Below, piece after piece: positions 1 through 64,000 of a stretch of 64,000 bases of DNA (positions within the stretch are counted from its first letter, which is position 1; each line of letters begins with the position of its first letter). The translations under genes were made by a program, and so were the position numbers. Below the pieces are notes generated by a model, which saw nothing but the letters and a program-made list of their open reading frames with translations, was not told the DNA's origin and ran no database searches. The stretch covers positions 124,001 to 188,000 of the IMG/VR virus record IMGVR_UViG_3300041411_000129. The stretch is one strand, 5' to 3'.

Positions 1-1
1 T

Positions 2-262
2 CCGGGCATCCGCGTTACCACCACCGCTCCGCTGCTGGGCTTCGAGCCCGACTTCCTCGAGGCGCTGTCGCGCTCCCTGGACGCAGCTGACATGTCGAGC
101 TACATGACTGCCGAAGGTGGTCTGAACACTCGTCGTCACGTTGGTGGTAGCAACTGGTCGCAGCTGGCAACTTCCGACATCGGCATCAGCCGTCGTCGTG
201 GTTCCGACCGCACCACCGCTGATCGTGGCCGTGGTGGTCTGTTCGACACCATCGACTACTAA
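2..262 (+). CDS. chmA: Chimallin (major nuclear shell protein), C-terminal fragment, truncated by the window edge
   Basis: Frame 2 is open from the edge to TAA 260-262 and reads PGIRVTTTAPLLGFEPDFLEALSRSLDAADM...RGRGGLFDTIDY. The F-x-P-x-F-x-x-A-L helix resembles the chimallin C-terminal region. It lies directly upstream of the nvRNAP beta'-N gene, as gp54-gp55 do in phiKZ. Confidence 0.75.
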   Translation, partial: PGIRVTTTAPLLGFEPDFLEALSRSLDAADMSSYMTAEGGLNTRRHVGGSNWSQLATSDIGISRRRGSDRTTADRGRGGLFDTIDY

Positions 263-286
263 GTCGGCAGATGCGGTAAACTGACA

Positions 287-325
287 CAGGAGGAGGGGCA
301 ACCCTCCTCCTGTTTCTTTTTTCTT
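287..325 (+). terminator. Intrinsic terminator
   Basis: CAGGAGGAGGG-GCAA-CCCTCCTCCTG stem followed by TTTCTTTTTT. Confidence 0.85.
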
Positions 326-342
326 TATCTGCGAGAAGCGCC

Positions 343-1833
343 ATGGATTTGATTAATTACGATATCTACGAGCCACGTCAGCGTTATCCGGGGCGTAAGG
401 GTATCTATCCAGTCATTGAAGACTTCGACCTGATGTTCAAGAACTTGAGCATTAAGCCGATGTTGGCAAACGACCTGGATCTCGAAACAGATGAAGGTAA
501 ACAGCGGTTCAACGATCTGGTCTACACCAAGTACGATGGTGACGTGTTCTCCAACGTGCCGGCGTGTCCATGCCGTAAGACTTCTGGTGGTAGCCGTATT
601 CATGACAACTGTATTCACTGCGGTTATGAAGTACTGCCAATTACAGAGCAAACTATCGAACCTATCGTCTGGGTAAGGGCACCTGACGAAGTTCCTGGGT
701 TCATCAACTTGACAATCTACCGGTTGCTCAAGGCCCGATTCACCAAGTCCTCATTCAGCGTCTTCGACTACATCCTTGATCCAAAGTACCGCCCTCCTAA
801 GCTTAACAGCAAAGAAGAGCGTCTTATTGAAGCGATCGTACCTACTCGTGGGTTGGTCTACTTCCATAAGCACTTCGATGAGATCATGTCCAAGTTGTGC
901 GCAATCAGGCACTTCGTAACAGCGGCCAAAGCTGCTAGCACGATGCGTTTCATTGATATCCACAAACACCTGATCTTCTGCCGCTACATGCCGTTCCCAT
1001 CCAAGATTGGTTTCATCGTCGAAGATGTGGGCGACCGTACGTACGTCGATCCAAAGATGGCACCCGCACTGGATGCGCTCATCTGTCTTGGCAAAGTAGC
1101 ATCGGCCAAGCGCATTTCTCTGTACGATCTTGAATCCCGGATCGCACGGTCAAGCAATAAGCTCTGCACCTATTACTCGGGTAACGAGCATCTCAAGATC
1201 TTTGACAAGAAAGGAGTATTGCGAAAACTGGTTTACGGTGTATCGCCGCACTTTACGTTCCGTACGGTAATCACCTCGAACCACAAACCTCACGATCACG
1301 AGTCTCTCGAGATTCCATGGGGTTCAGCAGTTCTGACGTTTAAGCTCCACATCGCGAACAAGCTACGGAAGGAGAAGTATACTCCTAACGAAATCTTGAC
1401 GCTGGTCTACGATAACGTTCTTCGGACGCACCACCGCATTGAGAAGATCTTCGACGAGCTGATCGCCGAATCTCCAGGCGGTCGAGGGATGATGGCAGGC
1501 TTTACGCGGTTCCCATCGCTTAAGCGTGGTTCTACGCAAGGCTTCTACATCGATACGATCAAACGCGATCCTACCCAATTGAGTACATCCATCTCTGTAT
1601 TGACGCTGGTAGCACCCAACGCCGACTTCGATGGTGACTACATGTCTGGACAATTGGCACTGGATAACGTGACAGCAAGGGCTTTCGAGCGCCTGAAACC
1701 AAGTACTGGGTTCATGGACCTCAAGAAGGTCTTCGGAGTGAGTAACCACGCAAACATACCTGCGCCGGTTATCTCTACAATCAACGCACGTATTGAGGAA
1801 GGAAACGACCTATCAGTACCCATGGGAGATTGA
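343..1833 (+). CDS. Non-virion RNA polymerase beta' N-terminal subunit (phiKZ gp55-like)
   Basis: Catalytic NADFDGD motif near the C-terminus and an N-terminal Zn-binding CPC...CIHC; follows chimallin. Confidence 0.93.
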   Translation: MDLINYDIYEPRQRYPGRKGIYPVIEDFDLMFKNLSIKPMLANDLDLETDEGKQRFNDLVYTKYDGDVFSNVPACPCRKTSGGSRIHDNCIHCGYEVLPITEQTIEPIVWVRAPDEVPGFINLTIYRLLKARFTKSSFSVFDYILDPKYRPPKLNSKEERLIEAIVPTRGLVYFHKHFDEIMSKLCAIRHFVTAAKAASTMRFIDIHKHLIFCRYMPFPSKIGFIVEDVGDRTYVDPKMAPALDALICLGKVASAKRISLYDLESRIARSSNKLCTYYSGNEHLKIFDKKGVLRKLVYGVSPHFTFRTVITSNHKPHDHESLEIPWGSAVLTFKLHIANKLRKEKYTPNEILTLVYDNVLRTHHRIEKIFDELIAESPGGRGMMAGFTRFPSLKRGSTQGFYIDTIKRDPTQLSTSISVLTLVAPNADFDGDYMSGQLALDNVTARAFERLKPSTGFMDLKKVFGVSNHANIPAPVISTINARIEEGNDLSVPMGD

Positions 1834-1834
1834 C

Positions 1835-2461
1835 ATGGCTTACATCGTAAGTGCTGATGATGACGTAATCCATGCTGCCACTCACGGTATCATGGACAGG
1901 GATGACTTGAGCTTCCTGCGAGATCGCATGGACAGCGCAATGACATCTGCTGGCGGATATGCATCCAGCTTCTTAAAGGCGGCTAGCGACAGGCTGGCTA
2001 ACTTCGATCTCGGTCGTCTGCGGGATCGCGTGAGTGGCCTGCGTGACAGGTTTGGTAAACGGTGGGACGAGGATCGTATCGTTCTTCTGGCAACTCGTGA
2101 AGGGTTGCGTAATGCCAAGCCGAAGATGCGTCGAGCAGCAATGGCCGAACCAAGAACCCGACTTCTCTGGCAACAGGGACGCTTGGAAGGCTATGGCGAG
2201 CTTTACGAAGACGAAGAACCAGGCATGATTGGTCGAGACCATACGCCGTACCGTGAAATCATGAACGGTGCGTACGTTAGTCAAGACATTCCAGATGAAG
2301 ATCACTACGTGACCTACCTTCTGGTACAGGACGAACATGGTGATGAACCATTTACGTTCAATGAGAAAGACATGACCCGTCATGGGACATGGGCAGCTCA
2401 GCGTGGCTTCATCGACGAAGGCAAGCAAGATCCACTCAGCCCGATTGGTAACACACTGTAA
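1835..2461 (+). CDS. Conserved phiKZ-like hypothetical protein
   Basis: ATG 1835 directly follows the upstream stop; 208 aa; ends at a terminator. Confidence 0.8.
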   Translation: MAYIVSADDDVIHAATHGIMDRDDLSFLRDRMDSAMTSAGGYASSFLKAASDRLANFDLGRLRDRVSGLRDRFGKRWDEDRIVLLATREGLRNAKPKMRRAAMAEPRTRLLWQQGRLEGYGELYEDEEPGMIGRDHTPYREIMNGAYVSQDIPDEDHYVTYLLVQDEHGDEPFTFNEKDMTRHGTWAAQRGFIDEGKQDPLSPIGNTL

Positions 2462-2466
2462 AACGT

Positions 2467-2494
2467 AGAGCCCGGTGAAAGCCGGGCTTTATGC
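2467..2494 (+). terminator. Hairpin terminator with TTTATGC tail
   Basis: AGAGCCCGGT-GAAA-GCCGGGCTTT-ATGC. Confidence 0.75.
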
Positions 2495-2522
2495 CCTTTA
2501 TTTTTGTCAGGAGTAACGATAC

Positions 2523-3059
2523 ATGTTTCTAGTTAAAGGGATACTCCCTACGGCGCGTGATAAGAACAGCGCATTCACGGAGATACTTCTCGAAGGTTCA
2601 AACTTCGATACGCGTGAGGATATCCTTCCAGAGCTCGGCATTGCCCTCAGTACAATTGATGCACCGATTACTTGGGAAGATGCCCACGGGTACGTAAGTG
2701 TCTTACGTGGGTACGGTAAAGAACTCATCGTGTACTACGTCACCTTTAAGTTCGATACCCATGAATTCGGTGCAGAAGAGTTTGCGTTACTCGATGGACA
2801 TCGGGTAGCCGAAAGGATTGGAATGATAGTTGCAGGGCAGGTAGAGGACGACGACCGGCCAGCAGCTATTTACTTCATGGAGGGGGTGATTCAAGAACTA
2901 AACTTTAAGCCGCATATTGAAGGGGTATGGCGTGACCGATGCTTCGGTGCAGCTTTCTTCATACCCGGTGCAAGACGTGGAAGACCTTTGAAACAACCAC
3001 CTAATGATCCAGGAGCTGAACATGTCGAAACACGTAGGGGAATACACGACCCGCTGTGA
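2523..3059 (+). CDS. Hypothetical protein
   Basis: 178 aa ORF with AGGAG RBS. Confidence 0.75.
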   Translation: MFLVKGILPTARDKNSAFTEILLEGSNFDTREDILPELGIALSTIDAPITWEDAHGYVSVLRGYGKELIVYYVTFKFDTHEFGAEEFALLDGHRVAERIGMIVAGQVEDDDRPAAIYFMEGVIQELNFKPHIEGVWRDRCFGAAFFIPGARRGRPLKQPPNDPGAEHVETRRGIHDPL

Positions 3060-3240
3060 AATCGCTTTAGCTATCCTTAGCATGGAAGAGGATAACGCTC
3101 TAACCCATGAGCAAGGGGATGTCCTCGTTGTAGCTACAATGGAAGCCCCAGATGACGCCGTGCTGAATATCTCGTTAGCCGATACAGGTTACCTAGTCAC
3201 ATTCAAGTCCGGTAAGACAACAATAACCGTAGAGCCGTAA
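3022..3240 (+). CDS. Small hypothetical protein
   Basis: ATG 3022 with AGGAG RBS; ends at a terminator. Confidence 0.7.
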   Translation: MSKHVGEYTTRCEIALAILSMEEDNALTHEQGDVLVVATMEAPDDAVLNISLADTGYLVTFKSGKTTITVEP

Positions 3241-3251
3241 GCAGCATAAAC

Positions 3252-3292
3252 ACGGGGAGCTTCGGCTCCCTGCTGTCCTACTTCTTTTTTTT
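3252..3292 (+). terminator. Intrinsic terminator
   Basis: GGGAGC-TTCG-GCTCCC hairpin, then a T tract. Confidence 0.75.
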
Positions 3293-3331
3293 GTCCAAAT
3301 AGGATGTCCGATTCTATTAGGCAGATCCGCT

Positions 3332-3757
3332 ATGGCCATTAAAGTAGCAACTCTAGGTAAGGCTGGTTGTGTCGAAGATATTGATCTCAAGATCGATTAC
3401 ATGATGTGCTGTTACTTCTTTTCGAAATACAGCCAGACAACCTACTTCAAAGACAACGTACACTCGCTTACAAAGGTCATACAGCAATACGGCAACGATC
3501 CCTTCGCCATTGCCGAGAAGTTGAAGTCAGACCTCTACAGTTTCCTCTCAGAAGGTTTCAGCAGCGTTACTCTGGAAGTTACTTTGGACACCACAACGGT
3601 GGGTCCAGGTATTTCTTTACTAATCGAGGGAATAGTAAGCGACGGAGACAGCATCGATGTAGAATCACGAAGCATCGGATACGCTCTCACCGCCAAAGAT
3701 TCCATGTTGAAAACAATCCTCAACACCAACAGTGGTACAACACTGTACTCCTCCTAA
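3332..3757 (+). CDS. Conserved phiKZ-like protein; possibly baseplate-wedge (T4 gp25-like) fold
   Basis: 141 aa; the K-x-D-Y...SKYSQT...V-x-SL pattern is typical of this conserved jumbo-phage family; the fold assignment is inference only. Confidence 0.6.
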   Translation: MAIKVATLGKAGCVEDIDLKIDYMMCCYFFSKYSQTTYFKDNVHSLTKVIQQYGNDPFAIAEKLKSDLYSFLSEGFSSVTLEVTLDTTTVGPGISLLIEGIVSDGDSIDVESRSIGYALTAKDSMLKTILNTNSGTTLYSS

Positions 3758-3766
3758 GGAAGACCC

Positions 3767-4303
3767 ATGTCGTCTGAAATCTCGAAACAAAACGAAGCCA
3801 CCGAAGCCGCAGCTCCTGAAGCAGCTCCACAACCAGTCTTCATGCCAGAAACCCCTGAGCAACTGAAAGCGTTCGTCGCGGCCAGCGTTACCGACCTGCT
3901 GAACATCCCGGAAAACGCTACCCACTTCGCTCGCGTTGTTCTGTCCGGCGCTCTGAGCGCTCTGAACAACCAGGCTCAACTGGCATCCCAACTGGCACTG
4001 CGTCCGGTCCTGACCCGCACTCCGTACGCTGGTTGCCTGCGTGCCGTCATCAGCGCCAACACCGAAGCTGGCGACGAGCCTCTGACCGTCGACATCACCA
4101 CCCGCGCTGCTGGCAGCGAAGAGTGGATCGACTCCGGCATGCCGAACGAAGCTCTGCAAAAGATCGCCAAGCTGGTTCTGTCGCAATCCACCGTGCCGGG
4201 CGATGTCTGGTACATCACCAGCAACCGCGCTGTTGACGCGCAACTGGACGCCGCTGCTGAAGCCCTGCTGAACCAGGCTCAGAACGACGCCGCTCCGGTT
4301 TAA
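3767..4303 (+). CDS. Hypothetical protein
   Basis: AGGA RBS and codon usage like highly expressed genes; 178 aa. Confidence 0.8.
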   Translation: MSSEISKQNEATEAAAPEAAPQPVFMPETPEQLKAFVAASVTDLLNIPENATHFARVVLSGALSALNNQAQLASQLALRPVLTRTPYAGCLRAVISANTEAGDEPLTVDITTRAAGSEEWIDSGMPNEALQKIAKLVLSQSTVPGDVWYITSNRAVDAQLDAAAEALLNQAQNDAAPV

Positions 4304-4313
4304 TTGCCGGCCT

Positions 4314-4338
4314 GACAGGGAGCTTCGGCTCCCTTGTC
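4314..4338 (+). terminator. Hairpin (likely terminator)
   Basis: GACAGGGAGC-TTCG-GCTCCCTTGTC. Confidence 0.6.
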
Positions 4339-4352
4339 TCTAGGAGTTTTTT

Positions 4353-5051
4353 ATGTCCCGTACTGGTCCTCGTGAAAGAAAGCCTGTAATCCGCAACAAG
4401 CCCCGTGAGGATCTTGAGGATAAAGGCTCTGAAGCTTACCGGGCTTATGTTCAGGAAGGTCTTGAGCGAATGGCTAAAGCAGCCACAGAGATCAATGACT
4501 CTACGGCTGAGCGTAAGCGTAAGGTCCCTGAGCAATACTTCGTCAACATCCTTCTGCCGGTTCTGCGTAAGTGGATTCGTCGGGAAGAAGTTGAAATCGG
4601 CCACTACCTGAACGTAGCCGATGGTCTCAACAATGAGATTGAAGTTGTCGATCAGGAAGGCGTGAAACTGTACGATGTGCCCCCATTGTTTGTAGACGTA
4701 CCCACTCGAGTGGCGCGTCATGAACCTGGTGTCAACATCCCAACTATCCACAAGTTGGTTCAGATTCAGGGGATGCACGTTGATAACAACGACATGCGTC
4801 AAGTCTTCACGATCGAGAACGATCTGGTAGACATCTTGGCTCCGCGTGCAGAAGACGCATCCAAGACCCGGTGTCTGGTGATGTTGTGCCACATCTACGA
4901 TCGCTACGAGCTACCTCTTGAGGAACTCGTGGGTGAGAAACTCGCTCCCGTTATTGCAGCGGCCTTGAGGGCTGCTAAAAAGCCCGGTACTAACGCCATT
5001 GCAGAGAGCGGTAATAATGCAAGATCCGACGACGACTTTATCATCGACTAA
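4353..5051 (+). CDS. Conserved phiKZ-like hypothetical protein
   Basis: 232 aa with AGGAG RBS; upstream of SbcD in the conserved block. Confidence 0.8.
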   Translation: MSRTGPRERKPVIRNKPREDLEDKGSEAYRAYVQEGLERMAKAATEINDSTAERKRKVPEQYFVNILLPVLRKWIRREEVEIGHYLNVADGLNNEIEVVDQEGVKLYDVPPLFVDVPTRVARHEPGVNIPTIHKLVQIQGMHVDNNDMRQVFTIENDLVDILAPRAEDASKTRCLVMLCHIYDRYELPLEELVGEKLAPVIAAALRAAKKPGTNAIAESGNNARSDDDFIID

Positions 5052-6204
5052 AGGCACCGTCATCAAGGTGGGGCTTAGCCGCCTCACCTACGCTGTCAGA
5101 CAAGCGGGTGACCTACTGATCGCTGTTATCAGCGATGTACACCTCGGACATAACCGGGTTAAGTCTGGAAAGATTGTAGATGTACTGGAGAAGACCTTCC
5201 ATGAAGAGCGGATGAAAGCTCTGGATGTGATCATTATCTCCGGTGATCTGTTTGACAAACGTCTCGCTTATGACAGCGATGACGCGTTCGTGATTACACG
5301 GTGGATGGAACGTTTCCTGAAACTGGCTGCAAAGCACAATGTAGCTATCCGAATCCTTGAAGGTACGCCTAGCCACGATAACAGACAGTCCCGCTGGATG
5401 ATTCAGTACAACGAAATGATCGAGGCTAATGCCGACATCAAGTACTACGAGAACATCGTCATCGATGAACTCATCCCCGGTGGTCCGACTGTCCTGTATA
5501 TTCAGGATGAAGTGAACCACGACGCTAACAAGACCTGGAAGATGGTTCAGGACTTGATGCGGGAGCAAGGCATAGACAAGGTAGACTTTGCCGTTATGCA
5601 CGGCATGTTCACCTATCAGGAGCCTGTACGTAGTATCTCGAGTCACCTTGAGGAACGGTACGAATCAATCGTAGTTCATTTGATCATCATTGGTCACAAT
5701 CACCACCACACGACCAGCGGTAAGATTCGTGTGCCGTCCTCTACTGAAAGACTTAGGTTTAATGAAGAGGATGACAAAGGACATCTACAGTTCTGCTTCT
5801 CCCCAACGGAAGGCGTCTACGATGAGTTCTTTGTGGTCAATGAAGAAGCAACCATCTTCACGACTATCGAGGTAGTAGGTAAGACACTGAACCAAGTGAT
5901 TGCTACCCTCAAGAAATACAACGGCAGTCCAGACGGTAGTTACTTCCGTTTGAAGCTCAGCCGAAACGATGAGGCTTACACAGCCTTAACCCGAATAACC
6001 GTAGAATTCCCGCAGTTTAACATCTCTACCAAAGTAGTGGATGGCGCTGGTGACCTTGACACCGAAGATACTGGACTGATAGTTGAGACCGTGACCCTGA
6101 CATCAATCAGGCCAGACACGCTCATGCAGCTACTCCTTCCACGTCTAGAGGGTACGCCTGATGACATCATGAAGGAGATCGTGAAGGTGCTGGAGAAAGG
6201 CTAA
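5017..6204 (+). CDS. sbcD: SbcD/Mre11-like metallophosphoesterase nuclease subunit
   Basis: Motifs SDVHLGH, GDLFD, GTPSHD, MHG and GHNH. Confidence 0.9.
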   Translation: MQDPTTTLSSTKGTVIKVGLSRLTYAVRQAGDLLIAVISDVHLGHNRVKSGKIVDVLEKTFHEERMKALDVIIISGDLFDKRLAYDSDDAFVITRWMERFLKLAAKHNVAIRILEGTPSHDNRQSRWMIQYNEMIEANADIKYYENIVIDELIPGGPTVLYIQDEVNHDANKTWKMVQDLMREQGIDKVDFAVMHGMFTYQEPVRSISSHLEERYESIVVHLIIIGHNHHHTTSGKIRVPSSTERLRFNEEDDKGHLQFCFSPTEGVYDEFFVVNEEATIFTTIEVVGKTLNQVIATLKKYNGSPDGSYFRLKLSRNDEAYTALTRITVEFPQFNISTKVVDGAGDLDTEDTGLIVETVTLTSIRPDTLMQLLLPRLEGTPDDIMKEIVKVLEKG

Positions 6205-6217
6205 CAGGAATAGATAC

Positions 6218-7075
6218 ATGACCGTTGAGAATATTTCACGAGAGAAGCTGTCCGAAAGAGCCATGGGTCAGTTTCCAATCTCCATTGCTACAAGTCTGGC
6301 AATCGAGTCTCTGGTCGGTATCCTTCCTGAGGCTCCTACGGACTCGCCTGAGATCTTCAAGCGGGACCTGCTACTGATCAACATCCGCACGTTGATTCGT
6401 AACCTGTTGGGCTCTGTAGATAAGGAGGCACGCGCTTTACTCGAAGAGTACACGATGGCTGAAGCCGTCAGTAACGAGATGCGCGTTATTGAGGAGATCA
6501 TCTCAGAGACGTCAGATGGTCGATGTGAAGTAAAGTTCTATCACTGCACGTATGGCGATGTTCCTCGCAAGTACAAGCAAGCTCTGTTGAAAGCTCCGAC
6601 CACAACAGCGCAACACATGTACTGGGCTCAGAAGAATCTGGTGATCAAGAATCTCCTGACTCAATTTGAGAGCGGTTCTCCTATCGAACAGTACACAACC
6701 GACTTCCCTGACTTCAATTACAAGACAGTGCTTCTGACGCATTATCCGATCGACCTGCTACAAAGGTATCGGTTTACCTCGTTAGCGCTCTTAGAATCGC
6801 ACACAGGGGCTATAAAGACACCTCTTATGTGGAACACGAAGTTACTTGGCGGAAAGGAGAATCCGAACCTGCCTTTTGACAAGATGACCTTGCAGATGTT
6901 TGGTGATGGGATTCTATTCAGCCCGATGCCTATCAAGATCCGCAAGCGTGTTCTGGAGCTAGCCGAGACTTACAAATGGACTCCGGCTACCACTAAGGCT
7001 TTGATCATAGATTCCGCTGCGGCTCGTAAAGACCCGGCACTGGAGATGTTGATCAAGGATCTCTATAGTGCGTAA
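6218..7075 (+). CDS. Conserved phiKZ-like protein (between SbcD and the ChmC-like gene)
   Basis: 285 aa; GQFPISIATSLAIE and INIRTLIRN blocks; conserved position. Confidence 0.8.
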   Translation: MTVENISREKLSERAMGQFPISIATSLAIESLVGILPEAPTDSPEIFKRDLLLINIRTLIRNLLGSVDKEARALLEEYTMAEAVSNEMRVIEEIISETSDGRCEVKFYHCTYGDVPRKYKQALLKAPTTTAQHMYWAQKNLVIKNLLTQFESGSPIEQYTTDFPDFNYKTVLLTHYPIDLLQRYRFTSLALLESHTGAIKTPLMWNTKLLGGKENPNLPFDKMTLQMFGDGILFSPMPIKIRKRVLELAETYKWTPATTKALIIDSAAARKDPALEMLIKDLYSA

Positions 7076-7139
7076 ATAGTTATGAATAGGGACAATGGAA
7101 TGTCCAGAAACCACATTCATCCTCACTCAGGTGATTTAC

Positions 7140-7940
7140 ATGTCGCAACAACCCGAAAAGAAACGCCGCGAACCGGAAGCCATCGACGACGGTAAACTCC
7201 GTCTGTACGGCGCTCCTCAGAAGGAAGGCGCCCGTCAGACAATGATCCGGGTGAAGCTGGATTCGAACAACAACAACCCGATCATCGAGGTCGACTTCGG
7301 TTACAAGACCGAACCGAAAGCTGGCAAGTCTGAAGGCTTCCCGGTCAAGATCGATACGCCGATGGCGCCGATCCCTTTCCGTACCCTGATGAACCTGATC
7401 ATCCGTGTTGCGAACTACAACGGCGAAGTGTCGTTCGAAGTCGACAACTGGGGCTTCCCATTCATGTGGGATGCGGATCAGCGTAAGAGCGTTCGTGCCA
7501 AAGAGAAGATGATCATCTCTCGCTTCCAAGTGGCCAAACGTGAAGACGGTGTTGTAACCTTCGGCATCACTGCCAAAGGCAAGCCAGACATGGTTCACGA
7601 GTTCAAATCTGACGAATACCACATGATCATGCAAAATGGTCAGCCGGTTGACGTGAAGATCTCTAGCCGTGAAGCAGCGATTGCAACTGCTGAAGCCTGG
7701 CTGGAAGTGTACTACGAGCGCTTCACCAACAAGTGGGAAGAGCCTGAGTACCAGAAGAAGCGTCGTCTGGAAAACATGCAGAAAGCCCAAAATGGCGGCG
7801 GTGGTTACCAGCAACGTAACAACAATGGCGGCGGTGGCGGTGGTAACAACTACCAGCAGCGTCCTCCTCAGCAACAGCAACAGCAGCCATCAGCGCCTCT
7901 GGGCGACGGTAACGGCTTCGACGACGATATCCCTTTCTAG
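7140..7940 (+). CDS. chmC: ChmC-like nucleic-acid-binding protein with a G/N/Q-rich tail ending DDDIPF
   Basis: Directly upstream of the sigma-like subunit and PicA, the position of ChmC; folded N-domain plus disordered tail. The name rests on synteny. Confidence 0.6.
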   Translation: MSQQPEKKRREPEAIDDGKLRLYGAPQKEGARQTMIRVKLDSNNNNPIIEVDFGYKTEPKAGKSEGFPVKIDTPMAPIPFRTLMNLIIRVANYNGEVSFEVDNWGFPFMWDADQRKSVRAKEKMIISRFQVAKREDGVVTFGITAKGKPDMVHEFKSDEYHMIMQNGQPVDVKISSREAAIATAEAWLEVYYERFTNKWEEPEYQKKRRLENMQKAQNGGGGYQQRNNNGGGGGGNNYQQRPPQQQQQQPSAPLGDGNGFDDDIPF

Positions 7941-7962
7941 GGTCTGAGAGCATTTAGCGTTT

Positions 7963-8003
7963 GTGATACAGGGTCTAACAGCCTTGTATCACGGGCTTTA
8001 TGC
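7963..8003 (+). terminator. Hairpin followed by TTTATGC
   Basis: GTGATACAGGG...CCTTGTATCAC, then GGGCTTTATGC. Confidence 0.6.
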
Positions 8004-8027
8004 CGCCTTAACGTAAAAATACACAGG

Positions 8028-8037
8028 CATACATTAC
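8028..8037 (+). promoter_or_regulatory. Putative phage early promoter motif (CATACATTAC)
   Basis: Intergenic ACATTAC shared with five other intergenic sites; resembles the phiKZ early TATTAC consensus. Confidence 0.6.
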
Positions 8038-8080
8038 ACTATAGAGCAAGCACCATATAGTGACCAAGCGGAGTGTATTG

Positions 8081-9670
8081 ATGGAATTCAGCATCACTGG
8101 ATTTACCAAACGAAGTTTCTCAGCTGTCGCTGTGTCCCACCCTGGTGAAAACGATATCATCATTAATGCTGCGGGTTACGCTAACGCTAAACCGGGTGCA
8201 GTAAAGAACGATGACGAGTTCGGGATGCGCGTCGAGCTGTTCAGCGAGATCAATGATCTCATCAGCCGTTACAGTAAGGGGGATCAACAAAAGCTGTACG
8301 ATTGCTACGCCCGCCTTGACACGGTGCTGGACTCGTACGGTACAGATGTAAAAGCCAGTGAATTCATGGAGTTGCTGCAAGATATCGTTAAAGGTATCTT
8401 CGACATCGTGAAGTTCGAAGATCTGCGTGATTACCTGACCAGTAATAAGAACATCAAGTTCCCCGCAGAACTGGCCGACACTTACGTTACAGCAGATAAG
8501 ATCACTCCGATCTACATGGAGCGTACTTATCTGAAACGGGAATACATCGATCTGGCAGCAGTGGCATTGGGCCTGCGGTGCATGATTCCTGTTTGGGGCG
8601 CCTTCCTTCCAATCGCTATAAAGGAAGAAGGTCCGAAGAAGAAGGAGTACGTTGCGTACAAACTTCTGGAAACCTGCCTGCTCAAAGAGTGTCCTGCATT
8701 CGATCGTCTGGAAACTTACGTTCGGGCAAACACTACCGAGATGGAACACGAGATGGCTATCATCTTCGAGTTCCTGTCATCCGAGGAGATCCCTGTCTTC
8801 CTGATGGCACTGGCATTGATCCGTAAGGTTTCGATCGCCCCGTTGTCCGCAGAGACGGATAAGGATCACTTGATGAAGGTGGTCTTCAACTACGTCTGCG
8901 GTAACAACAACAGACTTCCGGCGGCATTCGGCGGTAACATCCGGTCGAAGATCGATGTGGAAGCAGCAACAGACGACAACAGTTCGGTCTGGTGCTATTA
9001 CAAAATGAAGGAGCAGATCAGTACTGGCGACCTCTGCATCTTCCAGCTGTACATCACCGATTACCTCGAGGCAGCTCGGGCAATCGATCAAGAGATCACT
9101 GACGAACAAACCGAGATGTGCGTAGCCCGCGCGCAGAAGTTGGCACGGTTTGATCCGAACGATGCACAAGTAGCTCTCTGCATCTGGGTTATGTCTACAG
9201 TGGTAGCAGGTTGTGCGATCGAGATGTTCGACCGTAACACTCTGTTCACGGCAATGGGTATTTCCCAGACCGTCCTGTGGAAGTGGGGTTTCCATCAATT
9301 GGCAATCCTACAAACAGCAGCTCCCGTCCAGATGGCAGACGACGAGATGATGACCCCGGTTCCTAGAACCAAGATCAGCGACGAGAACATGAAACAGCTG
9401 GAATACATCTATCCTTACACAATGCCGGAGAGCAAGAAGGATAGTGGTCAATCACCAAACGTTGGGGTACGTGGGGTGGAAGACGCGGCAAATGTATTCT
9501 TTAAGAACGAGTGGGAACCTCAGTGCCCGCGCCAATTGGCAGCGAAGTACGAGCGGACAGACGTTACCCGGCGTCTGCAAGTTTCCAGTGACTTCCGTGA
9601 TGAGCTGGCTGAGTTGTTTATCAAGCTGGACGGTTACGTACGTCACATCCCTATCCCGGTAATGGACTGA
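8081..9670 (+). CDS. Non-virion RNAP sigma-like specificity subunit (phiKZ gp68-like)
   Basis: About 530 aa; position immediately before PicA matches the gp68-gp69-gp70 order; no motif-level proof. Confidence 0.75.
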   Translation: MEFSITGFTKRSFSAVAVSHPGENDIIINAAGYANAKPGAVKNDDEFGMRVELFSEINDLISRYSKGDQQKLYDCYARLDTVLDSYGTDVKASEFMELLQDIVKGIFDIVKFEDLRDYLTSNKNIKFPAELADTYVTADKITPIYMERTYLKREYIDLAAVALGLRCMIPVWGAFLPIAIKEEGPKKKEYVAYKLLETCLLKECPAFDRLETYVRANTTEMEHEMAIIFEFLSSEEIPVFLMALALIRKVSIAPLSAETDKDHLMKVVFNYVCGNNNRLPAAFGGNIRSKIDVEAATDDNSSVWCYYKMKEQISTGDLCIFQLYITDYLEAARAIDQEITDEQTEMCVARAQKLARFDPNDAQVALCIWVMSTVVAGCAIEMFDRNTLFTAMGISQTVLWKWGFHQLAILQTAAPVQMADDEMMTPVPRTKISDENMKQLEYIYPYTMPESKKDSGQSPNVGVRGVEDAANVFFKNEWEPQCPRQLAAKYERTDVTRRLQVSSDFRDELAELFIKLDGYVRHIPIPVMD

Positions 9671-9710
9671 AAAGTTCAATCCCCTAGAGTATTAAGCACA
9701 GGAGTAATTC

Positions 9711-11303
9711 ATGGAACTTGTTAAACTTATCTTCGTGGAAACTGAAGGCAGCGACACTCCAGTCATTCGTCCTTACGAAACCACGCTGAAGAAAGACGAC
9801 CTCGATCTCTTCGCCAAGGCTACCGATGACGGCTCGAACCTGAGCACCATTCGCCTGGCCAAGGTTGTAGCGCCACTCCTCGGTCCATCGAACCGTCGTC
9901 AACACAAGTCCCACATCAGCAATGGTTGGGATACTACTCGGATCATGTTCGGGATGGTTGTTAAGGTGATGAACCGTGACAACGCCAGTACCTACGAATA
10001 TATCGTGGGTTATACCGATCACAGCGAACACGCCCGTCGTGGCGATAACGCGAAGTTCGATGCTGGCATGAAGATGTATTTCAACAACATCACGCGGGTT
10101 CACATGCAGGAATCCCGTCACCGCGATAGCAATATCTGGGTGCCGAAGATCCAAGCGCATGACCAGATCCTGCTTCGCTCCAGCCTGACTGGTTCTGATC
10201 GTGGCACTGCCCGTGGCGGCGATCGTCCAGTTACTCTGCGTCCTACCGACTTGTTCAAACGTGGTGGTGCAGATGCGGCATTCGGTTCGTTCATGCGTGA
10301 TAACGACAGTAATGTCAACAACACCGTTGGTTCGTTCAGCTCGGCAATCCGTGCATCGAACGTTGTCAACAATAGCCAGACCGCTTACGCGGCCCGTAAC
10401 CTGAATGCGTGGATGCAGGCGAGCAACTCGCCTAACGATGCGTACGTCGGTGACGGTAATGATGAAGACACCATCCAGGCAACTTCTGATCGGTTGGCAG
10501 AGAACTCTCTGGAACTCGATCCGTATCTGGAGCGTATCAAGCGCGACACCAACATTCTCCGTGAAGGTTGCATTACTTTCGGCGAACTGATGGACATGAA
10601 CGAAGACTTCGATGAAGATCGTCAGTTGATGTTCGTTCCGTTGGACAAGCGTAAGCGCGGTGGTTTCATCAATAACTCCGCTTGGGGTGAAGATACCAAC
10701 GAGGCGATTGCAGCGACCATCATCGCAAACTCCCTGCCTGGCATTCTGATCAATTCGATGTATTCGTCTGTGTCTGGTCTGGTGCTGAACAGTCGTGCCC
10801 GCTTCGGCGAGTACAAAGTAGTTTGCTCTGAGCCAACTCCGTTTGCTCCAGGTATGTCGGTTAAGGCGAACTGGCCGTACTTCGAAAGTCAGATCGAACA
10901 CGTTCTGATGGAAGAAGTTGGTTGTGGTGGTGCGTTTGAGTTCGAAGCGTACATCGACGCGAACATCGACCAGTTCATCAAGATCCGTATCCGGATGGAC
11001 GGTGGTGAAGAAGCATCGTTCAACTTCCCAGCGTATGCGTCCAGTCTTCTGGCGCCTACTCAGGATAAAGACTTCAAGTCGCTCGATCGGATGTCGAAAG
11101 GCGTTATCGATCTGGCCTCTGGTCTGTCGAACATGCGGATGTCGCGCTCTGGCGTTGGGGCTCGTGAAGACGGCCTGAACACTGGCAGTGAAAGTCGCAT
11201 CAATCTGGCTCCAAGCAGTAAAGAGTCGCGTCCTCGGGATAACGATTACAGAGCCGCTCCAGCAGCAGCCTCTGGCGAACGTAAAGGTGGTAAGGGCTGG
11301 TAA
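9711..11303 (+). CDS. picA: PicA/Imp1-like nuclear-shell protein import factor (phiKZ gp69-like)
   Basis: 530 aa; N-terminal IRPYET and GW...R-x-x-F...Y-x-x-GYTD pattern; synteny between gp68-like and gp70-like genes. Confidence 0.75.
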   Translation: MELVKLIFVETEGSDTPVIRPYETTLKKDDLDLFAKATDDGSNLSTIRLAKVVAPLLGPSNRRQHKSHISNGWDTTRIMFGMVVKVMNRDNASTYEYIVGYTDHSEHARRGDNAKFDAGMKMYFNNITRVHMQESRHRDSNIWVPKIQAHDQILLRSSLTGSDRGTARGGDRPVTLRPTDLFKRGGADAAFGSFMRDNDSNVNNTVGSFSSAIRASNVVNNSQTAYAARNLNAWMQASNSPNDAYVGDGNDEDTIQATSDRLAENSLELDPYLERIKRDTNILREGCITFGELMDMNEDFDEDRQLMFVPLDKRKRGGFINNSAWGEDTNEAIAATIIANSLPGILINSMYSSVSGLVLNSRARFGEYKVVCSEPTPFAPGMSVKANWPYFESQIEHVLMEEVGCGGAFEFEAYIDANIDQFIKIRIRMDGGEEASFNFPAYASSLLAPTQDKDFKSLDRMSKGVIDLASGLSNMRMSRSGVGAREDGLNTGSESRINLAPSSKESRPRDNDYRAAPAAASGERKGGKGW

Positions 11304-11343
11304 AGCCCTTTTCACAAACCCCTATTAATGACCACGGGAATTA

Positions 11344-12609
11344 GTGATGAGTGGAAGTAAGCTCGATCGAATGAATGACTTCAACCGAAAGGTCCTACTT
11401 GACGTAGGGGTTTTCGAAGAAGAAGTAGATGACGGCCATCTGTCCTACCTTAAGGACGGTAAGCCATCTCCAGTGACCCTGAACAAGACTCGTCTGTGCA
11501 TCACCGTACAGCGGATCTTGAAAGAAGGCCTGGGTGAAGAACGTACTGGGTTCCATCCCCTTGCTGAACAGATCACCGAAGGTCCAAGTCCTGTACTGAA
11601 CGCCTTCAAGAACTACGTCGGTGAGCGCATCAAGGCAACGGTTCGCCATATCGGCCTGTCGTTGATGGAACTGGCATCCGACTCCAAGCGCCACAAAGGC
11701 ATGTCTGCCAAGGCTTCCAAGTATCTGACCGCTCTGGCAGGTATTGGTGAAGTCGATGAAAAGACTGTCGATACCATGCGCAAGGTGTTCGATGCTGTCA
11801 GTCAGGTTCCTGAGAAGCACCTGATTACCATTATCCTGAAAGCCAAGACCGACGACGGCAGTCTGCGTCAATCGGTTGTAACCTTCCCGATCATGGATGA
11901 AGCCGATAGCGAAGAAACCGAAACCTTCTTTGGCGTGAAGATGCCACGGAAGACCAAGGACAAAGCGCTGATTGTATCGGTTCTCGAATACATCCTGGGC
12001 GACGAGCCAGCTCGCAAGATGTACACCTCCGGCAGTAAGAATGGCAACTCGCCGTACTTCCACAGCCTGCTGTTGTCCTTCCACAAGCTGGCAACTCGAT
12101 TGAACGACATCCTCACCGTACATGCGCCTAAGTGCCCATCGTTCGAAGAGCTGAAGTTCAATCTGGACTGGAGCGATGAACTCGATAACTTCGACGACTT
12201 CGCCAAGGTTTGCAGCCGAGCAGTTCCTGCTCTGCCGGGTAATACCGGTAAGGAAATCGAAGAAGAACGTTCTGCGTTCGAAGCAAGTGCGAGTGATGTT
12301 GGTGCCGATGATGATCTGCCGTGGAATGAACCTAAAGCCAAACTCACCATCGGTAGCGATGACGAGAAGCGTCCGGCTGCTGGTTCGAGTTTCCGCGACA
12401 CTGTCAACAGCTCTCGTTCGAGCCGTGATCGTGATGATGATCGCTCGGATAGCCGTTCGAATCATGGAAGCTTCCGTGACTTGATGGGCGGTAAGGGTCG
12501 TGACCGCGATCGTGACGATCGTGATAGCCGTCGTGAAAGCCCAAGCTGGCGTTCAGGGCGTGATCGTGATGATCGTGACCGTGGTGGTCGCGGCGGCCGC
12601 GGCTGGTAA
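11344..12609 (+). CDS. phiKZ gp70-like nucleus-associated protein with an RD/RGG-rich tail
   Basis: GFHPLAEQITEGPSPVL block; follows PicA. Confidence 0.75.
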   Translation: MMSGSKLDRMNDFNRKVLLDVGVFEEEVDDGHLSYLKDGKPSPVTLNKTRLCITVQRILKEGLGEERTGFHPLAEQITEGPSPVLNAFKNYVGERIKATVRHIGLSLMELASDSKRHKGMSAKASKYLTALAGIGEVDEKTVDTMRKVFDAVSQVPEKHLITIILKAKTDDGSLRQSVVTFPIMDEADSEETETFFGVKMPRKTKDKALIVSVLEYILGDEPARKMYTSGSKNGNSPYFHSLLLSFHKLATRLNDILTVHAPKCPSFEELKFNLDWSDELDNFDDFAKVCSRAVPALPGNTGKEIEEERSAFEASASDVGADDDLPWNEPKAKLTIGSDDEKRPAAGSSFRDTVNSSRSSRDRDDDRSDSRSNHGSFRDLMGGKGRDRDRDDRDSRRESPSWRSGRDRDDRDRGGRGGRGW

Positions 12610-12616
12610 TTAGCGG

Positions 12617-12660
12617 CATAGAGAGGCGGGGACTTCCCCGCCTATTCTACTTTTCTTTTT
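12617..12660. terminator. Terminator between convergent genes
   Basis: AGGCGGGG-ACTT-CCCCGCCT, then a T-rich tract. Confidence 0.75.
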
Positions 12661-12665
12661 GTTCC

Positions 12666-13007
12666 CTAGCTGACATTTAAGCTAGTTCTGTAGATTTGTT
12701 TAAACCGCGCAACCAAGGCCATGTCAGGCACAAGCACATGGTTGATCGTTTCATCAATCTGGTGAATAGAGGAAAACCCGTTAACTCGCATCACCAGATA
12801 ATGATCCTCAAGTGGTACGCCGTTCGCTAAAAGGAACTGTGTTAGGTCAAACCTGTAGAGATATCCAGTCTCAGGAGACACCATCACTTGACGAGTGGTC
12901 TCAGATTCCCTGAAGTAGATGATCAGGGAGTCCACGTACGTCTTATATTCTTGAGTGAGTGTGAAGCTTGAGGGAGACGCTACGATCCACTTGGAAATGC
13001 CAGTCAT
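12666..13007 (-). CDS. Small conserved protein, possibly LysM/T4 gp53-like baseplate-type fold
   Basis: 113 aa; Y-R-F-D...MRVNG...H-V-L-V-P pattern; fold inferred. Confidence 0.6.
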   Translation of the reverse strand: MTGISKWIVASPSSFTLTQEYKTYVDSLIIYFRESETTRQVMVSPETGYLYRFDLTQFLLANGVPLEDHYLVMRVNGFSSIHQIDETINHVLVPDMALVARFKQIYRTSLNVS

Positions 13008-13035
13008 GTGTTTACCTATAAAAGTCTTGAGTTAT

Positions 13036-13042
13036 ACATTAC
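13036..13042 (+). promoter_or_regulatory. Putative early promoter motif (ACATTAC)
   Basis: Intergenic, 43 nt upstream of the nvRNAP beta-C gene. Confidence 0.6.
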
Positions 13043-13084
13043 CGAAATAGAATCTCAGCCCAAAGTAATAAGGAGACCGATTGA

Positions 13085-15265
13085 ATGAATCCATTTGATC
13101 CAACCGATCATTTACCTCAAGAGCGCTACACCATTCCACCGGAGATGGTTCCGATCAGTGGTTTAAACTCTCAGTTCAAATGTGTCTCTGGTGCCCGTCA
13201 AGCAATGTTCACCGGTAACCTGTCCCAAGTATTGATCGTGGATGGACGTACCCGTAAACGCCAGCAGACTGGGTTGGAACGCGAGATTGCCAAAGCTACA
13301 TTTAACCATCAGTTCCCTCGTGAAGCTGTGGTATTGGCGATCATCCCACGATTTACATCCCGTAACTTCGGCGATAAATTCCAGATCAACCCGTTCGATC
13401 TGGTGATCTACGAGGATTGGGAAACGAAAGAGCTGGACGTGGTCGAGTTGAGCAAGTTTCACGTAATGCACCAGCATTACGGATTCGAGTTCGAATACGA
13501 TCAGGACGTCTACGACGCCATCGTTAAAGGTAAACGTTTCAAAGCAGGTACAGTCATTGCTCGTTCTCCGGCAGTTACGGATGACGGCGACTACATGTAC
13601 GGCCTGGAAACCAACGTCTGCATGATCTCTGATCCGGCAGGTACTGAAGACGGTGTAAAGATCAGTCAGAGTTATGCCAAGCGTATTCGCTCGACAGGCT
13701 TTGAAAGTCGGATTGCTCGCTTCGGCGGTAGCCATTACCCAATTAACTGGAACGGTAACCTGGAGGAGTACAAACCTATTCCAGACATCGGTGATTTCAT
13801 CCAGTCAAACGGTCTGATCTGCGCCTCACGGCCTTTCGATCCAAAGTACGATCCAGTCTACATGACTCGGACCAAGCTACTTAAACCGCAGTATGGGTTG
13901 GACACACCGCTGTACGGCGTACCTAACGCTCAAGTCGTAGACATCCGAGTCCTTCATAACGATAGGCTGTCTTCCCCGAAACTACCAAAGGAAATGACCA
14001 AACAGTTCCTGAAGTACTACGAGGCCGACCAAGAGTTCTACACCAAGATCGTTAAGACGTGCCTCTGCCGGAAAGGTAACTTCCTGGCTGACGACGTTGC
14101 AATGTCTCCACGTCTGCGCATTCTCCTGTACGAAGCAATCGCACGTAGCGGTGAGCGTCTGCTGGAAGAAGGCATCTGGCCGAAGAGCAAAGCCGACCAA
14201 CTGCGTGTTCGCACGAAGTATCGCGGCGAGATCTTAGATGAGTTCCGTGTGGAAATCATCTACCAGTACAAGACGTCGGTTGGTGAAGGTCCTAAGGTTA
14301 CTGACCAATCTGGTGGTAAAGGTGTTACTTCGGCGGTTGCTCCAGACGAAGACATGCCTACAGACGAGAACGGTATTCGTGCCGACGTGGTGATCTTCTC
14401 GAACTCCACGGTAAACCGTCTGAACAACGGTCGTCAACATACCCAGGTAATCGGTGCTGCTGGCCGGGATATCATCAAACGTGTTCGTAAGTCTTACGGC
14501 TTGCCAGCCTTCGGTCCGATTGATCGGGAAGAAGTCAAACGTGCGGTGACGTCTCAGAACAACATGGCTGTAACCATGAAGAACTTTGCGTACATCATCG
14601 GCTTCTATAAGCTAGTGGCGCCTGCAATGTACGAACGTCTGACGCGTAACGATGTCATTCCGCAAGGGATTCACTTGCAGCATGTAATCGAATGCATCAT
14701 GGACGGCGAAGATCCTCACGGTCTGTTCCTGCAACTCGCATCCTCTGACGAAGTCTACATGGACAAAGTCATCAAGGAGATCGAATCAGGTCCGTACATG
14801 CCAGATCTGACGCCAGTGACCTATCGGAACCTGGCTGGCGATATGGTAACCACCAAGACCAGCATCCTGATCGGTCCTGACTACTACCTGCCTTTGGAGA
14901 AGACGGCTACCGACGGTTCCGGTGTATCGTCCTCCAAGACAAACCACTTCGGTGTTACTGCCCGTCTGACGAATGCTGACAAGTATGCCAGCCCTGGCCG
15001 TGAAACCGTAACCAAATCTACCGGTGAGTCCGAAGCGCGTAACCACGCTCACGCATATGGTGCTGAGCCCCTTGCTCACATCATGGACTTGAACTACAAC
15101 CCGGTGGTCCACAAAGAAGCCTGCATGACGATCCTCACCCACGAGACACCGACCAACATCGAATGTCTTGTTGACCGTGAGAAGTTTAAGCTTGGTGGAC
15201 ATCGTCCGCTGGCTTACGTTCGCCACATGATGGCCGTATCTGGTAAGAATATCTCCAGGGAGTAA
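13085..15265 (+). CDS. Non-virion RNA polymerase beta C-terminal subunit (phiKZ gp71-73-like), uninterrupted
   Basis: GARQAMF, EDGVKIS, GPKVTDQSGGKGV (GDK...GNKG equivalent) and GESEAR motifs. Confidence 0.92.
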   Translation: MNPFDPTDHLPQERYTIPPEMVPISGLNSQFKCVSGARQAMFTGNLSQVLIVDGRTRKRQQTGLEREIAKATFNHQFPREAVVLAIIPRFTSRNFGDKFQINPFDLVIYEDWETKELDVVELSKFHVMHQHYGFEFEYDQDVYDAIVKGKRFKAGTVIARSPAVTDDGDYMYGLETNVCMISDPAGTEDGVKISQSYAKRIRSTGFESRIARFGGSHYPINWNGNLEEYKPIPDIGDFIQSNGLICASRPFDPKYDPVYMTRTKLLKPQYGLDTPLYGVPNAQVVDIRVLHNDRLSSPKLPKEMTKQFLKYYEADQEFYTKIVKTCLCRKGNFLADDVAMSPRLRILLYEAIARSGERLLEEGIWPKSKADQLRVRTKYRGEILDEFRVEIIYQYKTSVGEGPKVTDQSGGKGVTSAVAPDEDMPTDENGIRADVVIFSNSTVNRLNNGRQHTQVIGAAGRDIIKRVRKSYGLPAFGPIDREEVKRAVTSQNNMAVTMKNFAYIIGFYKLVAPAMYERLTRNDVIPQGIHLQHVIECIMDGEDPHGLFLQLASSDEVYMDKVIKEIESGPYMPDLTPVTYRNLAGDMVTTKTSILIGPDYYLPLEKTATDGSGVSSSKTNHFGVTARLTNADKYASPGRETVTKSTGESEARNHAHAYGAEPLAHIMDLNYNPVVHKEACMTILTHETPTNIECLVDREKFKLGGHRPLAYVRHMMAVSGKNISRE

Positions 15266-15299
15266 TCCCTGGCGGTACAACGTAGGAGCGTGTTAATTA

Positions 15300-17279
15300 A
15301 TGGCAAGACATCGTCGGTTCAGAGCCCGTGACCTGTTCGATACGATGGTACATCTTTGGCCTTGCGCTGAGTACGAGGAATTCATCCTCGAGTTCGACGA
15401 CGGCGACACGATGACCACCACAACAATCAATACCCAGATCTCCCGCAAGCTCTGGTTGCCACACGAGGTATACGACAAACTCGGTATCTTCAAGCGCCAC
15501 CACATCGGTAATGGTTCGCTGTCCAATGAACGCATCCATGAAGTACAGGGTGCGATCACTGAAGACATGTACAACACGTACGGTGAGTTGGGCTTTAACC
15601 GTGAAGAGTTGTGGCGACACAACTATTACGGCACCAACCGTCTGTACAACGAATCCATCGTCGAATATGCGGCGTATGTTCGCGGCAGTAACTCATTTGA
15701 CTTCAGTCATCTGTACGAGTATCCGCCAATCGCTAAGATCCGTACCGAATGCCAGCCTAACAAGCTGTCTATCGAGAAGGCTTACGATGCGGCGAAGTTG
15801 GTTCTGGAACGTGATCCTGCGATTGCTCGTAACGTGATCATCTCCGACCTTCGGGCTGGGCTGCTGAAGATGGAGCAGTTGCTTCAGATCCTCATCGTGC
15901 GGGGCTATAATACCGACATCGATGGGCACGTATACAGCAAACCTATCATGGGCAACTACTTCGCAGGTATTCATGATCCTGCTGAAGCCATGATGGAATC
16001 CACATTGGCCGCTAAGGCTATCATCTTTACCGGAGCGCCGCTCGAACAAACCGAGTATGCAAACCGGAAGATGCAGTTCACTACCCAGCAGGTTGACTTG
16101 CTGGTAATGGCTGACTGTGGATCGACTGAGTACGGAGAGATTGAGATCACCAAGTTCAGGTTCAAAGCCATGGACGGTCTCAACTATCTCGATCCTGATA
16201 CCAACCGGTTGAAACCATTGCGGATGACTGACACTCACCTGATTGGTGAGACACGCAAGTTCCGTCTGGCATTCAACTGTAAGTACCGGCATCACAACAA
16301 CGTCTGCAAAATGTGCTACGGCTTGCTGGCGTATAACGTGCCGTTCGGTGCGAACATCGGTCATATCGCATCTACAATGACCCAATCGGAAGTATCTCAG
16401 GCAGTGTTGAAGGTTAAGCACTCTGAGGCGTCTGCTTCTTCTGATCCGATCATCATTCAAGATGAAGAACGGCCGTACATCCTCCCAGCATCTGAAGGTC
16501 ACCAGATTCGTCTGAACCCAAGACTGGGCGTTAAGGGTATTCCGCTGATGCTTCGCGGTGGTTACTCTCAGGGTGTTCACAACGCATCGAAGCTTCCTGT
16601 ACTGAAACGTACCGATCTGCGCGCTGGCGTTAACATCGCCAAGTTCAGTCAGTTCCGTGAAGTCAGCTTTGAGCTGCCTAGCGAGAACAAGCAGTCGAAC
16701 CGGGTACACGTCACGGTATCCCGTGGCGCTCGCATGTCGAACCTGACTCGTGAATTCCTGGACTACTTCCTGAAGAAAGGCTTCCGAATCGATGATGATG
16801 GTTATTATCGGATTGATCTGAAGGATTGGAACTTCGACCTGCCAGCCTTTGAAATGCCAAACCGCCACGGTAGCATGAAGGACCACGCAGCAGTAGTGGA
16901 AGTAATGATCCGCTCTACTCGTGACTCCAACCAGCGCCACTTGGGTCGGTTGAAGCAATTGAAGGACTATGCAAACCCAACTGAAGCAATGTTGGATACG
17001 CATGAACTGATCGCACTGAAGGTTCCTGTTCACTTCACCCATGTCGCTATTGTGTTGCTGTCTATGATGGTATCCAGTACGAAGTCCGGTGATTACAGGA
17101 TTCCACCTCTTGGCGAACCTACTCGGTTTGCTAAATACGATCACGTAATCAGTGGTCGCTCGATGGGCGCGTTCTTCGCCTATCAGGGTGGTCGTAACCT
17201 GCTCGATACACTTGAGCAGTACATGATCACCGAACGGGAACAACATCTGCTCGATCCATTGCTGATGCCAGGCTGGTAA
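15300..17279 (+). CDS. Non-virion RNA polymerase beta' C-terminal subunit (phiKZ gp74-like)
   Basis: Bridge-helix-like TEYANRKMQ, DCGS, Zn-site C...CKMCYG and trigger-loop-like SQAVLKVKH. Confidence 0.92.
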   Translation: MARHRRFRARDLFDTMVHLWPCAEYEEFILEFDDGDTMTTTTINTQISRKLWLPHEVYDKLGIFKRHHIGNGSLSNERIHEVQGAITEDMYNTYGELGFNREELWRHNYYGTNRLYNESIVEYAAYVRGSNSFDFSHLYEYPPIAKIRTECQPNKLSIEKAYDAAKLVLERDPAIARNVIISDLRAGLLKMEQLLQILIVRGYNTDIDGHVYSKPIMGNYFAGIHDPAEAMMESTLAAKAIIFTGAPLEQTEYANRKMQFTTQQVDLLVMADCGSTEYGEIEITKFRFKAMDGLNYLDPDTNRLKPLRMTDTHLIGETRKFRLAFNCKYRHHNNVCKMCYGLLAYNVPFGANIGHIASTMTQSEVSQAVLKVKHSEASASSDPIIIQDEERPYILPASEGHQIRLNPRLGVKGIPLMLRGGYSQGVHNASKLPVLKRTDLRAGVNIAKFSQFREVSFELPSENKQSNRVHVTVSRGARMSNLTREFLDYFLKKGFRIDDDGYYRIDLKDWNFDLPAFEMPNRHGSMKDHAAVVEVMIRSTRDSNQRHLGRLKQLKDYANPTEAMLDTHELIALKVPVHFTHVAIVLLSMMVSSTKSGDYRIPPLGEPTRFAKYDHVISGRSMGAFFAYQGGRNLLDTLEQYMITEREQHLLDPLLMPGW

Positions 17280-17287
17280 CTGACAAA

Positions 17288-17318
17288 CATACTGGCGGAG
17301 GAAACTCCGCCTTTATGC
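17288..17318 (+). terminator. Hairpin with CATA/TTTATGC flanks
   Basis: GGCGGAG-GAAA-CTCCGCC-TTTATGC. Confidence 0.7.
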
Positions 17319-17343
17319 CCCACTTTATAAGAAGGAGGCCGTA

Positions 17344-17763
17344 ATGGCTAAGCCGCAATTTGTATCTATACGGTTTGAAGGGGATAGTGCCTCGACTCTC
17401 TTCACCCACGTCGTCTATAAGAAACTACCTGTGAAAGACGATGCGTTACGTTTCTTACACATCGAACGTAAAGGTAACACTAACTTCCTCTTCGATGCCA
17501 CGCGCTTCGTAGACGAGCTTCCAGACTCTCTGGCTATCACTTGGGATCGTGCAGGCGATAGCGCAACATTCACCATTGCCGAGCGTAAGTACGCTATCAG
17601 TATCTACACGGTAATTGATGTTGAGCGGGACAGTCCGTTCTACTTCCTCGATGAACTTCCTGACGGTACATGGCGACTCTGCCACAGCCTTCACTTTATC
17701 CCATGGCACCACGAACACCTGGATACAATCACGATCGAGAAGGTGTCCGTAGAAGTCCAGTAA
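17344..17763 (+). CDS. Hypothetical protein flanked by identical hairpins
   Basis: 139 aa with AAGGAGG RBS. Confidence 0.8.
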   Translation: MAKPQFVSIRFEGDSASTLFTHVVYKKLPVKDDALRFLHIERKGNTNFLFDATRFVDELPDSLAITWDRAGDSATFTIAERKYAISIYTVIDVERDSPFYFLDELPDGTWRLCHSLHFIPWHHEHLDTITIEKVSVEVQ

Positions 17764-17769
17764 CATCCG

Positions 17770-17810
17770 AGGCGGAGGAAACTCCGCCCTAACTCTTACC
17801 TTTCTTTTGT
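17770..17810 (+). terminator. Intrinsic terminator
   Basis: Same 18-nt GGCGGAGGAAACTCCGCC hairpin, then a pyrimidine tract. Confidence 0.7.
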
Positions 17811-17892
17811 AGTAAGAACTAACTATAGACGTATATCTATTATAGGCGAAGTGTGCCGTAAACGCACTAGGTAGATATTTGGGGAGAACGTC

Positions 17893-19413
17893 TTGAAGAT
17901 CGACGTCTATAGCCATTCGTTCATGGTCAGTGATTTGAACGAGCGACAGAAGAAAGCCGTCGAACAGTTCTGCAAAACACTCATCCAGCATGAGATGGTT
18001 ATTGAAGACGGCCGTAAGGAGATGGTGGCTGCAAGGGTGTTCGCATCCTCTACCGCTGCCAGACAGTACTACCGCTTCCACATCAACATGAAGGTGGAAT
18101 TCTTCCAGACCCTGAACTACAACTTCATTAAGTCTGATGAATACACGGTCGTTAAACACGATAACACTCCAACGGATCGCTTCAAGGTTGAACATGAAGT
18201 AATCCACTTGTGGCCACCTCGCCATCCACAGCCGGCTATCATTAACCACGTTGTGAATGAGGAAGGTAGCAACAAGGTCGTAACCCTCCAGACCGGTAAG
18301 GGTAAGACGGAGCTGACGAAGCACTGCATGCACCAGCTGGGGCTGCGTACGGCTATCTTCATGAAGGGTGGTTATCTAGACCGTTGGGTGCCTGACCTTG
18401 AGTCATCATTCAAACTGAAGCGTGGTCAACTCCTTGTTGTCCGAGGAAGTCCGGCGCTGAAGGGTCTGATGGAAATGGTGTTGGAGAAGCGTGACATCGG
18501 TAAGGTCATCCTTATCTCCACAAACACCTACGTCAACTACATCAAGGAATTTGAAGCGGAAGGGTACGACTCAGGTTTCCCTATCGCACCGATCGACTTC
18601 TTTGAAATGTGCGGCATCGGTTTCGGTGTACTCGATGAGGGTCACCAGTACCCGCATGCTATCATGAAGTTCTTCGCTTACATGAATATCCACAAGTTCC
18701 TGACCTTGTCTGCAACACTCGACACCAAAGACAAGTTCATGAACAAGATGTACGAGATCATGTACCCGAGGCCTGCTCGATATAACGGGGATTATTACGA
18801 TGCGTTCATTGACGTGTCGGCGATCATCTACCAGTTGAGTAACGCCAAAGCGATTCGATGTAAGGGGTTCGGTGGAGCGTACAGCCACACGGCTTTCGAA
18901 GCCTCAATGATGTTGGCAAAGAACAAGAAGCTTCTTGAGAAGTATCTTGAAATGATTGCGTACTATATCCAGACTGACTTCGTCGATGTGATGGAGAAAG
19001 GACAGAAGGCAATCGTGTTCTGCGCTACCATTAAGCTTTGTACGATACTGACTAAGTTCTTGCAAAAGAAGTTTCCGAAACTACTCGTGGCTCGCTACGT
19101 GTCTGGGGACAAGATGTCTGTGTTGGAGCGCTCAGACATTGGCGTTAGTACAGTACTATCGGCAGGTACTGCGGTAGACATCAAGAACCTCCGTTACAAC
19201 CTGATGACAACAGCAATCGATTCCCAGCAATCGAACGAACAAACCTTGGGGCGTACACGTCTGCTGAAAGACTGGCCTGACATTACTCCACGGTTCCGTT
19301 ACTTCGTTTGCAGCAGCATCGAGAAGCACATGCTCTACCATCGCAATAAGCTTGACTACTTTAAAGGGAAGGTTAAGTCCCACGGTCAAGAGCAATCACC
19401 TTTCTACATTTAA
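17893..19413 (+). CDS. Superfamily 2 helicase (phiKZ gp75-like)
   Basis: Walker A LQTGKGKT, DEGH box, LSAT (motif III) and QTLGRTR (motif VI); TTG start with GGAG RBS. Confidence 0.92.
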   Translation: MKIDVYSHSFMVSDLNERQKKAVEQFCKTLIQHEMVIEDGRKEMVAARVFASSTAARQYYRFHINMKVEFFQTLNYNFIKSDEYTVVKHDNTPTDRFKVEHEVIHLWPPRHPQPAIINHVVNEEGSNKVVTLQTGKGKTELTKHCMHQLGLRTAIFMKGGYLDRWVPDLESSFKLKRGQLLVVRGSPALKGLMEMVLEKRDIGKVILISTNTYVNYIKEFEAEGYDSGFPIAPIDFFEMCGIGFGVLDEGHQYPHAIMKFFAYMNIHKFLTLSATLDTKDKFMNKMYEIMYPRPARYNGDYYDAFIDVSAIIYQLSNAKAIRCKGFGGAYSHTAFEASMMLAKNKKLLEKYLEMIAYYIQTDFVDVMEKGQKAIVFCATIKLCTILTKFLQKKFPKLLVARYVSGDKMSVLERSDIGVSTVLSAGTAVDIKNLRYNLMTTAIDSQQSNEQTLGRTRLLKDWPDITPRFRYFVCSSIEKHMLYHRNKLDYFKGKVKSHGQEQSPFYI

Positions 19414-19415
19414 GA

Positions 19416-19442
19416 AGCGGGGAGAAATCCCCGCCTTTATGT
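19416..19442 (+). terminator. Hairpin with TTTATG tail
   Basis: GCGGGGA-GAAA-TCCCCGC-CTTTATG. Confidence 0.7.
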
Positions 19443-19460
19443 TCCCATTAGGAGGAAAAG

Positions 19461-19661
19461 ATGTCCCTGAATCAACTCACCATGAAAGCAGAATACGTCT
19501 TCGCAGCTATCCCTCATGGGGAGCCTAGTGATGAATCAAAGCTTTATACGATCCACCGCCGAGCGCTAATACGTGGCGATGCCAAGGCTTGGGAAATCGA
19601 TAACGAGGTTATCGCCAAGCGCACCACGTTGGCCGAACATTACTCGCTGGAGGATTACTAA
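19461..19661 (+). CDS. Small hypothetical protein
   Basis: 66 aa with AGGAGG RBS; coupled (TAATG) to the next ORF. Confidence 0.75.
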   Translation: MSLNQLTMKAEYVFAAIPHGEPSDESKLYTIHRRALIRGDAKAWEIDNEVIAKRTTLAEHYSLEDY

Positions 19662-20089
19662 TGACATTGTTAATGGACCCAAACAGTGGCGAAGAATACG
19701 TTGGTGAACTGCCACTCTCTGATGGCAAGCCAGACTTTAAAGTCCACGTAATCTTCTATCGGTCTTCTCTGGCCGTCTCCCTAATGAATCCAGTTAATGG
19801 GATCATGCTCAGGGACGCTATTAGTCGTAGCCGTGCTGAAGCGCTGTTAAAGCACCTCGAACCACTAAAGGGCGACGCTACTTTGAGTAGCGCGCAGTTT
19901 GCGTATGAGGTTGAGAGAAGGTCCAGCAACTTATTTCACCACATGCGAGCATTCGCAGGTTTCGTAAGTATCGATAAGTCAGCTTACGATGACCCAACGG
20001 TAAGGTTCGAAGAAGCCATGCGTAAATTACCGACGGACCCTAAATGTTGGGACAAGGTTAACGCAATGGTAAACGATATCATTAAGTAA
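19661..20089 (+). CDS. Hypothetical protein
   Basis: 142 aa with GGAGG RBS. Confidence 0.75.
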   Translation: MTLLMDPNSGEEYVGELPLSDGKPDFKVHVIFYRSSLAVSLMNPVNGIMLRDAISRSRAEALLKHLEPLKGDATLSSAQFAYEVERRSSNLFHHMRAFAGFVSIDKSAYDDPTVRFEEAMRKLPTDPKCWDKVNAMVNDIIK

Positions 20090-20096
20090 CGAACAG

Positions 20097-20141
20097 CATA
20101 AAGCCCGGCATTGAGCCGGGCTTTATGTCACTCTTTTTTTT
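20097..20141. terminator. Bidirectional terminator at a convergent junction
   Basis: CATAAAGCCCGGC-ATTGA-GCCGGGCTTTATG, then a T run. Confidence 0.85.
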
Positions 20142-20147
20142 GCCGTA

Positions 20148-21917
20148 TTACTGGGCGTCAGCGTAGTACAGGATCACGTTCTGACGCTCTTCTTCATTCG
20201 GCACGTAGCGCAGAATGTTGTCGAGCTTGTAGATCTTGGCTTCACGCTGGCGAGTACCAGGTACGCGGGTATGGATCAGCAACGACATCAGGTCTTCGAA
20301 GGTCAGTGCAGCAGACTTCGAGATACCCAGCTGGTTGTAACCACGACGTGCGATTTCCGGCAGGAACAGCAGGGTGTAGTTGGTGTTGACGAAGTCCAGC
20401 AGGATGTTCCAGCCTTCGGTGAAGCCGACGCTGTCACGAGCCATTACTTGACGGATTGCTTTGTACAGCATGACTTGCGCCTTACCGGCGGTATCGTCAG
20501 TCAGGTTCTTGCCGTACTTGGACATGGCGTCCTTGTATTCGTCAAGTTTGGATTTCAGCAGGATGTTGTCCATGGAAGCTTCCGTAGGTGTATCAGCGAG
20601 GGTTTCGAGAATGCGTTGGCCGCTGAACTCTGCGGACAGACCCAGGCGCGCCTTCAGGCTTTCGACCAGGTCTTCCTTCGAGTGTTCGCTTTCGATCTGA
20701 TCCAGCAGAGCCGAGCGCAGTTCGAGGTGAGTCCACTGAGAAGGAGTCTTGCGGTCACGCATGCGGTCTTCGATCAGAACACCGTGTTCGGTAACAGCAG
20801 GCTTCTCGCCGGTCTGTACGAACAGCTTGACAGCTTCGTGAGTCCAGTTGTTCGGCAGGCGGTAACGTTTGTAGAGCTCGTCGTAGATCAGCTCTTCGTC
20901 CATGCCTTTCGGAGTCAGGATCAGACCATCAACCCAGTCAGCCAGTTCACCACCAGTCCAGTTGATCATGCTCTGACTACGACGCAGGTCGATAGGCCAG
21001 CTGCCACGAGCGGTCTTGGTTGGTTGAGCTTTGGTTTCGACGTAGGTCAACAGGGTATCGCGGTCCCAGGCAGCCAGAGCATCAACAGTCAGAACGCCGG
21101 TCAGATCAGCACGCAGACCTTCCAGAGAGGTAGGGTCGAGAGGGGTAGCCTCTTCTTCCTCATCCGGAACAGCTTCGTCTTCTTCGTCAGCCTTGGCGTC
21201 TTCGTCGACTTGAGGCTCTTCGACCTGAACGTCAGGTTCTGGCGCTTCTTCGCCTTCAGGCGGAGTTTGATCTTCCGCTGGAGTTTCGATGAGCGGTAAT
21301 TCATCGACTGGAGTTACGAACTCGGTCAGTCCGCGGTCGTTGACATTTACATCACCGCCGGCAGGAACTCCCGAATCAACTGGAAGCTCGACCACTTCAG
21401 ACAGATCGGTGATCTGAACGGTCACTTCCATTACTGGAGCCGGTTCAACGACATCACCAGCAGCCAAATGAGCGGCCGCAGCAGCGGCTTCTTCAGCTTC
21501 AGTAACTTCAGGTTCTTCGGCGAGAGCAGCTTGTTCGTCTTCTACCGATTCTTCCAGCGGCTGAACTTCTTCGTCAGCCATCAGCAGGCGAACCATTTCA
21601 ACGGTGTTGGCATTACCAGCTTCGTCGAAGAAGTACTGTTTGAAGAGGTCGGTCACTTCAGCATCGAAGTGGTCAGTACCCAGCGAGTCCTGATCGACGC
21701 CGACCAGTTGCGCTTCGATAGCGCCTTTCAGCGAGTCTGCCAGCTCAACACTGTTGTCAGCCGCTGGCTCATCACCTTCAGCAGTGGCTACAGGCTCTTC
21801 AGCGCCTTCCTCAGCAACGATCGGAGCTTCTTGCTCCGGTTGTGCCTGTTCCAGCTGCTCTTCCGCTACAACGGCTTCAGGAGCTTGCTGTTCGGTGTTC
21901 TCGTTATTCTGTTCCAT
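20148..21917 (-). CDS. Conserved phiKZ-like protein with a very acidic N-terminal half
   Basis: 589 aa; E/A/P-rich first ~270 aa and a globular C-terminal region. Confidence 0.8.
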   Translation of the reverse strand: MEQNNENTEQQAPEAVVAEEQLEQAQPEQEAPIVAEEGAEEPVATAEGDEPAADNSVELADSLKGAIEAQLVGVDQDSLGTDHFDAEVTDLFKQYFFDEAGNANTVEMVRLLMADEEVQPLEESVEDEQAALAEEPEVTEAEEAAAAAAHLAAGDVVEPAPVMEVTVQITDLSEVVELPVDSGVPAGGDVNVNDRGLTEFVTPVDELPLIETPAEDQTPPEGEEAPEPDVQVEEPQVDEDAKADEEDEAVPDEEEEATPLDPTSLEGLRADLTGVLTVDALAAWDRDTLLTYVETKAQPTKTARGSWPIDLRRSQSMINWTGGELADWVDGLILTPKGMDEELIYDELYKRYRLPNNWTHEAVKLFVQTGEKPAVTEHGVLIEDRMRDRKTPSQWTHLELRSALLDQIESEHSKEDLVESLKARLGLSAEFSGQRILETLADTPTEASMDNILLKSKLDEYKDAMSKYGKNLTDDTAGKAQVMLYKAIRQVMARDSVGFTEGWNILLDFVNTNYTLLFLPEIARRGYNQLGISKSAALTFEDLMSLLIHTRVPGTRQREAKIYKLDNILRYVPNEEERQNVILYYADAQ

Positions 21918-21922
21918 GGGGT

Positions 21923-23209
21923 TTAGTTCCTAAGGAATGTCTCTAAGAAGAGAGGAGTTGTTTTGAGTTCTTTAGCGTGAGCGGAACCCATCATTACGGC
22001 CATCATCGTGGAAGGGATCTCACCTACCATCGAACCGATGGAATCAGGATAAGCCGACAGCTTGTCACCGAAACACACCTCACAGCAGTCTGTGCGTGGA
22101 GTGATACAGAACGCCGGGCTGAACATAGGGTACATCTTACCCAAGTACTGACCGATGTTTTCGGCAGACAACTTAACCGACTCTTTACCGTCAACGATGG
22201 TGCGGCCAATGAGGTCTTCACTGACTTCGATATCGAGCTGATCGGTAGTACCGCAGAAGCCCTTAACTACACGAGCGTTCTGGAAGATACGACCCATCAA
22301 GTCCACGTCCTCACCAGCGAGTGCGGTCATCGCACCACGGAAGTAAGAACCAGCACGTAGCGAGTTCACCATGTGGGGGAACTTGGTTACGTCCAGACCT
22401 TCTTGAAGAGAAGTAGTAACGAGCGTTGCACGACCACCTTCTTCAAATCCAGCTTCAGGTCCGTGGATCTGGAACATTCGTTTCAAAGCAGTGTTCAAGG
22501 ATTTACGTTTGTACAGGAAGCCTTCAGACGGATCACCCTTGAGGTTATCCGAATAGTCCTTGACCAGAGCATCCTGAATACGCGCTTGGATAACCGGGTC
22601 ATCCAATTGATCCTTATACAGCTCCAGCATTTCCTTCAGGATCTTATCCCGATTAGGAGACGGCTGAAGAGCATGCTCAGTAACGGATGGAACGAACATC
22701 TCGTAACCGGCTATGTCAGACACAGCCTTGCCGAAGCGTAGGTAATGCCGAACGTAGATCACGCCTGGCTTTTCTGGTACTTCGTTATCCACCATCGCAC
22801 CGATGATGAAACGCTCCAGACCACCTAGGTCGATTGGACCTTCAGCGTATTTAAACAGATCACCCCCGGCGTAAACCAGAACACGACTGTTGAATAGCAA
22901 GTCACCCCAAGTACCGTCAGGGAGATCCTTATCCAGATTCTCCACGTCACCAGCCTTGATAGGACCGCAGGAGTCGTGATAGATGTACGGGATCTCGTAA
23001 GGCTTAGCGTCCTGTAGGACCTGCCAGCTCCACTCACCCTTATCGTCCGGTACGTATACCTGAACGTTTTCCTTCGTGTGCTTCAAGCCCCACTTGAGAT
23101 CACCGTTCTTAACGTCGTCGATAACGACGGAGAAGGCACGCAAGATCCACGCTCGATTATAATGGACCTTTGCCTTCATCGATTGGATAAAGAAATCATA
23201 CTTCCGCAT
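21923..23209 (-). CDS. Virion RNA polymerase beta' middle subunit (phiKZ gp80-like)
   Basis: SL-x-EG, bridge-helix-like NSLRAGSYFRGAMTALAGE, FCGT and C...CCEVCFG Zn site. Confidence 0.85.
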   Translation of the reverse strand: MRKYDFFIQSMKAKVHYNRAWILRAFSVVIDDVKNGDLKWGLKHTKENVQVYVPDDKGEWSWQVLQDAKPYEIPYIYHDSCGPIKAGDVENLDKDLPDGTWGDLLFNSRVLVYAGGDLFKYAEGPIDLGGLERFIIGAMVDNEVPEKPGVIYVRHYLRFGKAVSDIAGYEMFVPSVTEHALQPSPNRDKILKEMLELYKDQLDDPVIQARIQDALVKDYSDNLKGDPSEGFLYKRKSLNTALKRMFQIHGPEAGFEEGGRATLVTTSLQEGLDVTKFPHMVNSLRAGSYFRGAMTALAGEDVDLMGRIFQNARVVKGFCGTTDQLDIEVSEDLIGRTIVDGKESVKLSAENIGQYLGKMYPMFSPAFCITPRTDCCEVCFGDKLSAYPDSIGSMVGEIPSTMMAVMMGSAHAKELKTTPLFLETFLRN

Positions 23210-24119
23210 GTCCAGCTCCGAAGATGGGTTGGTATACGTCGAACAGTTTTAGTTTCACCTGTTCGGCCCGACGACGATCGTCCATCTCGTAGAATAGATC
23301 GTCGAGACAGTTACCGATAGAGATCTTGGCATCCTCGAAGCTCTCGTTAGAGATCACTGCAAGCGAGAAGATGTCATTGATAGCCTCATCCATTGGCTTA
23401 TCGATCAAACGCCCCACAGCCAAGCCGTAGAGTGCTTCCATCGACACACCGAGACCCTCATCGTTACTGCCCATCTCTGCGCCGATCGAGTCTTTGTTAG
23501 TTTTCACCAGACGGGACAATCGTTTGAGTAATTCACCGTCACGAGTGCTAGTGATTTCATTTACGTTGTCAGCGGTGACGGCGGCCTTACATACACGCCT
23601 CACGTTCTTCGTGAAGTTGTCATGGATCTCGAGGATCTGCTCTTGAAGCAGGTCTTCGGAGTAAGTGCCCAATTGTGCCACGAGTTTGATGAACGCTTCA
23701 TCGACATCTTCAGCAGAATCGAGAAGGTCTACAAGGATAGTGGGCGTATCCGTTGGGTCGAAGTTTACGATGATCTCGTAGACCTCAGCCAACATGGCGA
23801 TAGGGATGTCTGGCGACAATTCCACACCGCAAATATTCAGGGACGTTTCAGCTGCAATGCGCAGCACTTCATCGAGACTGGAGACGATCTCCGTCGGATC
23901 GATGTTCTGATCGTTCAACTTAGAGAACAGTAAATCCATCTCGTCGAGATGGCTGGTCGTGTTGGATTTGATCAGGGACTTGTTCAGATTAACGTAGATC
24001 TCTTCAAGCTCTGGAGAGCAGCGATCCCGAGCGAGTGTCCGCACTGATAGTTCTGTGACGAAATCATCGTCGGCCTGCATTGGCTTGTCCATCAAAGCCC
24101 TCCCGGTTAAACCGTACAT
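23196..24119 (-). CDS. Conserved hypothetical protein
   Basis: 307 aa, helical and acidic; overlaps the start of the vRNAP subunit gene. Confidence 0.75.
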   Translation of the reverse strand: MYGLTGRALMDKPMQADDDFVTELSVRTLARDRCSPELEEIYVNLNKSLIKSNTTSHLDEMDLLFSKLNDQNIDPTEIVSSLDEVLRIAAETSLNICGVELSPDIPIAMLAEVYEIIVNFDPTDTPTILVDLLDSAEDVDEAFIKLVAQLGTYSEDLLQEQILEIHDNFTKNVRRVCKAAVTADNVNEITSTRDGELLKRLSRLVKTNKDSIGAEMGSNDEGLGVSMEALYGLAVGRLIDKPMDEAINDIFSLAVISNESFEDAKISIGNCLDDLFYEMDDRRRAEQVKLKLFDVYQPIFGAGHAEV

Positions 24120-24180
24120 TAATAGATATAGCTACCCTATATATGGGTTCGCTTAAAGCTTCATACTAGAGAGGTTCAGT

Positions 24181-24660
24181 ATGCGTAATAATAATTCCGA
24201 GCGATTCGTTGCTCACGGAAACTCGATCGAGGCTACTAATGCCGAAGTTGAGAAAGAAGTTCAGGGTTATCAAGACACTCTGGCCGTTAGTCTGAACGCT
24301 GCCATCCAGCCAGTCAAAGACCTCGCAGAGTCCATCAACGTATTGCATGCCGAAGGTCGTCAAGAGGACGTGCCTAAATTGACCGGCTTGGTGAAGATGC
24401 TCGCTCGCGACGCTGACGTGCTGCTGAAGGAAAAGAAAGAGGCTGATCAAGAACTGGAGAAACTCCGGGCTAATCCTCCGACCAAGAAGCGCCATCTGTC
24501 CAACCACCACGCCGGCCTGATGGCGGTGGGTGCTAAATACCTCGGTCTGTCCCAGCGCGCGACGAACACCGTAGGTAACATCCTCGGCGATTACATGGAC
24601 TTGATCGATCCGATCAAATCTAAACCTGCAACCGCAGAACAAAGTGAGGCTGTATCGTGA
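24181..24660 (+). CDS. Hypothetical coiled-coil protein
   Basis: 159 aa with GAGG RBS; GTGA overlap with the next gene. Confidence 0.8.
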   Translation: MRNNNSERFVAHGNSIEATNAEVEKEVQGYQDTLAVSLNAAIQPVKDLAESINVLHAEGRQEDVPKLTGLVKMLARDADVLLKEKKEADQELEKLRANPPTKKRHLSNHHAGLMAVGAKYLGLSQRATNTVGNILGDYMDLIDPIKSKPATAEQSEAVS

Positions 24661-26522
24661 GTGACGAACAGATCGTAGATCAACCTGAAGAAGAACGGCC
24701 GATCGTGCTGGAAGACCAGATCACCAAGCCGGCTGAGTTCAATCCTACTCCTGCCGATGAACCGGTCGATCTTACTCAAGCTGAGTGGGCGTCTATCGAA
24801 GAACTGCCTTCGGGCTTTGCTCACGAACCAGCTCCTGAGCATCCAGCTCAAGAAACCGGCGCTCTCGGCGATCTGTTGGCTGGCATTGCCGCCGATACAG
24901 CTGTACCGGTCAGTGAACAGATCGTGGATCTCTCCGTACCTGTTCCTGAAGCTGAAGCTGCGCCACTGCGCGAAATGGTTGGTGACTTCACGCCGAACAT
25001 GAACGTCAACGATGATCAGGGTATCCTGACCGTCCTGACTGATGTACAACTGGCCAAGTTCTCCCGCGACAACCCTTCCGTGCTGCTGTCCAACTTCTCG
25101 GCCGACGAACTGGACGTCATGTACGACCAGATCGAACGTCAAGTGGCGAACGCTCAGGAAGCTCGTGAAGAGCTCGTGAAGAATGGTGGTGGCGCTGGTC
25201 TTTACGCTGGTCGTACTGACGATGGTGAAGTGATCTACATCACCGCCAACGAAGGTAAGGCGATGGGTGCGATTGAAGACTATCGCAAGACCACCGCTCC
25301 ATTCCGTAACAACGCTGATCTCTTCGGCGATGATGACAGTGAGTGGACCAACCTTCCTAAGGTCGGTGATATTCCGATTGCTCCTGGTCGTCTGGATCAC
25401 GAGAAGTCCAAAGACCCGGTCATGCGTATCCGCGGTCGTCTGGGTATGGCTGTTGAATACACCAACCCGTTCTGGGCGTCTGGCCTGCACATGGTTATCG
25501 AAGGCGCTGGTGCGCTGGAAGAACTCTCTCTGGATCAGAAGATCCTGACTGAGAAAGCCGAAATGGGTCGTGACAGCAGCGGTTACGTTTATAGCGCTTC
25601 GGCACTGTACCTGAACCGTCCTGTGGTTGACTTCGCTCTGAGTCAAGTGCGTAGCACCACTATCGGTACTACTGATCCGCAAGTGCTGAAGAGCCTCTTG
25701 CTGATTACTGATATCGATCCGCTGGCGCTAGCAATGGCTTCTGCCAACATGCCTAACGGCTTCCTGCTGGAACGTCCTTGCTTGGAACAGGTCGGCGGTT
25801 GCGGTTTCGTTACCAAGCGTCAGGTTAACCTGCGCCGTATGCTGATGGTCCGTCGTTCGAAGCTGTCGGACGATCAGGCTCAGTTCATGAGCAAGCGTGC
25901 CGGTACTGTTGACATCAAGACTGTACTCGGCTACCAAGCCAAGATGCGTCCTGAGATCAGCCGTATCGTCAACCTGAAGGGCGGCTTGATTCTGCGCTTC
26001 AAGGTTCCTACCATCGCTGAATACGAGCGTATCGCTTCGGCATGGCTGGACTACATGGACCAACAGTCCCGTAAGGTTGCCGCCAGTAATGCTAACCAGC
26101 AAGAGCGTGAAGCGTTCCTGCTGAAGGCATCCCGCGTCTCCGTTCTGATGGCCTACGGTCACTGGATCGAAGCTGTGCTGGAAACCGATCCTGACGATCT
26201 GGCTGCTGACCCTAAGGTCATGATCGAACGCACTGGTGAAGAAGGTAGTCCTGAGCAGTACCAGTCTGACGTTCAGATGCAGCGTCTGTTGGTATCTCTG
26301 GCTGTCGATCAGGAACTGAGCGATCAGATCATCGAAGAGCTGAGCGAGTTCATCAACCAGATGACCATGTCTACACCGGTTATCCCGAAGATGAAGTGCC
26401 CGAACTGCGGTAAACAGATGCAGGGCGACGATGCGTCGAAGCACCCACACCTTGTAAACCTGAACGCCGTTGAAGTTTTTTTTACCCTACTCCGCCTCAG
26501 AATGCAAAAGCTGTCAAGCTAA
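24657..26522 (+). CDS. Conserved protein with C-terminal CxxC and FF end; candidate tail/baseplate assembly chaperone
   Basis: 621 aa; KMKCPNCGK...VEVFFTL; the T8 slippery run encodes the FF. Confidence 0.75.
   Translation: MSDEQIVDQPEEERPIVLEDQITKPAEFNPTPADEPVDLTQAEWASIEELPSGFAHEPAPEHPAQETGALGDLLAGIAADTAVPVSEQIVDLSVPVPEAEAAPLREMVGDFTPNMNVNDDQGILTVLTDVQLAKFSRDNPSVLLSNFSADELDVMYDQIERQVANAQEAREELVKNGGGAGLYAGRTDDGEVIYITANEGKAMGAIEDYRKTTAPFRNNADLFGDDDSEWTNLPKVGDIPIAPGRLDHEKSKDPVMRIRGRLGMAVEYTNPFWASGLHMVIEGAGALEELSLDQKILTEKAEMGRDSSGYVYSASALYLNRPVVDFALSQVRSTTIGTTDPQVLKSLLLITDIDPLALAMASANMPNGFLLERPCLEQVGGCGFVTKRQVNLRRMLMVRRSKLSDDQAQFMSKRAGTVDIKTVLGYQAKMRPEISRIVNLKGGLILRFKVPTIAEYERIASAWLDYMDQQSRKVAASNANQQEREAFLLKASRVSVLMAYGHWIEAVLETDPDDLAADPKVMIERTGEEGSPEQYQSDVQMQRLLVSLAVDQELSDQIIEELSEFINQMTMSTPVIPKMKCPNCGKQMQGDDASKHPHLVNLNAVEVFFTLLRLRMQKLSS
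26475..26483 (+). other. Putative -1 ribosomal slippery site (GTT TTT TTT)
   Basis: The -1 frame opens right after TGA 26471-26473 and stays open to TAG at 27001. Confidence 0.65.
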
Positions 26523-26536
26523 CTCCCAACGGCGAA

Positions 26537-27001
26537 GTGTATCACCATATCGGTCTCCATGATTTCGGTAAAGAGATTACTCCGTTCACGGAAGGTACTC
26601 CTCTGTATAACCTGATCATGGGTAAGACTGTGAAGGATGACTTCACTTCGCAGCTGATGTTCCTTGAAGCTTACGACGAAACCTTCGGTATCTTCGATCA
26701 CGCTACCTACGACCATAACGATCCAATGTCTATCATCGCGATGCATCCATCCGAGGATATGGTTACTGGGTCACGGTTGGTGTCGTATTCGAGGGAGCTG
26801 ATGGCTTGTCGTATTCCTGAGCTGACCAATAAGCCTATCGATGAGTTGATGCGATTACCCAAGTGGTATTTGGATGATCTGCTCAAAGATGGGCGTAAGG
26901 CGCGGCATCGGGAAGATGCTGAAGTGGAGAAGATGCAAAACGATCTTAAGGCTAGTGCAGAAGCTGCGGCTAATCGTACTCAAGGGAACGAGCAGCCGTA
27001 G
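26537..27001 (+). CDS. Hypothetical protein; probably the C-terminal extension of the upstream gene via -1 frameshift
   Basis: GTG start without a clear RBS; frame is open upstream to the slippery run. Confidence 0.7.
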   Translation: MYHHIGLHDFGKEITPFTEGTPLYNLIMGKTVKDDFTSQLMFLEAYDETFGIFDHATYDHNDPMSIIAMHPSEDMVTGSRLVSYSRELMACRIPELTNKPIDELMRLPKWYLDDLLKDGRKARHREDAEVEKMQNDLKASAEAAANRTQGNEQP

Positions 27002-27004
27002 ACA

Positions 27005-27038
27005 GCATAAAGGGCGGGGTAATCCCCGCCCTTTATGC
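27005..27038. terminator. Bidirectional terminator (perfect 15-bp inverted repeat)
   Basis: GCATAAAGGGCGGGG-TAAT-CCCCGCCCTTTATGC. Confidence 0.85.
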
Positions 27039-27043
27039 CCTTA

Positions 27044-28381
27044 TCAACCTTTCAGCACTGACGCAACGTCTTTGCGATGTTGTGCGATAGCGAGGTTCTC
27101 GACAATAGTCAGTTTTGACTTATTCTCGATGGAGAAGCTATCGACCTTCTTCACGACGACGAGGGTTGCCTTGCAGAGATCGTACGACACCTTGTTACGT
27201 GTATCGGTCAAGAAGCCCATGCACTGACTGATTGCAGTGAAGCCGGTCAGTACAGATGCCAGAGACTTCAGGAACGGTACGAGCTTGTTGGCGTAGACTT
27301 GTTCCAACCCAGGCTTGAGACCTTTGTTGTTGAAGCCCTTAACCTTGGCCAGTACTGGATCGGTGCGACCACGCGCCCAGCTGATAGTGCTACTGATCTC
27401 TTCAGCCCACTTGGTAGGCTTGTATTCGATGATGAGCTTCTTGAAGTCATCTTCTTTGATCTGCGTACGCTCGTTCATCTGACTGCGGTAAGCGCCCTTG
27501 ACGTAGCTGGCGATCGATTCGAACGAAGTCAACTTACCGTTAACGTTCATCTTCTTGGCATCATAACCGTAGTTACGTGCCAGCATGACCAGCGGACCGC
27601 TGGCCATATCGAAGAGTTCCATCTTGGCGATAGCCACGTCAACATCAGCTTCGGTCTCAGCTTTACTCAGTTCGATAAGGAAACTTTCAACAGCCTCAGC
27701 GAATGGAGGAAGCTTGAGTTTGATAACCCCGCAGAGGGTAACCATTTCTGCAAGCTGCTTCTCAGGATCTTCTAGTTGCCGATCCTTGAAGCTATTCCAC
27801 TTACCGTTGATGTTGCGCATTTCGCTGCTGATGGTGCCATCGCGAGTACGACGTGCCATCTGCATGACGTTCGGGTTGTTTGCCAAGATCTTATCGACCT
27901 CAACAATGTACTTCTGGAGTTGACCGAGCTTCTGTTCAAGGTCGTCCACCGCAGCGGTCGCTTGGCCAGCCTGACTCAACCAGTTCCAGAGCTTGGTGAC
28001 CGCATTGATCACGTAAGCCAATACATCGCCCAGCGCGTTCACTACCGCCTCGTAGGCGGTCTTAACGAAGCTCTCAGTGGATACTTCGTAGTTGGTGCGG
28101 CTAGGCTCCTGAGTGAAGCTGTTGATCGGGTAACGATCGATCAACTTACCAAGCACTGGGTAAGTACCAGTCAGTGCTTTGATGTTCTCCATGTCGCTAC
28201 GGCAAACGTATTTACGCTTGACGATGGTTTCGTACGTTTCGAAGACCAGCATCATGTCGTCGAATTCTTTCGCATGGACGGGGTTAGGCGTCTCATCGAT
28301 GATCGCAACAGAGGTTCCTTCGTCGTTCTCAATCTCGGCGGATTCAACCGAGAGGTCGGCTAATGTGATACTGGCATTCAT
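27044..28381 (-). CDS. Putative internal head/virion protein with an acidic propeptide
   Basis: LSVE and STE S/A/T-x-E prohead-protease-type sites near the N-terminus; 445 aa. Confidence 0.7.
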   Translation of the reverse strand: MNASITLADLSVESAEIENDEGTSVAIIDETPNPVHAKEFDDMMLVFETYETIVKRKYVCRSDMENIKALTGTYPVLGKLIDRYPINSFTQEPSRTNYEVSTESFVKTAYEAVVNALGDVLAYVINAVTKLWNWLSQAGQATAAVDDLEQKLGQLQKYIVEVDKILANNPNVMQMARRTRDGTISSEMRNINGKWNSFKDRQLEDPEKQLAEMVTLCGVIKLKLPPFAEAVESFLIELSKAETEADVDVAIAKMELFDMASGPLVMLARNYGYDAKKMNVNGKLTSFESIASYVKGAYRSQMNERTQIKEDDFKKLIIEYKPTKWAEEISSTISWARGRTDPVLAKVKGFNNKGLKPGLEQVYANKLVPFLKSLASVLTGFTAISQCMGFLTDTRNKVSYDLCKATLVVVKKVDSFSIENKSKLTIVENLAIAQHRKDVASVLKG

Positions 28382-28418
28382 GTTCTCGTCCCTCAGGTCA
28401 TGCAGATGAAAGGTGTAA

Positions 28419-28853
28419 TCAGGCAGCAGCTTCAGCGTCTGCTTTCAAGATGTTCACCGCTTGGGTGATCTTGTACTTGTTGACGCCGCTGGAGGCGTAC
28501 TCAGGCATTACCTTGATCAGCGTAGCGGCGAATGGTGCTTCACCAACCAGCTCATCGATGCAGCAGCCGTATACCAACTGGTAACGACGCGACCACAGCT
28601 GGAAGCCGTACTCGACAGCGCGATCAACGTCGAATGGAGCGACTTCGTTGATCTGGTACATGGTGCTACGAACTTCGCTGACGTTCTGGGTGTAGAAGTC
28701 ACGAACAGCACTGTCTTGCAGAGGAGCGCCCGGCAGGATGACCAGAGTTGCAGCCGCGCAACCCAGGACCGAAGCCAGCAGGTAACGACGATTTTCGATC
28801 TCGGTGCCTTCGGTGAGAGTGGCTACGAGTGCGTTGACTTTAAGTGGGTTCAT
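28419..28853 (-). CDS. Putative virion protein
   Basis: 144 aa, coupled within a minus-strand structural operon. Confidence 0.7.
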   Translation of the reverse strand: MNPLKVNALVATLTEGTEIENRRYLLASVLGCAAATLVILPGAPLQDSAVRDFYTQNVSEVRSTMYQINEVAPFDVDRAVEYGFQLWSRRYQLVYGCCIDELVGEAPFAATLIKVMPEYASSGVNKYKITQAVNILKADAEAAA

Positions 28854-30166
28854 TAGTTCAATCCTTTCAGGGAAGCGGACAATTCGTACAAACGATTGTT
28901 AGCAAGGTCTTCTTTAAGATCATTGGAAGCATGATCCTGACGAATACCCCGCATCATCTCATAGGTAAACGCGCCGATCTTACGAATCACATCGCCGAAG
29001 CCATGGATCTTCGAAATCTCTTCGTCGATCACCGCAAGGTCTTCAAGAGCAGTGATGCGCGTCTTCTTATCAAGGCTCTGATCCTTGAGTAGAGTAACCA
29101 ACTCGCGGCGAATCATAGCGATCCGCTGCTCTGGCTGCGGATACCTGTCACCGTCCAGAAGGCCAAGACCTGAGGTGAAGATAACGTTGATCGAGAAGGT
29201 CTTAGCAACACTCCAGATCGACGCAATTGCAAAGGCTGCACGTCCGGCTTCGGTCAGTGCTTTAAACGGCAGCCCGACGATCTGAAGACCGTTAGACAGA
29301 AGACCTACCCACTTGGCATCAAAGCCAGAGCGAGCAAACATGCCTTTAGCGCGTTCACGCTTAGCGATAGCGCGAACCAATGGAGCACCCAACATCCATC
29401 GAGCAGCGAACTGATCCGCTACTGTTTCAGCAAGACGCTTGTCATACCAGCGAGTGCCAGCCTTCTCTTGCATCCGAACGACCTGTCCTTGCATTACAAG
29501 GGCGGTGATCTCAGCAGGAGTGGCATCGTCAGGTAGATTCTTCGGGTCCATCGCAGAGAGCTTCAGAGCAGCCTTACCGATAAGAATGCGCTTCTCGAGT
29601 GGAACGTCAGGAGTGATGGCACCAACAACCTCAGCAAGGATGATGTTGGTACGCAGAGTCTCACACATGAACTCGTAGTTAGTCCAAGCATGGGCCAACT
29701 CATGGAAGTACAGAGCTGTGAGTTCTTCAGGTTCAAACAAACCTTCGAACATCGACTTGCTCATCTCCATGTCGTTACGCAGCTTCGTGAAGAAGCCCGT
29801 CACCTTACCCTTCTTCAGATCGACCGTACCTTCCACCAGCTGAACGCCGGTCAGGTTATTGAAGTCGTACTTCTGGATGCGCTTGAGAGCATCGAGGTTG
29901 ATCGGGTTGATAGCGTTTAGGTTGGGGAGATGACATTCGATTCGATACGATTCGAGGAAGTTCAGCTCTTCAACGTAAGTCGCTTCCATCCAGACACCGG
30001 TGGCGTCTTTGGCCAGCATGGTGATCTCAGCTAAGAACTGCCGCACCGCGTGCGGATCGTCTTTGTGAGTCTGAGCTTGAACGAATAGTGCGGTGATTTG
30101 CTTCGGTAATTCGGAGTTCGTTTGGAAAGCAATTGCCTCCAACGACTCACTAATCTTACTGGACAT
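28853..30166 (-). CDS. Putative virion protein with a zincin metallopeptidase motif
   Basis: FHELAHA (HExxH) and downstream ETVADQFA; N-terminal ESLE processing-type site. Confidence 0.7.
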   Translation of the reverse strand: MSSKISESLEAIAFQTNSELPKQITALFVQAQTHKDDPHAVRQFLAEITMLAKDATGVWMEATYVEELNFLESYRIECHLPNLNAINPINLDALKRIQKYDFNNLTGVQLVEGTVDLKKGKVTGFFTKLRNDMEMSKSMFEGLFEPEELTALYFHELAHAWTNYEFMCETLRTNIILAEVVGAITPDVPLEKRILIGKAALKLSAMDPKNLPDDATPAEITALVMQGQVVRMQEKAGTRWYDKRLAETVADQFAARWMLGAPLVRAIAKRERAKGMFARSGFDAKWVGLLSNGLQIVGLPFKALTEAGRAAFAIASIWSVAKTFSINVIFTSGLGLLDGDRYPQPEQRIAMIRRELVTLLKDQSLDKKTRITALEDLAVIDEEISKIHGFGDVIRKIGAFTYEMMRGIRQDHASNDLKEDLANNRLYELSASLKGLN

Positions 30167-30273
30167 AAATCGACTCCTGCCCCAGTGGGTATCATAGCAA
30201 TTAGAGTAACGGACAATCGTACAAATTTAATCCCGTGACCAATACTTTACAGGAACGTAGATCCGAGGTAGCA

Positions 30274-32094
30274 ATGAAGAAGTTTCTTACACCACAAGAG
30301 ATCGATGTACATCTCGCACACATTCCAAAAGATCAAATTGTATCGCGTGAATGTAAACATGCGACTTACGTTCGCCATCGTGGTGGCGAGCAGCAAGACT
30401 GCTTGGTGATCAAAGAGTGGGTCACCCTCGCTGATGGTTCACGCTTCCCACGTATCCGTACTGTGGAGAACTATAAGCGTCCGTATTGGGTAACGAAAGA
30501 ACCGTTCCGCACACACCCAGATAAGATTCAGTTCGAAGAGCTGAAACGTCTGGACGTGTTCCGTGTACCGCAGTGCAAACTGCGTCAGGATATCTGCTTC
30601 CGCATCCGTGGACTTCAGCCAAACAACCCAATGAAGGTCTTGGCACGCAGCCCTTATCTGTACGGCCTCGACACAGGCCCTGAAGTCTTCATGAAGCAAA
30701 GCTACGCTGACAAGTGGCCCAATGCATTCATGCCGAACCAAGTCTCTGTAATCGACGCCGAGACCGATGTAAACGGCATTCTTCACGATAAGCTTCAACT
30801 GCCGATTCTTTGGTCGTTGGTTAGCGATGATGAGATCGTCCTCTACGTGAACGATGCGTGGGCTGGCGATATCGACAACTATGCTGAGCAAGTTCACAAA
30901 GAATACCAGCAGGTGATCGGTCAATGGGCTGAGGCCATCCGTAAGAAGATGACCAACAAGAAGTCCGGTGAATGCCCAGAATGGGTAGACATGATCGAGA
31001 AGATCCCTGTTCGCGTTGTGCGTCTGAAGAATGACTTCGACATCACCAAGGCAATGGTTGATCGTCTGCATGAAACACAACCGGACCTCGTTACTGGCTG
31101 GAACGTATTCTTCGATGCTAAATGTATCGAGAACTCTGTTCTGAATGCTGGCTACGATTTGGCTGACATCATGTCCGATCCTCGTGTTCCTTACGAGTAT
31201 CGTGGTGCCCTGCTTCGAGAAGGTCAGGCTGTTAAACGTACTTCGTCTGGGCGTGAGATGCGTCTTGATCCGCAAGAACGTTGGAACGTAATTCTCAATA
31301 CGGCCTCATGGCGCATGCAGGACATGATGCAGCTGTATTGGCAGTTGCGTAAGGCCAAGGGTAAGGAATCTGGTGGTTACGGCTTAGACGCTGTTCTAGA
31401 CCGTCAGTTGTCTGTGGGTAAGCTCAAGTACGATACCGAAGATACTTCGGTTCCGCCTGGGACACTTCACTGGCACATGGACATGCAGCGGAACTACAAG
31501 GTTCGCTACGGCGTGTACAACATCATCGACTCCTTGGCAGTTTGGGCGCTCGACAAGAAGAACCAAGACTTGAGTTCTCAGATCTCATCTCTTGCAGGTC
31601 CACTGGATTACTCCAACTTCAACTCACAGCCGAAGATCAACGTCACTGACATGCTCTTCAGTACGATGAAGAAGCTGGGCAAAGTAATCTGCTCCACATC
31701 CGATCAAATGGCCGACGAGAACGATGCACTTCTCTCCGGTAAGGATGGGTGGATCGTAACCTTCCCAAGCCACATCGTTGCGGATACTGGACTGTTCTTA
31801 TTCGAGGACATGCCAGAGATCAGATCCATGATCCACATGTTCAACGCGGATGCTGACGTGGAAACGACGTATCCGATTTCTGAGATCATTCAGAACCTTT
31901 CCAGTGAGACGACAATTGCAGAACCTTGTCGTGTGATGGGTGTAGGGCGTGAAGCATTGCGTCTTGCAAGTATCAACCTTACTGGTGGTCGAGTGAACGC
32001 GGTCGAGATCGTTGAATCCATCTGCAAGATGCCAATGTTCGACGAGTGGCTGGATCAAGCACTCCTAGACGTCGAAGAGATCAAAGCAGCATAA
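30274..32094 (+). CDS. Family B DNA polymerase, exonuclease-containing half of the split enzyme (phiKZ gp82-like)
   Basis: ExoI DAETD, ExoII VTGWNVFFD, ExoIII YNIIDS and polymerase motif A-like DADVETTYP; lacks motifs B and C. Confidence 0.88.
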   Translation: MKKFLTPQEIDVHLAHIPKDQIVSRECKHATYVRHRGGEQQDCLVIKEWVTLADGSRFPRIRTVENYKRPYWVTKEPFRTHPDKIQFEELKRLDVFRVPQCKLRQDICFRIRGLQPNNPMKVLARSPYLYGLDTGPEVFMKQSYADKWPNAFMPNQVSVIDAETDVNGILHDKLQLPILWSLVSDDEIVLYVNDAWAGDIDNYAEQVHKEYQQVIGQWAEAIRKKMTNKKSGECPEWVDMIEKIPVRVVRLKNDFDITKAMVDRLHETQPDLVTGWNVFFDAKCIENSVLNAGYDLADIMSDPRVPYEYRGALLREGQAVKRTSSGREMRLDPQERWNVILNTASWRMQDMMQLYWQLRKAKGKESGGYGLDAVLDRQLSVGKLKYDTEDTSVPPGTLHWHMDMQRNYKVRYGVYNIIDSLAVWALDKKNQDLSSQISSLAGPLDYSNFNSQPKINVTDMLFSTMKKLGKVICSTSDQMADENDALLSGKDGWIVTFPSHIVADTGLFLFEDMPEIRSMIHMFNADADVETTYPISEIIQNLSSETTIAEPCRVMGVGREALRLASINLTGGRVNAVEIVESICKMPMFDEWLDQALLDVEEIKAA

Positions 32095-32141
32095 GGAACC
32101 AGCACACTACAGATCGCTCTGTAGTGTGCTGGGGTTTATGC
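32089..32141. terminator. Bidirectional terminator at a convergent junction
   Basis: CCAGCACACTACAGA-TCGC-TCTGTAGTGTGCTGG with CATAA/TTTATG flanks. Confidence 0.85.
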
Positions 32142-35078
32142 CTGCAATGGCTGGTGAAGCTTGAAGTTCACTTCGATAGCGTCAACAACCGAGTACGTGC
32201 CATCGGCCTGAGCTTCCAGTGCCTTAGCAATACACAGACGAGACGAAGCGTCCGACAAGGTGATCACGTCGTAGTCTTTATCAGCACCACCCAACCCAGT
32301 GAGACTAGCGCCGATAACGTCGTTAGCACCGAGGTTGTTGTAGATGTCTGTTTCGATCACGTTACGAGATACACGCTGGTTATCGAGGCCTGCCACCACA
32401 CGAGCAATCGTAGTGACTTCCATCGCATCCCGAAGGTCAGTGTTACCGTACACCTCTTTGCTGACCCAAAGGGTCACTGTCAGAGACTGAGACGTGTGCA
32501 GAGTAACCAACTCACTGTCTTGTACAGTTGCTTCCACGAACTTCAGAGTGTTGCGCGGTTGGAAGAACAAGTCAGTACGTTCGAACAGTTCTTGACGAAC
32601 TGGAGCAAGCACTTCGTTGATCCACTCGTTGAGGATCTGAGGTACTTCCTTCACGTAAGTCAGATCGCCGCCTTTAGTAGCGTAGCGATACACGCCATCG
32701 AACAAGCAGACATCCCACCAGTGAATGACGTTACGCTCCGATTCGTAAATCGGATTGCCATTCTCATCGAGGACTGCATCGTTGATGTAATGCAGGACTG
32801 TCTTGTCGCCATCGGCATTAAGAACGAAGTCGCCCTTCTTGTGCTTGATCTTGAGTTGCTTGACGCCATCAACCACTTCAAAGACCGGCTGCTTGTCAGC
32901 ATCGAACTCGTAGTAGTTCTTATCCCACGTCTGGTAAACAACCTCATCGTAGGTCAGAACTTTACGAAGGCCAGCTAGATCCCGGCAAAGAGCCCACAGA
33001 CCAGTCAGCTCGTCACCAAGTTTCAGGGTCAGCTCTTCGTGATAGATACCGGTCGAATCATCAGGCAGAAGGAAGTCACCCAACACCTGATCAACAGCAG
33101 TGGTCGCCGCACCTTCAACAGTGTAATCGGACACCGACCAGATCAACGAGAACTCGTTAGTCAGGTAAGTAGACAGATTGCGTGCTTCCGGCTCGTACAT
33201 GCTGAAGTTCGACAGGTTTAGCTCATGGTCACCGTTGATGTCCCAGTTACTGTTGAGACGGAACGTATAGATGCGCTCACCGTTCTTAGCGATCTGCACG
33301 CCGTTAACGTAAGCATAGTCACTCTCACCGACAGGTTTGAATGCAAGCTGTACGTGAACCTGATCATCGCGCAGAGCTTGCCATGCGTCGTTAGACGAGC
33401 TGCGTACGGTCAGTAGATAACCCGCATCATCGCGAACGATGGACATGGTGTTGCTCGAGCTCACAGTCAAGCCCAAGGTATCGTTACTGGCAATGAACGA
33501 CTTGATGTCGATCTCTGGAGCGTTCAAGTAGTACGGCCGTACTTCGAAGTTGAAGTTAGCTGTGTCGAGAACGTAGTGCAGCGGAGTCCAGAGGTACGTG
33601 CCATCGGAGACCTTGTTGATCAGCGGATCACCCTTCAACAGATCGATCGCCTTACGGTCAGCATCTTTAACGATCGTCAGCACGCCATCGATATACCGAT
33701 ACAGAGTCTTCGGAGTCACAGTGAAGCGTTGACCATTGTCGATGACTGTTTCGTATTGCAGCAGATCAGCGATAGCGAACTTGGCCGTGATAACAGCGGA
33801 GTCGATACCGGTAGTCGCTACACCCGCTTCGTTCACCGGCATAGCGCGAGTGGCAAGGAAGGTACGTTCGGTGACCACGTCGGTAGGCTTCATCGAGTCA
33901 AAACCCAATTCGTCCAGAGTGGTCTTCATCTGCAAGTCACTGACAGGGATGATCGCATCGCCAACGGCGTTGCTGAGAACACGCTTACGACGCTCTTCAA
34001 ACGTCGGAGCATTAGCACCGCCACTGATTAGATCGGTGGAAACAATGCTGATGGTGTTCATCGTCGACAGCGGAGCTTTGTAGATACCAGCGTCATCGTT
34101 GTCAAGGTCGCTGTAAGTCGCTACAAACGCTTCTGGCGGCAAGCCCGACAAAGACATCGTCATCTCGCCTTTCGTCGTGTATACGTCAACACGGATGTCT
34201 TTCGTGGTGAGGTTGGTGGCGAAGTAAACGTACGGCAGCTCGATCGTCAGTTCGTTGTTCACCAACTTGTACAGAAGCGTTGGGTCAGTCGGGTCGAACG
34301 ATTGAATGCTGTTGGTCGTCTTGATCTCATCCCACCCTTTGGTAGCAGTGTTACGAGAGAACGCCCGGACGTAGTAGAACTTGTCGGTCAGGGTCAGAAC
34401 CTTCTTCAAGGACTTAGCGCCAGACAGACTGTAGGTGTACGACGTCAGCAGCATCTGCTTGATAGGCACATCGACACGAACCATCTCAACAAAGCCACCG
34501 CTGTTTGGATCAACGAGCGTGTTGACGTTCTGAGTCTTGACCTTGTTACCAGAAAGCTTCTGGAGAGGCGATGGACGGCTACCGTCGTAAACCACGTCAA
34601 TACCACCGTTCTTCTTCACGATGAAGTTGATGGCGTATTGGAAGGTAAACGCAGTGTTGTTCACGACGATCCGGGTATGCTTCGGAATCGTCAGGCGCTT
34701 AGTGCCGGTGTTACCGACAGGTACAGCGCTTGCCACGATCTCATCGACCGAGAAGAACCAACTGAACACGCCTTCGGAAGGACTGTCGAACATCCCCTCG
34801 AAGTCTTTGTCGGATAGGTGGTAGAACAGAGTCTCATCATCCACAGCCTGAATCGGATACTGGCGTGTGTTGAGAATCTGGTCTTCCTGAATACCAGCCA
34901 GCGCCAACACCACTGACATTTCCATCAGGTGAGGAAGTGGAGCTGAAGGATTGGTTACAATCGTGCCACCGTCGAGCGCTTCTTCGGTCATCCCCATCAG
35001 CAGAGGAATGATTCGAGTGGGCTCGTACTGCAACTCCGCCATCTCGTTGAGAATGGTGTTGTGATCAATTGTAGTCAT
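32136..35078 (-). CDS. Large virion structural protein, probable baseplate wedge (phiKZ gp87-like)
   Basis: 980 aa; NP...L-MEMS start and GGANAPTFEE-R-R resemble baseplate J/gp6-type proteins; synteny. Confidence 0.7.
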   Translation of the reverse strand: MTTIDHNTILNEMAELQYEPTRIIPLLMGMTEEALDGGTIVTNPSAPLPHLMEMSVVLALAGIQEDQILNTRQYPIQAVDDETLFYHLSDKDFEGMFDSPSEGVFSWFFSVDEIVASAVPVGNTGTKRLTIPKHTRIVVNNTAFTFQYAINFIVKKNGGIDVVYDGSRPSPLQKLSGNKVKTQNVNTLVDPNSGGFVEMVRVDVPIKQMLLTSYTYSLSGAKSLKKVLTLTDKFYYVRAFSRNTATKGWDEIKTTNSIQSFDPTDPTLLYKLVNNELTIELPYVYFATNLTTKDIRVDVYTTKGEMTMSLSGLPPEAFVATYSDLDNDDAGIYKAPLSTMNTISIVSTDLISGGANAPTFEERRKRVLSNAVGDAIIPVSDLQMKTTLDELGFDSMKPTDVVTERTFLATRAMPVNEAGVATTGIDSAVITAKFAIADLLQYETVIDNGQRFTVTPKTLYRYIDGVLTIVKDADRKAIDLLKGDPLINKVSDGTYLWTPLHYVLDTANFNFEVRPYYLNAPEIDIKSFIASNDTLGLTVSSSNTMSIVRDDAGYLLTVRSSSNDAWQALRDDQVHVQLAFKPVGESDYAYVNGVQIAKNGERIYTFRLNSNWDINGDHELNLSNFSMYEPEARNLSTYLTNEFSLIWSVSDYTVEGAATTAVDQVLGDFLLPDDSTGIYHEELTLKLGDELTGLWALCRDLAGLRKVLTYDEVVYQTWDKNYYEFDADKQPVFEVVDGVKQLKIKHKKGDFVLNADGDKTVLHYINDAVLDENGNPIYESERNVIHWWDVCLFDGVYRYATKGGDLTYVKEVPQILNEWINEVLAPVRQELFERTDLFFQPRNTLKFVEATVQDSELVTLHTSQSLTVTLWVSKEVYGNTDLRDAMEVTTIARVVAGLDNQRVSRNVIETDIYNNLGANDVIGASLTGLGGADKDYDVITLSDASSRLCIAKALEAQADGTYSVVDAIEVNFKLHQPLQA

Positions 35079-35090
35079 GAGTACACCTTG

Positions 35091-36161
35091 TTAGAGACCC
35101 TTGGTCAGAGCCTTGTACTGTTCGTTTTCAATCCACCACTGGAGTTCGTTCGTTTCCAGATCGATCCATGGATAGCCGTTGTAGTTTGTCGCAGCGTAGA
35201 AGGCATAAGGCACTTTGGTGTATTTCTGAGTGCGGGTGGAATCTTGCATGCCTTTGTTAGTGCGAGCAATCCGGTAGTTGAATTCGAGCAACTGGATCGG
35301 ATCGTTATACACAGCGCCAACCGATGTAAAGGTTACGGAGAGTTGCTTGTTCTCAAACTCAGCCGCTTCCTCACGGTTAAAGCCGAAGCCTGCACCGATA
35401 GAAAGGTTGGTCGGTACGGAAGCACCGGTGTGGAACCACTGAACAATCTTCTGCCCATTCGTATCCAGTTTGAAGCGTTCAATACGAGTGAAGTAATCCA
35501 TCTCGTTCTGAATGCGTTGACTCGGATGGGGAATGATCGGACCAATCCGAAGATAGGTCATGTACAACAACCAAGTGTGGAACAATGCGAGAACCGCGTT
35601 GCCCTTAAAGTTGTTGAACGTACAGGTCAAGTCAAACCGACCGTTATACTCAGCGATCGAATCGTTCATAATCCAGGTCTCTTTAGCGATACCTTCAGGA
35701 CTACTATAGATGTTGACGCCGATGTCAGGCGGTGAGCTCATGGTCATGATGCTGTTTGTCAGCAATGTGATGTAAGGATTCAGGTTATCCACGAGAGCCG
35801 ATTGTTTGGCTGTCTTGTATGTTGTGGGGTCCAACATCATCCTTACAGCGTATTGATATGACAGAGGGTCTTGCGTCATAAGCGCAGCGAGTTGTCGGAC
35901 GGGCGATATGTTATCGTACGACAGGTTGAGGTTTGGGCGTGTAAACAGCACCAAACCTTGCAACTCTCTATGAAGCGGTAAAGGCGCTAAGTTGGGCAGT
36001 CGGTTGAGTCCGAAGAACATGTCGCTATAGCGGCTGAACTCGGCACCGGCACCCATAGTCCTGGAGATGCTATCAAGTAATGCGTAAGAGTTATCGAGTC
36101 CGCCAGCATCAGCCACGGACTTCATAATCGTGTTATAGAGAAAATCATCTGCTGTGGACAT
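35091..36161 (-). CDS. Virion tail/baseplate protein (phiKZ gp88-like)
   Basis: GLVLFTRPNLNLS block; tube-like beta pattern; synteny. Confidence 0.7.
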   Translation of the reverse strand: MSTADDFLYNTIMKSVADAGGLDNSYALLDSISRTMGAGAEFSRYSDMFFGLNRLPNLAPLPLHRELQGLVLFTRPNLNLSYDNISPVRQLAALMTQDPLSYQYAVRMMLDPTTYKTAKQSALVDNLNPYITLLTNSIMTMSSPPDIGVNIYSSPEGIAKETWIMNDSIAEYNGRFDLTCTFNNFKGNAVLALFHTWLLYMTYLRIGPIIPHPSQRIQNEMDYFTRIERFKLDTNGQKIVQWFHTGASVPTNLSIGAGFGFNREEAAEFENKQLSVTFTSVGAVYNDPIQLLEFNYRIARTNKGMQDSTRTQKYTKVPYAFYAATNYNGYPWIDLETNELQWWIENEQYKALTKGL

Positions 36162-36297
36162 GGGAAACCTCAGTCTTTCGTTTATTCCTAGAAATACAAA
36201 GAGAAGGGATGCGCCCCTTCACTGAAAACCATCACCATCCCCCATCTAAGCAGGCGGTTTATCCAGCGGCGATAATTGCCTTAGGAGTAAAATAAAG

Positions 36298-37506
36298 ATG
36301 ATTGCTGACATCCTCAAAGCTGCGGGTGCAGTTGCTGGAGGCGCGATCCTTCACGCAACAGCAAAGGCTATCGGCGAGAACGTAGCCACCAAGGTGGTTG
36401 ACACTTCGCTCAACAAAATGGTCGATGTGCTGACTGGCCAGTGGGCAGGCGGCGCAGGCCAGAACTACATCTCCAAAACCCAATCCGTACGTATCGAACC
36501 GTTCACTCTGATCGATGCGCGTGCAGTTCGTCTGCCGTACATGAAAGACGTGATGAACGTCGCTCAACGGCTGTTCACTTCGTACTATCTGCTGTCGGTT
36601 GCTTCCGACAACAAGATCGGCGGCGTGCGAGTTGCGAAGTACCTGGACAAATTTGCACCTGATCGTGACCTCCACGAAGCGACGAAAGAGTTTCTTTCGA
36701 TGGAGTCATATCAATTCGGCTTGCCTTTCGTGGGCGAAGCTGCTGGCTTGGATCGCTACTCGGACTACACCACCGAAGCGAACGATCCAAGCAAAGGTAA
36801 GGAACCGAGCAAACAAGGCGACGGCGCTACCTTCAGCGGCGGCACTGCTCAAACCCTGAAAGATGTCGGCAACCTGGCCGTTGGTCAGATCGTTGATGTG
36901 AAGATTCAGGACGGTCAGAACTCTGCCACCATCCCTGTTTCCATTCGCATGCGCACCATCGGCATGGAACCGGTTACTCTGGTTGAGTTGCTGTCTCTGG
37001 TCGGCGCTGATCAAAGCGTTTCTACCCGGTGGCGTAAGTTCAAGGTCGGCGAACTGACCTTGTGGAAAGACCTGGTTATGGCCCAAGACCGTATCGACGA
37101 TTATCGTCGTGCAGTAGTGGCTGACAAGTCGGGCTACTTCCGCAAAGCGCACAGCCGTCAGAACCGTGGCATCGTTGCCAACCTGCTGACCTCCCGTCCG
37201 TCGATCGGCGACGCTACTTCGGTGTGCATCATCACCAAAGATACGCAGCGTGAAGTCGAAGGTAAGATGAATGGCCGCTTCACTGACTTCGCTACACGTC
37301 AGCAGATGTTTGAAGGCGGTCTGATGATGCTCCTGTTCGTTATCGACCCGGACATGGAAACTCTGACCATCTACACCCGCGACATCGAAGACTACGGTGT
37401 TTACACTATGTCCGATATCAAGTCGGCTGGGCCTTCGAGCGGCAACACCGATCTGTCCGAGATCATGCGTTCCTATCTGGAAGGCAAAGTCCCAGGCCGT
37501 CTGTAA
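36298..37506 (+). CDS. Head/inner-body protein (phiKZ gp89-like)
   Basis: RIEPFTLID block; LSME and TTE processing-type sites; synteny. Confidence 0.75.
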   Translation: MIADILKAAGAVAGGAILHATAKAIGENVATKVVDTSLNKMVDVLTGQWAGGAGQNYISKTQSVRIEPFTLIDARAVRLPYMKDVMNVAQRLFTSYYLLSVASDNKIGGVRVAKYLDKFAPDRDLHEATKEFLSMESYQFGLPFVGEAAGLDRYSDYTTEANDPSKGKEPSKQGDGATFSGGTAQTLKDVGNLAVGQIVDVKIQDGQNSATIPVSIRMRTIGMEPVTLVELLSLVGADQSVSTRWRKFKVGELTLWKDLVMAQDRIDDYRRAVVADKSGYFRKAHSRQNRGIVANLLTSRPSIGDATSVCIITKDTQREVEGKMNGRFTDFATRQQMFEGGLMMLLFVIDPDMETLTIYTRDIEDYGVYTMSDIKSAGPSSGNTDLSEIMRSYLEGKVPGRL

Positions 37507-37532
37507 TCATCACGAAATAAGAGAAGAGTCCA

Positions 37533-38435
37533 ATGGATATCTTAAGCTGGGTTAGTTCCATCCTCCCGACCTTCGGGAAGAAAGACGTGCGTGAGAAGTT
37601 GCGCACCATCTCGAAGAAACTGACGGATATCGTCAAGCCTTCGGTTGAACTGTTTCGTGAAGAGATCAAGGAGCGTCAGCTGAAGTCTGCTTACGGTAAG
37701 TCCTTCTTCAAGGACATCGTCGGCGTTCTTCCATCGCGTCTCCAAGGCGGCGATTCGCCATTCAGCTTCGTGCTGGGCATGGCGATCGACAACGCGGTCA
37801 AGTTGCTCGACCAGCTCGAGCAGTACGTTACCAAGAACATGGGTGAGACCATCCATATTGAAGGTATCACGTACCAGAAGGCGTCGGTCATTCGTTTGAT
37901 CGAGATGCTCGACTTCTTCGCGGACTACTCCAACCGGCATCTGTCCTATCTTGTTGCGTCTGAGACCAACATCGAAGCGTTCGACAAACCGGACGGTAAC
38001 CCGTTCACGCCTTACGCGTTGAAGTATCTTCAGAACAACAAGCTGCCCTACATCCAAATGATGGGGCTGCTGCTGAACGATCCGAAGAAGATCATGACCG
38101 ACATCAACGGCATTCCTGAAGTCATCATGACTGATGCTGGCGTTGGTGAAGTACCGGCTCTGGCCGGCGGTGCGGCTGACCCTCTTCGTCTGGGCGCGTT
38201 CCCGATCGTCACCAGCGTCTTCCACTGGGTAGGTCTACGTAATGTCGATTACGACATCGAGCGTTACGAACTCGCCAAGAAAGAACGTCGCGATATCGAG
38301 ATGCGTCTCGAAACTCTGCGTCAACGCCGTGCTGGTAATCAGGACGCACAAGCCGAAGTCATCATCGCCAACTACGAGCGTGAACTGACTCTGGCCCGCG
38401 CCAAAGTTACCACCATGGAGGAGAAGCTGAGATGA
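37533..38435 (+). CDS. Head/inner-body protein (phiKZ gp90-like)
   Basis: 300 aa with a C-terminal coiled coil; follows the gp89-like gene. Confidence 0.75.
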   Translation: MDILSWVSSILPTFGKKDVREKLRTISKKLTDIVKPSVELFREEIKERQLKSAYGKSFFKDIVGVLPSRLQGGDSPFSFVLGMAIDNAVKLLDQLEQYVTKNMGETIHIEGITYQKASVIRLIEMLDFFADYSNRHLSYLVASETNIEAFDKPDGNPFTPYALKYLQNNKLPYIQMMGLLLNDPKKIMTDINGIPEVIMTDAGVGEVPALAGGAADPLRLGAFPIVTSVFHWVGLRNVDYDIERYELAKKERRDIEMRLETLRQRRAGNQDAQAEVIIANYERELTLARAKVTTMEEKLR

Positions 38436-38947
38436 GCAACCTCGTATATACACACCGTGGCTTTCCATGCGTGATGGATATCGAGATTTCCCAAGGGGCT
38501 GTCTACGAAGCCCCTGAGGTCAGCAAGATCTATCGCGATCGCATGCAGGAAACTCGTTCAGGGTTTGAAGTTGAACTCGATCAGGTTGAAATGCTATTAG
38601 GTGAGTGGACTCGTACCGGAGGCTTCTTCGGCCCGGCTCTCGCCCCGCAAGTGCGTCTGAGTGGCTCTGTGCAATCGTTCATCGCCGAGACAGCGCTCTT
38701 CCTGACCAAGCGTATCACCCGCCGCCGCGTCAGCTTCCAAGACCGCGGTATGCTGATGAAGCAAGACATCGCTGTGGCTGTACGCCTCCCAACCTTCACT
38801 GATGACGAGCGTGCGGCATTGACTGAACTCTCTGGTATGAAACCAGAAGTTCTGATCCAGTTCTGGATCACCCGCCTGGGGCTGGACGACCTGTCTTGCT
38901 CCATGCAGTTGTATGTAGGTGACCGTTCAAACTCGGACATGATGTAA
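38432..38947 (+). CDS. Conserved virion-associated hypothetical protein
   Basis: ATGA-coupled; 171 aa. Confidence 0.75.
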   Translation: MSNLVYTHRGFPCVMDIEISQGAVYEAPEVSKIYRDRMQETRSGFEVELDQVEMLLGEWTRTGGFFGPALAPQVRLSGSVQSFIAETALFLTKRITRRRVSFQDRGMLMKQDIAVAVRLPTFTDDERAALTELSGMKPEVLIQFWITRLGLDDLSCSMQLYVGDRSNSDMM

Positions 38948-39005
38948 TAATGTGCGTATACGCCGTCGGTTGCGCACCGACGATTAATATCCCTAGGAGT
39001 TTCAC

Positions 39006-40346
39006 ATGAGCAAATCTCTGCACGCATCTCTTCTGGCATACGCCGTTGAATCCGGCGAAGTAGCACCAGAAGAAGTGATCACCCCAGCCGGTGAAGAAGA
39101 AATCACCGTCATCACCGACGAAACCATGTCGGACCTGGAAGAAGCCGTTGCCGAACTGGCCGACGACGTCGAAAAGGTTGAAGACCACGAAGACGGCGCC
39201 GAGAAGGTAATCGAAGCCGTTGAATCCCTGGAAGCCTACGTGGTTCAGTTCGAACGTCTGGGCGAAGCCGGTATCGCGATCAACACCACCGCTGCCAACT
39301 TCGCGCTGCAAGGCATCGTCGCTTCCCTGGAAGGCCGCAACATCCCTGCCGCCGTCTACAGCACCGAAGCCTTCGCTCTGCAAGAGTCGTTCGAAGCTGA
39401 CGACAAAGAAGCCGACAAAGGTCCTGGCCTGCTGGGCAAGGGTAAAGCCCTGCTGACCAAGCTGTGGAACATGCTGAAAGCCGCTGCTGGCGCTGTGAAG
39501 CAAGCCATCATCGACTTCTTCGCCACCATGGGCAAATCCGCTGCCGCCATCAAGGCCGGTGGTGAGAAGCTGAAGCGTGTTGGCGCTACCATCAAAGACA
39601 GCAAGACTGTCTCCCTGAAGGGCGGTTCCTACAGCGCTCTGACCGTCGGCGGTTCCGTCGATCCAGTCAAAGCGATGGCTGACGTTAATAGCGGCTACAA
39701 AACCGCTGTTGTCGACAACATCACCAAGCTGCGCATCGTGGTTAACCCACTGGTGAAAGCTCTGCGCAACCCAACTCCAGGCGGCGTCAAGTCGGCTGCT
39801 GAAGGTATCGACGTCAAGTCGCTGGCTTCCGCAAGCGCATCCCTGCCAGGCGGCTACGTTGCTCACTTCACCGTTGGTTCGGGTGAAGGCGTTGCAGCCC
39901 TGACCGGCACTACCTTCAAGATCGAGAAGACCAAAGGCGGCGAAGGTGCCAAGGACTTCAACGCTCTGTCCGGTGGTGACATCGTCAAGCTGGGTACTGC
40001 TGTTGTTGCCACTGCTGACCTGATGGTCAAAGCCAAGTCCGACGCTGATGCCATCATCAAGTCGAACGACGAGCTGCTGTCGGCCGCTACCACCGCGATC
40101 AACGCTGCCAAGGACGATGAAGCCCAAGGCGCCGCTCGCGAGCTGCTGAAGACCGCTACCAAGCTGATGTCCGTTACCAAAGGCTTCGTACCTACCTACG
40201 TTCGCTACATGGCTACTACTGCCAAGGTTGCGTACAAAGCTGGTATGGCCTCGGCTTCGGCTCACGGCAAGAAAGACAAAGCTGAAGAAGGCGCGGCCGA
40301 CAAAGGCGCTGCTGATCCAAAGCTGCTGAAGAACGATGACAAATAA
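39006..40346 (+). CDS. Internal head protein, phiKZ gp93-family paralog
   Basis: Acidic propeptide with ESLE, STE and SFE sites, then KLWNMLKAA helix; strong high-expression codon bias. Confidence 0.8.
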   Translation: MSKSLHASLLAYAVESGEVAPEEVITPAGEEEITVITDETMSDLEEAVAELADDVEKVEDHEDGAEKVIEAVESLEAYVVQFERLGEAGIAINTTAANFALQGIVASLEGRNIPAAVYSTEAFALQESFEADDKEADKGPGLLGKGKALLTKLWNMLKAAAGAVKQAIIDFFATMGKSAAAIKAGGEKLKRVGATIKDSKTVSLKGGSYSALTVGGSVDPVKAMADVNSGYKTAVVDNITKLRIVVNPLVKALRNPTPGGVKSAAEGIDVKSLASASASLPGGYVAHFTVGSGEGVAALTGTTFKIEKTKGGEGAKDFNALSGGDIVKLGTAVVATADLMVKAKSDADAIIKSNDELLSAATTAINAAKDDEAQGAARELLKTATKLMSVTKGFVPTYVRYMATTAKVAYKAGMASASAHGKKDKAEEGAADKGAADPKLLKNDDK

Positions 40347-40374
40347 GCTTAACGGCTTAGACGTCTAACGTTTA

Positions 40375-40403
40375 GTACGGCGGGGCTTCGGCCCCGCTGT
40401 ATG
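40375..40403 (+). terminator. Hairpin with TGTATGC tail
   Basis: GCGGGGC-TTCG-GCCCCGC-TGTATGC. Confidence 0.65.
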
Positions 40404-40463
40404 CCGCGTTTATGATATAGCTTCCGCTATTAACGCCATCTCTCTGTGCAACGGGTGATAACA

Positions 40464-41771
40464 ATGACACGGTTCTCCGACGAATTCAAACGGTCGATGC
40501 TTGGTGACGGTTCTTTCGAATCCGCCATCGTTGATGAAAGCGATTATCAAGAAACAGGTATTACTCCTGAGCTGGTTATCCAGACTCAAGAAGAACGTGC
40601 AGAGCTGGCTGATGCTCTGGATCAGGTTGATGAAATCGGTGATGACCGTAAAGACATCGACGCTGCCGCTGCTGTAACTGACGCAGTCGTAACTGCTGTC
40701 GCCGCTGCCGAAACCATGCCTGCTGCTGCATCGGAAACCTTCGCTGAAATCGCGAACGTAACCATCGCTTCGGCCGCTCAAGTGTTGGACTGTGAGATGC
40801 CTCGTCTCGAGACTGATCCACACACCGGCGCTATCACTGAAGAATCCATGGAAAGCTTCAGCAGCTGGTTCTCCGGCGCTGCCAAGTCCTTCATGGAAGC
40901 AAGCTCGAACTTCTTCGCCCGTATCGGCCTGGGTATCTCCCGCCTGAACGACAGCTCCCAAGGTCTGACCAAGCGCTGCATGCGCGTTCGTACCGTGATG
41001 GGTGATCGTAAGGGTAACGGTGGTAAGCCGATCAAGCTGAGCTCCGGCGTACAACGTCATCTGGTTCTGGGTGATGGTTACGCTGCTGACCCGATCGCTG
41101 CACTGACTGAGTTCGGTGGCTACAACGTAGCGCTGACCAAAGTCGTCAACGAATACCACAAGCGTCTGGGCGATCTGATCAAGGATCGTATCTTCGCTGC
41201 CGTATCGTCCGGTCAGAAGAACGACATCTTCGTCGACCTGCAAAGCTCCGACCTGCTGGATGACATCGAGAAGATCCTCGCCCGTCAACCAAAGAACCTG
41301 ATGGGTAACCAGGTCTACGCCTTCAATGATCGTCCGATCAACAAGGTGTTGAAGGTAACCCTGCAATCGGGCATGCCGAATGCTATCGACTTGATCCGCC
41401 ACCTCGATGCTCCGAACTCTCTGAGTAACGATGCGATCGTTCCGATGCTGACTGCGCTGGAAGGTTTGATCGCTGAACAGCTGATGGCTCTCGAGAAGAT
41501 GTCCAGCCAGTCCAAGGCTTCGTTCAAGTCTCTGCAAGACGTGATCAAGAAGTTCAATGGCATGGCCGAAGAAGCTGAGATCGCTCAGCTCAAAGCCAAC
41601 GGCGTCGAAGCACCAGTATCCCTCAACTCGATGGAACTGCTGCGCGTCGAGAACCAACTGGTTTCCGAACTCGGCCGCGTCTGCGACCGTCTCGTTGATT
41701 ACCAGCGCGACATGATCGACCGTATCGACTCGTTGTTGACTTTGGTCGAAGAGTCGGTCTTCCAAGACTGA
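40464..41771 (+). CDS. Internal head protein, gp93-family paralog
   Basis: SFE and ESMES processing-type sites followed by SWFSG helix. Confidence 0.75.
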   Translation: MTRFSDEFKRSMLGDGSFESAIVDESDYQETGITPELVIQTQEERAELADALDQVDEIGDDRKDIDAAAAVTDAVVTAVAAAETMPAAASETFAEIANVTIASAAQVLDCEMPRLETDPHTGAITEESMESFSSWFSGAAKSFMEASSNFFARIGLGISRLNDSSQGLTKRCMRVRTVMGDRKGNGGKPIKLSSGVQRHLVLGDGYAADPIAALTEFGGYNVALTKVVNEYHKRLGDLIKDRIFAAVSSGQKNDIFVDLQSSDLLDDIEKILARQPKNLMGNQVYAFNDRPINKVLKVTLQSGMPNAIDLIRHLDAPNSLSNDAIVPMLTALEGLIAEQLMALEKMSSQSKASFKSLQDVIKKFNGMAEEAEIAQLKANGVEAPVSLNSMELLRVENQLVSELGRVCDRLVDYQRDMIDRIDSLLTLVEESVFQD

Positions 41772-41786
41772 TCTCACTGACCTGCG

Positions 41787-41816
41787 TGGGGAGGGGTCAG
41801 CCCCTCCCTTCGTATG
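41787..41816 (+). terminator. Hairpin with TATGC tail
   Basis: GGGAGGGG-TCAG-CCCCTCCC, then TTCGTATGC. Confidence 0.65.
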
Positions 41817-41839
41817 CCGCTTATTCAAGGTGCTAGACC

Positions 41840-43603
41840 ATGCCTAAAATCACAGTGGAGCTGGCTTCTAACTACGAGAACACCACACGCCCTGTTGCGA
41901 TGTCGATCGCTCGTGACGTGATGAAGCTTTGCAACATCCCCCAAGATACTCCTCTGTACATGCCGGGTGAGTTCGACCAGATTAATCAGGCTGGTACTAC
42001 TCTTGACGGTGAAGCTAAACTCTCCTTCGGTGGAAACCAGAAGGTGAAAGTAGTCGTCGAAGAAACCCTTCGTAATGAATCGGTCATGCAGCAGGTCATT
42101 AAGCAAAATGAAATGCCTGCGATGTTTGAAGACAGAAGGCTGGGTATCAGTATCCGTCCTGTCTACATGCAGTCTGACCTGACTCTTACCTTCCAGTACA
42201 CTTGCGCTAGCCGTCAGCAAGCCAAGAAGTGGCAGGATGGGTTTGCAGCTCGACGTGCAGAGAACCGTACTTCGACCTCTCATCAGATCGAATACGAGAT
42301 TCCAATTCAAGAAGGTGTGTTGGCGTTGCTTGCGCACTTGCATTCATTGAGGGAGAAGACTGCCGGATATGGCGAGACAGTAGCTGAGTGGTTCAAGTCG
42401 TGTCAAAGACGGCCGTTCCAATTACTCGCTACTCAAGACAAGGACATGAAGAAGTCCATGGTGTCTGTCCCTGAGACTCAGGTACAGATTACTGGGTGGT
42501 GGGATTTCACTGACATTCCAAGAGAGCAGAAGAACGGTGACACCAGTACGTGGGCTATTGAGTTCTCGTACCGCGTCATGTACCACCGCTGCACTCACCT
42601 GTACCTCGTCTATCCGCTGGTGGTTCACCAGTCGCACATCTCTCGGGATTACTTCGACTCCAAACCTCGATTCAGTCTTGAGGACCTTCCTAAGGAAAGC
42701 GCGATCGGTATCCGTGCGCTGGACTACATGGATCATTACGTCGACTCGTTCCCACAACCCGTCGATGGTCTGCGTTACCCAACGTACGACGAATGGATTC
42801 CTGGAAAGAGTCAGCAACCTCCAAAGAGTATTCCTGCTGCCAGTTGGATGCTCTCGCTCGATCCGAAAGATTCTCAGAAGATCGGCAACCTTACTCAACT
42901 ACCTGATATCCGTTTCACCAAAGAGATGGATACGTACTTGCGGGCAAACTACGCAGGGCTGGGTAAACGAGGACAGGCTTCGGTTCTGTTCACGATCTAC
43001 GTCAATGATTCGCCAATGACCGAGTCGTGGATTGAGATTGATAAGGATCTGAACATCCGCGCAACGGCTCCTCTGGATCTACGTCAGCAGTACCATCTAC
43101 GGATGTCATTCCCGACGTACTATCCAAAGTTCACCAAAGACGCTGTAAGGCAAATGCAGCTCAACAGTAATGCCACGCTGCAAGTCTTTCAGTCAATCGT
43201 CCCACGGCTTAACGTGGAGTACGCCAAGGCTATCATGTTGGATGACCAGTATCTCCCGATCGATTACATCGTCTGGTTTTACAAATACCTACAAGATCAC
43301 GGTATCGGTTACAATAATGATGGTGGCGGTAATCAAAACAACGGCGGTGCTTCTGGTGGCGGTCATGTCAACACTGGCACTGGTGTTCCTGGTTACATTG
43401 GTGGACCTGGAGGAAATACCGGAGGTAACGGATCAGACGGCTCTGGAAGTAACGGCCACACCGGTGGTAATATCGGCGGTGGTGGTGTCCGTGATCCCGG
43501 TGTTCCTTATCCGGATGATTGGATTAACGGTGGCGTCTGGACTAAACGAAGCATGAGCGGTGCCCGTTACGTTCAGTTCCTGTATATCGTCCACAAGAAG
43601 TAA
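41840..43603 (+). CDS. Virion structural protein with a Gly/Asn-rich C-terminal insert
   Basis: 587 aa; in the late operon upstream of tail-type genes. Confidence 0.75.
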   Translation: MPKITVELASNYENTTRPVAMSIARDVMKLCNIPQDTPLYMPGEFDQINQAGTTLDGEAKLSFGGNQKVKVVVEETLRNESVMQQVIKQNEMPAMFEDRRLGISIRPVYMQSDLTLTFQYTCASRQQAKKWQDGFAARRAENRTSTSHQIEYEIPIQEGVLALLAHLHSLREKTAGYGETVAEWFKSCQRRPFQLLATQDKDMKKSMVSVPETQVQITGWWDFTDIPREQKNGDTSTWAIEFSYRVMYHRCTHLYLVYPLVVHQSHISRDYFDSKPRFSLEDLPKESAIGIRALDYMDHYVDSFPQPVDGLRYPTYDEWIPGKSQQPPKSIPAASWMLSLDPKDSQKIGNLTQLPDIRFTKEMDTYLRANYAGLGKRGQASVLFTIYVNDSPMTESWIEIDKDLNIRATAPLDLRQQYHLRMSFPTYYPKFTKDAVRQMQLNSNATLQVFQSIVPRLNVEYAKAIMLDDQYLPIDYIVWFYKYLQDHGIGYNNDGGGNQNNGGASGGGHVNTGTGVPGYIGGPGGNTGGNGSDGSGSNGHTGGNIGGGGVRDPGVPYPDDWINGGVWTKRSMSGARYVQFLYIVHKK

Positions 43604-43614
43604 TCGGTTGAATG

Positions 43615-43647
43615 GAGAGTGGGGTAATCCCACTCTCTTTTATTTTG
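43615..43647 (+). terminator. Intrinsic terminator
   Basis: GAGAGTGGG-GTAAT-CCCACTCTC-TTTTATTTT. Confidence 0.75.
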
Positions 43648-43660
43648 TTGGAGGACCATC

Positions 43661-45019
43661 ATGTCGTTTATTGAAATCCCGGACGAAGTTCCGGTAGTGA
43701 AACCGAATCTTAAGATCGCCGATGAACCTTATCGCGGTCAGGTGGTAGAAACCAATAAGCAAAGCTTCTTCTCGCTGGCCACTTTCGGGTCAGGTATGAA
43801 GATGGCTTGCGATTACTACTCAGCCGTCGCAGGGCGCGATAACGCAGCCGCTTCGTATCAAGATGACCTTCCGCCAGTCTTTGGTCAGTACGAGCTTATC
43901 CGTGGCTTTGAGCTGCTCATCACGACACCACTGTCTCACCAGCAGAACAACGAAGGCACTGGTGAATGGGTATCGACTGGTTCGGGTACGGTGTACAGTT
44001 GTATCACTCCGCAGAACGGCGAGATGTTCTTGGCTGACATCGGTAACGGACAGGAAGCATTCTTCCAAGTCAACAACCCGCGTCGTCAGGGCATCTATCC
44101 GGAATCTCCAACCGAGATCGATTTCAAAATCACGCTGCCTGCAACTAAGGAGCTGGTCGAACGACTCAATAAGTTCCGGGTTGTAGAGACCTACTACTTC
44201 CATCGCGAGAACTACCGCAATGGCGTGAAGTGTCTTCTGCGTCGTGAAGAGGTTGATATCACCCGCCGTCTGGTTGATGCGTTCCGCCGACTGGTCCCTC
44301 TGTACTTCCGTGACTTCTTCGCTGATCGCTTCAACACTTTCTTGGTGCCTGGTCAACTCACCAGCACTTACGATCCGAACATCGTACGGTTCATGAAGTC
44401 GATCCTTGGGACTGAGCATCATCACCTGATGAACACGCTCACTGAACTCGGCGTAGCACATGACGTATATTCTAACCAGATTACGTTATTTGATGTAATT
44501 GCTAAGCGTGACTACAACCTCCTGTACAGCGCCTCAAGACATCTTCAGGTCGCACACGTTGAACGCATGCGCCAACACGCTCTCATGCGCTCTATCGTCT
44601 TCAGCGGCGTTAAGCAGATGCTCATCGCGGTGGATGTGGCGAACAGCAACAATAACCCTATCCAGCCTCCAGGCGCTTGGGGTCAATTGCAGGATGGTGG
44701 TGTACGTCAGCCAAACATGCGCTCGATTCTCCCTAATCTGGATCTGACCGATCCTGTCCCTGATGAACCTCCAGTAACTCAGTTGGTCAAGCCTGTCTTG
44801 GTCGATGACTGCTACGTCCTGAGCAAAGAGTTCTACGACGATGCTCCGGGTCAGAGTAAGCTGGAAGTCCTATTAGGGCAGTGCCTGCGTGGTCAGGCTA
44901 TCGATCTGGAAGTGCTGGCTGATATTGCAGACGCCTCCGTCAAGTTCGATAACCTCGAGCGGTTCTATTACACGCCGATCATTCTGGTCCTCATCAAGAT
45001 GGCCTCAGGTGTACTCTAA
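43661..45019 (+). CDS. Virion structural protein (probable tail/baseplate)
   Basis: 452 aa with GGAGG RBS; coupled operon. Confidence 0.75.
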   Translation: MSFIEIPDEVPVVKPNLKIADEPYRGQVVETNKQSFFSLATFGSGMKMACDYYSAVAGRDNAAASYQDDLPPVFGQYELIRGFELLITTPLSHQQNNEGTGEWVSTGSGTVYSCITPQNGEMFLADIGNGQEAFFQVNNPRRQGIYPESPTEIDFKITLPATKELVERLNKFRVVETYYFHRENYRNGVKCLLRREEVDITRRLVDAFRRLVPLYFRDFFADRFNTFLVPGQLTSTYDPNIVRFMKSILGTEHHHLMNTLTELGVAHDVYSNQITLFDVIAKRDYNLLYSASRHLQVAHVERMRQHALMRSIVFSGVKQMLIAVDVANSNNNPIQPPGAWGQLQDGGVRQPNMRSILPNLDLTDPVPDEPPVTQLVKPVLVDDCYVLSKEFYDDAPGQSKLEVLLGQCLRGQAIDLEVLADIADASVKFDNLERFYYTPIILVLIKMASGVL

Positions 45020-45642
45020 TGAGATCACAACCGATTTCCAAGTCTGCGAACTTCAGGTTCTCAACAGATACGGTACATGACGGAACGGATACTTCGTTCC
45101 TGATCTTCAACAAGCAATGCCTCCATCTGTATGAAATCGACTACAGCCACTTCAAGGCCATGAACGGAATCCTGAACCAGCCTATCGTTGGCCGGTATTC
45201 CGAACGTGAGATGGATAACCTGACCCGTGAGATGGTTCCTACTGCGAGCTGTATCTGGGATATGGTTAAACAGTTTCTGGACGGTGCCCACATTCGGATA
45301 CCGTGTCCAAAGACTGCTGCGTTGATCTACAAGACGATTGCGGCTCACGTCGAGGCTCACCTCACGGCTATGCGGACAATCAAGATGTACGAGGCTCCAG
45401 ACCCCGAGGACTTCCGTGCATTGACAGAGTTCGCTGTTGGCATTCGTCTCAACGCCATGCGTAGCGATGATGACATCGACGGTAAACGCGCTCAAGGTCT
45501 CAACCGTCAGCAACTCCCAGTCCGTGCGTCGTTCAGTCGTCAAACGGTTCAGGAAGATGCTGAGAAGAAACCTGACATTCCAAGAGTGATGCAGAAGATG
45601 GACTGCATCGATCGGTATCTGGAATCGATAAATGGCCGTTGA
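45019..45642 (+). CDS. Conserved hypothetical protein
   Basis: TAATG-coupled; 207 aa. Confidence 0.75.
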   Translation: MRSQPISKSANFRFSTDTVHDGTDTSFLIFNKQCLHLYEIDYSHFKAMNGILNQPIVGRYSEREMDNLTREMVPTASCIWDMVKQFLDGAHIRIPCPKTAALIYKTIAAHVEAHLTAMRTIKMYEAPDPEDFRALTEFAVGIRLNAMRSDDDIDGKRAQGLNRQQLPVRASFSRQTVQEDAEKKPDIPRVMQKMDCIDRYLESINGR

Positions 45643-47047
45643 GTTAGATTCGTCCCCGATTGCCCAAGAGGTCGCCCTCATCGTTAAGGAAGGTGGTAGT
45701 CCTTACTTCTTGTTCGCAGTGACCATCCATTGCGGCGGTAAAGACATTACCCCTCTCCAAGTGTTGAGGTTTGACGTTGGGCGCAACTACCGTGGCGCTT
45801 ACACGGATGACCTGTCCATCGTGGTGTCACTCGGCACCGGTACATTGATGAATGACATTGGTCCGTATCAAGACGACATCAAGATCACCGTCAACATCTC
45901 CAACGCCGATACAACCGGTACTCAGAAGACCGATCAGGCGGTGATGTCCAGAACGTACGTTGCGTATCTGGGTGATGAGATCCCACGCCCAACTGATACA
46001 GCGTTCAACCCATCGCTGCAAGATACTGAGACGGCTAACCGTAGTTCCCTCAAGAACACGACGTTTGTGTTGGAGATGGCAGCGGTCGGTCAGCTCAGGA
46101 AACAAAGTCTCGGCACGATCGGTAAAGCATGCCCTCCTTACGAGCTCATGCGTACGCTGATGACGAAGGCGTGTCAAGCGTTGAAGTTGGGTAAGGATGA
46201 AGTCATCGACAAGTTCGATATGGCTGATGCCAACAACCTGACAGCGCGTGACCACGTCATCGTTCCGGATAACACTCCTGTCTTGGAGATCCCTGATTAC
46301 ATCCAGAACAAATCTGGTGGGATCTACTCGACAGGTCTTGGGTTCTATATCCAAGGACAGTGTCTGTTCACATGGCCGATGTACGATACAACCCGTCAAG
46401 ATTCCGCTAAACGTGTGTTGCAGGTTGTGATGGCTCCTAGTCGTCACTCTACGATGCTCGATAAGACGTGGAGAGATGGTGGGCGGATGGTCAGCATTTA
46501 CTCGGCTGGTATTTCTAAGATCCTCGATGATTCGTTGGGTCAGTTGAATACCCAAGGTAACGCCGTTCGTTACACCAACGCCAATCAGTTGGTGGACGGT
46601 GGTCCTAAAGTTGCTGGCAACAAGATGGTGGCGTCTCGTACGACCAACAACCAAGAGTTCTCAACCACGGTTGTAGGTAACGGACAGAACCTCGCTAAAG
46701 CCGCTGGATCGAAAGTAACTGATAACGTGTACTTGGAGGCCAGTAAGCTGGCGAAACGTTCAGGTGCGCACATGGTGATCCCTTGGAAGCGAAGTAACCC
46801 AGAGCTTATCACTCCGGGTATGGCTACTGAGATCAACTACGATCACGATGGCGTTATAAGGACAATCGAAGGTACTGTGATTTCATGCTACAGTTCTTAC
46901 GAGCTGGAAGGTCAAGGTATGAACGCAGCACGATGGATGGCTTCATCTGTCGTAACGGTCTTCATTGATCGGAATGATCCTGACTATATCGCTTACCTAC
47001 AAGGTGGCGGTACGATCAGTGCCGTTCCAGAGATCGGTGAGATCTAA
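45632..47047 (+). CDS. Virion protein, probable baseplate hub/tail-tip component
   Basis: 471 aa; YIQNKSGGIYSTGLGFY block; hub assignment is inferred. Confidence 0.65.
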   Translation: MAVELDSSPIAQEVALIVKEGGSPYFLFAVTIHCGGKDITPLQVLRFDVGRNYRGAYTDDLSIVVSLGTGTLMNDIGPYQDDIKITVNISNADTTGTQKTDQAVMSRTYVAYLGDEIPRPTDTAFNPSLQDTETANRSSLKNTTFVLEMAAVGQLRKQSLGTIGKACPPYELMRTLMTKACQALKLGKDEVIDKFDMADANNLTARDHVIVPDNTPVLEIPDYIQNKSGGIYSTGLGFYIQGQCLFTWPMYDTTRQDSAKRVLQVVMAPSRHSTMLDKTWRDGGRMVSIYSAGISKILDDSLGQLNTQGNAVRYTNANQLVDGGPKVAGNKMVASRTTNNQEFSTTVVGNGQNLAKAAGSKVTDNVYLEASKLAKRSGAHMVIPWKRSNPELITPGMATEINYDHDGVIRTIEGTVISCYSSYELEGQGMNAARWMASSVVTVFIDRNDPDYIAYLQGGGTISAVPEIGEI

Positions 47048-47062
47048 CAATCCCATAGTCAC

Positions 47063-47069
47063 ACATTAC
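47063..47069 (+). promoter_or_regulatory. Putative early promoter motif (GTCACACATTAC)
   Basis: Intergenic ACATTAC with the extended GTCAC prefix seen at other copies. Confidence 0.6.
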
Positions 47070-47087
47070 CGACGTAGAATCTAATCA

Positions 47088-47114
47088 CCGGGGGAGTAAT
47101 TCCCCGGCCTTTTT
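47088..47114 (+). terminator. Intrinsic terminator
   Basis: CCGGGGGAG-TAA-TTCCCCGG, then CCTTTTT. Confidence 0.65.
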
Positions 47115-47170
47115 CTGCATCGGTAAGAAGGAACCATTTTGAATGCATTCTAATTTCAAGGAATTTAACC

Positions 47171-47911
47171 ATGAATACGACTCTGTCTCCAGACAGACCC
47201 GTAGTTGAGAGGAATACGATACTCAACTTAATTGTCAAAACCTCCGAGGGTAAATCCGAATACGGACTCTTCCTCGTGCTTGAAAGCTTCGATTACAACG
47301 ATGCGCTGGCGGAAGTTCGTATCGACGGCGCTGTGAAGTCTGAAGATGTATTCTCCAAGCTCACACGGCAGCTTGTGGATCGCAAAACGATCCTACCCGT
47401 TGAATCGTACACTTTAGATTTAGGAGAGCGTGGGCGAGCTTGTGGAGCCTTGAAGGATAGCTACCATCATCAGCTCAACGATTGGTCTAGCATGGCCAAG
47501 GTGTTGGTTACTGAAGTTGAGAAGCATCACTTCGACTTCATGGGACCTGAAGGTCTTCTCCATCTGCTCAAAGTACAAAACGGCCCGACGCTTGGACAGG
47601 TCTTCATTGAAATCAAAACGGGGAACTACGAATACACAACGCTGGACATCATCGGACCTGAAGGGGCTGACTACCCTGAAGACTTCAAGAACATGATTCA
47701 GCGGGAGATCACCCAATTCCTCAGAGAGAAGTACAGCGACGTTCCATTCGAGCTTATGGTTAGTATCCGCCAGTCGGATCTGTCCAAAGCTATCGAGGTG
47801 CTACATGTCGTCAGGGCAAGCTCTAATCACAGACATTTTCAAATCGGAGTTACTAAACGATTTAGACGGCCCGATACTGGTGTCGTTAGCAATACAAGCG
47901 TGGCTCACTAA
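47171..47911 (+). CDS. Hypothetical protein
   Basis: 246 aa with AAGGA RBS. Confidence 0.75.
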   Translation: MNTTLSPDRPVVERNTILNLIVKTSEGKSEYGLFLVLESFDYNDALAEVRIDGAVKSEDVFSKLTRQLVDRKTILPVESYTLDLGERGRACGALKDSYHHQLNDWSSMAKVLVTEVEKHHFDFMGPEGLLHLLKVQNGPTLGQVFIEIKTGNYEYTTLDIIGPEGADYPEDFKNMIQREITQFLREKYSDVPFELMVSIRQSDLSKAIEVLHVVRASSNHRHFQIGVTKRFRRPDTGVVSNTSVAH

Positions 47912-48048
47912 TAACCTTCTGGATGACTTGCTTTACTCGCTTCAACTGAACAGTATCACTTACACTCAAACCGATCAATTCCTTCACTTATACATTCGAG
48001 GACAACGCTTGAAAGTCCCACTCATCAACTTCATGACAGGAGAACGCT

Positions 48049-48525
48049 ATGGCCAAGCGTAGAACACCGGACGAGATCTCCAAAGCCAAGGATGACATCA
48101 TCACTACGCTTTCCATCGCAGCGCTCTCTGGAGCCGACAACGCGAAGATCCAACAGATCGCTTATTCACTCATCGATAGAGCGCCGGGAGCTATGAAGAA
48201 AAGCTTCCTACTTCCTTTGTCTCAGAGTGAAGAAGCGCTGGACATCGTTCTGGAGGAGATGTGTTTCCCACAGACCGAGAAGTGGATCGGCACAGCGCGC
48301 ATTAACGATTACGAATACGACATCACCTTGAAGTGGACTGACACTTTGACGTATGTCCAATCGGAAGTCGTCGAACTCATCGCAGCACAATTCCTTCAAC
48401 GTGGTTTCACATCGGGTCGACTTTACCTTCGCTTCACTCATCCTCAATACCGTTTCGAAGATAGCACCAGCGTCTGCATGCAGCACTTCTGTGAGCAAAC
48501 ACAGATGGGCTTGAAAGTTGCCTGA
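48049..48525 (+). CDS. Hypothetical protein
   Basis: 158 aa with AGGAG RBS. Confidence 0.75.
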   Translation: MAKRRTPDEISKAKDDIITTLSIAALSGADNAKIQQIAYSLIDRAPGAMKKSFLLPLSQSEEALDIVLEEMCFPQTEKWIGTARINDYEYDITLKWTDTLTYVQSEVVELIAAQFLQRGFTSGRLYLRFTHPQYRFEDSTSVCMQHFCEQTQMGLKVA

Positions 48526-48530
48526 CACGA

Positions 48531-48577
48531 CATAAAGCCCGGCATTACGCCGGGCTTTATGCTCACTCTTTTTTTTT
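48531..48577. terminator. Bidirectional terminator at a convergent junction
   Basis: CATAAAGCCCGGC-ATTAC-GCCGGGCTTTATG plus a T run; near-identical to 20097-20141. Confidence 0.85.
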
Positions 48578-48583
48578 GCTGTA

Positions 48584-49771
48584 TTACTCGCCTTTGGAGT
48601 CGTACTGTCGAAGGCTTGCGTTGGCGTGCAGATACGCCGACTGAGCAATACCGCCGACCAACGGCAGCATGGTGCGTGGACCAGTGCCGATGCGGGCCAG
48701 GATCTTGGAAACGATCGCAGGACCTTGCTTAACGCGGGACTTGTCGTAAGTACCGTTAGCGCGCTTCAGATCGCTGATAGCGATCCGCAGATCACGCTTG
48801 GTTTCGTCCATCCACTTAGCAACGTCAGTCAGACCACGAATGATGTCACGGATCTCGCCGAAGCCGCAGACGAAAGTACCTTCAGCGATCTTGGTTTCCG
48901 ATTTGGTAACCTTGATAGCCGCGTTCAGAACGTTGAGGTCGTTATCGCCGGCGGAGACAGTGACTACGTTCAGGCCAGGGAACTCGTAGAACTCGTTCGA
49001 GCCGTTAGGAGTACCTTGTGGCAGATCGGCTTCGCTGACTTCCTGACCGCCTTTCAGCTTGTCAGTAACGGTAGCGCCCAGCTTGGCGTACATCTTGACC
49101 CAATCACCGGCCAGGAGCTTACCAAAGTTGGTAGCAGTATCCAACGCCTGTTTCGGAGTCAGAGTCTTCTGAGTAGTCTGCAAGTAAGCAGCCCACTTAG
49201 GAGCACCATCGAACTTATCTTTCTTCAGAGTGCCAGCAGCCTGGTTCTGACGAGAGATCAAGTTGTCGCGCATTCTGTAAACGGCAGACTCGGTCTTACC
49301 GTAGTTGTTCATCAGACCGGTCAGCATCTCGGCCAGCTTAGCGCAAGCGGCTTTGAAAGCTTCCCACATGCGAGCCAGCAGACCTTTCGACTTACCTTCA
49401 GTTTCCTGACGGTTCTCGAAGCTGGTCTGATGGACGCCGATGGATTCGAACGATGCCGAGAACACCGCATCAGGAACTGGCAGGTCAGCAGCGCGCAGGA
49501 TGTTACCAACGCCCAACTGGTACTGGCGCGCAGTCTTGGCGTTCCAGTTATCGGCCGGTACACGATCCATGAAGTCAGAAACGAACGACTCGAGGGATAC
49601 GGTTACTTCGGCGATGCTTTCAACGTTGCGGCTACCTTCAGCGATTTCGGCATCGCTTACAGCAGCGTCAGATACGCATTCAGCGATCTCGCCAATTACC
49701 ACGTCAGTTGGGTTCTCTTCCAACATCATGGCATCAGCGGCTTGCTGTAGTGGATCGTCGTGTACAATCAT
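48584..49771 (-). CDS. Internal head/ejection protein paralog
   Basis: VSLES, ASFES and TSFE sites, then GLLARMWEAFK; ATG 49771 with GAGG RBS. Confidence 0.8.
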   Translation of the reverse strand: MIVHDDPLQQAADAMMLEENPTDVVIGEIAECVSDAAVSDAEIAEGSRNVESIAEVTVSLESFVSDFMDRVPADNWNAKTARQYQLGVGNILRAADLPVPDAVFSASFESIGVHQTSFENRQETEGKSKGLLARMWEAFKAACAKLAEMLTGLMNNYGKTESAVYRMRDNLISRQNQAAGTLKKDKFDGAPKWAAYLQTTQKTLTPKQALDTATNFGKLLAGDWVKMYAKLGATVTDKLKGGQEVSEADLPQGTPNGSNEFYEFPGLNVVTVSAGDNDLNVLNAAIKVTKSETKIAEGTFVCGFGEIRDIIRGLTDVAKWMDETKRDLRIAISDLKRANGTYDKSRVKQGPAIVSKILARIGTGPRTMLPLVGGIAQSAYLHANASLRQYDSKGE

Positions 49772-49779
49772 GGGAAACC

Positions 49780-51009
49780 TCAGTTGTAAGCGTTGGCACA
49801 CTCGTCGATGTAACGAATGCTTGCCTTGATGGTTTTGAGGAAGTACGGGGTGGCGTTAATCCAACCCTGTGCTGCCAAGCTGCATGCTTTGTTCAGGGAG
49901 CTGAACGCAGTCCGGAGTACTGCTACATCAGTCTTATCGTTGTGGGCGGTAACGCTCTTGGAGAGTTTGCCGACCTTATCGGTAATGGCTGTGAAAGCAT
50001 TCATCTCACGTTTGAGACTAACGAGGACTTTGAGTCCATCATTACAAACGGTGATGCCTGTTTTCAATTCAGCTACAGAAAGCAGATCAGCTTTCGTATT
50101 GTTCGCTACAGCCGACTGGTTGATCTTGATCTTAGTCCCCATGATCGGATTAGCCCCAGCACCCGGAGTCAATTCCAGATAATGGTTAGGGGTAATATCG
50201 ATCTTGACCGGTTTCATCGCCAGCGACTTCTCAGCGAACTCGGTAACACTCTTACCGACTTTATCCGCATCCAGTCCAGCGACGTTAGTCGGTAGAGGGA
50301 ACTCAACCAAACTCTTCCAGCCACCGCGCCATTCGATCGCGAAGTCTTCGAAGTAAGCGACTGCTTGAACGACGTGACGACTAGGCGGTTCGATACGCGA
50401 ATGTTTGTCCGTAAGATAGGCAGCGACCTTACCTACGTTAACATCTTCGACCGTAGCCTTAGCATCAGCCTTGATTAAGGAAACCTTCTCCGTAACCTTA
50501 TCGAGATAGTTCTCGACAGACTTACCGCTGTCAGTCAGATTCTCCCAGAAGGAAACGAACGCATCGGCGACAGCTTTCATCGCTACATGAAGCCACGTCA
50601 GAATACGACGGATGATGCCGTCCTTCTTCTCAGCGACTTCAGTGCTGTAGTTCCCGTTACTCGCTTCGAACGACGGTACAATCATTGTTGCGGGGATGTA
50701 GATATCCGCGTTAACGAGAATGGCTTCAACCGACAGACGTAGAAGATCAGCGTCGCCTTCATCGAATCCATCCGCGCCACAAGCGGCGATACTCTTATCC
50801 ACCAAATCCGTCAGGTTATCGGACACACCAGCCGCAATGGAGATCTCATCGGAATGACCCTCCACTTCAGCCGCAATATGAGACAGCTTCTCGATATTGC
50901 CGTCAGCCAGATCCGAGGCCTCGATAATGGAATCTTCGAGGCTCAGATGAATGACTGGACGTGGTGTCGACGCTGACTGGGCGAGTCTTTGAAGAATACT
51001 AGCAGTCAT
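49780..51009 (-). CDS. Internal head/ejection protein paralog
   Basis: LSLED, PSFE and YSTEVAEKKDGIIRRILTW. Confidence 0.8.
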   Translation of the reverse strand: MTASILQRLAQSASTPRPVIHLSLEDSIIEASDLADGNIEKLSHIAAEVEGHSDEISIAAGVSDNLTDLVDKSIAACGADGFDEGDADLLRLSVEAILVNADIYIPATMIVPSFEASNGNYSTEVAEKKDGIIRRILTWLHVAMKAVADAFVSFWENLTDSGKSVENYLDKVTEKVSLIKADAKATVEDVNVGKVAAYLTDKHSRIEPPSRHVVQAVAYFEDFAIEWRGGWKSLVEFPLPTNVAGLDADKVGKSVTEFAEKSLAMKPVKIDITPNHYLELTPGAGANPIMGTKIKINQSAVANNTKADLLSVAELKTGITVCNDGLKVLVSLKREMNAFTAITDKVGKLSKSVTAHNDKTDVAVLRTAFSSLNKACSLAAQGWINATPYFLKTIKASIRYIDECANAYN

Positions 51010-51022
51010 TGTCTGTCACCGG

Positions 51023-52450
51023 TTACTTGGCGTGATCGTAGGTGTTGCCCTGGTTGTTACCGGCAGCATTTGCACGATAGCGCTCAGGACGAACCACTTC
51101 AGGCTCATCTTCTTTGGTATCGCTACCACCAGCGCCACCTTTGATCTTGCTGGCCGACAGGTCGCAATAGCGCATGTTGGCTTTGAGCATCATCAGGAAG
51201 TCAGGAACCGACTTGGTCCAGCCCTGAGACATTACACGGCAACCGCCGAGGATACCGTTGACCCACAGACGCAGCTCAGGATCGATCTTCGCGCCACCCA
51301 TGCTTTCAGCCATCTTCAGACGACCGAGGATGGTATTGCAAGCCTTGACCACTGCGTCAGCGCCTTTGGTCCAGCTGGAAACGTCTTTCTCGATGACCTT
51401 CATGATGTCGAGGGCCTTCAGAGCCAGCGTGCAACCGCTCAGCATTTCAGCGTGCTTCAAGACCTTACCGGTGTGAGCAGCCTTCTCTTTGATGACGGCA
51501 CGTTCCAGTTCGACCTTGGCGCCGTTGAGAGGCCACTTGCTATCTTCGCCAGGGATCAGCTTGATAGTGCTGGTCTCGGAGATCTTGATGTCCTTCAGCT
51601 TGGACATGTCGTTCTTCATCGAACGGTTCAGGTTATCGACCGCCGTATTGAGGAACGTGGTGATCGGACCGACGTCGTTCATGCTCGAAGGCGGCTTGAT
51701 GTCCACCAGATCTTCGAACGCGCCGTGCCAGGCCGAAACGAAGTTCTTGAACAGACCCACGTTGGTCTGAACGATCGCAGCAGGTGGCTTGACCACGCCG
51801 GAAGCGTTCGCGCAATACGCGCCAATGCTCGCACCGAGATTGATGGTGCCTTCTTCGGTCTCGCCTTTGTTCTTGTTGATCTTCGCCAATACAGCGGTGC
51901 CGTATTTGCCGATCGACTTGCTGTTGTTGAACAGACGGTGCCAGAACTTGGCAACCATAGCCATCAGGCTCTTGAACGCTTCAGCTACCCAGCTAAGGAT
52001 ACGGCCGATAACGCCCTTCTTCTTTTCTTCAGCTTCCGTTGAGTAGTCCGAACGGCTAGCGCAGGATTCGAAAGAAGGAACCACGACACCTACTGGAATG
52101 CCCAGGCCGGAGACCTTCAGAACGGCTTCCACCGAGATGAACATCAGTGCAGCACCTTCTTCGGTGATACCGCTGGCGCCGTAGGTTTCGATAGTCTGGT
52201 CGACGATCGCTTCGATAGAGCCGGCTGCTGCCTCAGCTTTATCGATGGAGGCATTCTGCCCATTGATGTCTTCGGAGATAGCATTGATCTCGGCAATGTC
52301 GGCAACGATATCTTGCGACAGTTGTTCGAGTTCTTCACCCTGTACCGGCTCTTCTTCAGGAGCTGGGAGGTTAGCGAAGTCTGGCTGAGCTGGCAGCTCA
52401 GACGATTCAACGCCGTAGTTAGCAAGTTGCTGCAAGATGGATGGAGGCAT
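51023..52450 (-). CDS. Internal head/ejection protein paralog
   Basis: PSFES and YSTEAEEKKKGVIGRILSW; ATG 52450 with AAGGA RBS. Confidence 0.8.
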   Translation of the reverse strand: MPPSILQQLANYGVESSELPAQPDFANLPAPEEEPVQGEELEQLSQDIVADIAEINAISEDINGQNASIDKAEAAAGSIEAIVDQTIETYGASGITEEGAALMFISVEAVLKVSGLGIPVGVVVPSFESCASRSDYSTEAEEKKKGVIGRILSWVAEAFKSLMAMVAKFWHRLFNNSKSIGKYGTAVLAKINKNKGETEEGTINLGASIGAYCANASGVVKPPAAIVQTNVGLFKNFVSAWHGAFEDLVDIKPPSSMNDVGPITTFLNTAVDNLNRSMKNDMSKLKDIKISETSTIKLIPGEDSKWPLNGAKVELERAVIKEKAAHTGKVLKHAEMLSGCTLALKALDIMKVIEKDVSSWTKGADAVVKACNTILGRLKMAESMGGAKIDPELRLWVNGILGGCRVMSQGWTKSVPDFLMMLKANMRYCDLSASKIKGGAGGSDTKEDEPEVVRPERYRANAAGNNQGNTYDHAK

Positions 52451-52487
52451 GGCTATGTCCTTGGTAATGACGTACGTGAAACGATGA

Positions 52488-53864
52488 TTAAGCGGCTTTG
52501 GAATAGGCCGAGGCGCTGGCGCTGACATAACCGTCAAGTGCAGACTTAACTGCCCAGATAGTTTTGATCAGCTTAGGGGGAAGCATCCCGAGATCGTACA
52601 TAACGTCGACGGCCAGCTTGTAGGCGTCACACGCTTCTTTGATCGCAGTGGTATCTTCGTTGGCTGCCTTCTTCTTGCTGTACAGAGCGTTCAGTTGAGA
52701 GCTCATGTCAAACAGTTTGGTAGCCATGCCGTCGATCTCTTCAGCAGCATCCTGAAGAGGTTTGATGAAATCGCCAACATGGTCAGTCCATGCGGGAACT
52801 GCATCGGTGTAGTCTTGCATATCCTGAGCGCTGAGCGCTGGATACTCACCACCCTCGGCTTCCTTGTGAACCACCATGTTGCTATTGAGGTTCATGGAGT
52901 TGCCTTTACGCTCGCCAGTCAGAACGATGTCGATGTTCTTACTCACGTTGAACTCGACTTCTTTCGCTTGACCGAGTCCGACAGCATTGAGGAGAGCGGT
53001 CAGCACCCGAGGGAGTTCACTTTCCTTCGTCGGCTGTACGCCATTGACGATCGAGCTGACTTTCTTAACCATTTCCAGAACGCGGTCAGCTGAGTGCTTG
53101 CCGAAACCTTTGAGATCCTTGAGAGTCTCAGTAGGCTTCTTAGCCCGACCATCTTGCCCGATGATGAACTTAGGGTCCTTAACAGTAACCTTAGTGCTTG
53201 GAGTAGACGGAGCTGCTTTAGGAGCCGCTTTCGGTTCTTCCTTCTTCGGTTCTGGTTCGGGCTTCTTCGGTGGAGGAGATGTCGGTTTCTCAGCAGGCTT
53301 AGCCGCTGGCTTGACCTCAGACTCTTCCTCCTTCTCAGCCGGCTTCTCTTCAGCAGGCGCGTCGCCGTCAACGGCTGCATCAACCTTCTTCTTCAGAGCT
53401 TCGTTCTTGGCCTGGTCGTTCTTCTTGAACAGACCCAGCTTCTGGAAGAACGCCTTCAGCATTCCCATGAGGGTAGTGAAGGTACGCTTGATCCATGCCC
53501 AGATCTTACCAATGAAGCCCTCGCTCTTCTCCTCAGCTTCCGTTGAGTAGTTCTCAGGAACGCTGGATTCGAAGGACGGAGCAAGCATCGTAACTGGGAG
53601 ATCCAGATCAGACGCCATCAGAACCGACTCCATACAAACACGATAAAGCGCAGCGCGCTCTACGTCCATGGATGGCTTGTCGTTAATGAAGGCGTCACGA
53701 ATGTTCTTCACCGAAGCGAGGGTCGCACGAGCTCGAACAATCTGGGTTTGAAGCACATCCATCTCGTGGAAATCGGATTGCATGTCCACGCTTTCGAAGC
53801 TATAAGCAGCTTCTACTCGCCCGATGTTGTTGTTGGCTAGCTGTTTCAAAATGCTCGCGGTCAT
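52488..53864 (-). CDS. Internal head/ejection protein paralog with a Pro/Glu/Lys linker
   Basis: YSFES, PSFES and YSTEAEEKSEGFIGKIWAW. Confidence 0.8.
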   Translation of the reverse strand: MTASILKQLANNNIGRVEAAYSFESVDMQSDFHEMDVLQTQIVRARATLASVKNIRDAFINDKPSMDVERAALYRVCMESVLMASDLDLPVTMLAPSFESSVPENYSTEAEEKSEGFIGKIWAWIKRTFTTLMGMLKAFFQKLGLFKKNDQAKNEALKKKVDAAVDGDAPAEEKPAEKEEESEVKPAAKPAEKPTSPPPKKPEPEPKKEEPKAAPKAAPSTPSTKVTVKDPKFIIGQDGRAKKPTETLKDLKGFGKHSADRVLEMVKKVSSIVNGVQPTKESELPRVLTALLNAVGLGQAKEVEFNVSKNIDIVLTGERKGNSMNLNSNMVVHKEAEGGEYPALSAQDMQDYTDAVPAWTDHVGDFIKPLQDAAEEIDGMATKLFDMSSQLNALYSKKKAANEDTTAIKEACDAYKLAVDVMYDLGMLPPKLIKTIWAVKSALDGYVSASASAYSKAA

Positions 53865-53956
53865 TTTACACACTCGACTAGAGTATTATGCAAAGATCGA
53901 GAAGACCTCGCTCGGCGGATTATTACTTACATAAGATCTCCCTAAAGGAACGATTA

Positions 53957-54304
53957 ATGAAGATTGGATCGGTCCAAGATGTTGAGTTCGAAACCACTCA
54001 ACACGGCAATGTAATCCCTGTTCTGAAGATACAATCTGGAAGAACTAAGTTCGATTACAAACTCCCCAACATTCATGTACTTCAAGAGATGAAGTTGTGG
54101 ATGGCAGACATCGTGATGTTCACTGAGAAAGCCGGTAAGACTTCCTGCAAGGTATTAATGGAGAACCGTCCCATTGATGCTAGTCCTGTCGAACTACCAC
54201 ACACCTGCCAATCGTGTGGAGAAGAACTCCACATCTATCTAGAACGGCGACTGATCGTCAAGTGCGTTAATCAGTCTGGATGTAAGGCTCAGAATGTAGG
54301 ATGA
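53957..54304 (+). CDS. Standalone OB-fold plus C4 zinc-finger module resembling NAD-dependent DNA ligase (LigA) domains, without an adenylation domain
   Basis: VQDVEFETTQHGNVIPVL, LPNIHVLQEMKLWMADIV...KAG and PHTCQSCGEEL...KCVNQSGCKAQ align by eye to the LigA OB and Zn-finger; AAGGA RBS before ATG 53957. Confidence 0.7.
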   Translation: MKIGSVQDVEFETTQHGNVIPVLKIQSGRTKFDYKLPNIHVLQEMKLWMADIVMFTEKAGKTSCKVLMENRPIDASPVELPHTCQSCGEELHIYLERRLIVKCVNQSGCKAQNVG

Positions 54305-54308
54305 CGCT

Positions 54309-54761
54309 ATGCTACTGGATGTCAAAGGCGACATGTTCAAACGCGCCCCAAAGGGATCGTTAGTCGGCATTCCCGTTAATACCGTCGGAGTAGGCGGGAA
54401 GGGTCTGGCGTGTCTAATGAAGCTGCGTTGGCCAGAGGCGTACAAGAAGTATTGCAAAGATTGTAGACGCGGTAGGATCGCATCAGGAGAGCTCTGCGTG
54501 TATGACGTAGGGGACTATCGTCTCGCTATGCTACCAACTAAGTACTACTGGGGTAATCCTTCCGATAAAGGCCTGATCACAATCACGGCTAAAAGACTCC
54601 TTGCCTACATGGAAGGTACGTTCGAGGAAGATTGCTACATCCCTCAACTCGGATGTGGTGATAAGACTGGAACGTTGGATTATGAAGTTGATGTTCGCCC
54701 TATCCTCGAAGAAGTGTTTGGCGAGGCTGGCGAAACCATTCACGTATTCGATTGGAGCTGA
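54309..54761 (+). CDS. Macrodomain ADP-ribosylhydrolase, DarG-like
   Basis: GDMF, PVNTVGVGGKGLA, LPTKYYW and IPQLGCG motifs. Confidence 0.88.
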   Translation: MLLDVKGDMFKRAPKGSLVGIPVNTVGVGGKGLACLMKLRWPEAYKKYCKDCRRGRIASGELCVYDVGDYRLAMLPTKYYWGNPSDKGLITITAKRLLAYMEGTFEEDCYIPQLGCGDKTGTLDYEVDVRPILEEVFGEAGETIHVFDWS

Positions 54762-54764
54762 CAG

Positions 54765-55019
54765 ATGTTCAAAGAGCTGGATGCGAAGATACAGCAAGAT
54801 CTGGTTGCGTTAGGCAAAGAGATCTGGGCTGAGTTTAATATCGATGTACCTGCGCCTGTTGAGGTGTATATCTCACGAGTTGATCAATACCTCAGTCGCC
54901 TACACACTCGGACTCCTCCTGAATTCGAGGTAACTGTAGATGCGGATGGTACATTCACCGTTTATACCCCAGTGAGTAAACCCGTATGTCCTCTAACGAT
55001 AGTAGCAACCCGCCGGTAA
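54765..55019 (+). CDS. Small hypothetical protein
   Basis: 84 aa with GGAG RBS. Confidence 0.7.
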   Translation: MFKELDAKIQQDLVALGKEIWAEFNIDVPAPVEVYISRVDQYLSRLHTRTPPEFEVTVDADGTFTVYTPVSKPVCPLTIVATRR

Positions 55020-55024
55020 GAACC

Positions 55025-55390
55025 ATGGCTTTCGAGAGCGCTCAGATCGAACGCATCGAAGCGTGGTTGATCGGTGAAGGCTGGACTGTTAATCGCTTCG
55101 ATTATAGCCTGACACCTTCCTGTGCTGAAGTGAACTACCGCGCCAAGACATTCCGTTCGAACATCAGCAGCGCCTATTACTGTGCGCAAGTGTTTGAGCG
55201 CGTTGAGAACAACCTCAAGACAAAAGGAGTAACAACCGTTGGAGGATACATGTACGTCTTCAGTGGAGGAGAAACCCACCGTCGGCATGATGGCGGGGAT
55301 TTGTATCAACATAAAGCGCTATCTATCCACCCGGTGGAGTTACCGCGTGCGAAGCCTAAGGCTATTGATGAGCTGATATACCCGGCGTAA
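55025..55390 (+). CDS. Hypothetical protein
   Basis: ATG 55025 follows the upstream stop; ends at a hairpin. Confidence 0.7.
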   Translation: MAFESAQIERIEAWLIGEGWTVNRFDYSLTPSCAEVNYRAKTFRSNISSAYYCAQVFERVENNLKTKGVTTVGGYMYVFSGGETHRRHDGGDLYQHKALSIHPVELPRAKPKAIDELIYPA

Positions 55391-55393
55391 GCG

Positions 55394-55428
55394 GCATACA
55401 TCGCCCGGCCTTGAGCCGGGCTTTATGC
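55394..55428 (+). terminator. Hairpin with CATA/TTTATGC flanks
   Basis: GCCCGGC-CTTGA-GCCGGGC-TTTATGC. Confidence 0.7.
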
Positions 55429-55448
55429 TGCAATCGTAGTCAAAGAAT

Positions 55449-55465
55449 TTACAGTCACACATTGC
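55449..55465 (+). promoter_or_regulatory. Putative early promoter motif variant (TTACAGTCACACATTGC)
   Basis: Nearly identical to the 57859-57876 copy. Confidence 0.55.
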
Positions 55466-55508
55466 CGGAGTACATAAACCAACTGATCAACGAAACTGGA
55501 GATCAATC

Positions 55509-55604
55509 ATGGCAAACTTTGCCCGTGCTGTAGCCGTCGGTGTAACCGTCGTCGTAGTATCGCAAATCATCCTTCGCCAGCTTTCCAAGCGCGGCTACAT
55601 CTAA
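55509..55604 (+). CDS. 31-aa single-TM microprotein (not in the ORF track)
   Basis: GGAG RBS; MANFARAVAVGVTVVVVSQIILRQLSKRGYI. Confidence 0.7.
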   Translation: MANFARAVAVGVTVVVVSQIILRQLSKRGYI

Positions 55605-55635
55605 CCCCAATTCTAACGACCGAGGAGGTCTAATC

Positions 55636-55755
55636 ATGAAACAGAAACCACGCGAAATCCGAATCTACTTCCGCGGTCAAGTCGCCCTCGATATTCGAGA
55701 CAGACTCATCTTGGCGCAAATCACCACCCCGGTAAAGACTAAGGATTCGAAATGA
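55636..55755 (+). CDS. 39-aa basic microprotein (not in the ORF track)
   Basis: GAGGAGG RBS; MKQKPREIRIYFRGQVALDIRDRLILAQITTPVKTKDSK; ATGA overlap with the next ORF. Confidence 0.7.
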   Translation: MKQKPREIRIYFRGQVALDIRDRLILAQITTPVKTKDSK

Positions 55756-55880
55756 AACAGTTTAAACTCGTACTGGCTGGCATGATTCTGAGCATTGGCA
55801 TTTCGACTGCTTACTCTTCAGGTATCTTCGATGAAGCTGGTCAGTACAAGGCGCAACACGCAGCATTCGCAGCGCAGTAA
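55752..55880 (+). CDS. 42-aa signal-peptide/membrane microprotein (not in the ORF track)
   Basis: MKQFKLVLAGMILSIGISTAYSSGIFDEAGQYKAQHAAFAAQ; AAGGA RBS. Confidence 0.65.
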   Translation: MKQFKLVLAGMILSIGISTAYSSGIFDEAGQYKAQHAAFAAQ

Positions 55881-55906
55881 TTTATTGCAATCTAAAAAGA
55901 TTGACT

Positions 55907-55916
55907 GACACATTAC
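55907..55916 (+). promoter_or_regulatory. Putative early promoter motif (GACACATTAC)
   Basis: Intergenic ACATTAC copy. Confidence 0.55.
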
Positions 55917-55968
55917 TAACGTAGTCATGCGCTGACTTTTGATACCCACTGTCCGTGGAGGACGCCCC

Positions 55969-56295
55969 ATGAATTTCCAAACCGTAGCAGACATCATAAT
56001 CTGCTTACTCTTCATCTACTTCGCGACCGTTAGAACCCGCGTGGTCTGGAAGCATTTGAAGGATCGTAACGCCGTCACAGTTGCCCGCATCTACGGCTGC
56101 TGTTGTGTTGCGATTGGTTGGAACGGAACGATCTCTCGATACGTTAAAGTAACTCTACCGATACTCGGTGTGATGCTCTACGGATCATGGACTTTCCAGT
56201 TGATCGGTACTCTCAGCTTCTTAGCTGTTGAGCAAGCGATCGCACTTGTTGTAGCCGTTTCAATTTATCTCGCTGCACGTTTCGTAACACGCTGA
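55969..56295 (+). CDS. Multi-TM membrane protein
   Basis: GGAGG RBS; 3-4 hydrophobic segments in 108 aa. Confidence 0.75.
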   Translation: MNFQTVADIIICLLFIYFATVRTRVVWKHLKDRNAVTVARIYGCCCVAIGWNGTISRYVKVTLPILGVMLYGSWTFQLIGTLSFLAVEQAIALVVAVSIYLAARFVTR

Positions 56296-56349
56296 ACCCA
56301 AACCCTAACGTAACACCCTTTGTAATTAACGTCCGTGGAGGACAAACAA

Positions 56350-56703
56350 ATGCTCGATATCATCTTCACTATCCCTGTAGCAATCGTGTTCATGCTCATC
56401 ACTCTGATGGCTGGTTACGTCATTGGCAAACTGAAAGAAGACGAACGCTGGGAAGAAGTCGCTATGGCTTTCTGCACTATGGGTGACTGGGGTCTCAAGA
56501 CTCACTTCACTCGCCGTCTGATGCTTTTGCTGAACATCGTCATCTCCATCATCTGGATCTACTACATCGACACTCCAGTCTTCGTAGCGTTCTGCATGAC
56601 TATCATCGTAGCTTCCCACATCGCAGCCTACATCCTGAACACTCGTTGCGGTATTCCATACCCAGACAAAGATGCAGTGAAAGTGATGTTCCTTAAGAAG
56701 TAA
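56350..56703 (+). CDS. Multi-TM membrane protein
   Basis: GGAGG RBS; 3 hydrophobic segments. Confidence 0.75.
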   Translation: MLDIIFTIPVAIVFMLITLMAGYVIGKLKEDERWEEVAMAFCTMGDWGLKTHFTRRLMLLLNIVISIIWIYYIDTPVFVAFCMTIIVASHIAAYILNTRCGIPYPDKDAVKVMFLKK

Positions 56704-56713
56704 GTAACGATAT

Positions 56714-56756
56714 GTGAGGGTGGCCCAGCCACCCTCATTGTTAATCTTTTTTTTTT
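56714..56756 (+). terminator. Intrinsic terminator
   Basis: TGAGGGTGG-CCCAG-CCACCCTCA, then a T-rich tract ending in T10. Confidence 0.75.
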
Positions 56757-56770
56757 GGTCGAGGTGTGGG

Positions 56771-57817
56771 ATGCCTAGTAAAAGCAAGAAGCAATATGAT
56801 CTCATGAAGATCGCTTCGTATAACAAAGAGTTTGCCGAGAAACGCCACATCGATCAGGATGCTGCGCGTGAATGGCATAAGGCTGATAAGGAGATGGAGA
56901 AGAAGGATAAAGACTTCTACAAGAACCTCCCCGATCATGCTGAAGATAAGAAAAAGAAGAAGCCTGCTAAGAAGCGTACCAGTCAGCGCCGTAAGCGCGA
57001 GAAGGGTGAAGCTCATGAGAAGGCTGGCGATGCTTCGATGGAAGGTGTCGTATCGTCTATCTTGGATCTCTTTCGATCCAGCCAGACTATCGATGACATT
57101 CCAGACGCTGTTAGTGATAGCGTCATCCAAAAGCTTTCCGCCGATCCAAATGCATTGGCCGGGATGGAACTGCGCACTGGTCCTGTCGATGTACGTGGGG
57201 TCAATACTCACTTCCTGCTGAAGACCTGGTCGAACAACTGGCTATCGGATGTTGAGGCTCACGCCAAGGCAATCGATGCGTTCTACAAGAAGTTCATTCC
57301 TGCGCGTGCTGCGTACGGTAATGCGCTGAAGAAGATCTACGATCAGTGCGAGAAGATGTCTCCTAGTGAAGCGCTGGCTTACGCCAAGCCTCGCGTCAAC
57401 ATGGAGAAGATCAAACTCGGTCGTATGGACCTCCCTGACCTGAAGAACTTCGCGGTTGATTTCAAACGCGATGGTCATGGCTACAAGCTTACCCTCGGTA
57501 CTCCGGGTAAAGGTCCTGATTCGATGGAAGCCCTCAGCGAAGGCGCTATCCGTAAAGTCGTATCCATCCTCGGCATTCTCCTTCGCGGTTACGACTACGA
57601 AGATGAAGACGACTACGGTTGGTATCTTGACGATACGGACGAAGCCAAGTTCTGGATGCGTAACTTCCCGGATGAAGATGAAATCACCGGTGAGTTGCTC
57701 AGCCTGTTCCCGTGCGCTGGCGACTGGTACGAGTTTGCTTATGATGACGTTCTCGACATGGCGATCGAGAAGATGTACCTTGGTCTGAAAGGCCTGGTCA
57801 TGAAGTCCATCAAGTAA
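56771..57817 (+). CDS. Putative virion protein with a basic N-terminal propeptide
   Basis: [12 protein letters not shown]...KEFAEK N-domain, Lys-rich linker, then an ASMEG S-x-E processing-type site; GAGG RBS. Confidence 0.7.
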
Positions 57818-57848
57818 CATAAGGCCCGGCTTCGGCCGGGCTCTATGC
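57818..57848 (+). terminator. Hairpin with CATA/TATGC flanks
   Basis: CATAAGGCCCGGC-TTCG-GCCGGGCTCTATG. Confidence 0.75.
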
Positions 57849-57858
57849 CGTCAACTAA

Positions 57859-57876
57859 TTTACGGTCACACATTAC
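57859..57876 (+). promoter_or_regulatory. Putative early promoter motif (TTTACGGTCACACATTAC)
   Basis: Intergenic, about 40 nt upstream of the AmrZ-like gene. Confidence 0.6.
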
Positions 57877-57917
57877 CCACTCGTCACTTAACCATTAATC
57901 AAGATCGGAGTTACCGC

Positions 57918-58310
57918 ATGAAACCTTTGAAACAAGCAATCTATTCTTCGCGTTCGGCTGATAAGTTCGTAGTTCGTCTTCCAGACGGCATGCGTGAAAA
58001 GATCGCTGATGTTGCTCGTGGTCACCACCGCAGCATGAACTCTGAAATCATCGCACGACTCGAAGCGTCGTTGATGGCTGAAGGGCACATTGATGTGGAA
58101 GAGGGTGAACTGGAAGCATTGCCACCTGAAGGTTGGATGCCGGGTATTGGTCAATTTGTTTATAAGAAAGCCGGTGGTAAGAAAATCTACGGAACCATCA
58201 AAGCAATTTATATCAACGAGCTGGGTGAGATGTCAGCCAAGGTCACTAACGATCTACTGGGCAACTTCACCGAAATGCTGAAGCTCTTACGTCCTGTCAT
58301 CCTGAAGTAA
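57918..58310 (+). CDS. amrZ: AmrZ/AlgZ-like Arc-family ribbon-helix-helix regulator with a replaced C-terminal domain
   Basis: [52 protein letters not shown] closely matches the Pseudomonas AmrZ N-terminal DNA-binding domain; GGAG RBS. Confidence 0.9.
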
Positions 58311-58363
58311 TTCGTTACTAGATAGACTCATGGTTTGTATTCCCCTATCAAGAGAATCGAACC

Positions 58364-58681
58364 ATGAGTCTTAAAGCCCGCGACTTCTTCAACATCTACT
58401 GGATGCACCCGATCCCAGGTGTGTACATCAGCTTTGAAGAATCCACCGAAGCCGCTGAGCCGCCTGAGCCGAATCAAGTTCCTACGCACAGCGTAGAAGT
58501 TCTGGTCGACGTGTGCGGTATGCAGCGCCAGCTGTCTGGCTCCATGGCGGTATCGTGGAGTGAGGCTGAATTCGCTAAGCACAACTCGGCTGACTTCACG
58601 AACATCGTGAACAACGCCATCAGCGATAAACTCCTCCCGTACGTGAAGATCGTCGGCAGCGTGACTATCGCCAAATTGTAA
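58364..58681 (+). CDS. Hypothetical protein
   Basis: 105 aa; high-expression codon usage; ends at a terminator. Confidence 0.75.
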   Translation: MSLKARDFFNIYWMHPIPGVYISFEESTEAAEPPEPNQVPTHSVEVLVDVCGMQRQLSGSMAVSWSEAEFAKHNSADFTNIVNNAISDKLLPYVKIVGSVTIAKL

Positions 58682-58697
58682 TTGCAGCAAACATGAC

Positions 58698-58733
58698 GCC
58701 CCACTTCGGTGGGGCTTTGTGTTCTTTCTTTTT
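58698..58733 (+). terminator. Intrinsic terminator
   Basis: GCCCCAC-TTCG-GTGGGGC, then a T-rich tract. Confidence 0.75.
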
Positions 58734-58749
58734 ATTAAGGGGCGGCCAA

Positions 58750-59199
58750 ATGTCCACAATCCACGTTAAAGATGTCAAACGCATCAAAGGTCCTAATGTC
58801 GAATCATTAGACCGATTTGTTATCGCAGGTCAGGCTCCTATCAGGGTTACTATCCTACCAGGCCTTGATCTCATCATAGATGGCGACAAAGAACTGTGTG
58901 CGGAAGATGTATCCGGTTTCGTAACCGTTCACTTCAATCGTGACAGTCAAGGAATCGGTATCGGCACTATCTATTTCAGGCTGGAATCTCGTTACTACAG
59001 CTGTCCTGAAACCAAATCCCTGCTGCACGGACCAACACTCTGCAAACTCATCGCAGAGTATCTCCATCGTAACTTCAAGGTGGATATAGGTCTTGGCTAT
59101 CTAGTCGAAGACTGGAAGGTCGGCGGTCGTATCTCCGCCCGTGGTCATTCCGATGGCCGTGGCGACATCCTTTACTATACTGGCAATCGTTGCAAATAG
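58750..59199 (+). CDS. Hypothetical protein
   Basis: ATG 58750 after AAGGGG; 149 aa. Confidence 0.7.
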   Translation: MSTIHVKDVKRIKGPNVESLDRFVIAGQAPIRVTILPGLDLIIDGDKELCAEDVSGFVTVHFNRDSQGIGIGTIYFRLESRYYSCPETKSLLHGPTLCKLIAEYLHRNFKVDIGLGYLVEDWKVGGRISARGHSDGRGDILYYTGNRCK

Positions 59200-59208
59200 G
59201 AGTTGTAC

Positions 59209-60852
59209 ATGTTTCTGAATGAAGTGGATCAAATCCAACACAACCTCTACTCCAAGCTCATGGAACAGGGTTATCTGAAAGGCGACCGGACAGGTGTAGG
59301 CACCCTCATGCTGCCGGGTCTGGTAATGAACTACGATATCAGCGATAAACGTATCCCGCTGCCGTCGACCAAAGAAGTCTTCAACAAGTCGTGGGGCATC
59401 GAGAACCTGATGTTCATCTCGGGTTCCAGCAACATCAAGTTCCTGAAAGACAACAACGTGTCGATCTGGGATAACTGGTTCATGCCAGGCACTGCGGTTT
59501 ACGACGAACCGAAGCGCGTTCCTTACACTCTGGATGAACGCATTCAAGTCGCTGTGGACACGGGTCATCGTCAGGCGATCCTCGATCACGTTACTGCGTT
59601 CAAGCTCAATTCGAAAAGCATCGGCAGTGGCTGCATCGTTGTTCAAGACGAGAACGGCGATCTGGTGGAGTTCTTCAATCTTACTTTCACGTATTACGGT
59701 GAGCTGATTGGATATCTCGATGGTCTCGGAATTCCAACCCATAATGAAAATGGTGGTGGTAAGCCGGTCGGCATTCAGACTCGTCTGAAACGTGTTGCGA
59801 AGAATCAGTCTGCTTGCTGGGAAGCTATCAACGCTATCGTCTTCAACTTCGGTGATGAAGTCGCCGCAGGCGATAAGCCGTACAAGGTCGTTGTCTTCCA
59901 TAACGGCAAGTTTGTTGACGTCGAGATCAGTCAGAAGAAAGTCGCAGCTATTCAGGCTGTGATGGATACCTTTGATATTCCGAAGTATCCTCTGTTGGAA
60001 GCTGATATCGGTCAGGGTAGCTACGGCGTTCAGTGGCGGCGGTGGCAGGATACGCAGATTGTTGACTGCATGTATGACGACGCTACATTCAAGCAGTACG
60101 AAGCTCAGGGCTACACGTTCAAGGGTAATCTGGATTACGGCCCGGATGAAGATCGCATGAAGTGTGTCTTCCATCGCGATATCGACCAGTTGCAGAACTG
60201 CATCGATATGTTGCGCAAGAACCCTGACGATCGCCGCATGATCGTTAACGCATGGAACCCAGGTCGTACATGGCAAGCTGCTTTGCCTCCGTGCCATCTG
60301 TACTTCCAGTTCATCAGCTATCCGAAGACTGCCGGTCAGATCCTCGACGATCTCGAGAAAGCGGGCATGCTGCAAAGCCTGCGTCAAGCGATCTCCGAAG
60401 ATTACGGCACTCACGTAATCGAAACTGTTCAAAGCTTCGAGAAGAAGTACGAAGAAGATGAAGAGTTCTACGGTTACGTGAAGCGTTTCTGTGAGCATGC
60501 GGTAGTAGGCGTTAATCCACGCCTCATATCCACGCTGATGGTAATGCGCTCCAACGACTACGCTCTGGGCATGCCGTTCAACGTAGCGCAGTATGCGGCC
60601 TTGACGCACATGGTTGCACACGTCACCGGCCACGATACTGACCGTCTGATCGTTGTAGGTGGTGATTGCCACCTGTACGTGAATCAGCTGGAAGGTATCA
60701 GCAAACAGTTGGCGCGTACTTCTACGGAAGAGAGTGATCCTCGGTTCATTATCAAACGTAAGATCGCCGAGATTGATGACTTCACTTTCGAAGACTTCAA
60801 AATCGAAGGCTATCTGCCGCAGCCAAACATCCCAATGCCTGTCGCGGTGTAA
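59209..60852 (+). CDS. thyA: Thymidylate synthase with large insertions
   Basis: DRTGVGT, TKEV, IWDNW, YGVQWRRW, DRRMIVNAWNP, ALPPCH (catalytic Cys), RSND..LGMPFN and DCHLY. Confidence 0.95.
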   Translation: MFLNEVDQIQHNLYSKLMEQGYLKGDRTGVGTLMLPGLVMNYDISDKRIPLPSTKEVFNKSWGIENLMFISGSSNIKFLKDNNVSIWDNWFMPGTAVYDEPKRVPYTLDERIQVAVDTGHRQAILDHVTAFKLNSKSIGSGCIVVQDENGDLVEFFNLTFTYYGELIGYLDGLGIPTHNENGGGKPVGIQTRLKRVAKNQSACWEAINAIVFNFGDEVAAGDKPYKVVVFHNGKFVDVEISQKKVAAIQAVMDTFDIPKYPLLEADIGQGSYGVQWRRWQDTQIVDCMYDDATFKQYEAQGYTFKGNLDYGPDEDRMKCVFHRDIDQLQNCIDMLRKNPDDRRMIVNAWNPGRTWQAALPPCHLYFQFISYPKTAGQILDDLEKAGMLQSLRQAISEDYGTHVIETVQSFEKKYEEDEEFYGYVKRFCEHAVVGVNPRLISTLMVMRSNDYALGMPFNVAQYAALTHMVAHVTGHDTDRLIVVGGDCHLYVNQLEGISKQLARTSTEESDPRFIIKRKIAEIDDFTFEDFKIEGYLPQPNIPMPVAV

Positions 60853-60865
60853 TGGAGTAAGGTCC

Positions 60866-61243
60866 ATGATTCGTTATCGTGAGTATTGGCCGGCCTTCTT
60901 CGATATAGCTCGAGAGCCGGTTGTAGGTGAGGTCGAAACGCTCGATGAACTGCTCGAAGTACCTTTCATTAAGGAAAAGGCAGAATGCGCAGGTGATCAA
61001 GTTAAGTTCGCGCTGAGCCTGCATGACACCCACGGTCACTTGATGCGCTGTACAAGTGATGATAAGTGGTGGGTTGTAGCAACGTTCTTCTACGACACCA
61101 AGCCTGAACCTACAGACAAGCTCCCACTCTGGGTAGCGCCTGACGTAGTGCAGGTAGCGCCGTATGTCGAGAAAGAATATCCAGATCCTGTTCCACTGGA
61201 TGATCTCCTCGCAAGCGGCGCCGTCAAGAAGACTGTACGCTGA
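60866..61243 (+). CDS. Hypothetical protein
   Basis: ATG 60866 with GGAG/AAGG RBS; 125 aa. Confidence 0.7.
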   Translation: MIRYREYWPAFFDIAREPVVGEVETLDELLEVPFIKEKAECAGDQVKFALSLHDTHGHLMRCTSDDKWWVVATFFYDTKPEPTDKLPLWVAPDVVQVAPYVEKEYPDPVPLDDLLASGAVKKTVR

Positions 61244-61434
61244 GCGGTAAAGCACCGCATCCTATCGATGACCCTGAGATAAGGTTTAAAGCCAAACTCT
61301 TAGGGTTCACCGATGAAGCTCTCGAATCCATACGCGACTCACAACTGAAAGCTTGTCTAGCATGTCAGCTAGTCGGGAAGAGGAAGTGTGTTCGCGTATG
61401 TCAAGCGATGCGGAATAGGAACGAACTCGAATGA
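61240..61434 (+). CDS. Possible 64-aa Cys-rich protein with a non-ATG start
   Basis: Fills the gap exactly, with 4-nt overlaps at both ends (CTGA, ATGA); CLAC...CVRVC. Confidence 0.4.
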   Translation: MSGKAPHPIDDPEIRFKAKLLGFTDEALESIRDSQLKACLACQLVGKRKCVRVCQAMRNRNELE

Positions 61435-61814
61435 ACCTCCAACCACACCACACCCTTGATGCAATGGCTTTCTATAAGCGGCACAAAGAGCTACATGATC
61501 AAGGCGCACCATCCTTCACCTTCGACTCTATCACTAACTTAGCCCAACCAGGTAAGGTTGTGTATGAGTCACCACTCTTCCAGCCGGAAGCGGTTGTAGA
61601 CGGTCGTTACGAAGCTTATTACAAAGCTGACATCGAACTGTCAGAACGCAGCGCTACATTTATAGCTGCAAATCCAAACGCATCATTCATCGAAACACTC
61701 TTCTTTCTCATTTACGGAGTAACAATCCATGACCAAGCAAACCCCTCAGACGCCAGTGGACACAATCAGCCTGTCGGAGAAATTCCGACTAACCCTTATT
61801 CCAAACTCGACTGA
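61431..61814 (+). CDS. Hypothetical protein
   Basis: 127 aa ORF; the last 86 nt overlap the next gene. Confidence 0.55.
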   Translation: MNLQPHHTLDAMAFYKRHKELHDQGAPSFTFDSITNLAQPGKVVYESPLFQPEAVVDGRYEAYYKADIELSERSATFIAANPNASFIETLFFLIYGVTIHDQANPSDASGHNQPVGEIPTNPYSKLD

Positions 61815-62196
61815 TATCCCAGTCGCTCACGTAGCCAGCATCACCACTATCGAAGAGCTGGACGAAGACCGTACTGAAGTAATCAACACTTATCCAGTAC
61901 AAGCGGCCTTCACCGTCGATCAAATGAAAGACGGCGCCTGGGTTCAACTGCAAGAAGCTGACTTCACTGAAAGCATGTACGCTGAACTGAAGCCGCTGGT
62001 TGAAGCTGAACACAAACGTGGCTGCGAACTCAATGGCACTGCGTTCGATCAACGCATGATCCATGAATACGTTCACGTCCCGATCATCGGTCACCGCAAG
62101 CACGCTGCTGCGCTGCTCGCAAGCCTGAGCGGTAAGACCAAGATCTTCACCGACTCTCCGCTCGAGCAAACTGAATACAAGCAAGGCGATAAGTAA
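61729..62196 (+). CDS. Hypothetical protein
   Basis: 155 aa with GGAG RBS; ends at a hairpin. Confidence 0.75.
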   Translation: MTKQTPQTPVDTISLSEKFRLTLIPNSTDIPVAHVASITTIEELDEDRTEVINTYPVQAAFTVDQMKDGAWVQLQEADFTESMYAELKPLVEAEHKRGCELNGTAFDQRMIHEYVHVPIIGHRKHAAALLASLSGKTKIFTDSPLEQTEYKQGDK

Positions 62197-62214
62197 AGTT
62201 ATCGCAACACAGTG

Positions 62215-62252
62215 CGCCGGGGCTTTCCCCGGCGTAACTATCAACCTTTTTT
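62215..62252 (+). terminator. Intrinsic terminator
   Basis: CGCCGGGG-CTTT-CCCCGGCG, then a T tract. Confidence 0.65.
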
Positions 62253-62292
62253 GCTAACCTTATAGAACCAATTTCTTATCAGGAGTGTCATC

Positions 62293-62502
62293 ATGTTGCG
62301 AGCGTTTCTTTTCTTGGCTATCGGTGTTATTGCAGGCGCAGCTACACAAGTGGTAATCCACAAACACCCCGTTCAACTTAACGGCGCCGCTAAAGCAATG
62401 GCCGACTGCGTTGAGAAGGATAGCATCGGTGTAATCAGTCCTGCCGAACTCAACAACGTTTATAAGCTGTGCTGGAATCACGCGACTTTAACTAAGCGAT
62501 AA
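62293..62502 (+). CDS. Small exported/membrane protein
   Basis: AGGAG RBS; hydrophobic N-terminus; two Cys. Confidence 0.7.
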   Translation: MLRAFLFLAIGVIAGAATQVVIHKHPVQLNGAAKAMADCVEKDSIGVISPAELNNVYKLCWNHATLTKR

Positions 62503-62512
62503 GGATACTTCA

Positions 62513-63124
62513 ATGCGTTACGGACAAGAGCCACAAGTACTTGGGGAATTCCCTATCGATCTGGTTAAGGCTAAGGTCGAGATGTGTTTCGTGCAGTATC
62601 TCCCTATCTTCATCCCAGGTATGCGGAGTATTGAAATCCCCGTTAACCTGGACTGGATTCGCCCACTGGTCAGACAGATCGAATGGGACGCCGCCACTGA
62701 ACATGTTTACGTATCGGTGAAGCACCTATTCGTTACTCCAGACAACATGGGTAATCGCCCTGGCTGGCATTCGGATGGCTTCGGTACAGATGACCTCAAT
62801 TATATCTGGACTGACCACTTCCCAACCGAGTTCTCTATTCAGGACTTCGAGTTGAGTGAAGATCACCATCTGTCGTTGATCGAACTTGAACAGCAGGTTA
62901 AGCCTGAGAGCATCCGCACTTACGGCGAGAACAAACTGGTACGACTGGATAAATACAACATCCATCGTCCGCCAGTGCAGGACAAATCTGGATTCCGTAC
63001 TTTCGTGAAGATCTCGGTCTCCAAAGAACGGTACAACCTGCAAGGCAACGCGCACAATCACCTGATTGATTACGATTGGGAAATGAAACCTCGTGACGCT
63101 GTGCGCAATCCTACTTCGGCATGA
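62513..63124 (+). CDS. Putative 2OG-Fe(II) oxygenase-superfamily protein
   Basis: RPGWHSDG (HxD), distal NIHR (His) and FRTFVKIS (Arg) in the order expected for a double-stranded beta-helix dioxygenase. Confidence 0.65.
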   Translation: MRYGQEPQVLGEFPIDLVKAKVEMCFVQYLPIFIPGMRSIEIPVNLDWIRPLVRQIEWDAATEHVYVSVKHLFVTPDNMGNRPGWHSDGFGTDDLNYIWTDHFPTEFSIQDFELSEDHHLSLIELEQQVKPESIRTYGENKLVRLDKYNIHRPPVQDKSGFRTFVKISVSKERYNLQGNAHNHLIDYDWEMKPRDAVRNPTSA

Positions 63125-63357
63125 GTAAGACAGCTCAACGAAATCGCCAGCTTTACGCCTACGGATACAGAGTCGGACTCGGTAAAGAGAAGTTCGATTG
63201 GACTAGACGTGCGCGTAAGGTGGGGTGGGAAGCATTCGATCGCGGCAAGGCTGCTGGTAAAGCAGAGAAGCTTCGACGCCAACAGCTTAATGCTAATCCA
63301 TGGCTTGACTTCAAACGGTGGGTTAAACGCGTCTTCCGTAACTTGATAAAACGATAA
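63121..63357 (+). CDS. Small basic hypothetical protein
   Basis: ATGA-coupled; 78 aa. Confidence 0.7.
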   Translation: MSKTAQRNRQLYAYGYRVGLGKEKFDWTRRARKVGWEAFDRGKAAGKAEKLRRQQLNANPWLDFKRWVKRVFRNLIKR

Positions 63358-63360
63358 CAG

Positions 63361-63390
63361 CATACAGCCGGGGCAATCCCCGGCTTTGTG
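63361..63390 (+). terminator. Hairpin terminator
   Basis: CATACA-GCCGGGG-CAAT-CCCCGGC-TTTGTG. Confidence 0.65.
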
Positions 63391-63405
63391 TCAGGAGAGT
63401 TCGCA

Positions 63406-63516
63406 ATGACTAAACTGCAAATGGTTCTGGCTGTTCCAGTAGGTATCGCTGTACTGATGGGTATCGGTCATGCTGCTATCTGGATTCATGAAATGATTCG
63501 GGCAGGTTGGCTATGA
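63406..63516 (+). CDS. 36-aa single-TM microprotein (not in the ORF track)
   Basis: AGGAG RBS; MTKLQMVLAVPVGIAVLMGIGHAAIWIHEMIRAGWL; ATGA-coupled to the next ORF. Confidence 0.65.
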   Translation: MTKLQMVLAVPVGIAVLMGIGHAAIWIHEMIRAGWL

Positions 63517-63788
63517 CAGCTGCTACAGAAATCTGGACTAAACCAGAGGACCTAACGGATGCACACAAGGCGCTTAGAGCAGTCATGCGCTGGCGGTGTC
63601 TTGAAGTGCTTCCGGATGGGTGTATGAAAGCTGTCGATGAGATCACCGGCGTTCTGTCCAACTTCACCCCTGCTGTTATTACTCTGCAAGGGTTGGAGAT
63701 TGGCGATGCTATTGAAGTACGGGAAGGAGCTACCCGTAATCTCGATGTGGTTATTCTTTACAAAAGCGGAGTGAAGTATGAGTCTTGA
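63513..63788 (+). CDS. Hypothetical protein
   Basis: ATG 63513 overlaps the upstream stop; 91 aa. Confidence 0.7.
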   Translation: MTAATEIWTKPEDLTDAHKALRAVMRWRCLEVLPDGCMKAVDEITGVLSNFTPAVITLQGLEIGDAIEVREGATRNLDVVILYKSGVKYES

Positions 63789-64000
63789 CCTAGCGATCTA
63801 TGACGGCAACGATCTGGAACAAGCCTGTATCATCAACTTCACGAACGATGGTTTCCAGGAATTAGTTACTCTCGGTCTTGGGCAGGTTCCTCACTGTACC
63901 GCTAATGATGGCAACCGCGTCATCGACCTCCAGATCTTCCGCCCTAAGGTCGTGAGTATTCTGGAGCAACGTAAGATCCCGAACAATCAAACCCGTGAAA
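63778..64000 (+). CDS. Hypothetical protein, truncated by the window edge
   Basis: GGAG RBS; MSLDLAIYDGNDLEQACIINF... stays open to the end. Confidence 0.6.
   Translation, partial: MSLDLAIYDGNDLEQACIINFTNDGFQELVTLGLGQVPHCTANDGNRVIDLQIFRPKVVSILEQRKIPNNQTRE

What the first reader, a model, noticed from the sequence alone, without database searches (positions are those of the whole stretch)
7790..7940. ChmC-like protein ends in a perfect bacterial SSB tail (G/N/Q linker + FDDDIPF)
Seen: the C-terminus is NGGGGYQQRNNNGGGGGGNNYQQRPPQQQQQQPSAPLGDGNGFDDDIPF. Known: bacterial SSB ends in a G/Q/P-rich linker plus DFDDDIPF, which recruits partners such as ExoI, RecQ, PriA, RecG, Pol III chi and Ung. 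ChmC is described as an RNA/ssDNA-binding, condensate-forming nucleus protein with a non-OB fold. Inference: a non-OB nucleic-acid binder with an SSB-Ct mimic could be the functional SSB of the phage nucleus, could recruit or co-import host repair enzymes, or could titrate host SSB partners.
Basis: partly seen in the sequence, partly recalled or inferred. Interest (0 to 1): 0.65.

Follow-up and report, generated by a model that had tools for sequence, protein, structure and literature searches.

The report
Phage ChmC with bacterial SSB tail
A nucleus-forming jumbo phage from plant-root soil encodes its known RNA/ssDNA-binding protein ChmC with a C-terminal end identical to the partner-docking tail of bacterial SSB; the tail is conserved across the ChmC family, and these phages carry no ordinary SSB gene, so ChmC may be their SSB-like recruiting hub.

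Summary
The ORF at 7140-7940 (+) ends in a G/Q/N/P-rich stretch followed by FDDDIPF and a stop.

- **Identity:** it is the ChmC orthologue (phiKZ gp67, PhiPA3 gp61, Goslar gp176) of a complete 254-kb chimallivirus from rhizosphere metagenomes. It matches the same PHROG, gives hhalign probability 96.7%, and shares the gene order of phiKZ gp65 to gp75.
- **Fold:** the predicted N-domain is Whirly/PUR-like, not OB.
- **Tail conservation:** the tail is a family trait. Of 167 diverse ChmC relatives, 127 end in Pro plus a hydrophobic residue. The consensus F-D-D-D-I-P-F equals the E. coli SSB tip. Tail positions -4 and -2 rank among the best-conserved columns of the protein, while the linker varies even between strains.
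- **No other SSB:** no SSB, gp32 or gp2.5-type gene was found in this genome. No PF00436 SSB was found in five cultured chimalliviruses.
- **Model phages:** their tips are degenerate (PSF, PNF, LAF). That may explain why the ChmC paper calls the region an S/D/E-rich cluster and never mentions SSB.

The most likely reading is a docking peptide on a tetrameric single-strand-binding hub, analogous to SSB. Its partners are unknown; Rhc, UvsX and nvRNAP are candidates from published pulldown and proximity-labelling data. Mimicry aimed at the host remains possible but is less favoured. Nothing about the tail's function has been tested.

The parts
7140..7940 (+). ChmC orthologue, 266 aa plus stop. 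The upstream in-frame ATG at 7095 is less likely to be the start.
   Evidence: ORF. Hits phrog_3284 at E 1.2e-28 over its full length, the family that holds phiKZ gp67, PhiPA3 gp61 and Goslar gp176. hhalign against phiKZ gp67 gives probability 96.7%, E 4e-10. 19 homologues were aligned.
7129..7134 (+). Shine-Dalgarno-like AGGTGA, 5 nt before the ATG at 7140
   Evidence: Sequence read. Homologues begin at the equivalent Met.
7140..7793 (+). Folded core, residues 1-218: two beta-beta-beta-beta-alpha Whirly/PUR-like repeats followed by two helices
   Evidence: AF2 model gives pLDDT 80-97 over residues 11-210. VIA-align top hits are MRP1 2gia Z 9.1, StWhy2 3n1h Z 8.8, PBF-2 1l3a Z 7.8 and Pur-alpha 3k44 Z 7.3; the next, unrelated hits are at 5.4 or below. 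Foldseek top hits are all Whirly, MRP or PURA. BFVD matches are jumbo-phage ChmC orthologues.
7794..7916 (+). Disordered G/Q/N/P-rich linker, residues 219-259
   Evidence: pLDDT 35-47. Family linker composition is G 24%, N 15%, Q 10%. Sequence and length vary even between strains about 98-99% identical.
7917..7937 (+). C-terminal tip FDDDIPF, residues 260-266, identical to the last seven residues of E. coli SSB
   Evidence: The PDB profile search aligns it to ...MDFDDDIPF of 1eqq and 7f2n. Counts among 167 relatives: -1 F 99, -2 P 129, -3 I/L/V/F 146, -4 D 130, -5 D 114, -6 D 100, -7 F 58. Positions -4 and -2 rank within the top 15 of 191 folded-domain columns.
7961..7994 (+). Stable hairpin (14-bp stem, 6-nt loop) 21 nt after the stop codon. 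It may be a terminator or an mRNA-stabilising element.
   Evidence: Fold energy -29.3 kcal/mol, z -3.9, 0 of 200 shuffles fold as well. The simple terminator scan did not call it because it lacks a T-run.
6218..7075 (+). phiKZ gp66-like gene, the upstream syntenic neighbour (context)
   Evidence: phrog_3229. BLASTP against KTN4_088 gives E 5e-37.
8060..9670 (+). phiKZ gp68-like nvRNAP subunit, the downstream syntenic neighbour (context). Its true start is probably the ATG at 8081.
   Evidence: phrog_3209. BLASTP against KTN4_090 gives E 5e-44, with the alignment starting at query residue 8. The PhiPA3 homologue gp62 co-purifies with ChmC (PMC11077065).

Best explanation
The gene encodes the ChmC protein of an uncultured nucleus-forming jumbo phage (a chimallivirus).

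**Anatomy.** ChmC combines three parts:
- a Whirly-fold core that binds single-stranded nucleic acid; the PhiPA3 orthologue is a tetramer (published);
- a disordered G/N/Q-rich linker;
- a short acidic and hydrophobic tip, F-D-D-D-I-P-F-COOH.

This is the same three-part layout as bacterial SSB (OB tetramer, disordered linker, C-terminal peptide), built on a different fold.

**Proposed mechanism.**
1. The tip is a selected short linear docking motif of the SSB C-terminal type.
2. When ChmC coats single strands in the phage nucleus (nascent mRNA, displaced DNA in R-loops, fork or recombination ssDNA), the tips recruit and concentrate enzymes that have a matching pocket.
3. The likeliest partners are phage-encoded and nuclear. 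[quoted passage not shown]
4. When no nucleic acid is bound, the acidic tip probably folds back on the basic binding face and, together with the linker, promotes condensates, as in E. coli SSB.
5. ChmC would then be the SSB-equivalent hub of phages that have no canonical SSB.

**Shown here:** the sequence, family membership, predicted fold, conservation of the tip, and absence of the three SSB families searched.
**Taken from papers:** tetramer, RNA and ssDNA binding, condensates, abundance, co-purifying proteins.
**Inferred:** that the tip docks partners, which partners, and any role on ssDNA.
For: - **Sequence and identity of the tip to E. coli SSB:**
- **ChmC membership:**; synteny.
- **Chimallin and split polymerase next door:**
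- **Whirly fold, no OB fold:**
- **Tip under purifying selection while the linker drifts:**
  - all 18 close homologues keep it;
  - 127 of 167 relatives end in P plus a hydrophobic residue, and 100 of 167 match [DE][DE][ILVMF]P[FWYMLI]$;
  - -4 D and -2 P rank within the top 15 of 191 core columns;
  - strain variants change linker codons, and no listed change falls in 7917-7937.
- **A conserved hydrophobic-Pro-aromatic end is what a pocket-binding peptide needs, not what a mere acidic cluster needs** (inference).
- **No SSB, gp32 or gp2.5-type gene in the complete genome**, and no PF00436 in five cultured chimalliviruses.
- **Literature:**
  - ChmC is a tetramer with Kd 58 nM for ssRNA and 184 nM for ssDNA. 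It is the second most abundant non-structural protein, is made early, and was found by proximity to UvsX. Removing its C-terminal region abolishes condensates (PMC11077065).
  - A GFP-Rhc pulldown recovers ChmC, nvRNAP and DNAP subunits (PMC13648698).
  - E. coli RNase HI is recruited by the SSB C-terminus (PMC11253446).
  - E. coli SSB phase-separates through its linker and C-terminal peptide, and the peptide competes with ssDNA for the OB fold (PMC7584906).
Against: - No binding experiment or confident complex model exists for any partner.
- Published functional data on ChmC point to mRNA (eCLIP, nuclear retention of mRNA on knockdown), not to replication.
- ChmC binds RNA about three times more tightly than ssDNA.
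- The tip is degenerate in some lineages (Goslar LAF, Psa21 MAF, Vibrio Yong XC32 TGW, Eowyn VWG), so a strict SSB-type pocket cannot be universal.
- Only three SSB families were searched, so a divergent SSB could be present unnoticed.
- Whether the linker and tip were captured from an ssb gene or arose by convergence cannot be decided from low-complexity sequence.
Confidence: 0.45

Rival explanations
1. **Host-directed mimicry.** The tip copies the host SSB C-terminal peptide so that ChmC binds host proteins of the SSB interactome (ExoI, RecQ, PriA, RecG, Ung, Pol III chi, RNase HI and others). ChmC is very abundant and partly cytoplasmic. The outcome could be to titrate those proteins away from host DNA or from phage-targeting pathways, or to bring useful ones to the phage.
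For: - The seven terminal residues are identical to E. coli SSB.
- The bacterial peptide is highly conserved and binds at least 18 partners (PMC7584906).
- GFP-ChmC is seen in the cytoplasm as well as at the shell (PMC11077065).
- The exact consensus is the commonest state in the family: 38 of 167 match D[DE]D[ILV]PF$.
Against: - Host SSB tips are near-invariant, yet ChmC tips drift in well-studied phages of E. coli and P. aeruginosa (LAF, PSF, PNF). An inserted residue between Pro and the terminal Phe should spoil a canonical pocket fit (inference).
- Published ChmC pulldowns list ribosomal proteins and host RNAP, not SSB partners.
- The nucleus is described as excluding host factors.
- The host of this phage is unknown.
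Confidence: 0.15
2. **Self-regulation only.** The acidic tip has no external partner. It acts as an 'electronegative cluster' that folds back on the basic Whirly face, suppresses non-specific RNA binding and tunes condensate formation. This is what the ChmC authors suggested.
For: - PMC11077065 describes the region as an S/D/E-rich cluster and shows that deleting residues 204-251 abolishes condensates while RNA binding and tetramers persist.
- In E. coli SSB the peptide also binds its own OB fold and promotes phase separation.
- Positions -4 to -6 are acidic in 70-85% of relatives.
Against: - Charge alone does not explain the conservation of Pro at -2 (77%), an aliphatic residue at -3 (89%) and a hydrophobic or aromatic last residue (93%) at a fixed distance from the free carboxylate.
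- In SSB the self-interaction and partner docking coexist, so this reading does not exclude the main one.
Confidence: 0.2
3. **RNA-centred docking.** The tip anchors ChmC to the transcription and export machinery, such as the nvRNAP subunit encoded by the next gene (gp68-like), or ChmB or PicA at the shell. Nascent mRNA would be handed to ChmC and exported, with no role on ssDNA. The likeness to SSB would then be convergent chemistry.
For: - ChmC pulldowns contain ChmB, the nvRNAP subunit gp62 (the phiKZ gp68 homologue) and a vRNAP subunit. Knockdown traps mRNA in the nucleus (PMC11077065).
- The gene order ChmC, gp68-like, PicA-like is conserved.
- From my own knowledge, not checked here: the C-terminus of phage N4 SSB activates RNA polymerase.
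Against: - No direct evidence shows that the tip, rather than bound RNA, mediates those associations.
- It does not explain proximity to UvsX, co-purification with DNAP subunits, or the lack of any other SSB.
Confidence: 0.15

Closest known systems
ChmC (Chimallin C): PhiPA3 gp61, phiKZ gp67, Goslar gp176, 201phi2-1 gp123
   Same: - Same PHROG (phrog_3284), same gene position, same predicted Whirly-like core.
- Same N/G-rich disordered C-terminal region ending in an acidic patch.
   Different: - About 17% identity to phiKZ gp67 in the aligned core.
- The tip here is the exact bacterial consensus FDDDIPF, whereas the studied proteins end FDEDMPSF, FDDEIPNF and AFDGLAF.
- The linker here is richer in Q and P.
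Bacterial SSB (E. coli SSB: OB tetramer, disordered linker, C-terminal peptide MDFDDDIPF)
   Same: - Same linker composition class and the same last seven residues.
- A published relative is a homotetramer.
- Both bind single strands and form condensates that depend on the C-terminal region.
   Different: - The core is a Whirly/PUR-like fold, not an OB fold. There is no PF00436 match.
- It prefers RNA over ssDNA in vitro.
- Partner binding by the tip is untested.
Whirly/PUR/MRP proteins (plant WHY1/2/3 and PBF-2, potato StWhy2, T. brucei MRP1/MRP2, Pur-alpha)
   Same: These are the best structural matches to the predicted core (Z 7.3-9.1). They are tetrameric binders of single-stranded DNA or RNA.
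   Different: - No detectable sequence similarity (Pfam gives no Whirly hit).
- As far as I know, none carries an SSB-type linker and tip.
Phage SSBs with acidic C-terminal tails (T7 gp2.5, T4 gp32)
   Same: From general knowledge: a phage-encoded single-strand binder whose acidic C-terminal tail both competes with DNA for the binding face and recruits the phage's own polymerase, helicase and recombination proteins.
   Different: - Those are OB-fold proteins with their own tail sequences.
- No gp32 or gp2.5/Enc34-type domain is present in this genome.

Membership tests
ChmC (chimallivirus nucleus-associated RNA-binding protein) | Sequence or profile homology to PhiPA3 gp61, phiKZ gp67 and Goslar gp176 | tested here: met
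   phrog_3284 at E 1.2e-28 over the full length. The same PHROG is hit by phiKZ gp67, PhiPA3 gp61, Goslar gp176 and DT01. hhalign against phiKZ gp67 gives probability 96.7%, E 4e-10.
ChmC (chimallivirus nucleus-associated RNA-binding protein) | Position in the conserved block SbcD, gp66, ChmC, gp68 (nvRNAP), gp69 (PicA) ... nvRNAP beta subunits, helicase, in a genome that encodes chimallin | tested here: met
   Gene order matches KTN4 (phiKZ) and DT01. Flanking genes are homologous. ChmA lies just upstream (phrog_4795 and PF25677).
ChmC (chimallivirus nucleus-associated RNA-binding protein) | Whirly-like core followed by a C-terminal disordered N/G-rich region of about 50-70 residues | tested here: met
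   AF2 model with Whirly, MRP and PUR top hits. Residues 220-266 have pLDDT below 50 and are G/Q/N-rich.
ChmC (chimallivirus nucleus-associated RNA-binding protein) | Homotetramer, ssRNA binding, RNA-dependent condensates, nuclear-shell localisation | not testable with these tools
   Known only for PhiPA3 and Goslar ChmC (PMC11077065). Three of the six basic residues mutated in PhiPA3 align to K or R here: R32, R37 and K70.
Bacterial SSB family (PF00436) | OB-fold ssDNA-binding domain | tested here: not met
   No Pfam SSB hit for the protein or anywhere in the genome. The predicted fold is Whirly-like, and no OB protein appears among the top structural matches.
Bacterial SSB family (PF00436) | Disordered G/Q/P-rich linker followed by a conserved acidic C-terminal peptide ending in IPF-COOH | tested here: met
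   FDDDIPF is followed directly by the stop codon. The family profile aligns this region to the tails of 1eqq and 7f2n.
Bacterial SSB family (PF00436) | The C-terminal peptide binds partner proteins (ExoI, RecQ, PriA, chi, RNase HI and others) | not testable with these tools
   No binding data exist. The one complex prediction tried gave no verdict (see Tried and rejected).
Whirly/PUR superfamily | Tandem beta-beta-beta-beta-alpha repeats forming the Whirly/PUR fold | tested here: met
   Secondary-structure order. Z scores 9.1, 8.8, 7.8 and 7.3 to MRP1, StWhy2, PBF-2 and Pur-alpha stand above unrelated hits at 5.4 or below. This is a predicted model, not a solved structure.
Whirly/PUR superfamily | Sequence membership in Pfam Whirly or PurA families | tested here: not met
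   No such Pfam hit at E up to 1.

The most novel reading that the evidence does not exclude
ChmC is the missing replicative and repair SSB of nucleus-forming jumbo phages. It would be a Whirly-fold tetramer that carries the bacterial SSB linker-plus-tip module, acquired either by convergence or by capture of the 3' end of an ssb gene. [quoted passage not shown] In clades with the exact FDDDIPF tip it could additionally engage the host SSB interactome. The mRNA-export phenotype would then be only one face of a general single-strand hub.
Probability: 0.3. Interest if true: 0.8.

Novelty: new variant of a known kind. Interest (0 to 1): 0.62.

Why it matters
Chimalliviruses replicate DNA inside a protein shell described as excluding host factors. 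Papers read here note that they lack a recognisable clamp and primase. No canonical SSB was found in this genome or in five cultured relatives.

If ChmC's tip is a true SSB-type docking peptide, three things follow:
- It names a candidate for the missing SSB.
- It gives a handle (a 7-9 residue peptide) for finding the nuclear replication, recombination and R-loop partners.
- It recasts ChmC from an mRNA-export factor into a general single-strand hub.

It would also show that the SSB 'tetramer, disordered linker, tip' design can be rebuilt on a non-OB fold. In the literature held here, no paper links ChmC to SSB. The tests are simple in existing model phages.

Tried and rejected
1. **Complex prediction of Rhc with the tail.** Full-length Rhc (51-row alignment) was folded with ChmC residues 227-266. 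The tool returned 'no answer', with no support and no evidence against. It is not used either way.
2. **Searches of the phage collection.** tblastn of ChmC and blastn of 7 kb around it found nothing. The phage is too distant and the tail is masked as low complexity. Relatives were reached through the RNAP subunit and phiKZ gp67.
3. **Pfam on ChmC.** Only sub-threshold noise appeared (Phage_gp49, TPP_enzyme_M_2).
4. **Shared promoter motif.** CTATAGTG, seen upstream of ChmC, is not over-represented (2 found, 1.1 expected). The idea was dropped.
5. **Simple terminator scan.** It did not call the hairpin after the stop codon. Folding shows the hairpin is stable.
6. **Conservation of RNA-binding residues.** Mapping the six PhiPA3 residues gave only three conserved as K or R. 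The alignment in that region is uncertain, so this is weak evidence.
7. **Origin of the linker and tip.** Capture from an ssb gene versus convergence was considered but judged undecidable from low-complexity sequence, so it was not pursued.
8. **Chance origin of the tail.** Rejected on conservation.
9. **SSB-peptide site on the Rhc RNase H domain.** The binding site on E. coli RNase HI could not be confirmed from the papers held, so the mapping was not done.

Full report
**1. Observation**

FDDDIPF is encoded at 7917-7937.

The start is most likely the ATG at 7140 (266 aa). An AGGTGA lies 5 nt upstream, and every homologue begins at the equivalent Met-Ser. The ATG at 7095, used in an automatic gene call (281 aa), is less likely.

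In the complete genome this is the only one of 1909 stop-to-stop frames of at least 50 aa that ends in an acidic-aliphatic-Pro-aromatic motif.

**2. What genome this is**

- The window is bases 124,001-188,000 of a 253,921-bp IMG/VR virus record with direct terminal repeats, rated 100% complete.
- Just upstream of the window lie a divergent family-B DNA polymerase subunit and a chimallin (phrog_4795 'nuclear shell protein', PF25677).
- The window holds several split RNA polymerase beta-type subunits.
- The nearest cultured phage shares only 40% identity in an RNAP subunit (Pseudomonas phage pPa_SNUABM_DT01).
- Near-identical DNA occurs in rhizosphere, root and soil metagenomes from about 20 studies. 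The host is unknown.

So this is an uncultured, widespread, nucleus-forming jumbo phage.

**3. The protein is ChmC**

- It matches phrog_3284 over its full length (E 1.2e-28). phiKZ gp67, PhiPA3 gp61 and Goslar gp176, the three proteins studied as ChmC, hit the same PHROG.
- A profile of 19 homologues aligns to phiKZ gp67 with hhalign probability 96.7%.
- Gene order is the same as in phiKZ-type phage KTN4 and in DT01: SbcD-like nuclease, gp66-like, this gene, gp68-like nvRNAP subunit, gp69-like (PicA in phiKZ), another gene, nvRNAP beta subunits, UvsW-like helicase.
- The flanking genes are homologous at E 5e-37, 5e-44 and 6e-24.

**4. Fold**

AlphaFold2 on the 19-row alignment gave a mean pLDDT of 78.6, with 80-97 over residues 11-210. 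The model has two beta-beta-beta-beta-alpha units plus two helices, and a disordered tail from about residue 220.

| Search | Best matches | Next unrelated |
|---|---|---|
| VIA-align, 48,161 PDB representatives | T. brucei MRP1 Z 9.1; potato StWhy2 Z 8.8; PBF-2 Z 7.8; Pur-alpha Z 7.3 | Z 5.4 or below |
| Foldseek, PDB | Whirly, MRP and PURA entries only at the top; probabilities up to 0.99, E-values weak | - |
| Foldseek, BFVD | jumbo-phage orthologues such as Klebsiella phage Eowyn ORF067 | - |

No OB-fold protein appears among the top matches.

**5. The tail is a family trait under selection**

- All 18 close homologues (38-92% identity) end F-D-x-D-[IL]-P-F or a one-residue variant.
- An exhaustive profile search found 625 relatives at E up to 0.001. 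I examined the 167 sequences in hand. Residue counts from the C-terminus:

| Position | Commonest residues (of 167) |
|---|---|
| -1 | F 99, M 21, W 15, L 11 |
| -2 | P 129 |
| -3 | I 79, L 38, V 15, F 14 |
| -4 | D 130 |
| -5 | D 114 |
| -6 | D 100 |
| -7 | F 58 |

- The consensus is thus FDDDIPF. 127 of 167 end in Pro plus a hydrophobic residue, and 100 of 167 match [DE][DE][ILVMF]P[FWYMLI]$.
- D at -4 and P at -2 rank within the 15 best-conserved of 191 folded-domain columns.
- The linker between core and tip is only compositionally conserved (G 24%, N 15%, Q 10%).
- Strains about 98% identical to the window differ at many linker positions (7790-7868) but at only two listed positions in the core. 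None of the listed differences falls in 7917-7937; eight further differences were not listed by the tool.
- A profile of the family searched against all PDB sequences returns only the C-terminal tails of bacterial SSBs at the top (7f2n at E 0.007; E. coli 1eqq at E 0.2).

**6. Why this was not noticed before**

The ChmC paper (PMC11077065) describes the C-terminal 50-70 residues as an N/G-rich part followed by an S/D/E-rich 'electronegative cluster', and never mentions SSB.

The three proteins it shows have degenerate tips: phiKZ ...AFDEDMPSF, PhiPA3 ...GFDDEIPNF, Goslar ...VAFDGLAF.

Other cultured phages range from exact to lost:
- Erwinia pEa_SNUABM_48: FDSDIPF
- Salmonella SA002: FDESIPF
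- Xanthomonas RTH11: DDDIPM
- Ralstonia RP31: SDDIPW
- DT01: FDDDVPL
- Vibrio Yong XC32: ...SSTGW

Four literature searches found no paper that links ChmC, or chimalliviruses, to an SSB-type tail.

**7. Is there another SSB?**

- No match to PF00436 (SSB), PF08804 (gp32) or PF10991 (Enc34/gp2.5-type) in this complete genome at E up to 1.
- No PF00436 in KTN4 (phiKZ), DT01, PhiPA3, Goslar or pEa_SNUABM_48.
- These are only three families, so a divergent SSB is not excluded.

**8. How it most likely works**

Published facts:
- PhiPA3 ChmC is a homotetramer that binds ssRNA (58 nM) and ssDNA (184 nM, with higher cooperativity).
- It is the second most abundant non-structural protein, is made early, and was first found by proximity labelling from UvsX.
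- It loses condensate formation when residues 204-251 are removed.
- Goslar GFP-Rhc pulls down ChmC together with nvRNAP and DNA polymerase subunits.
- ChmC knockdown is deleterious in phiKZ.
- E. coli SSB is likewise a tetramer with a disordered linker and a conserved tip that binds at least 18 partners. Its linker and tip drive phase separation, and the tip competes with ssDNA for the OB fold. The tip recruits RNase HI to forks for R-loop removal.

Putting these together, I infer that ChmC is an SSB analogue built on a Whirly core. Its tip would be a docking peptide for proteins that act on ChmC-coated single strands, and would also self-regulate binding and condensation.

Partner candidates, in my order of preference:
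2. UvsX;
3. the gp68-like nvRNAP subunit;
4. SbcCD and the helicases.

None of these is shown.

**9. Rivals**

- **Host mimicry** (titrating or hijacking the host SSB interactome) remains possible for clades with an exact tip. It is weakened by the drift of the tip in phages of E. coli and P. aeruginosa, whose own SSB tips are constant.
- **Pure charge-cluster role** does not explain the conserved Pro and hydrophobic residues at fixed distance from the carboxylate.
- **RNA-only docking role** (nvRNAP or shell pore) fits the published export phenotype, but not the UvsX and DNAP associations or the missing SSB.

**10. Verdict**

The gene is a new member of a known family. The family-wide SSB-type linker-plus-tip on a non-OB core is, as far as the held literature shows, unreported, and amounts to a new variant of the SSB design.

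Everything about the tip's function is inference. The decisive experiments are simple and are listed under next steps.

Noticed in passing
window 7961-7994: A 14-bp stem-loop begins 21 nt after the ChmC stop codon (-29.3 kcal/mol, z -3.9). It has no T-run, so the simple terminator scan missed it. It may end or stabilise the transcript of this highly expressed gene.
   Followed up: partly
window 7268-7418 and 7625-7775: A soil metatranscriptome run holds two 151-nt contigs (95-99% alike) that both lie inside the ChmC ORF. It holds none in the neighbouring genes of the 1.9-kb stretch laid. This is compatible with high ChmC expression, but DNA carry-over cannot be excluded.
   Followed up: partly
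window 7095-7139 and 8060-8080: Probable start-codon over-extensions. For ChmC, homologues and an AGGTGA site favour the ATG at 7140 over 7095. For the gp68-like gene, the alignment to phiKZ-type gp68 starts at residue 8, which favours the ATG at 8081 over the GTG at 8060.
   Followed up: partly
window 13085-15265: The nvRNAP beta'-like subunit is one uninterrupted 726-aa ORF here and in DT01. In phiKZ-type phages the same protein matches in two pieces, and in some records an HNH homing endonuclease lies between them.
   Followed up: no
window 6218-7075 versus 7140-7793: Between strains about 98% identical (runs X6 and X7), the gp66-like gene carries about 26 of the listed differences. The folded part of ChmC carries only 2, so the ChmC core is unusually constrained.
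   Followed up: no
window 7080-7880, minus strand: A 266-aa open frame lies antisense to ChmC. It has no homologues or other support and is taken as a shadow of the coding frame.
   Followed up: no
G000 C1 58,057-59,544 (L003:1261-2748): This is the phage's Rhc orthologue (RNase H-clamp): 495 aa, with a PF00075 match over residues 81-186. 73 metagenomic homologues were found.
   Followed up: partly
window 1-262 and G000 C1 122,214-124,262: The chimallin (ChmA) gene ends inside the first 262 bases of the window (phrog_4795, PF25677). ChmA and ChmC therefore lie about 7 kb apart, as in PhiPA3.
   Followed up: yes

What the first reader, a model, noticed from the sequence alone, without database searches (positions are those of the whole stretch)
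26460..27001. Apparent programmed -1 frameshift fusing the 621-aa CxxC protein to the downstream ORF (lambda G/GT-like)
Seen: the 0 frame reads GTT TTT TTT ACC (V-F-F-T) over a T8 run at 26476-26483 and stops at 26522. The -1 frame has a TGA at 26471, immediately before the run, and is then open (FFYPTPPQNAKAVKLTPNGEVYHHIG...) into ORF 26537-27001, whose GTG start lacks a clear RBS. Known: conserved -1 frameshifts produce tail assembly chaperone pairs (lambda gpG/gpGT), and T TTT TTT fits the X XXY YYZ slippery consensus. Inference: two products (621 aa and about 780 aa) act as a tail/baseplate assembly chaperone pair, here far from any tail-tube or tape-measure gene.
Basis: partly seen in the sequence, partly recalled or inferred. 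Interest (0 to 1): 0.75.

Follow-up and report, generated by a model that had tools for sequence, protein, structure and literature searches.

The report
Conserved -1 frameshift in gp26-like gene
A run of eight T's near the end of a jumbo-phage gene distantly related to the T4 baseplate-hub assembly chaperone gp26 is a slippery site kept in all 99 relatives examined (including phiKZ gp77), where some ribosomes most likely slip back one base, so the gene yields a 621-residue and a 781-residue protein; none of the 19 database records inspected annotates this, and no report was found in the searchable literature.

Summary
T8 lies at 26476-26483 and the 0-frame ORF 24657-26522 reads GTT TTT TTT ACC. 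A -1-frame TGA sits at 26471, and the -1 frame is then open to 27001. Four separate metagenome runs assemble the same T8, so it is not an error.

Comparison settles what it is. All 99 orthologous loci checked (IMG/VR contigs plus phiKZ, PhiPA3, 201phi2-1, SPN3US, Goslar, RAY, PCH45, Vibrio and marine phages; 19-91% identity) have a T5-T9 run at the same codons. The 0-frame stop follows 25-133 nt later. The -1 ORF is open for 149-184 codons past the run.

Among 90 unique junctions, 84 carry an in-register U_UUU_UUN heptamer. Its synonymous positions are fixed. Dual-coding constraint starts at the site. 42 of 62 loci have no possible start codon before the conserved N-terminal block of the downstream product. 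dN/dS there is 0.22 in the -1 frame only.

The upstream protein is phiKZ gp77-like, and its fold resembles T4 gp26 (hub assembly chaperone). T4 keeps the FF motif but as TTC TTT, without a frameshift.

Best reading: programmed -1 ribosomal frameshifting gives two isoforms. The site is analogous, not homologous, to lambda G/GT. No stimulatory RNA element was found and no protein-level proof exists yet.

The parts
24657..26522 (+). 0-frame ORF, 621 aa (short isoform). It is the phiKZ gp77 / PhiPA3 gp074 / 201phi2-1 gp136 ortholog (phrog_4585). The N-terminal ~225 aa are variable and acidic.
   Evidence: synteny with the virion RNAP beta subunit (21923-23209, minus) and the gp79-like gene (23196-24119, minus)
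25332..26519 (+). Conserved C-terminal domain (396 aa) with a T4 gp26-like predicted fold.
   Evidence: AF2 model pLDDT 90, pTM 0.89. BFVD Foldseek: orthologs, then T4-like 'baseplate hub assembly protein / hub subunit' entries at E 1e-7 to 1e-4, TMt 0.5-0.6. No PDB counterpart.
26397..26408 (+). CPNC (CxxC) of the CPxCG motif. With the earlier RPCx7C it forms a probable zinc-binding site. The motif is shared with the C-terminus of T4 gp26.
26477..26483 (+). Slippery heptamer U_UUU_UUU (X = 26477, P-site codon 26478-80, A-site codon 26481-83) inside the T8 run 26476-26483.
   Evidence: in-register U_UUU_UUN in 84 of 90 unique junctions, and an in-register U_UUU tetranucleotide in every one
26484..26522 (+). 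0-frame tail TLLRLRMQKLSS plus stop. With the residues just before it, it forms the last amphipathic helix of the fold. The frameshifted isoform lacks it.
   Evidence: helix 379-395 of the model; tail conserved as FFTLLxQ[RK]...
26483..27001 (+). -1-frame extension: 172 codons plus TAG (YPTPPQNAK...). A Pro-rich linker is followed by a helical domain and a long C-terminal helix (phrog_12109; phiKZ 'gp76.4' plus the unannotated gap upstream of it).
26471..26473 (+). TGA in the -1 frame immediately before the run. The -1 ORF therefore begins at the slip site and cannot be entered from further upstream.
26537..26539 (+). GTG, the only candidate independent start (rival explanation). It lies inside the conserved 'PNG-x-V...FG' block and has no SD-like sequence.
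27012..27031 (.). GC-rich hairpin (GGGCGGGG-TAAT-CCCCGCCC) right after the -1 ORF stop, between convergent genes. It probably marks the end of the transcription unit.
   Evidence: read; it did not meet the T-tail rule of the terminator scan

Best explanation
This is a programmed -1 ribosomal frameshift site in a core Chimalliviridae gene.

Most ribosomes read GUU UUU UUU ACC in frame and stop 13 codons later. That gives a 621-aa protein whose last residues complete a C-terminal amphipathic helix of a T4 gp26-like fold. A fraction of ribosomes slip back one base, with tRNA-Phe re-pairing UUU to UUU on the U_UUU_UUU heptamer at 26477-26483. They then read UAC CCU ... and continue for 172 codons, giving a 781-aa isoform. 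In that isoform the terminal helix is replaced by a Pro-rich linker, a ~150-aa helical domain and a long C-terminal helix.

Shown: the signal and both reading frames are conserved and under selection across the family, and the downstream part usually has no start codon of its own.

Inferred: slippage is ribosomal, its efficiency is unknown, and the two isoforms act together in baseplate-hub assembly. In this picture the short form is the bulk chaperone and the long form carries an extra binding or oligomerisation module, as in other phage frameshift pairs.
For: (1) 99/99 loci at 19-91% identity have a T5-T9 run at the same codons. The 0-frame stop follows 25-133 nt later and the -1 ORF runs 149-184 codons past the run. 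The +1 frame closes after a median of 10 codons.
(2) Register: of 77 unique IMG/VR and window junctions, 41 are T_TTT_TTT, 28 T_TTT_TTC and 3 T_TTT_TTG. 12 of 13 further isolates are canonical.
(3) Synonymous constraint: the third base of the preceding V/T/L/I/A codon is T in 73/77, and Phe1 is TTT in 77/77, although TTT is a minority Phe codon (median 33%, 24% in the window).
(4) Dual coding begins at the site: the third base of the variable next 0-frame codon is C in 67/77, which preserves a -1-frame Pro (FF[Y/H/R]P).
(5) 42/62 loci have no ATG/GTG/TTG, and 55/62 no ATG, between the site and the near-invariant Phe of the conserved HVxxxxFG block. L060 and L066 have none until codon 138 and 154.
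(6) For the 24 codons after the 0-frame stop, dN/dS is 0.22 in the -1 frame against 1.2-1.3 in the other frames.
(7) The downstream domain has 1731 cluster representatives. The top 150 are all 105-191 aa with ragged called N-termini (profile positions 2-59), and none is an in-frame fusion.
(8) Minimal heptamer-only sites (T6, xxT TTT TTC) occur in 11 loci (7 IMG/VR contigs plus VP4B, PDCC-1, C-ZP2022 and N1M2), and TTC is tolerated at the Z position. This fits ribosomal slippage better than run-length-dependent RNA polymerase slippage.
(9) Outgroup: T4 gp26 keeps the FF motif as TTC TTT and has no frameshift.
(10) The T8 is reproduced in four runs.
Against: There is no direct evidence of the fusion protein: no MS, ribosome profiling or RNA data could be obtained, and no RNA run was listed.

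No stimulatory element was detected. Downstream folding z-scores equal those of control segments (median -0.47 vs -0.40, p = 0.92; window z = -0.18), and there is no positioned SD-like motif upstream.

Six junctions are not canonical heptamers: 4 are xxG TTT TTT and 2 are CTT TTT ATT. All still have an in-register U_UUU for P-site slippage.

In the window itself a GTG (26537) could also start a separate 154-aa protein. The loci are phylogenetically related, so the counts overstate independence.
Confidence: 0.78

Rival explanations
1. Transcriptional slippage: the phage or host RNA polymerase stutters on the T8 tract (A8 in the template) and adds one U to a fraction of mRNAs. Those transcripts encode the same 781-aa fusion by standard decoding.
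For: The signal is a homopolymer run, mostly T7-T9 (74 of 86 loci). No ribosomal stimulator was found. Chimalliviridae use their own non-canonical RNA polymerases, whose slippage behaviour is unknown. The protein product would be identical, so all the conservation evidence fits equally well.
Against: Runs as short as T5-T6 occur in 12 of 86 loci plus 5 isolates. The second Phe codon is TTC in 28/77 junctions, which shortens the run although TTT would be synonymous. What is invariant is the in-register U_UUU(_UUN), not the run length.
Confidence: 0.15
2. There is no recoding: two separate genes. The downstream ORF is translated on its own (in the window from GTG 26537, possibly by termination-reinitiation after the 0-frame stop 15 nt upstream), and the T-run merely encodes a conserved Phe-Phe.
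For: A GTG lies 15 nt after the 0-frame stop in the window. All 19 database records inspected annotate two separate CDSs and none a joined one. FF is conserved even in T4 gp26.
Against: The GTG lacks an SD and cuts into the conserved block. 42/62 loci have no start codon at all before that block, and two have none for about 140-150 codons. There is -1-frame purifying selection and dual-coding constraint upstream of any start. The heptamer's synonymous sites are fixed against codon bias. Called N-termini are ragged. T4 encodes FF as TTC TTT.
Confidence: 0.05
3. Artefact or DNA-level switch: a homopolymer sequencing or assembly error, a recent pseudogenising indel in a single 781-aa gene, or a phase-variable tract toggling between split and fused states.
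For: Homopolymers are error-prone and mutable, and a T9 would fuse the frames.
Against: The sequence is identical in contigs of four separate runs, two at more than 800x. 99/99 loci from independent projects need the same -1 shift despite run lengths of 5-9, which change by flanking substitutions and not by indels. No in-frame fused version appears among the loci or the top 150 protein representatives. The 0-frame tail is itself conserved and completes the predicted fold.
Confidence: 0.02

Closest known systems
Lambda gpG/gpGT and the conserved tail-assembly-chaperone frameshift of long-tailed phages (also P2 E/E+E') (from established knowledge)
   Same: A -1 slip on a heptamer near the 3' end of an assembly-chaperone gene. 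It gives an abundant short form and a rarer C-terminally extended form. The signal is conserved across very divergent phages. The downstream ORF has no proper start.
   Different: No sequence or fold relation, and no Pfam TAC hit. The upstream protein is 490-720 aa rather than ~100-150 aa. The gene lies next to virion RNA polymerase genes, not between tail-tube and tape-measure genes. The fold link is to the hub chaperone gp26, not to tail-tube chaperones.
T4 gp26 / gp26' (baseplate hub assembly chaperone; Pfam PF12322, which also holds gp51)
   Same: Predicted fold similarity to T4-like gp26 proteins. Shared C-terminal CPxCG...FFxLL motif. Absent from the solved virion structures searched. 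T4 gene 26 also makes two products (annotated 26').
   Different: No family member reaches PF12322 by sequence, and hhalign is only weak (E ~1e-3, probability 22%). The T4 protein is 208 aa and ends 3 residues after FF. T4 obtains its second product by internal initiation, not frameshifting. T4 FF is TTC TTT with gene 25 coupled at TAATG.
T7/T3 gene 10A/10B capsid frameshift (recalled, not tested here)
   Same: A phage morphogenetic gene in which a -1 slip involving tRNA-Phe on a U-rich site near the stop codon yields a minor C-terminally extended isoform.
   Different: It is a capsid protein, the extension is short (~50 aa), and it is not conserved as widely.
E. coli dnaX tau/gamma (recalled)
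   Same: A -1 PRF on a homopolymeric heptamer that sets a fixed ratio of two isoforms differing at the C-terminus.
   Different: dnaX frameshifting truncates rather than extends the protein. It depends on an upstream SD-like element and a downstream hairpin, neither of which was found here.

Membership tests
Programmed -1 ribosomal frameshift site | Slippery heptamer X_XXY_YYZ in register with the 0 frame | tested here: met
   Window: U_UUU_UUU at 26477-26483. 84 of 90 unique junctions are canonical, and all have an in-register U_UUU.
Programmed -1 ribosomal frameshift site | The signal, the open -1 frame and a coding signature in the -1 frame are conserved across orthologs | tested here: met
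   99/99 loci. Synonymous-site fixation and dual coding. dN/dS 0.22 in the -1 frame only. Start codons are missing in 42/62 loci.
Programmed -1 ribosomal frameshift site | Stimulatory element (downstream hairpin or pseudoknot, or upstream SD-like sequence) | tested here: not met
   Window z = -0.18. Family median z is -0.47 against -0.40 for controls, p = 0.92. No positioned SD-like motif. This element is not obligatory for phage PRF sites.
Programmed -1 ribosomal frameshift site | Direct detection of the trans-frame protein or of -1-frame ribosome footprints | not testable with these tools
   No RNA run was listed, and no proteomic data were accessible.
Lambda G/GT-type tail assembly chaperone pair | Homology to tail assembly chaperone families | tested here: not met
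   No Pfam hit for either part, nor for 54 and 56 family members. The PHROGs are of unknown function.
Lambda G/GT-type tail assembly chaperone pair | Position between the major tail/tube gene and the tape-measure gene | tested here: not met
   The neighbours are the virion RNAP beta subunit, gp79-like and gp78-like genes and unknown genes. Synteny is the same in phiKZ, PhiPA3, SPN3US and others.
Lambda G/GT-type tail assembly chaperone pair | Two overlapping ORFs joined by a -1 frameshift near the end of the first, with the long form a C-terminal extension | tested here: met
T4 gp26-like baseplate hub assembly protein (PF12322) | Sequence match to PF12322 | tested here: not met
   0 of 54 members hit at E <= 0.01, while T4 gp26 and gp51 hit at 1e-64 and 4e-52.
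T4 gp26-like baseplate hub assembly protein (PF12322) | Shared fold and C-terminal Cys motif followed by FFxLL | tested here: inconclusive
   BFVD Foldseek gives probability 1.0, E 1e-7 to 1e-4 and TMt 0.5-0.6 to 'baseplate hub assembly protein, T4-like' models, but TMq is ~0.4 and rmsd 6-8 A. hhalign gives E ~1e-3, probability 22%, on the CPxCG...FFxLL segment. Both sides are predicted models.
T4 gp26-like baseplate hub assembly protein (PF12322) | Required for hub/baseplate assembly; not, or barely, present in virions | not testable with these tools
   Indirect only. There is no match among solved-structure sequences. The phiKZ gp77 and 201phi2-1 gp136 records carry no 'structural' or MS note, unlike their neighbours.

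The most novel reading that the evidence does not exclude
The frameshift may be more than a fixed-ratio device. It could be a regulated recoding step specific to nucleus-forming phages. Its efficiency would be set by phage factors, either ribosome-binding proteins such as phiKZ gp014-type proteins or slippage by the phage's own non-canonical RNA polymerase. That would time or dose a long isoform that is the missing adaptor (or even a low-copy structural part) nucleating the Chimalliviridae baseplate hub. The absence of any cis stimulator and the universality of a bare U-run leave room for a trans-acting or polymerase-based mechanism.
Probability: 0.1. Interest if true: 0.85.

Novelty: new member of a known kind. 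Interest (0 to 1): 0.62.

Why it matters
Chimalliviridae (phiKZ-like, nucleus-forming jumbo phages) are intensively studied and are used in phage therapy. Even so, all 19 GenBank records inspected, including phiKZ, annotate this locus as two unrelated hypothetical genes. The downstream gene is often truncated; in phiKZ more than half of it lies in an 'intergenic' gap.

Recognising a family-wide -1 frameshift has four consequences:
- It corrects the annotation of a core gene in about 230 sequenced phages and many metagenomic contigs.
- It adds a new, very deeply conserved recoding site in a gene class where none was known to me or found in the library: a gp26-like hub chaperone rather than the classical tail-tube chaperone.
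- It gives a concrete handle on the poorly understood hub assembly of giant myoviruses, namely two isoforms with a defined junction.
- It offers a clean natural test case for bare-heptamer frameshifting, and for telling ribosomal from polymerase slippage in phages that separate transcription from translation.

Tried and rejected
- DNA-level search of the phage collection found nothing.
- Pfam gave no hits for either part or for the family members.
- PDB sequence profiles found nothing.
- Foldseek against PDB for both models, VIA wide and the ESM Atlas for the downstream domain gave no meaningful fold match.
- hhalign of the downstream domain against T4 gp51 and gp26 found nothing.
- The complex prediction of the upstream domain with the -1 domain gave 'no answer' and is not used as evidence.
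- No signal was found for a downstream RNA structure or an upstream SD-like element, in the window or across the family. No promoter or terminator lies between the ORFs beyond chance.
- For RNA sequencing runs, none was listed, so transcriptional slippage could not be tested.
- Ten full-text searches (one search was rejected for a too-short term) and the papers read found no report of this frameshift. The 'gp77' mentions there refer to other phages' genes.
They were rebuilt with permitted rows only (A4, A5).
- Rejected readings: sequencing error, pseudogene, phase variation, and independent initiation as the family-wide mechanism (see rivals).
Full report
**1. The observation**

The sequence is as described.
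- A T8 run lies at 26476-26483.
- The 621-codon ORF 24657-26522 reads GTT TTT TTT ACC across it and stops at TAA 26520-26522.
- In the -1 frame a TGA at 26471-26473 sits just before the run. The frame is then open to TAG 26999-27001 and includes the listed ORF 26537-27001.
- A slip on the run would give 609 + 172 = 781 residues.

The run is not expected by chance. The window is 51% GC, TTT is only 24% of Phe codons, and Phe-Phe is normally TTC-TTC. It is also the only T-run of 7 or more within coding sequence in the 64 kb; the other four T>=8 runs and all three T6 runs are intergenic and follow GC-rich hairpins.

It is not an assembly error. Contigs from four separate rhizosphere-metagenome runs, two at >800x word depth, match 26200-26800 without a single difference or gap. 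Some of those runs may be the source sample.

**2. What the genes are**

- The upstream protein matches phrog_4585 and the downstream product phrog_12109. Both are of unknown function and neither has a Pfam hit.
- tblastn finds the upstream protein in 221-230 phage records, all jumbo phages of the phiKZ type (hosts Pseudomonas, Erwinia, Salmonella, Serratia, Klebsiella, Ralstonia, Vibrio and others), at <30% identity.
- The orthologs are phiKZ gp77, PhiPA3 gp074 and 201phi2-1 gp136. They lie in conserved synteny with gp78, gp79 and the virion RNA polymerase subunit gp80.

**3. Comparative test of the frameshift**

I collected 99 loci: the window, 80 IMG/VR contigs and 18 isolates.

*Run and frames.* Every locus has a T-run at the homologous codons. 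In the 86-locus set the lengths are T5 x2, T6 x10, T7 x44, T8 x25 and T9 x5. The 0-frame stop follows 25-59 nt later (133 nt in PCH45). The -1 frame is open for 149-184 codons beyond the run, whereas the +1 frame closes after a median of 10 codons.

Run length varies from 5 to 9, yet the shift required is always -1. So the length changes come from flanking substitutions, not from indels.

*Register.* Among 77 unique junctions, 72 have an in-register U_UUU_UUN heptamer (41 UUU, 28 UUC, 3 UUG at the A-site codon). 12 of the 13 further isolates do too. The six exceptions (xxG TTT TTT; CTT TTT ATT) still have an in-register U_UUU.

*Nucleotide profile.*

| Position | 0-frame context | Observed |
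|---|---|---|
| Third base of the preceding codon | variable V/T/L/I/A | T in 73/77 |
| First Phe codon | Phe | TTT in 77/77 |
| Third base of the following codon | variable T/S/I/D/G | C in 67/77, which keeps a -1-frame Pro (FF[Y/H/R]P) |

Both frames are therefore constrained from the slip site onward.

*The downstream part cannot generally be made on its own.*
- In 42 of 62 diverse loci no ATG, GTG or TTG exists between the site and the near-invariant Phe of the conserved HVxxxxFG block, and 55/62 have no ATG. L060 and L066 have no such codon for 138 and 154 codons.
- The 24 codons just after the 0-frame stop have dN/dS 0.22 in the -1 frame, but 1.2-1.3 when the same bases are read in the other frames (19 pairs).
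- A profile search of 1.84 billion representatives finds 1731 relatives of the downstream domain. The best 150 are all short called ORFs (105-191 aa) whose N-termini start anywhere from profile position 2 to 59, and none is an in-frame fusion. Gene callers find no consistent start, and evolution has neither fused nor uncoupled the two parts.
- In phiKZ only the last 80 of 172 codons are annotated (gp76.4). The rest lies in a supposed intergenic gap.

**4. Mechanism**

The simplest reading is -1 ribosomal frameshifting by tRNA-Phe on U_UUU_UUN.

I found no stimulator. Folding of the 75 nt downstream is no better than control segments across the family (median z -0.47 vs -0.40, p = 0.92; window z -0.18). 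No SD-like motif is positioned upstream. No promoter or terminator separates the ORFs.

RNA-polymerase slippage would give the same protein and cannot be excluded. It is disfavoured for three reasons:
- Minimal T5-T6 sites occur.
- TTC is tolerated at the last codon, which shortens the run.
- What is invariant is the in-register U_UUU(_UUN), not the run length.

**5. Function**

*Upstream domain.* AlphaFold2 on a 54-sequence alignment gives a confident model of the conserved 396-residue upstream domain (pLDDT 90, pTM 0.89). The 0-frame tail after Phe-Phe completes its last helix, so the frameshifted isoform loses that helix.
- The fold has no PDB counterpart.
- In BFVD, after its orthologs, it matches T4-like 'baseplate hub assembly protein / hub subunit' models.
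- A profile comparison with T4 gp26 is weak (E ~1e-3). It aligns exactly the C-terminal CPxCG...FFxLL segment.
- T4 gp26 and gp51 both belong to Pfam PF12322. They are listed as hub assembly chaperones (PMC3004832).
- None of the jumbo-phage proteins reaches PF12322 by sequence, so I call this a remote, fold-level relationship.

*T4 as a control.* T4 encodes FF as TTC TTT, stops three codons later and couples gene 25 at TAATG. The FF motif is therefore ancestral and the slippery run is lineage-specific. T4 gene 26 also has a second, internally initiated product, 26'.

*Downstream domain.* The model (pLDDT 84) shows a disordered Pro-rich linker, a small helical domain and a ~40-residue terminal helix. 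It has no informative fold match. Whether it binds the upstream domain could not be judged.

*Inference.* I infer a two-isoform hub-assembly chaperone. This is functionally analogous to lambda G/GT, but it is not a member of that family.

**6. Novelty**

None of the 19 database records inspected has a joined CDS here. Ten full-text searches and the papers read gave no report of this site. Subscription literature is not covered, so 'unreported' is provisional.

**7. Verdict**

- The frameshift interpretation is supported by strong comparative evidence.
- The chaperone role is plausible but inferred.
- This is a new member of a known kind of recoding, conserved in a whole phage family.

Noticed in passing
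window 20104-20141 and 48540-48577 (also 3255-3292, 56717-56756, 287-322, 4317-4352, 62217-62252): All other T-runs of 6 or more are intergenic and follow GC-rich hairpins. Two of them share hairpin + CTTTATG[T/C]CACTC + T8/T9, which may be a terminator combined with a promoter-like TATG element. There is no A-run of 6 or more anywhere on the + strand, a striking strand asymmetry.
   Followed up: partly
L087 (phiKZ NC_004629) record 71685-71902: The annotated 'intergenic' gap between PHIKZ076.4 and PHIKZ077 is the middle of the conserved 172-codon -1 ORF. PHIKZ076.4 is only its last 80 codons. Similar truncated or arbitrarily started downstream CDSs occur in pEa_SNUABM_54, CR5, RAY (135-nt overlap) and others.
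   Followed up: yes
L099 (T4) 10803-12229: T4 gp26 and gp51 both match Pfam PF12322 strongly, so the two 'hub assembly chaperones' are paralogs. Gene 26 carries an annotated internal product, 26'.
   Followed up: partly
window 24657-25330: The N-terminal ~225 residues of the 621-aa protein are acidic, Pro/Ala/Glu-rich and not alignable between relatives. Protein length varies from 489 to 720 aa across the family, mostly in this part.
   Followed up: no
window 24181-24660: The gp78-like ORF (159 aa, no PHROG or Pfam hit) ends at 24660 and overlaps the GTG start (24657) of the frameshift gene by 4 nt, which suggests translational coupling. Its function is unknown and it is conserved in synteny in every annotated record inspected.
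   Followed up: no
window 27012-27031: A perfect 8-bp GC hairpin (GGGCGGGG-TAAT-CCCCGCCC) lies 10 nt after the -1 ORF stop, between convergent genes. It is followed by TTTATG, the same motif seen after the other hairpins.
   Followed up: no

What the first reader, a model, noticed from the sequence alone, without database searches (positions are those of the whole stretch)
53957..58310. Accessory host-takeover/anti-defence island next to the structural module
Seen: within 4.4 kb lie the LigA fragment, the macrodomain, two hypotheticals, five small membrane or basic proteins, a propeptide-bearing virion-type protein and the AmrZ chimera. Three of the six ACATTAC-type motifs fall here, and units are separated by family hairpins. 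Inference: a modular early-expressed island targeting host regulation, envelope and defence; the unknown ORFs are good candidates for new anti-defence proteins.
Basis: inference. Interest (0 to 1): 0.6.

Follow-up and report, generated by a model that had tools for sequence, protein, structure and literature searches.

The report
Mixed early/late counter-defence gene block, jumbo phage
In an uncultured nucleus-forming jumbo phage that probably infects Pseudomonas, this 4.4-kb stretch is a conserved row of five short transcription units, not one mobile island; it holds a known type of anti-DarT DNA-repair enzyme that here always comes with a DNA-ligase-derived DNA-binding partner, a pairing I did not find described in the papers I read.

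Summary
Three of the window's six ACATTAC-type motifs lie in the region, and GC-rich hairpins bound most units.

The window is part of a 254-kb chimallin-encoding phiKZ-like phage. The motif is very probably its early (virion RNA polymerase) promoter: there are 31 sites, all on the + strand, including those ahead of the chimallin and non-virion RNA polymerase genes. In the region it drives three units:
- three micro-ORFs;
- two membrane proteins;
- an AmrZ mimic.

The first operon (ligase-like gene, macrodomain, two ORFans) and the 348-aa propeptide-bearing protein lack the motif. They carry conserved TATG late-type signals instead.

The gene order of internal-head-protein cluster, OB/Zn gene, macrodomain, 31-aa ORF, 348-aa protein, AmrZ-like gene and thymidylate synthase persists in relatives down to about 30% identity. 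Only hyp84, hyp134, s39 and TM108 are specific to this lineage.

The macrodomain is a homologue of AdfM/DarG (anti-DarT, described 2026). The AmrZ-like gene belongs to the known class of mobile AmrZ homologues.

The new point is the "LigA fragment". It is a conserved LigA-type OB-fold plus zinc-finger protein. It sits directly upstream of the macrodomain in every relative that has it, and is fused to it in at least three lineages.

The parts
48584..53873 (-). Context: four paralogous phiKZ_IP (internal head protein) genes, transcribed away from the region
   Evidence: PF12699 matches at G000 173034-177765. The same cluster precedes the block in relatives.
53874..53956 (.). Divergent intergenic region with conserved TATG on each strand (+ at 53887, - at 53933). 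No early-type motif.
   Evidence: TATG is the phiKZ late promoter (PMC12809450). Assigning it here is inference.
53957..54304 (+). OB/Zn protein (115 aa): LigA-type OB fold plus four-cysteine zinc finger, with no adenylation domain
   Evidence: AF2 pLDDT 94. Foldseek to E. coli LigA 2owo: TM 0.79, E 3e-7. Four Cys invariant in 17 sequences. dN/dS 0.22.
54309..54761 (+). AdfM/DarG-like macrodomain (150 aa), start 4 nt after the OB/Zn stop
   Evidence: DarG NCBIfam 2.5e-20, PADLOC 1.1e-20. PDB 5m31 2.7e-14. phiKZ gp104 38% identity, E 1e-21.
54765..55019 (+). hyp84, lineage-specific ORF of unknown function
   Evidence: No family hits. Present only in L009 and L014. dN/dS 0.14.
54986..55390 (+). 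hyp134, lineage-specific ORF (possible alternative start at 55025)
   Evidence: Only two close homologues among 5.8 billion proteins. The Atlas holds the form starting at residue 14. dN/dS 0.09.
55403..55427 (+). Family hairpin (GCCCGGC stem) followed by TTTATG; probable terminator of the first operon
   Evidence: About a dozen copies of this stem occur genome-wide.
55438..55469 (+). Early-promoter-like motif (core at 55458), 51 nt before s31
   Evidence: PWM score 36.8. The 94-nt hairpin-plus-motif cassette recurs at G000 88593-88691, 82% identical.
55509..55604 (+). s31: conserved 31-aa single-pass membrane micro-protein
   Evidence: Exactly 31 aa in seven phages, 35-97% identical. An early motif lies upstream in the six of them where the upstream sequence scored.
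55636..55755 (+). s39: basic 39-aa ORF, absent from the closest relatives
   Evidence: 110-nt gap in L009. No homologue in any locus.
55752..55880 (+). s42: 42-aa ORF with a hydrophobic N-terminus, conserved in the clade
   Evidence: Family F4, present in L016, L018, L019 and L022.
55889..55920 (+). Early-promoter-like motif (core at 55909), 60 nt before TM108
   Evidence: PWM score 25.3. Conserved in L009, weaker in L014.
55969..56295 (+). TM108: membrane protein, lineage-specific
56350..56703 (+). TM117: membrane protein with about three TM segments
   Evidence: Homologue in L022 only. Positional analogues elsewhere.
56708..56756 (+). Conserved GATATGT, then a 10-bp-stem hairpin, then ten T, directly ahead of the 348-aa gene
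   Evidence: The GATATGT-hairpin-T-run arrangement is kept in window, L009, L014, L016, L017, L018 and L019, although the stems differ.
56771..57817 (+). p348: probable head-internal protein with a cleavable N-terminal propeptide. Monocistronic, no early motif.
   Evidence: 15 homologues. Conserved N-terminus, lysine-rich disordered linker and an S-M-E-G site at residues 91-94. Foldseek hits only chimallivirus proteins, several of them annotated 'virion structural protein'. A prohead protease Peptidase_S80 is in the genome.
57824..57847 (+). Family hairpin followed by CTATG
57849..57880 (+). Early-promoter-like motif (core at 57869), 49 nt before the AmrZ-like gene
   Evidence: PWM score 31.5. 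A motif at the same place in all seven relatives.
57918..58310 (+). AmrZ-like ribbon-helix-helix protein with a clade-specific C-terminal domain
   Evidence: Pfam Arc 1.4e-22. AmrZ 3qoq 6.7e-23. C-terminal domain conserved within the clade but not shared with Noxifer.

Best explanation
The stretch is a clade-conserved slot between the internal-head-protein (phiKZ_IP) cluster and the nucleotide-metabolism genes. The phage is nucleus-forming and phiKZ-like, with a probable Pseudomonas host. The slot holds five short + strand transcription units of mixed timing.

Unit A (53957-55390) has no early motif and carries a TATG late-type signal. It encodes a LigA-derived OB-fold/zinc-finger DNA-binding protein, translationally coupled to an AdfM/DarG-like macrodomain, followed by two ORFans. 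I propose that the macrodomain removes DarT-type ADP-ribose from phage DNA. I further propose that the OB/Zn protein brings or holds it on DNA: in trans here, in cis where the two are fused.

Units B and C (from 55458 and 55909) have early promoters. They make small membrane proteins, including a conserved 31-aa one, whose targets are unknown.

Unit D (56771-57817) is a late, monocistronic head-internal protein. Its N-terminal propeptide would be removed by the prohead protease.

Unit E (from 57869) has an early promoter. It makes an AmrZ mimic that would occupy AmrZ-type operators on host DNA.

Shown here: homologies, folds, synteny, gene fusions, purifying selection and motif distribution. 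Inferred: expression timing, DNA de-ADP-ribosylation, cooperation between OB/Zn and the macrodomain, propeptide cleavage, and the AmrZ-type targets.
For: Phage type:
- Chimallin, two non-virion RNA polymerase subunit homologues (phiKZ gp71-73 and gp74) and a further RNA polymerase beta-like gene next to chimallin are present.

Early motif:
- 31 sites, all on the + strand, 43-70 nt before start codons, against 0-4 in shuffles.
- Sites lie ahead of chimallin and its neighbouring RNA polymerase beta-like gene, and ahead of the gp71-73/gp74 homologues.
- Jumbo-phage early promoters are exactly such findable conserved motifs (PMC7598289).
- In seven relatives the motif lies ahead of the AmrZ-like gene, and in six ahead of s31. 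It never lies ahead of the macrodomain operon or p348.

Macrodomain:
- It matches DarG models, TaqDarG 5m31 and phiKZ AdfM.
- The VNTVG asparagine and the PTK lysine are kept.
- AdfM function and its late expression are published.

OB/Zn protein:
- High-confidence LigA OB+Zn fold.
- Directly upstream of the macrodomain in window, L009, L014, L022, L019, L018, L023, L024, L025 and L026.
- Fused to the macrodomain in L020, P0024 and P0048.
- L019 keeps it alongside a full-length LigA.

p348.

AmrZ mimic.
Against:
- TATG is short and also occurs inside genes of the region.
- The complex prediction for OB/Zn with the macrodomain gave no verdict.
- phiKZ AdfM works without such a partner, and phiKZ gp103 is not OB/Zn. 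The partner may therefore do something else.
- p348 does not match Pfam phiKZ_IP, and its structural matches are weak (TM 0.3-0.43).
- In chimallivirus infection host DNA is degraded early (PMC13309987), which limits what a host-directed repressor could achieve.
Confidence: 0.62

Rival explanations
1. One reading: one modular, early-expressed accessory island, gained as a unit, whose unknown ORFs are mostly new anti-defence proteins.
For: Three early-type promoters lie in 4.35 kb. Two known counter-defence or host-regulation families are present. Some ORFs are lineage-specific. One terminator-promoter cassette is duplicated elsewhere in the genome.
Against: The backbone is syntenic down to about 30% protein identity. 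Two of the five units lack the early motif in all relatives. GC content is close to the rest of the window and there are no mobility genes. p348 looks structural.
Confidence: 0.15
2. The ligase-like ORF is a decaying remnant of a lost phage LigA, and its position next to the macrodomain is accidental.
For: The genome has no full-length LigA. A relative has one a few kb downstream. The ORF scores weakly against LigA profiles.
Against: dN/dS is 0.22 and the frame is intact. The four zinc-binding cysteines are invariant across 17 diverged sequences. The fold is confident. The gene is adjacent to the macrodomain in at least 10 loci and fused to it in three lineages. It coexists with a full LigA in L019.
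Confidence: 0.03
3. The macrodomain pair does not act on DarT-modified DNA. The macrodomain might clear soluble ADP-ribose derivatives or protein ADP-ribosylation. The OB/Zn protein might act separately, for example by capping nicks or competing with host LigA.
For: PHROG 335 is labelled 'phosphatase'. A survey argues that phage macrodomains mainly target soluble ADP-ribose signals (PMC9503650). Relatives place a DprA/SLOG-like gene in the same operon.
Against: The best matches are DarG-specific models and the tested AdfM. Fusion to a DNA-binding module argues for a DNA substrate.
Confidence: 0.18
4. The ACATTAC-type motif is not the early promoter. It could be a middle-class promoter or an operator for a phage regulator such as the AmrZ-like protein.
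For: No transcription start was mapped. The motif is long (about 25 nt) and less AT-rich than the phiKZ early consensus described in PMC7598289.
Against: Its position is fixed 43-70 nt ahead of start codons and it occurs on one strand only. It lies ahead of chimallin and non-virion RNA polymerase genes, which must be transcribed before that polymerase exists. It is conserved in position across relatives.
Confidence: 0.12

Closest known systems
AdfM (phiKZ gp104), chimallivirus DarG2-like macrodomain, anti-DarT factor (Morgan et al., Cell Rep 2026, PMC13309987)
   Same: A single macrodomain of about 150 aa in a chimallin-encoding jumbo phage. 38% identical to gp104. The catalytic Asn and Lys motifs are kept. 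In both phages it lies near head-protein genes (gp99 'structural head protein' in the phiKZ record; the phiKZ_IP cluster here).
   Different: Here it always follows, or is fused to, a LigA-type OB/Zn gene. phiKZ gp103 is unrelated, and the paper mentions no ligase-like partner. Activity, nuclear import and timing are untested here.
DarG antitoxin of DarTG toxin-antitoxin defence systems
   Same: The macrodomain matches positions 5-147 of the DarG models and the TaqDarG and MtbDarG structures.
   Different: It lacks the C-terminal DarT-binding half of DarG (150 aa against about 330). No DarT gene is adjacent.
NAD-dependent DNA ligase LigA, domains 3 (OB fold) and zinc finger
   Same: The fold superposes on E. 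coli LigA bound to nicked DNA (TM 0.79). The four cysteines are conserved.
   Different: No Ia, adenylation, HhH or BRCT domains, so it cannot ligate. One relative (L018, P0023) keeps an HhH-like extension.
Mobile AmrZ homologues of Pseudomonas phages and plasmids (PaBG, phi3, JBD68; Borges et al., bioRxiv 10.1101/673095) and Gp53 of phage PhiPA1019 (PMC13650114)
   Same: The ribbon-helix-helix domain aligns closely with AmrZ and the DNA-contacting strand ADKFVVRLP is identical. DNA-level matches to the PaBG and phi3 genes. Predicted to be early, as reported for Gp53.
   Different: The C-terminal 70 residues are a clade-specific domain, not the AmrZ tetramerisation tail. Targets are untested.
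phiKZ-type internal head proteins with protease-removed propeptides (phiKZ_IP; SPN3US and 201phi2-1 head proteins)
   Same: Lies next to the IP cluster. Has a conserved N-terminal domain, a disordered linker and an S-x-E site. Prohead protease S80 is present. Structural matches are only to chimallivirus proteins, several annotated as virion proteins.
   Different: No Pfam PF12699 match. It lies on the opposite strand from the IP genes, embedded between early units.
phiKZ early (virion RNA polymerase) and late (TATG) promoters
   Same: One strongly conserved motif ahead of early operons, and TATG signals elsewhere.
   Different: The motif sequence differs (consensus roughly AAA-N4-ATTACAGTCAYACATTRY). 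No start sites were mapped.

Membership tests
AdfM / DarG-type DNA ADP-ribosyl glycohydrolase macrodomain | Sequence membership in the DarG macrodomain clade | tested here: met
   NCBIfam DarG 2.5e-20 (below the full-length cut-off because only the N-terminal half is present). PADLOC DarG 1.1e-20. PDB 5m31 2.7e-14. phiKZ gp104 E 1e-21.
AdfM / DarG-type DNA ADP-ribosyl glycohydrolase macrodomain | Catalytic asparagine (phiKZ N23) and lysine of the PTK motif conserved | tested here: met
   VNTVG and PTKYYW align with VNVVG/PTKDNW of gp104 and VNTVG/PTKKHW of TaqDarG. That these are the catalytic residues comes from PMC13309987 for the asparagine and from my own knowledge for the lysine.
AdfM / DarG-type DNA ADP-ribosyl glycohydrolase macrodomain | Encoded by a nucleus-forming chimallivirus | tested here: met
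   Chimallin (phrog_4795) and split RNA polymerase genes are in the same genome.
AdfM / DarG-type DNA ADP-ribosyl glycohydrolase macrodomain | Removes DarT2 ADP-ribose from DNA, rescues DarT toxicity, is imported into the phage nucleus | not testable with these tools
   Needs biochemistry and microscopy.
NAD-dependent DNA ligase (LigA) | Adenylation (nucleotidyltransferase) domain | tested here: not met
   Only profile positions 307-430 are matched. The ORF has 115 aa. No other LigA segment occurs in the genome.
NAD-dependent DNA ligase (LigA) | OB fold plus C4 zinc finger | tested here: met
   AF2 pLDDT 94. Foldseek 2owo TM 0.79. Four invariant Cys.
Jumbo-phage early (virion RNA polymerase) promoter | Conserved motif repeated ahead of operons that must be expressed before the non-virion polymerase exists | tested here: met
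   31 sites, including ahead of chimallin and its neighbouring RNA polymerase beta-like gene and ahead of the gp71-73/gp74-like genes.
Jumbo-phage early (virion RNA polymerase) promoter | Transcripts start about 10 nt downstream, early, and independently of protein synthesis | not testable with these tools
   No RNA data.
Mobile AmrZ homologues | AmrZ-type ribbon-helix-helix domain with conserved DNA-contacting strand | tested here: met
   3qoq alignment E 6.7e-23. ADKFVVRLP identical.
Mobile AmrZ homologues | AmrZ C-terminal tetramerisation region | tested here: not met
   Residues 60-130 do not align with AmrZ or with the Noxifer homologue. They are conserved only within the clade.
phiKZ-type propeptide-bearing head-internal protein | Pfam phiKZ_IP signature | tested here: not met
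   No PF12699 match at G000 180771-181817.
phiKZ-type propeptide-bearing head-internal protein | N-terminal propeptide ending at an S/A/G-x-E site, with the cognate prohead protease in the genome | tested here: inconclusive
   A-S-M-E at residues 91-94 is conserved in most of the 15 homologues, after a disordered lysine-rich linker. Peptidase_S80 is present. Cleavage itself is untested.
Accessory genomic island | Variable presence among relatives, atypical composition, or mobility genes | tested here: not met
   The backbone is conserved. GC is 0.47-0.51 against 0.47-0.58 across the window. No integrase or transposase. Only 4 of 11 ORFs are lineage-specific.

The most novel reading that the evidence does not exclude
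The LigA-derived OB/zinc-finger protein is a dedicated DNA-targeting subunit of a two-part (sometimes fused) anti-DarT enzyme. It would recognise nicked, gapped or stalled-fork DNA and deliver the macrodomain to ADP-ribosylated bases. This would be a lesion-directed counter-defence complex, built by a phage from a piece of its own replication ligase.
Probability: 0.35. Interest if true: 0.6.

Novelty: new variant of a known kind. Interest (0 to 1): 0.5.

Why it matters
AdfM showed that the phage nucleus alone does not protect chimallivirus DNA from DarT. A whole uncultured clade couples, or fuses, that macrodomain to a ligase-type DNA clamp. This suggests that substrate targeting matters for counter-defence, and it gives a simple pair of proteins to test.

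The block also offers three further leads:
- a predicted early promoter consensus for this clade;
- a strictly conserved 31-aa early membrane micro-protein;
- four small ORFans in defined early or late contexts, a much shorter candidate list than 'all unknown ORFs'.

Tried and rejected
Searches that found nothing:
- Megablast of the region against 50,697 phage records: no match. The 'distant' mode matched only the AmrZ-like gene.
- tblastn of p348 against phages: no match. tblastn of OB/Zn: one weak hit to a full-length Staphylococcus phage ligase.
- Pfam, PHROGs, NCBIfam and PADLOC gave nothing for hyp84, hyp134, TM108, hyp105 or hyp149. TM117 had only a sub-threshold Mem_trans hit.
- Protein Atlas found nothing for hyp134 or for the C-terminal domain of the AmrZ-like protein.
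- The word-based search gave hyp134 only two close homologues.
- Foldseek of p348 against PDB: nothing with E at or below 0.001.

Jobs that gave no usable answer:
- Complex prediction for macrodomain plus OB/Zn: 'no answer' (score 0.01). This is not evidence either way.

Ideas tested and dropped:
- phiKZ gp103 as a possible OB/Zn counterpart: rejected by hhalign (probability 0.6%).
- The closest cultured phage, pPa_SNUABM_DT01 (40% identity in an RNA polymerase subunit), shares only thymidylate synthase in the 29 kb around its TS gene (L011); its macrodomain is of another type (Macro_2, next to a YpsA SLOG gene).
- TATG as a stand-alone late-promoter predictor is too frequent inside genes of the region to assign starts. 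Only the conserved intergenic copies were used.

Full report
**What the window is**

The window is G000:C1:124001-188000 of a 253,921-bp IMG/VR virus record with direct terminal repeats. The genome encodes:
- a chimallin-type nuclear shell protein, followed by an RNA polymerase beta-like gene;
- homologues of the phiKZ non-virion RNA polymerase subunits gp71-73 and gp74;
- a phiKZ-type major head protein;
- a Peptidase_S80 prohead protease;
- six phiKZ_IP matches.

It is therefore a nucleus-forming phiKZ-like jumbo phage. It is far from cultured ones: the best match is pPa_SNUABM_DT01, at 40% identity in an RNA polymerase subunit, and there is no near DNA match. Two things point to a Pseudomonas-type host. 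The AmrZ-like gene aligns closely with P. aeruginosa AmrZ, and it matches Pseudomonas phage genes at 75-82% DNA identity. The host assignment is an inference.

**The observation**

The + strand of the window holds six [CT]ACATT[AG][CT] sites in promoter-like contexts, and three of them (55458, 55909, 57869) lie in the region. Family hairpins with a GCCCGGC stem lie at 55403 and 57824. A different hairpin followed by ten T lies at 56715. There is no hairpin between the second and third units. Against a relative about 85% identical in DNA (L009), all ORFs but s39 are intact, with dN/dS 0.06-0.27.

**The motif is probably the early promoter**

A position-weight matrix grown from the exact copies finds 31 sites in the genome. 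All are on the + strand and nearly all are intergenic, 43-70 nt before a start codon. Shuffled genomes give 0-4. The consensus is roughly AAA-N4-ATTACAGTCAYACATTRY.

Sites lie ahead of chimallin and its neighbouring RNA polymerase beta-like gene (a tandem pair at G000 121933 and 121995). Another lies ahead of the gp71-73/gp74 homologues (window 13035). Jumbo phages of this type do not use host RNA polymerase, so genes for the non-virion enzyme must be read by the injected virion enzyme. A review also states that early promoters of such phages are exactly the motif that can be found bioinformatically (PMC7598289). The assignment is an inference from position, not a mapped start.

**Comparison with relatives**

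The 348-aa protein has graded homologues at 90, 81, 67, 43, 38 ... 28% identity. I read the loci of seven of them, plus one found through the OB/Zn protein.

All show the same frame. The phiKZ_IP paralogues lie on the minus strand. Then, on the plus strand, come a variable set that includes the macrodomain, a 42-47-aa ORF, a 31-aa ORF, a small membrane protein, the 348-aa protein, the AmrZ-like protein, and further on thymidylate kinase and thymidylate synthase. L020 lacks the micro-ORFs and the AmrZ-like gene, L022 has only a 111-aa piece of p348, and L017 is cut before the macrodomain.

The early motif sits ahead of the 31-aa ORF and ahead of the AmrZ-like gene in the relatives. It never sits ahead of the macrodomain operon or the 348-aa gene. 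Unique to the window's own lineage are hyp84, hyp134, s39 and TM108. So this is a conserved slot with variable cassettes, not an island. GC content is unremarkable.

**Signals at the units without the early motif**

A GATATGT element directly before a hairpin and T-run precedes the 348-aa gene in seven phages, even though the hairpin stems differ. TATG elements are conserved on both strands of the divergent intergenic region. TATGC follows the family hairpins.

Genome-wide:
- TATG is at 0.57 of its Markov expectation;
- it is 2.8 times denser in regions upstream of genes;
- it follows 49 of 476 hairpins, against about 3.4 expected.

TATG is the phiKZ late promoter, read by the non-virion polymerase (PMC12809450), and AdfM is stated to be late in phiKZ. 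I therefore rate units A and D as late or middle. This remains inference, because TATG also occurs inside genes here.

**The macrodomain**

It matches DarG models at about 1e-20, the TaqDarG and MtbDarG macrodomain structures, and phiKZ gp104 at 38% identity. gp104 is AdfM. It removes DarT2 ADP-ribose from DNA, rescues DarT2 toxicity, is imported into the phage nucleus, and is needed by phiKZ on DarTG2-carrying strains (PMC13309987). The Asn of VNTVG and the Lys of PTK are kept. This is a new member of a known family.

**The 'LigA fragment'**

It matches only the OB and zinc-finger part of LigA, and the genome has no other ligase piece. It is not a remnant, for the following reasons:
- It is under purifying selection.
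- Homologues lie directly upstream of the macrodomain in L022, L019 and L018.
- A profile search over 1.84 billion representatives finds about ten further stand-alone clusters of 108-133 aa, one OB-Zn-HhH form, and OB/Zn-macrodomain fusions (P0024, P0048).
- L020 carries another fusion.
- Four more stand-alone representatives that I looked up are each followed within 1-9 nt by a macrodomain gene. Two of them are visibly next to phiKZ_IP genes.
- L019 has this gene and a full-length LigA as well.
- The four zinc cysteines are invariant in 17 sequences.
- The AF2 model (pLDDT 94) superposes on E. coli LigA bound to nicked DNA, with TM 0.79.

Gene fusion plus conserved adjacency is standard evidence for a shared function. 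I propose that the module tethers the macrodomain to DNA. A complex prediction gave no verdict. The AdfM paper does not mention ligase or OB-fold. The passages I retrieved from a survey of viral NAD/ADP-ribose systems describe solo Nlig-Ia domains and SLOG-macro fusions, and the term 'OB-fold' does not occur in that paper. I could not check all the literature.

**The 348-aa protein**

It has:
- a conserved helical N-terminal domain (residues 1-58), which matches N-termini of PHROG 'virion structural protein' families;
- a disordered lysine-rich linker;
- a conserved S-M-E-G site, which fits the S/A/G-x-E rule of the phiKZ-type prohead protease as I know it;
- a well-folded body.

Foldseek finds no PDB match. 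It does find a series of chimallivirus proteins, several annotated as virion structural, at E 1e-5 to 1e-2 and TM 0.3-0.43. It is most likely a packaged head-internal protein made late. It may still act first in the next cell if it is ejected with the DNA.

**The AmrZ-like protein**

Residues 1-58 align closely with AmrZ, including the DNA-contacting strand. The C-terminal 70 residues form a domain conserved only in this clade. Phage AmrZ homologues, including those of PaBG and phi3 that match this gene at the DNA level, complement an amrZ deletion, and these two also repress type I-F CRISPR-Cas expression (bioRxiv 10.1101/673095). An early AmrZ-like protein of another Pseudomonas phage represses ftsZ, fleQ, pslA and amrZ (PMC13650114). 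The gene here has an early-type promoter in all relatives. This is a known kind, in a new domain combination.

**Small proteins**

s31 is exactly 31 aa, has a single TM segment, and is conserved in seven phages. s42 is also conserved. The two larger membrane proteins are only positional analogues of those in relatives. Their function is open. Possible targets for early membrane proteins in a phage that starts infection inside a lipid vesicle include that vesicle, the inner membrane, or exclusion of other phages. This is speculation.

**Verdict**

Most named components belong to known kinds. The OB/Zn-macrodomain pairing is the part worth following up.

Noticed in passing
whole genome G000; examples at window 55424, 56711, 57844: TATG is at 0.57 of its Markov expectation genome-wide. 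It is 2.8 times denser upstream of genes and follows 49 of 476 GC-rich hairpins (about 3.4 expected). Many hairpins are palindromic, of the form CATAAAG...CTTTATG. This suggests a terminator-plus-late-promoter module usable in both directions.
   Followed up: partly
window 55386-55479 and G000:C1:88593-88691 (L002): A 94-nt cassette of family hairpin plus early-type promoter is repeated at 82% identity elsewhere in the genome. Shorter copies lie at five more places. Promoter cassettes seem to be duplicated or exchanged.
   Followed up: partly
G000:C1:121933 and 121995 (about 2 kb before the window start): Two tandem early-type motifs precede the chimallin gene (G000 122244-124262), which is followed by an RNA polymerase beta-like gene (window 343-1833).
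   Followed up: partly
L019:13579-15852; L016, L017, L018, L019 downstream of the AmrZ-like gene: Several relatives carry thymidylate kinase between the AmrZ-like gene and thymidylate synthase, and L019 also has a full-length 757-aa NAD-dependent ligase there. In this genome no LigA-family match other than the OB/Zn gene was found, and hyp105 and hyp149, both fast-evolving (dN/dS 0.34-0.40), occupy that space. Thymidylate kinase elsewhere in the genome was not searched.
   Followed up: partly
L016:6850-7461, L018:6504-7100, L019:5236-5823, L022:7406-8023: A 195-205-aa gene with a weak DprA/DNA_processg_A (Rossmann/SLOG-like) match opens the macrodomain operon in four relatives. It is missing from the window. 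The cultured phage DT01 has a Macro_2 gene next to a YpsA SLOG gene.
   Followed up: partly
window 55636-55755: The basic 39-aa ORF s39 lies on a 110-nt segment absent from the two closest relatives, and it has no homologue anywhere searched. It may not be a gene.
   Followed up: partly
L022:11020-11355: In one relative the 348-aa protein is represented only by a 111-aa ORF, so even this backbone gene can be lost or truncated.
   Followed up: no
window 54986-55025: hyp84 and hyp134 overlap by 34 nt if hyp134 starts at 54986. A public record starts it at residue 14 (55025), just after the hyp84 stop.
   Followed up: no
window 59203-60852: The thymidylate synthase is about 547 aa, roughly twice the usual length. 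The whole length aligns with the TS region of phiKZ-like phages (PHIKZ235 and its neighbour) at 28% identity.
   Followed up: no
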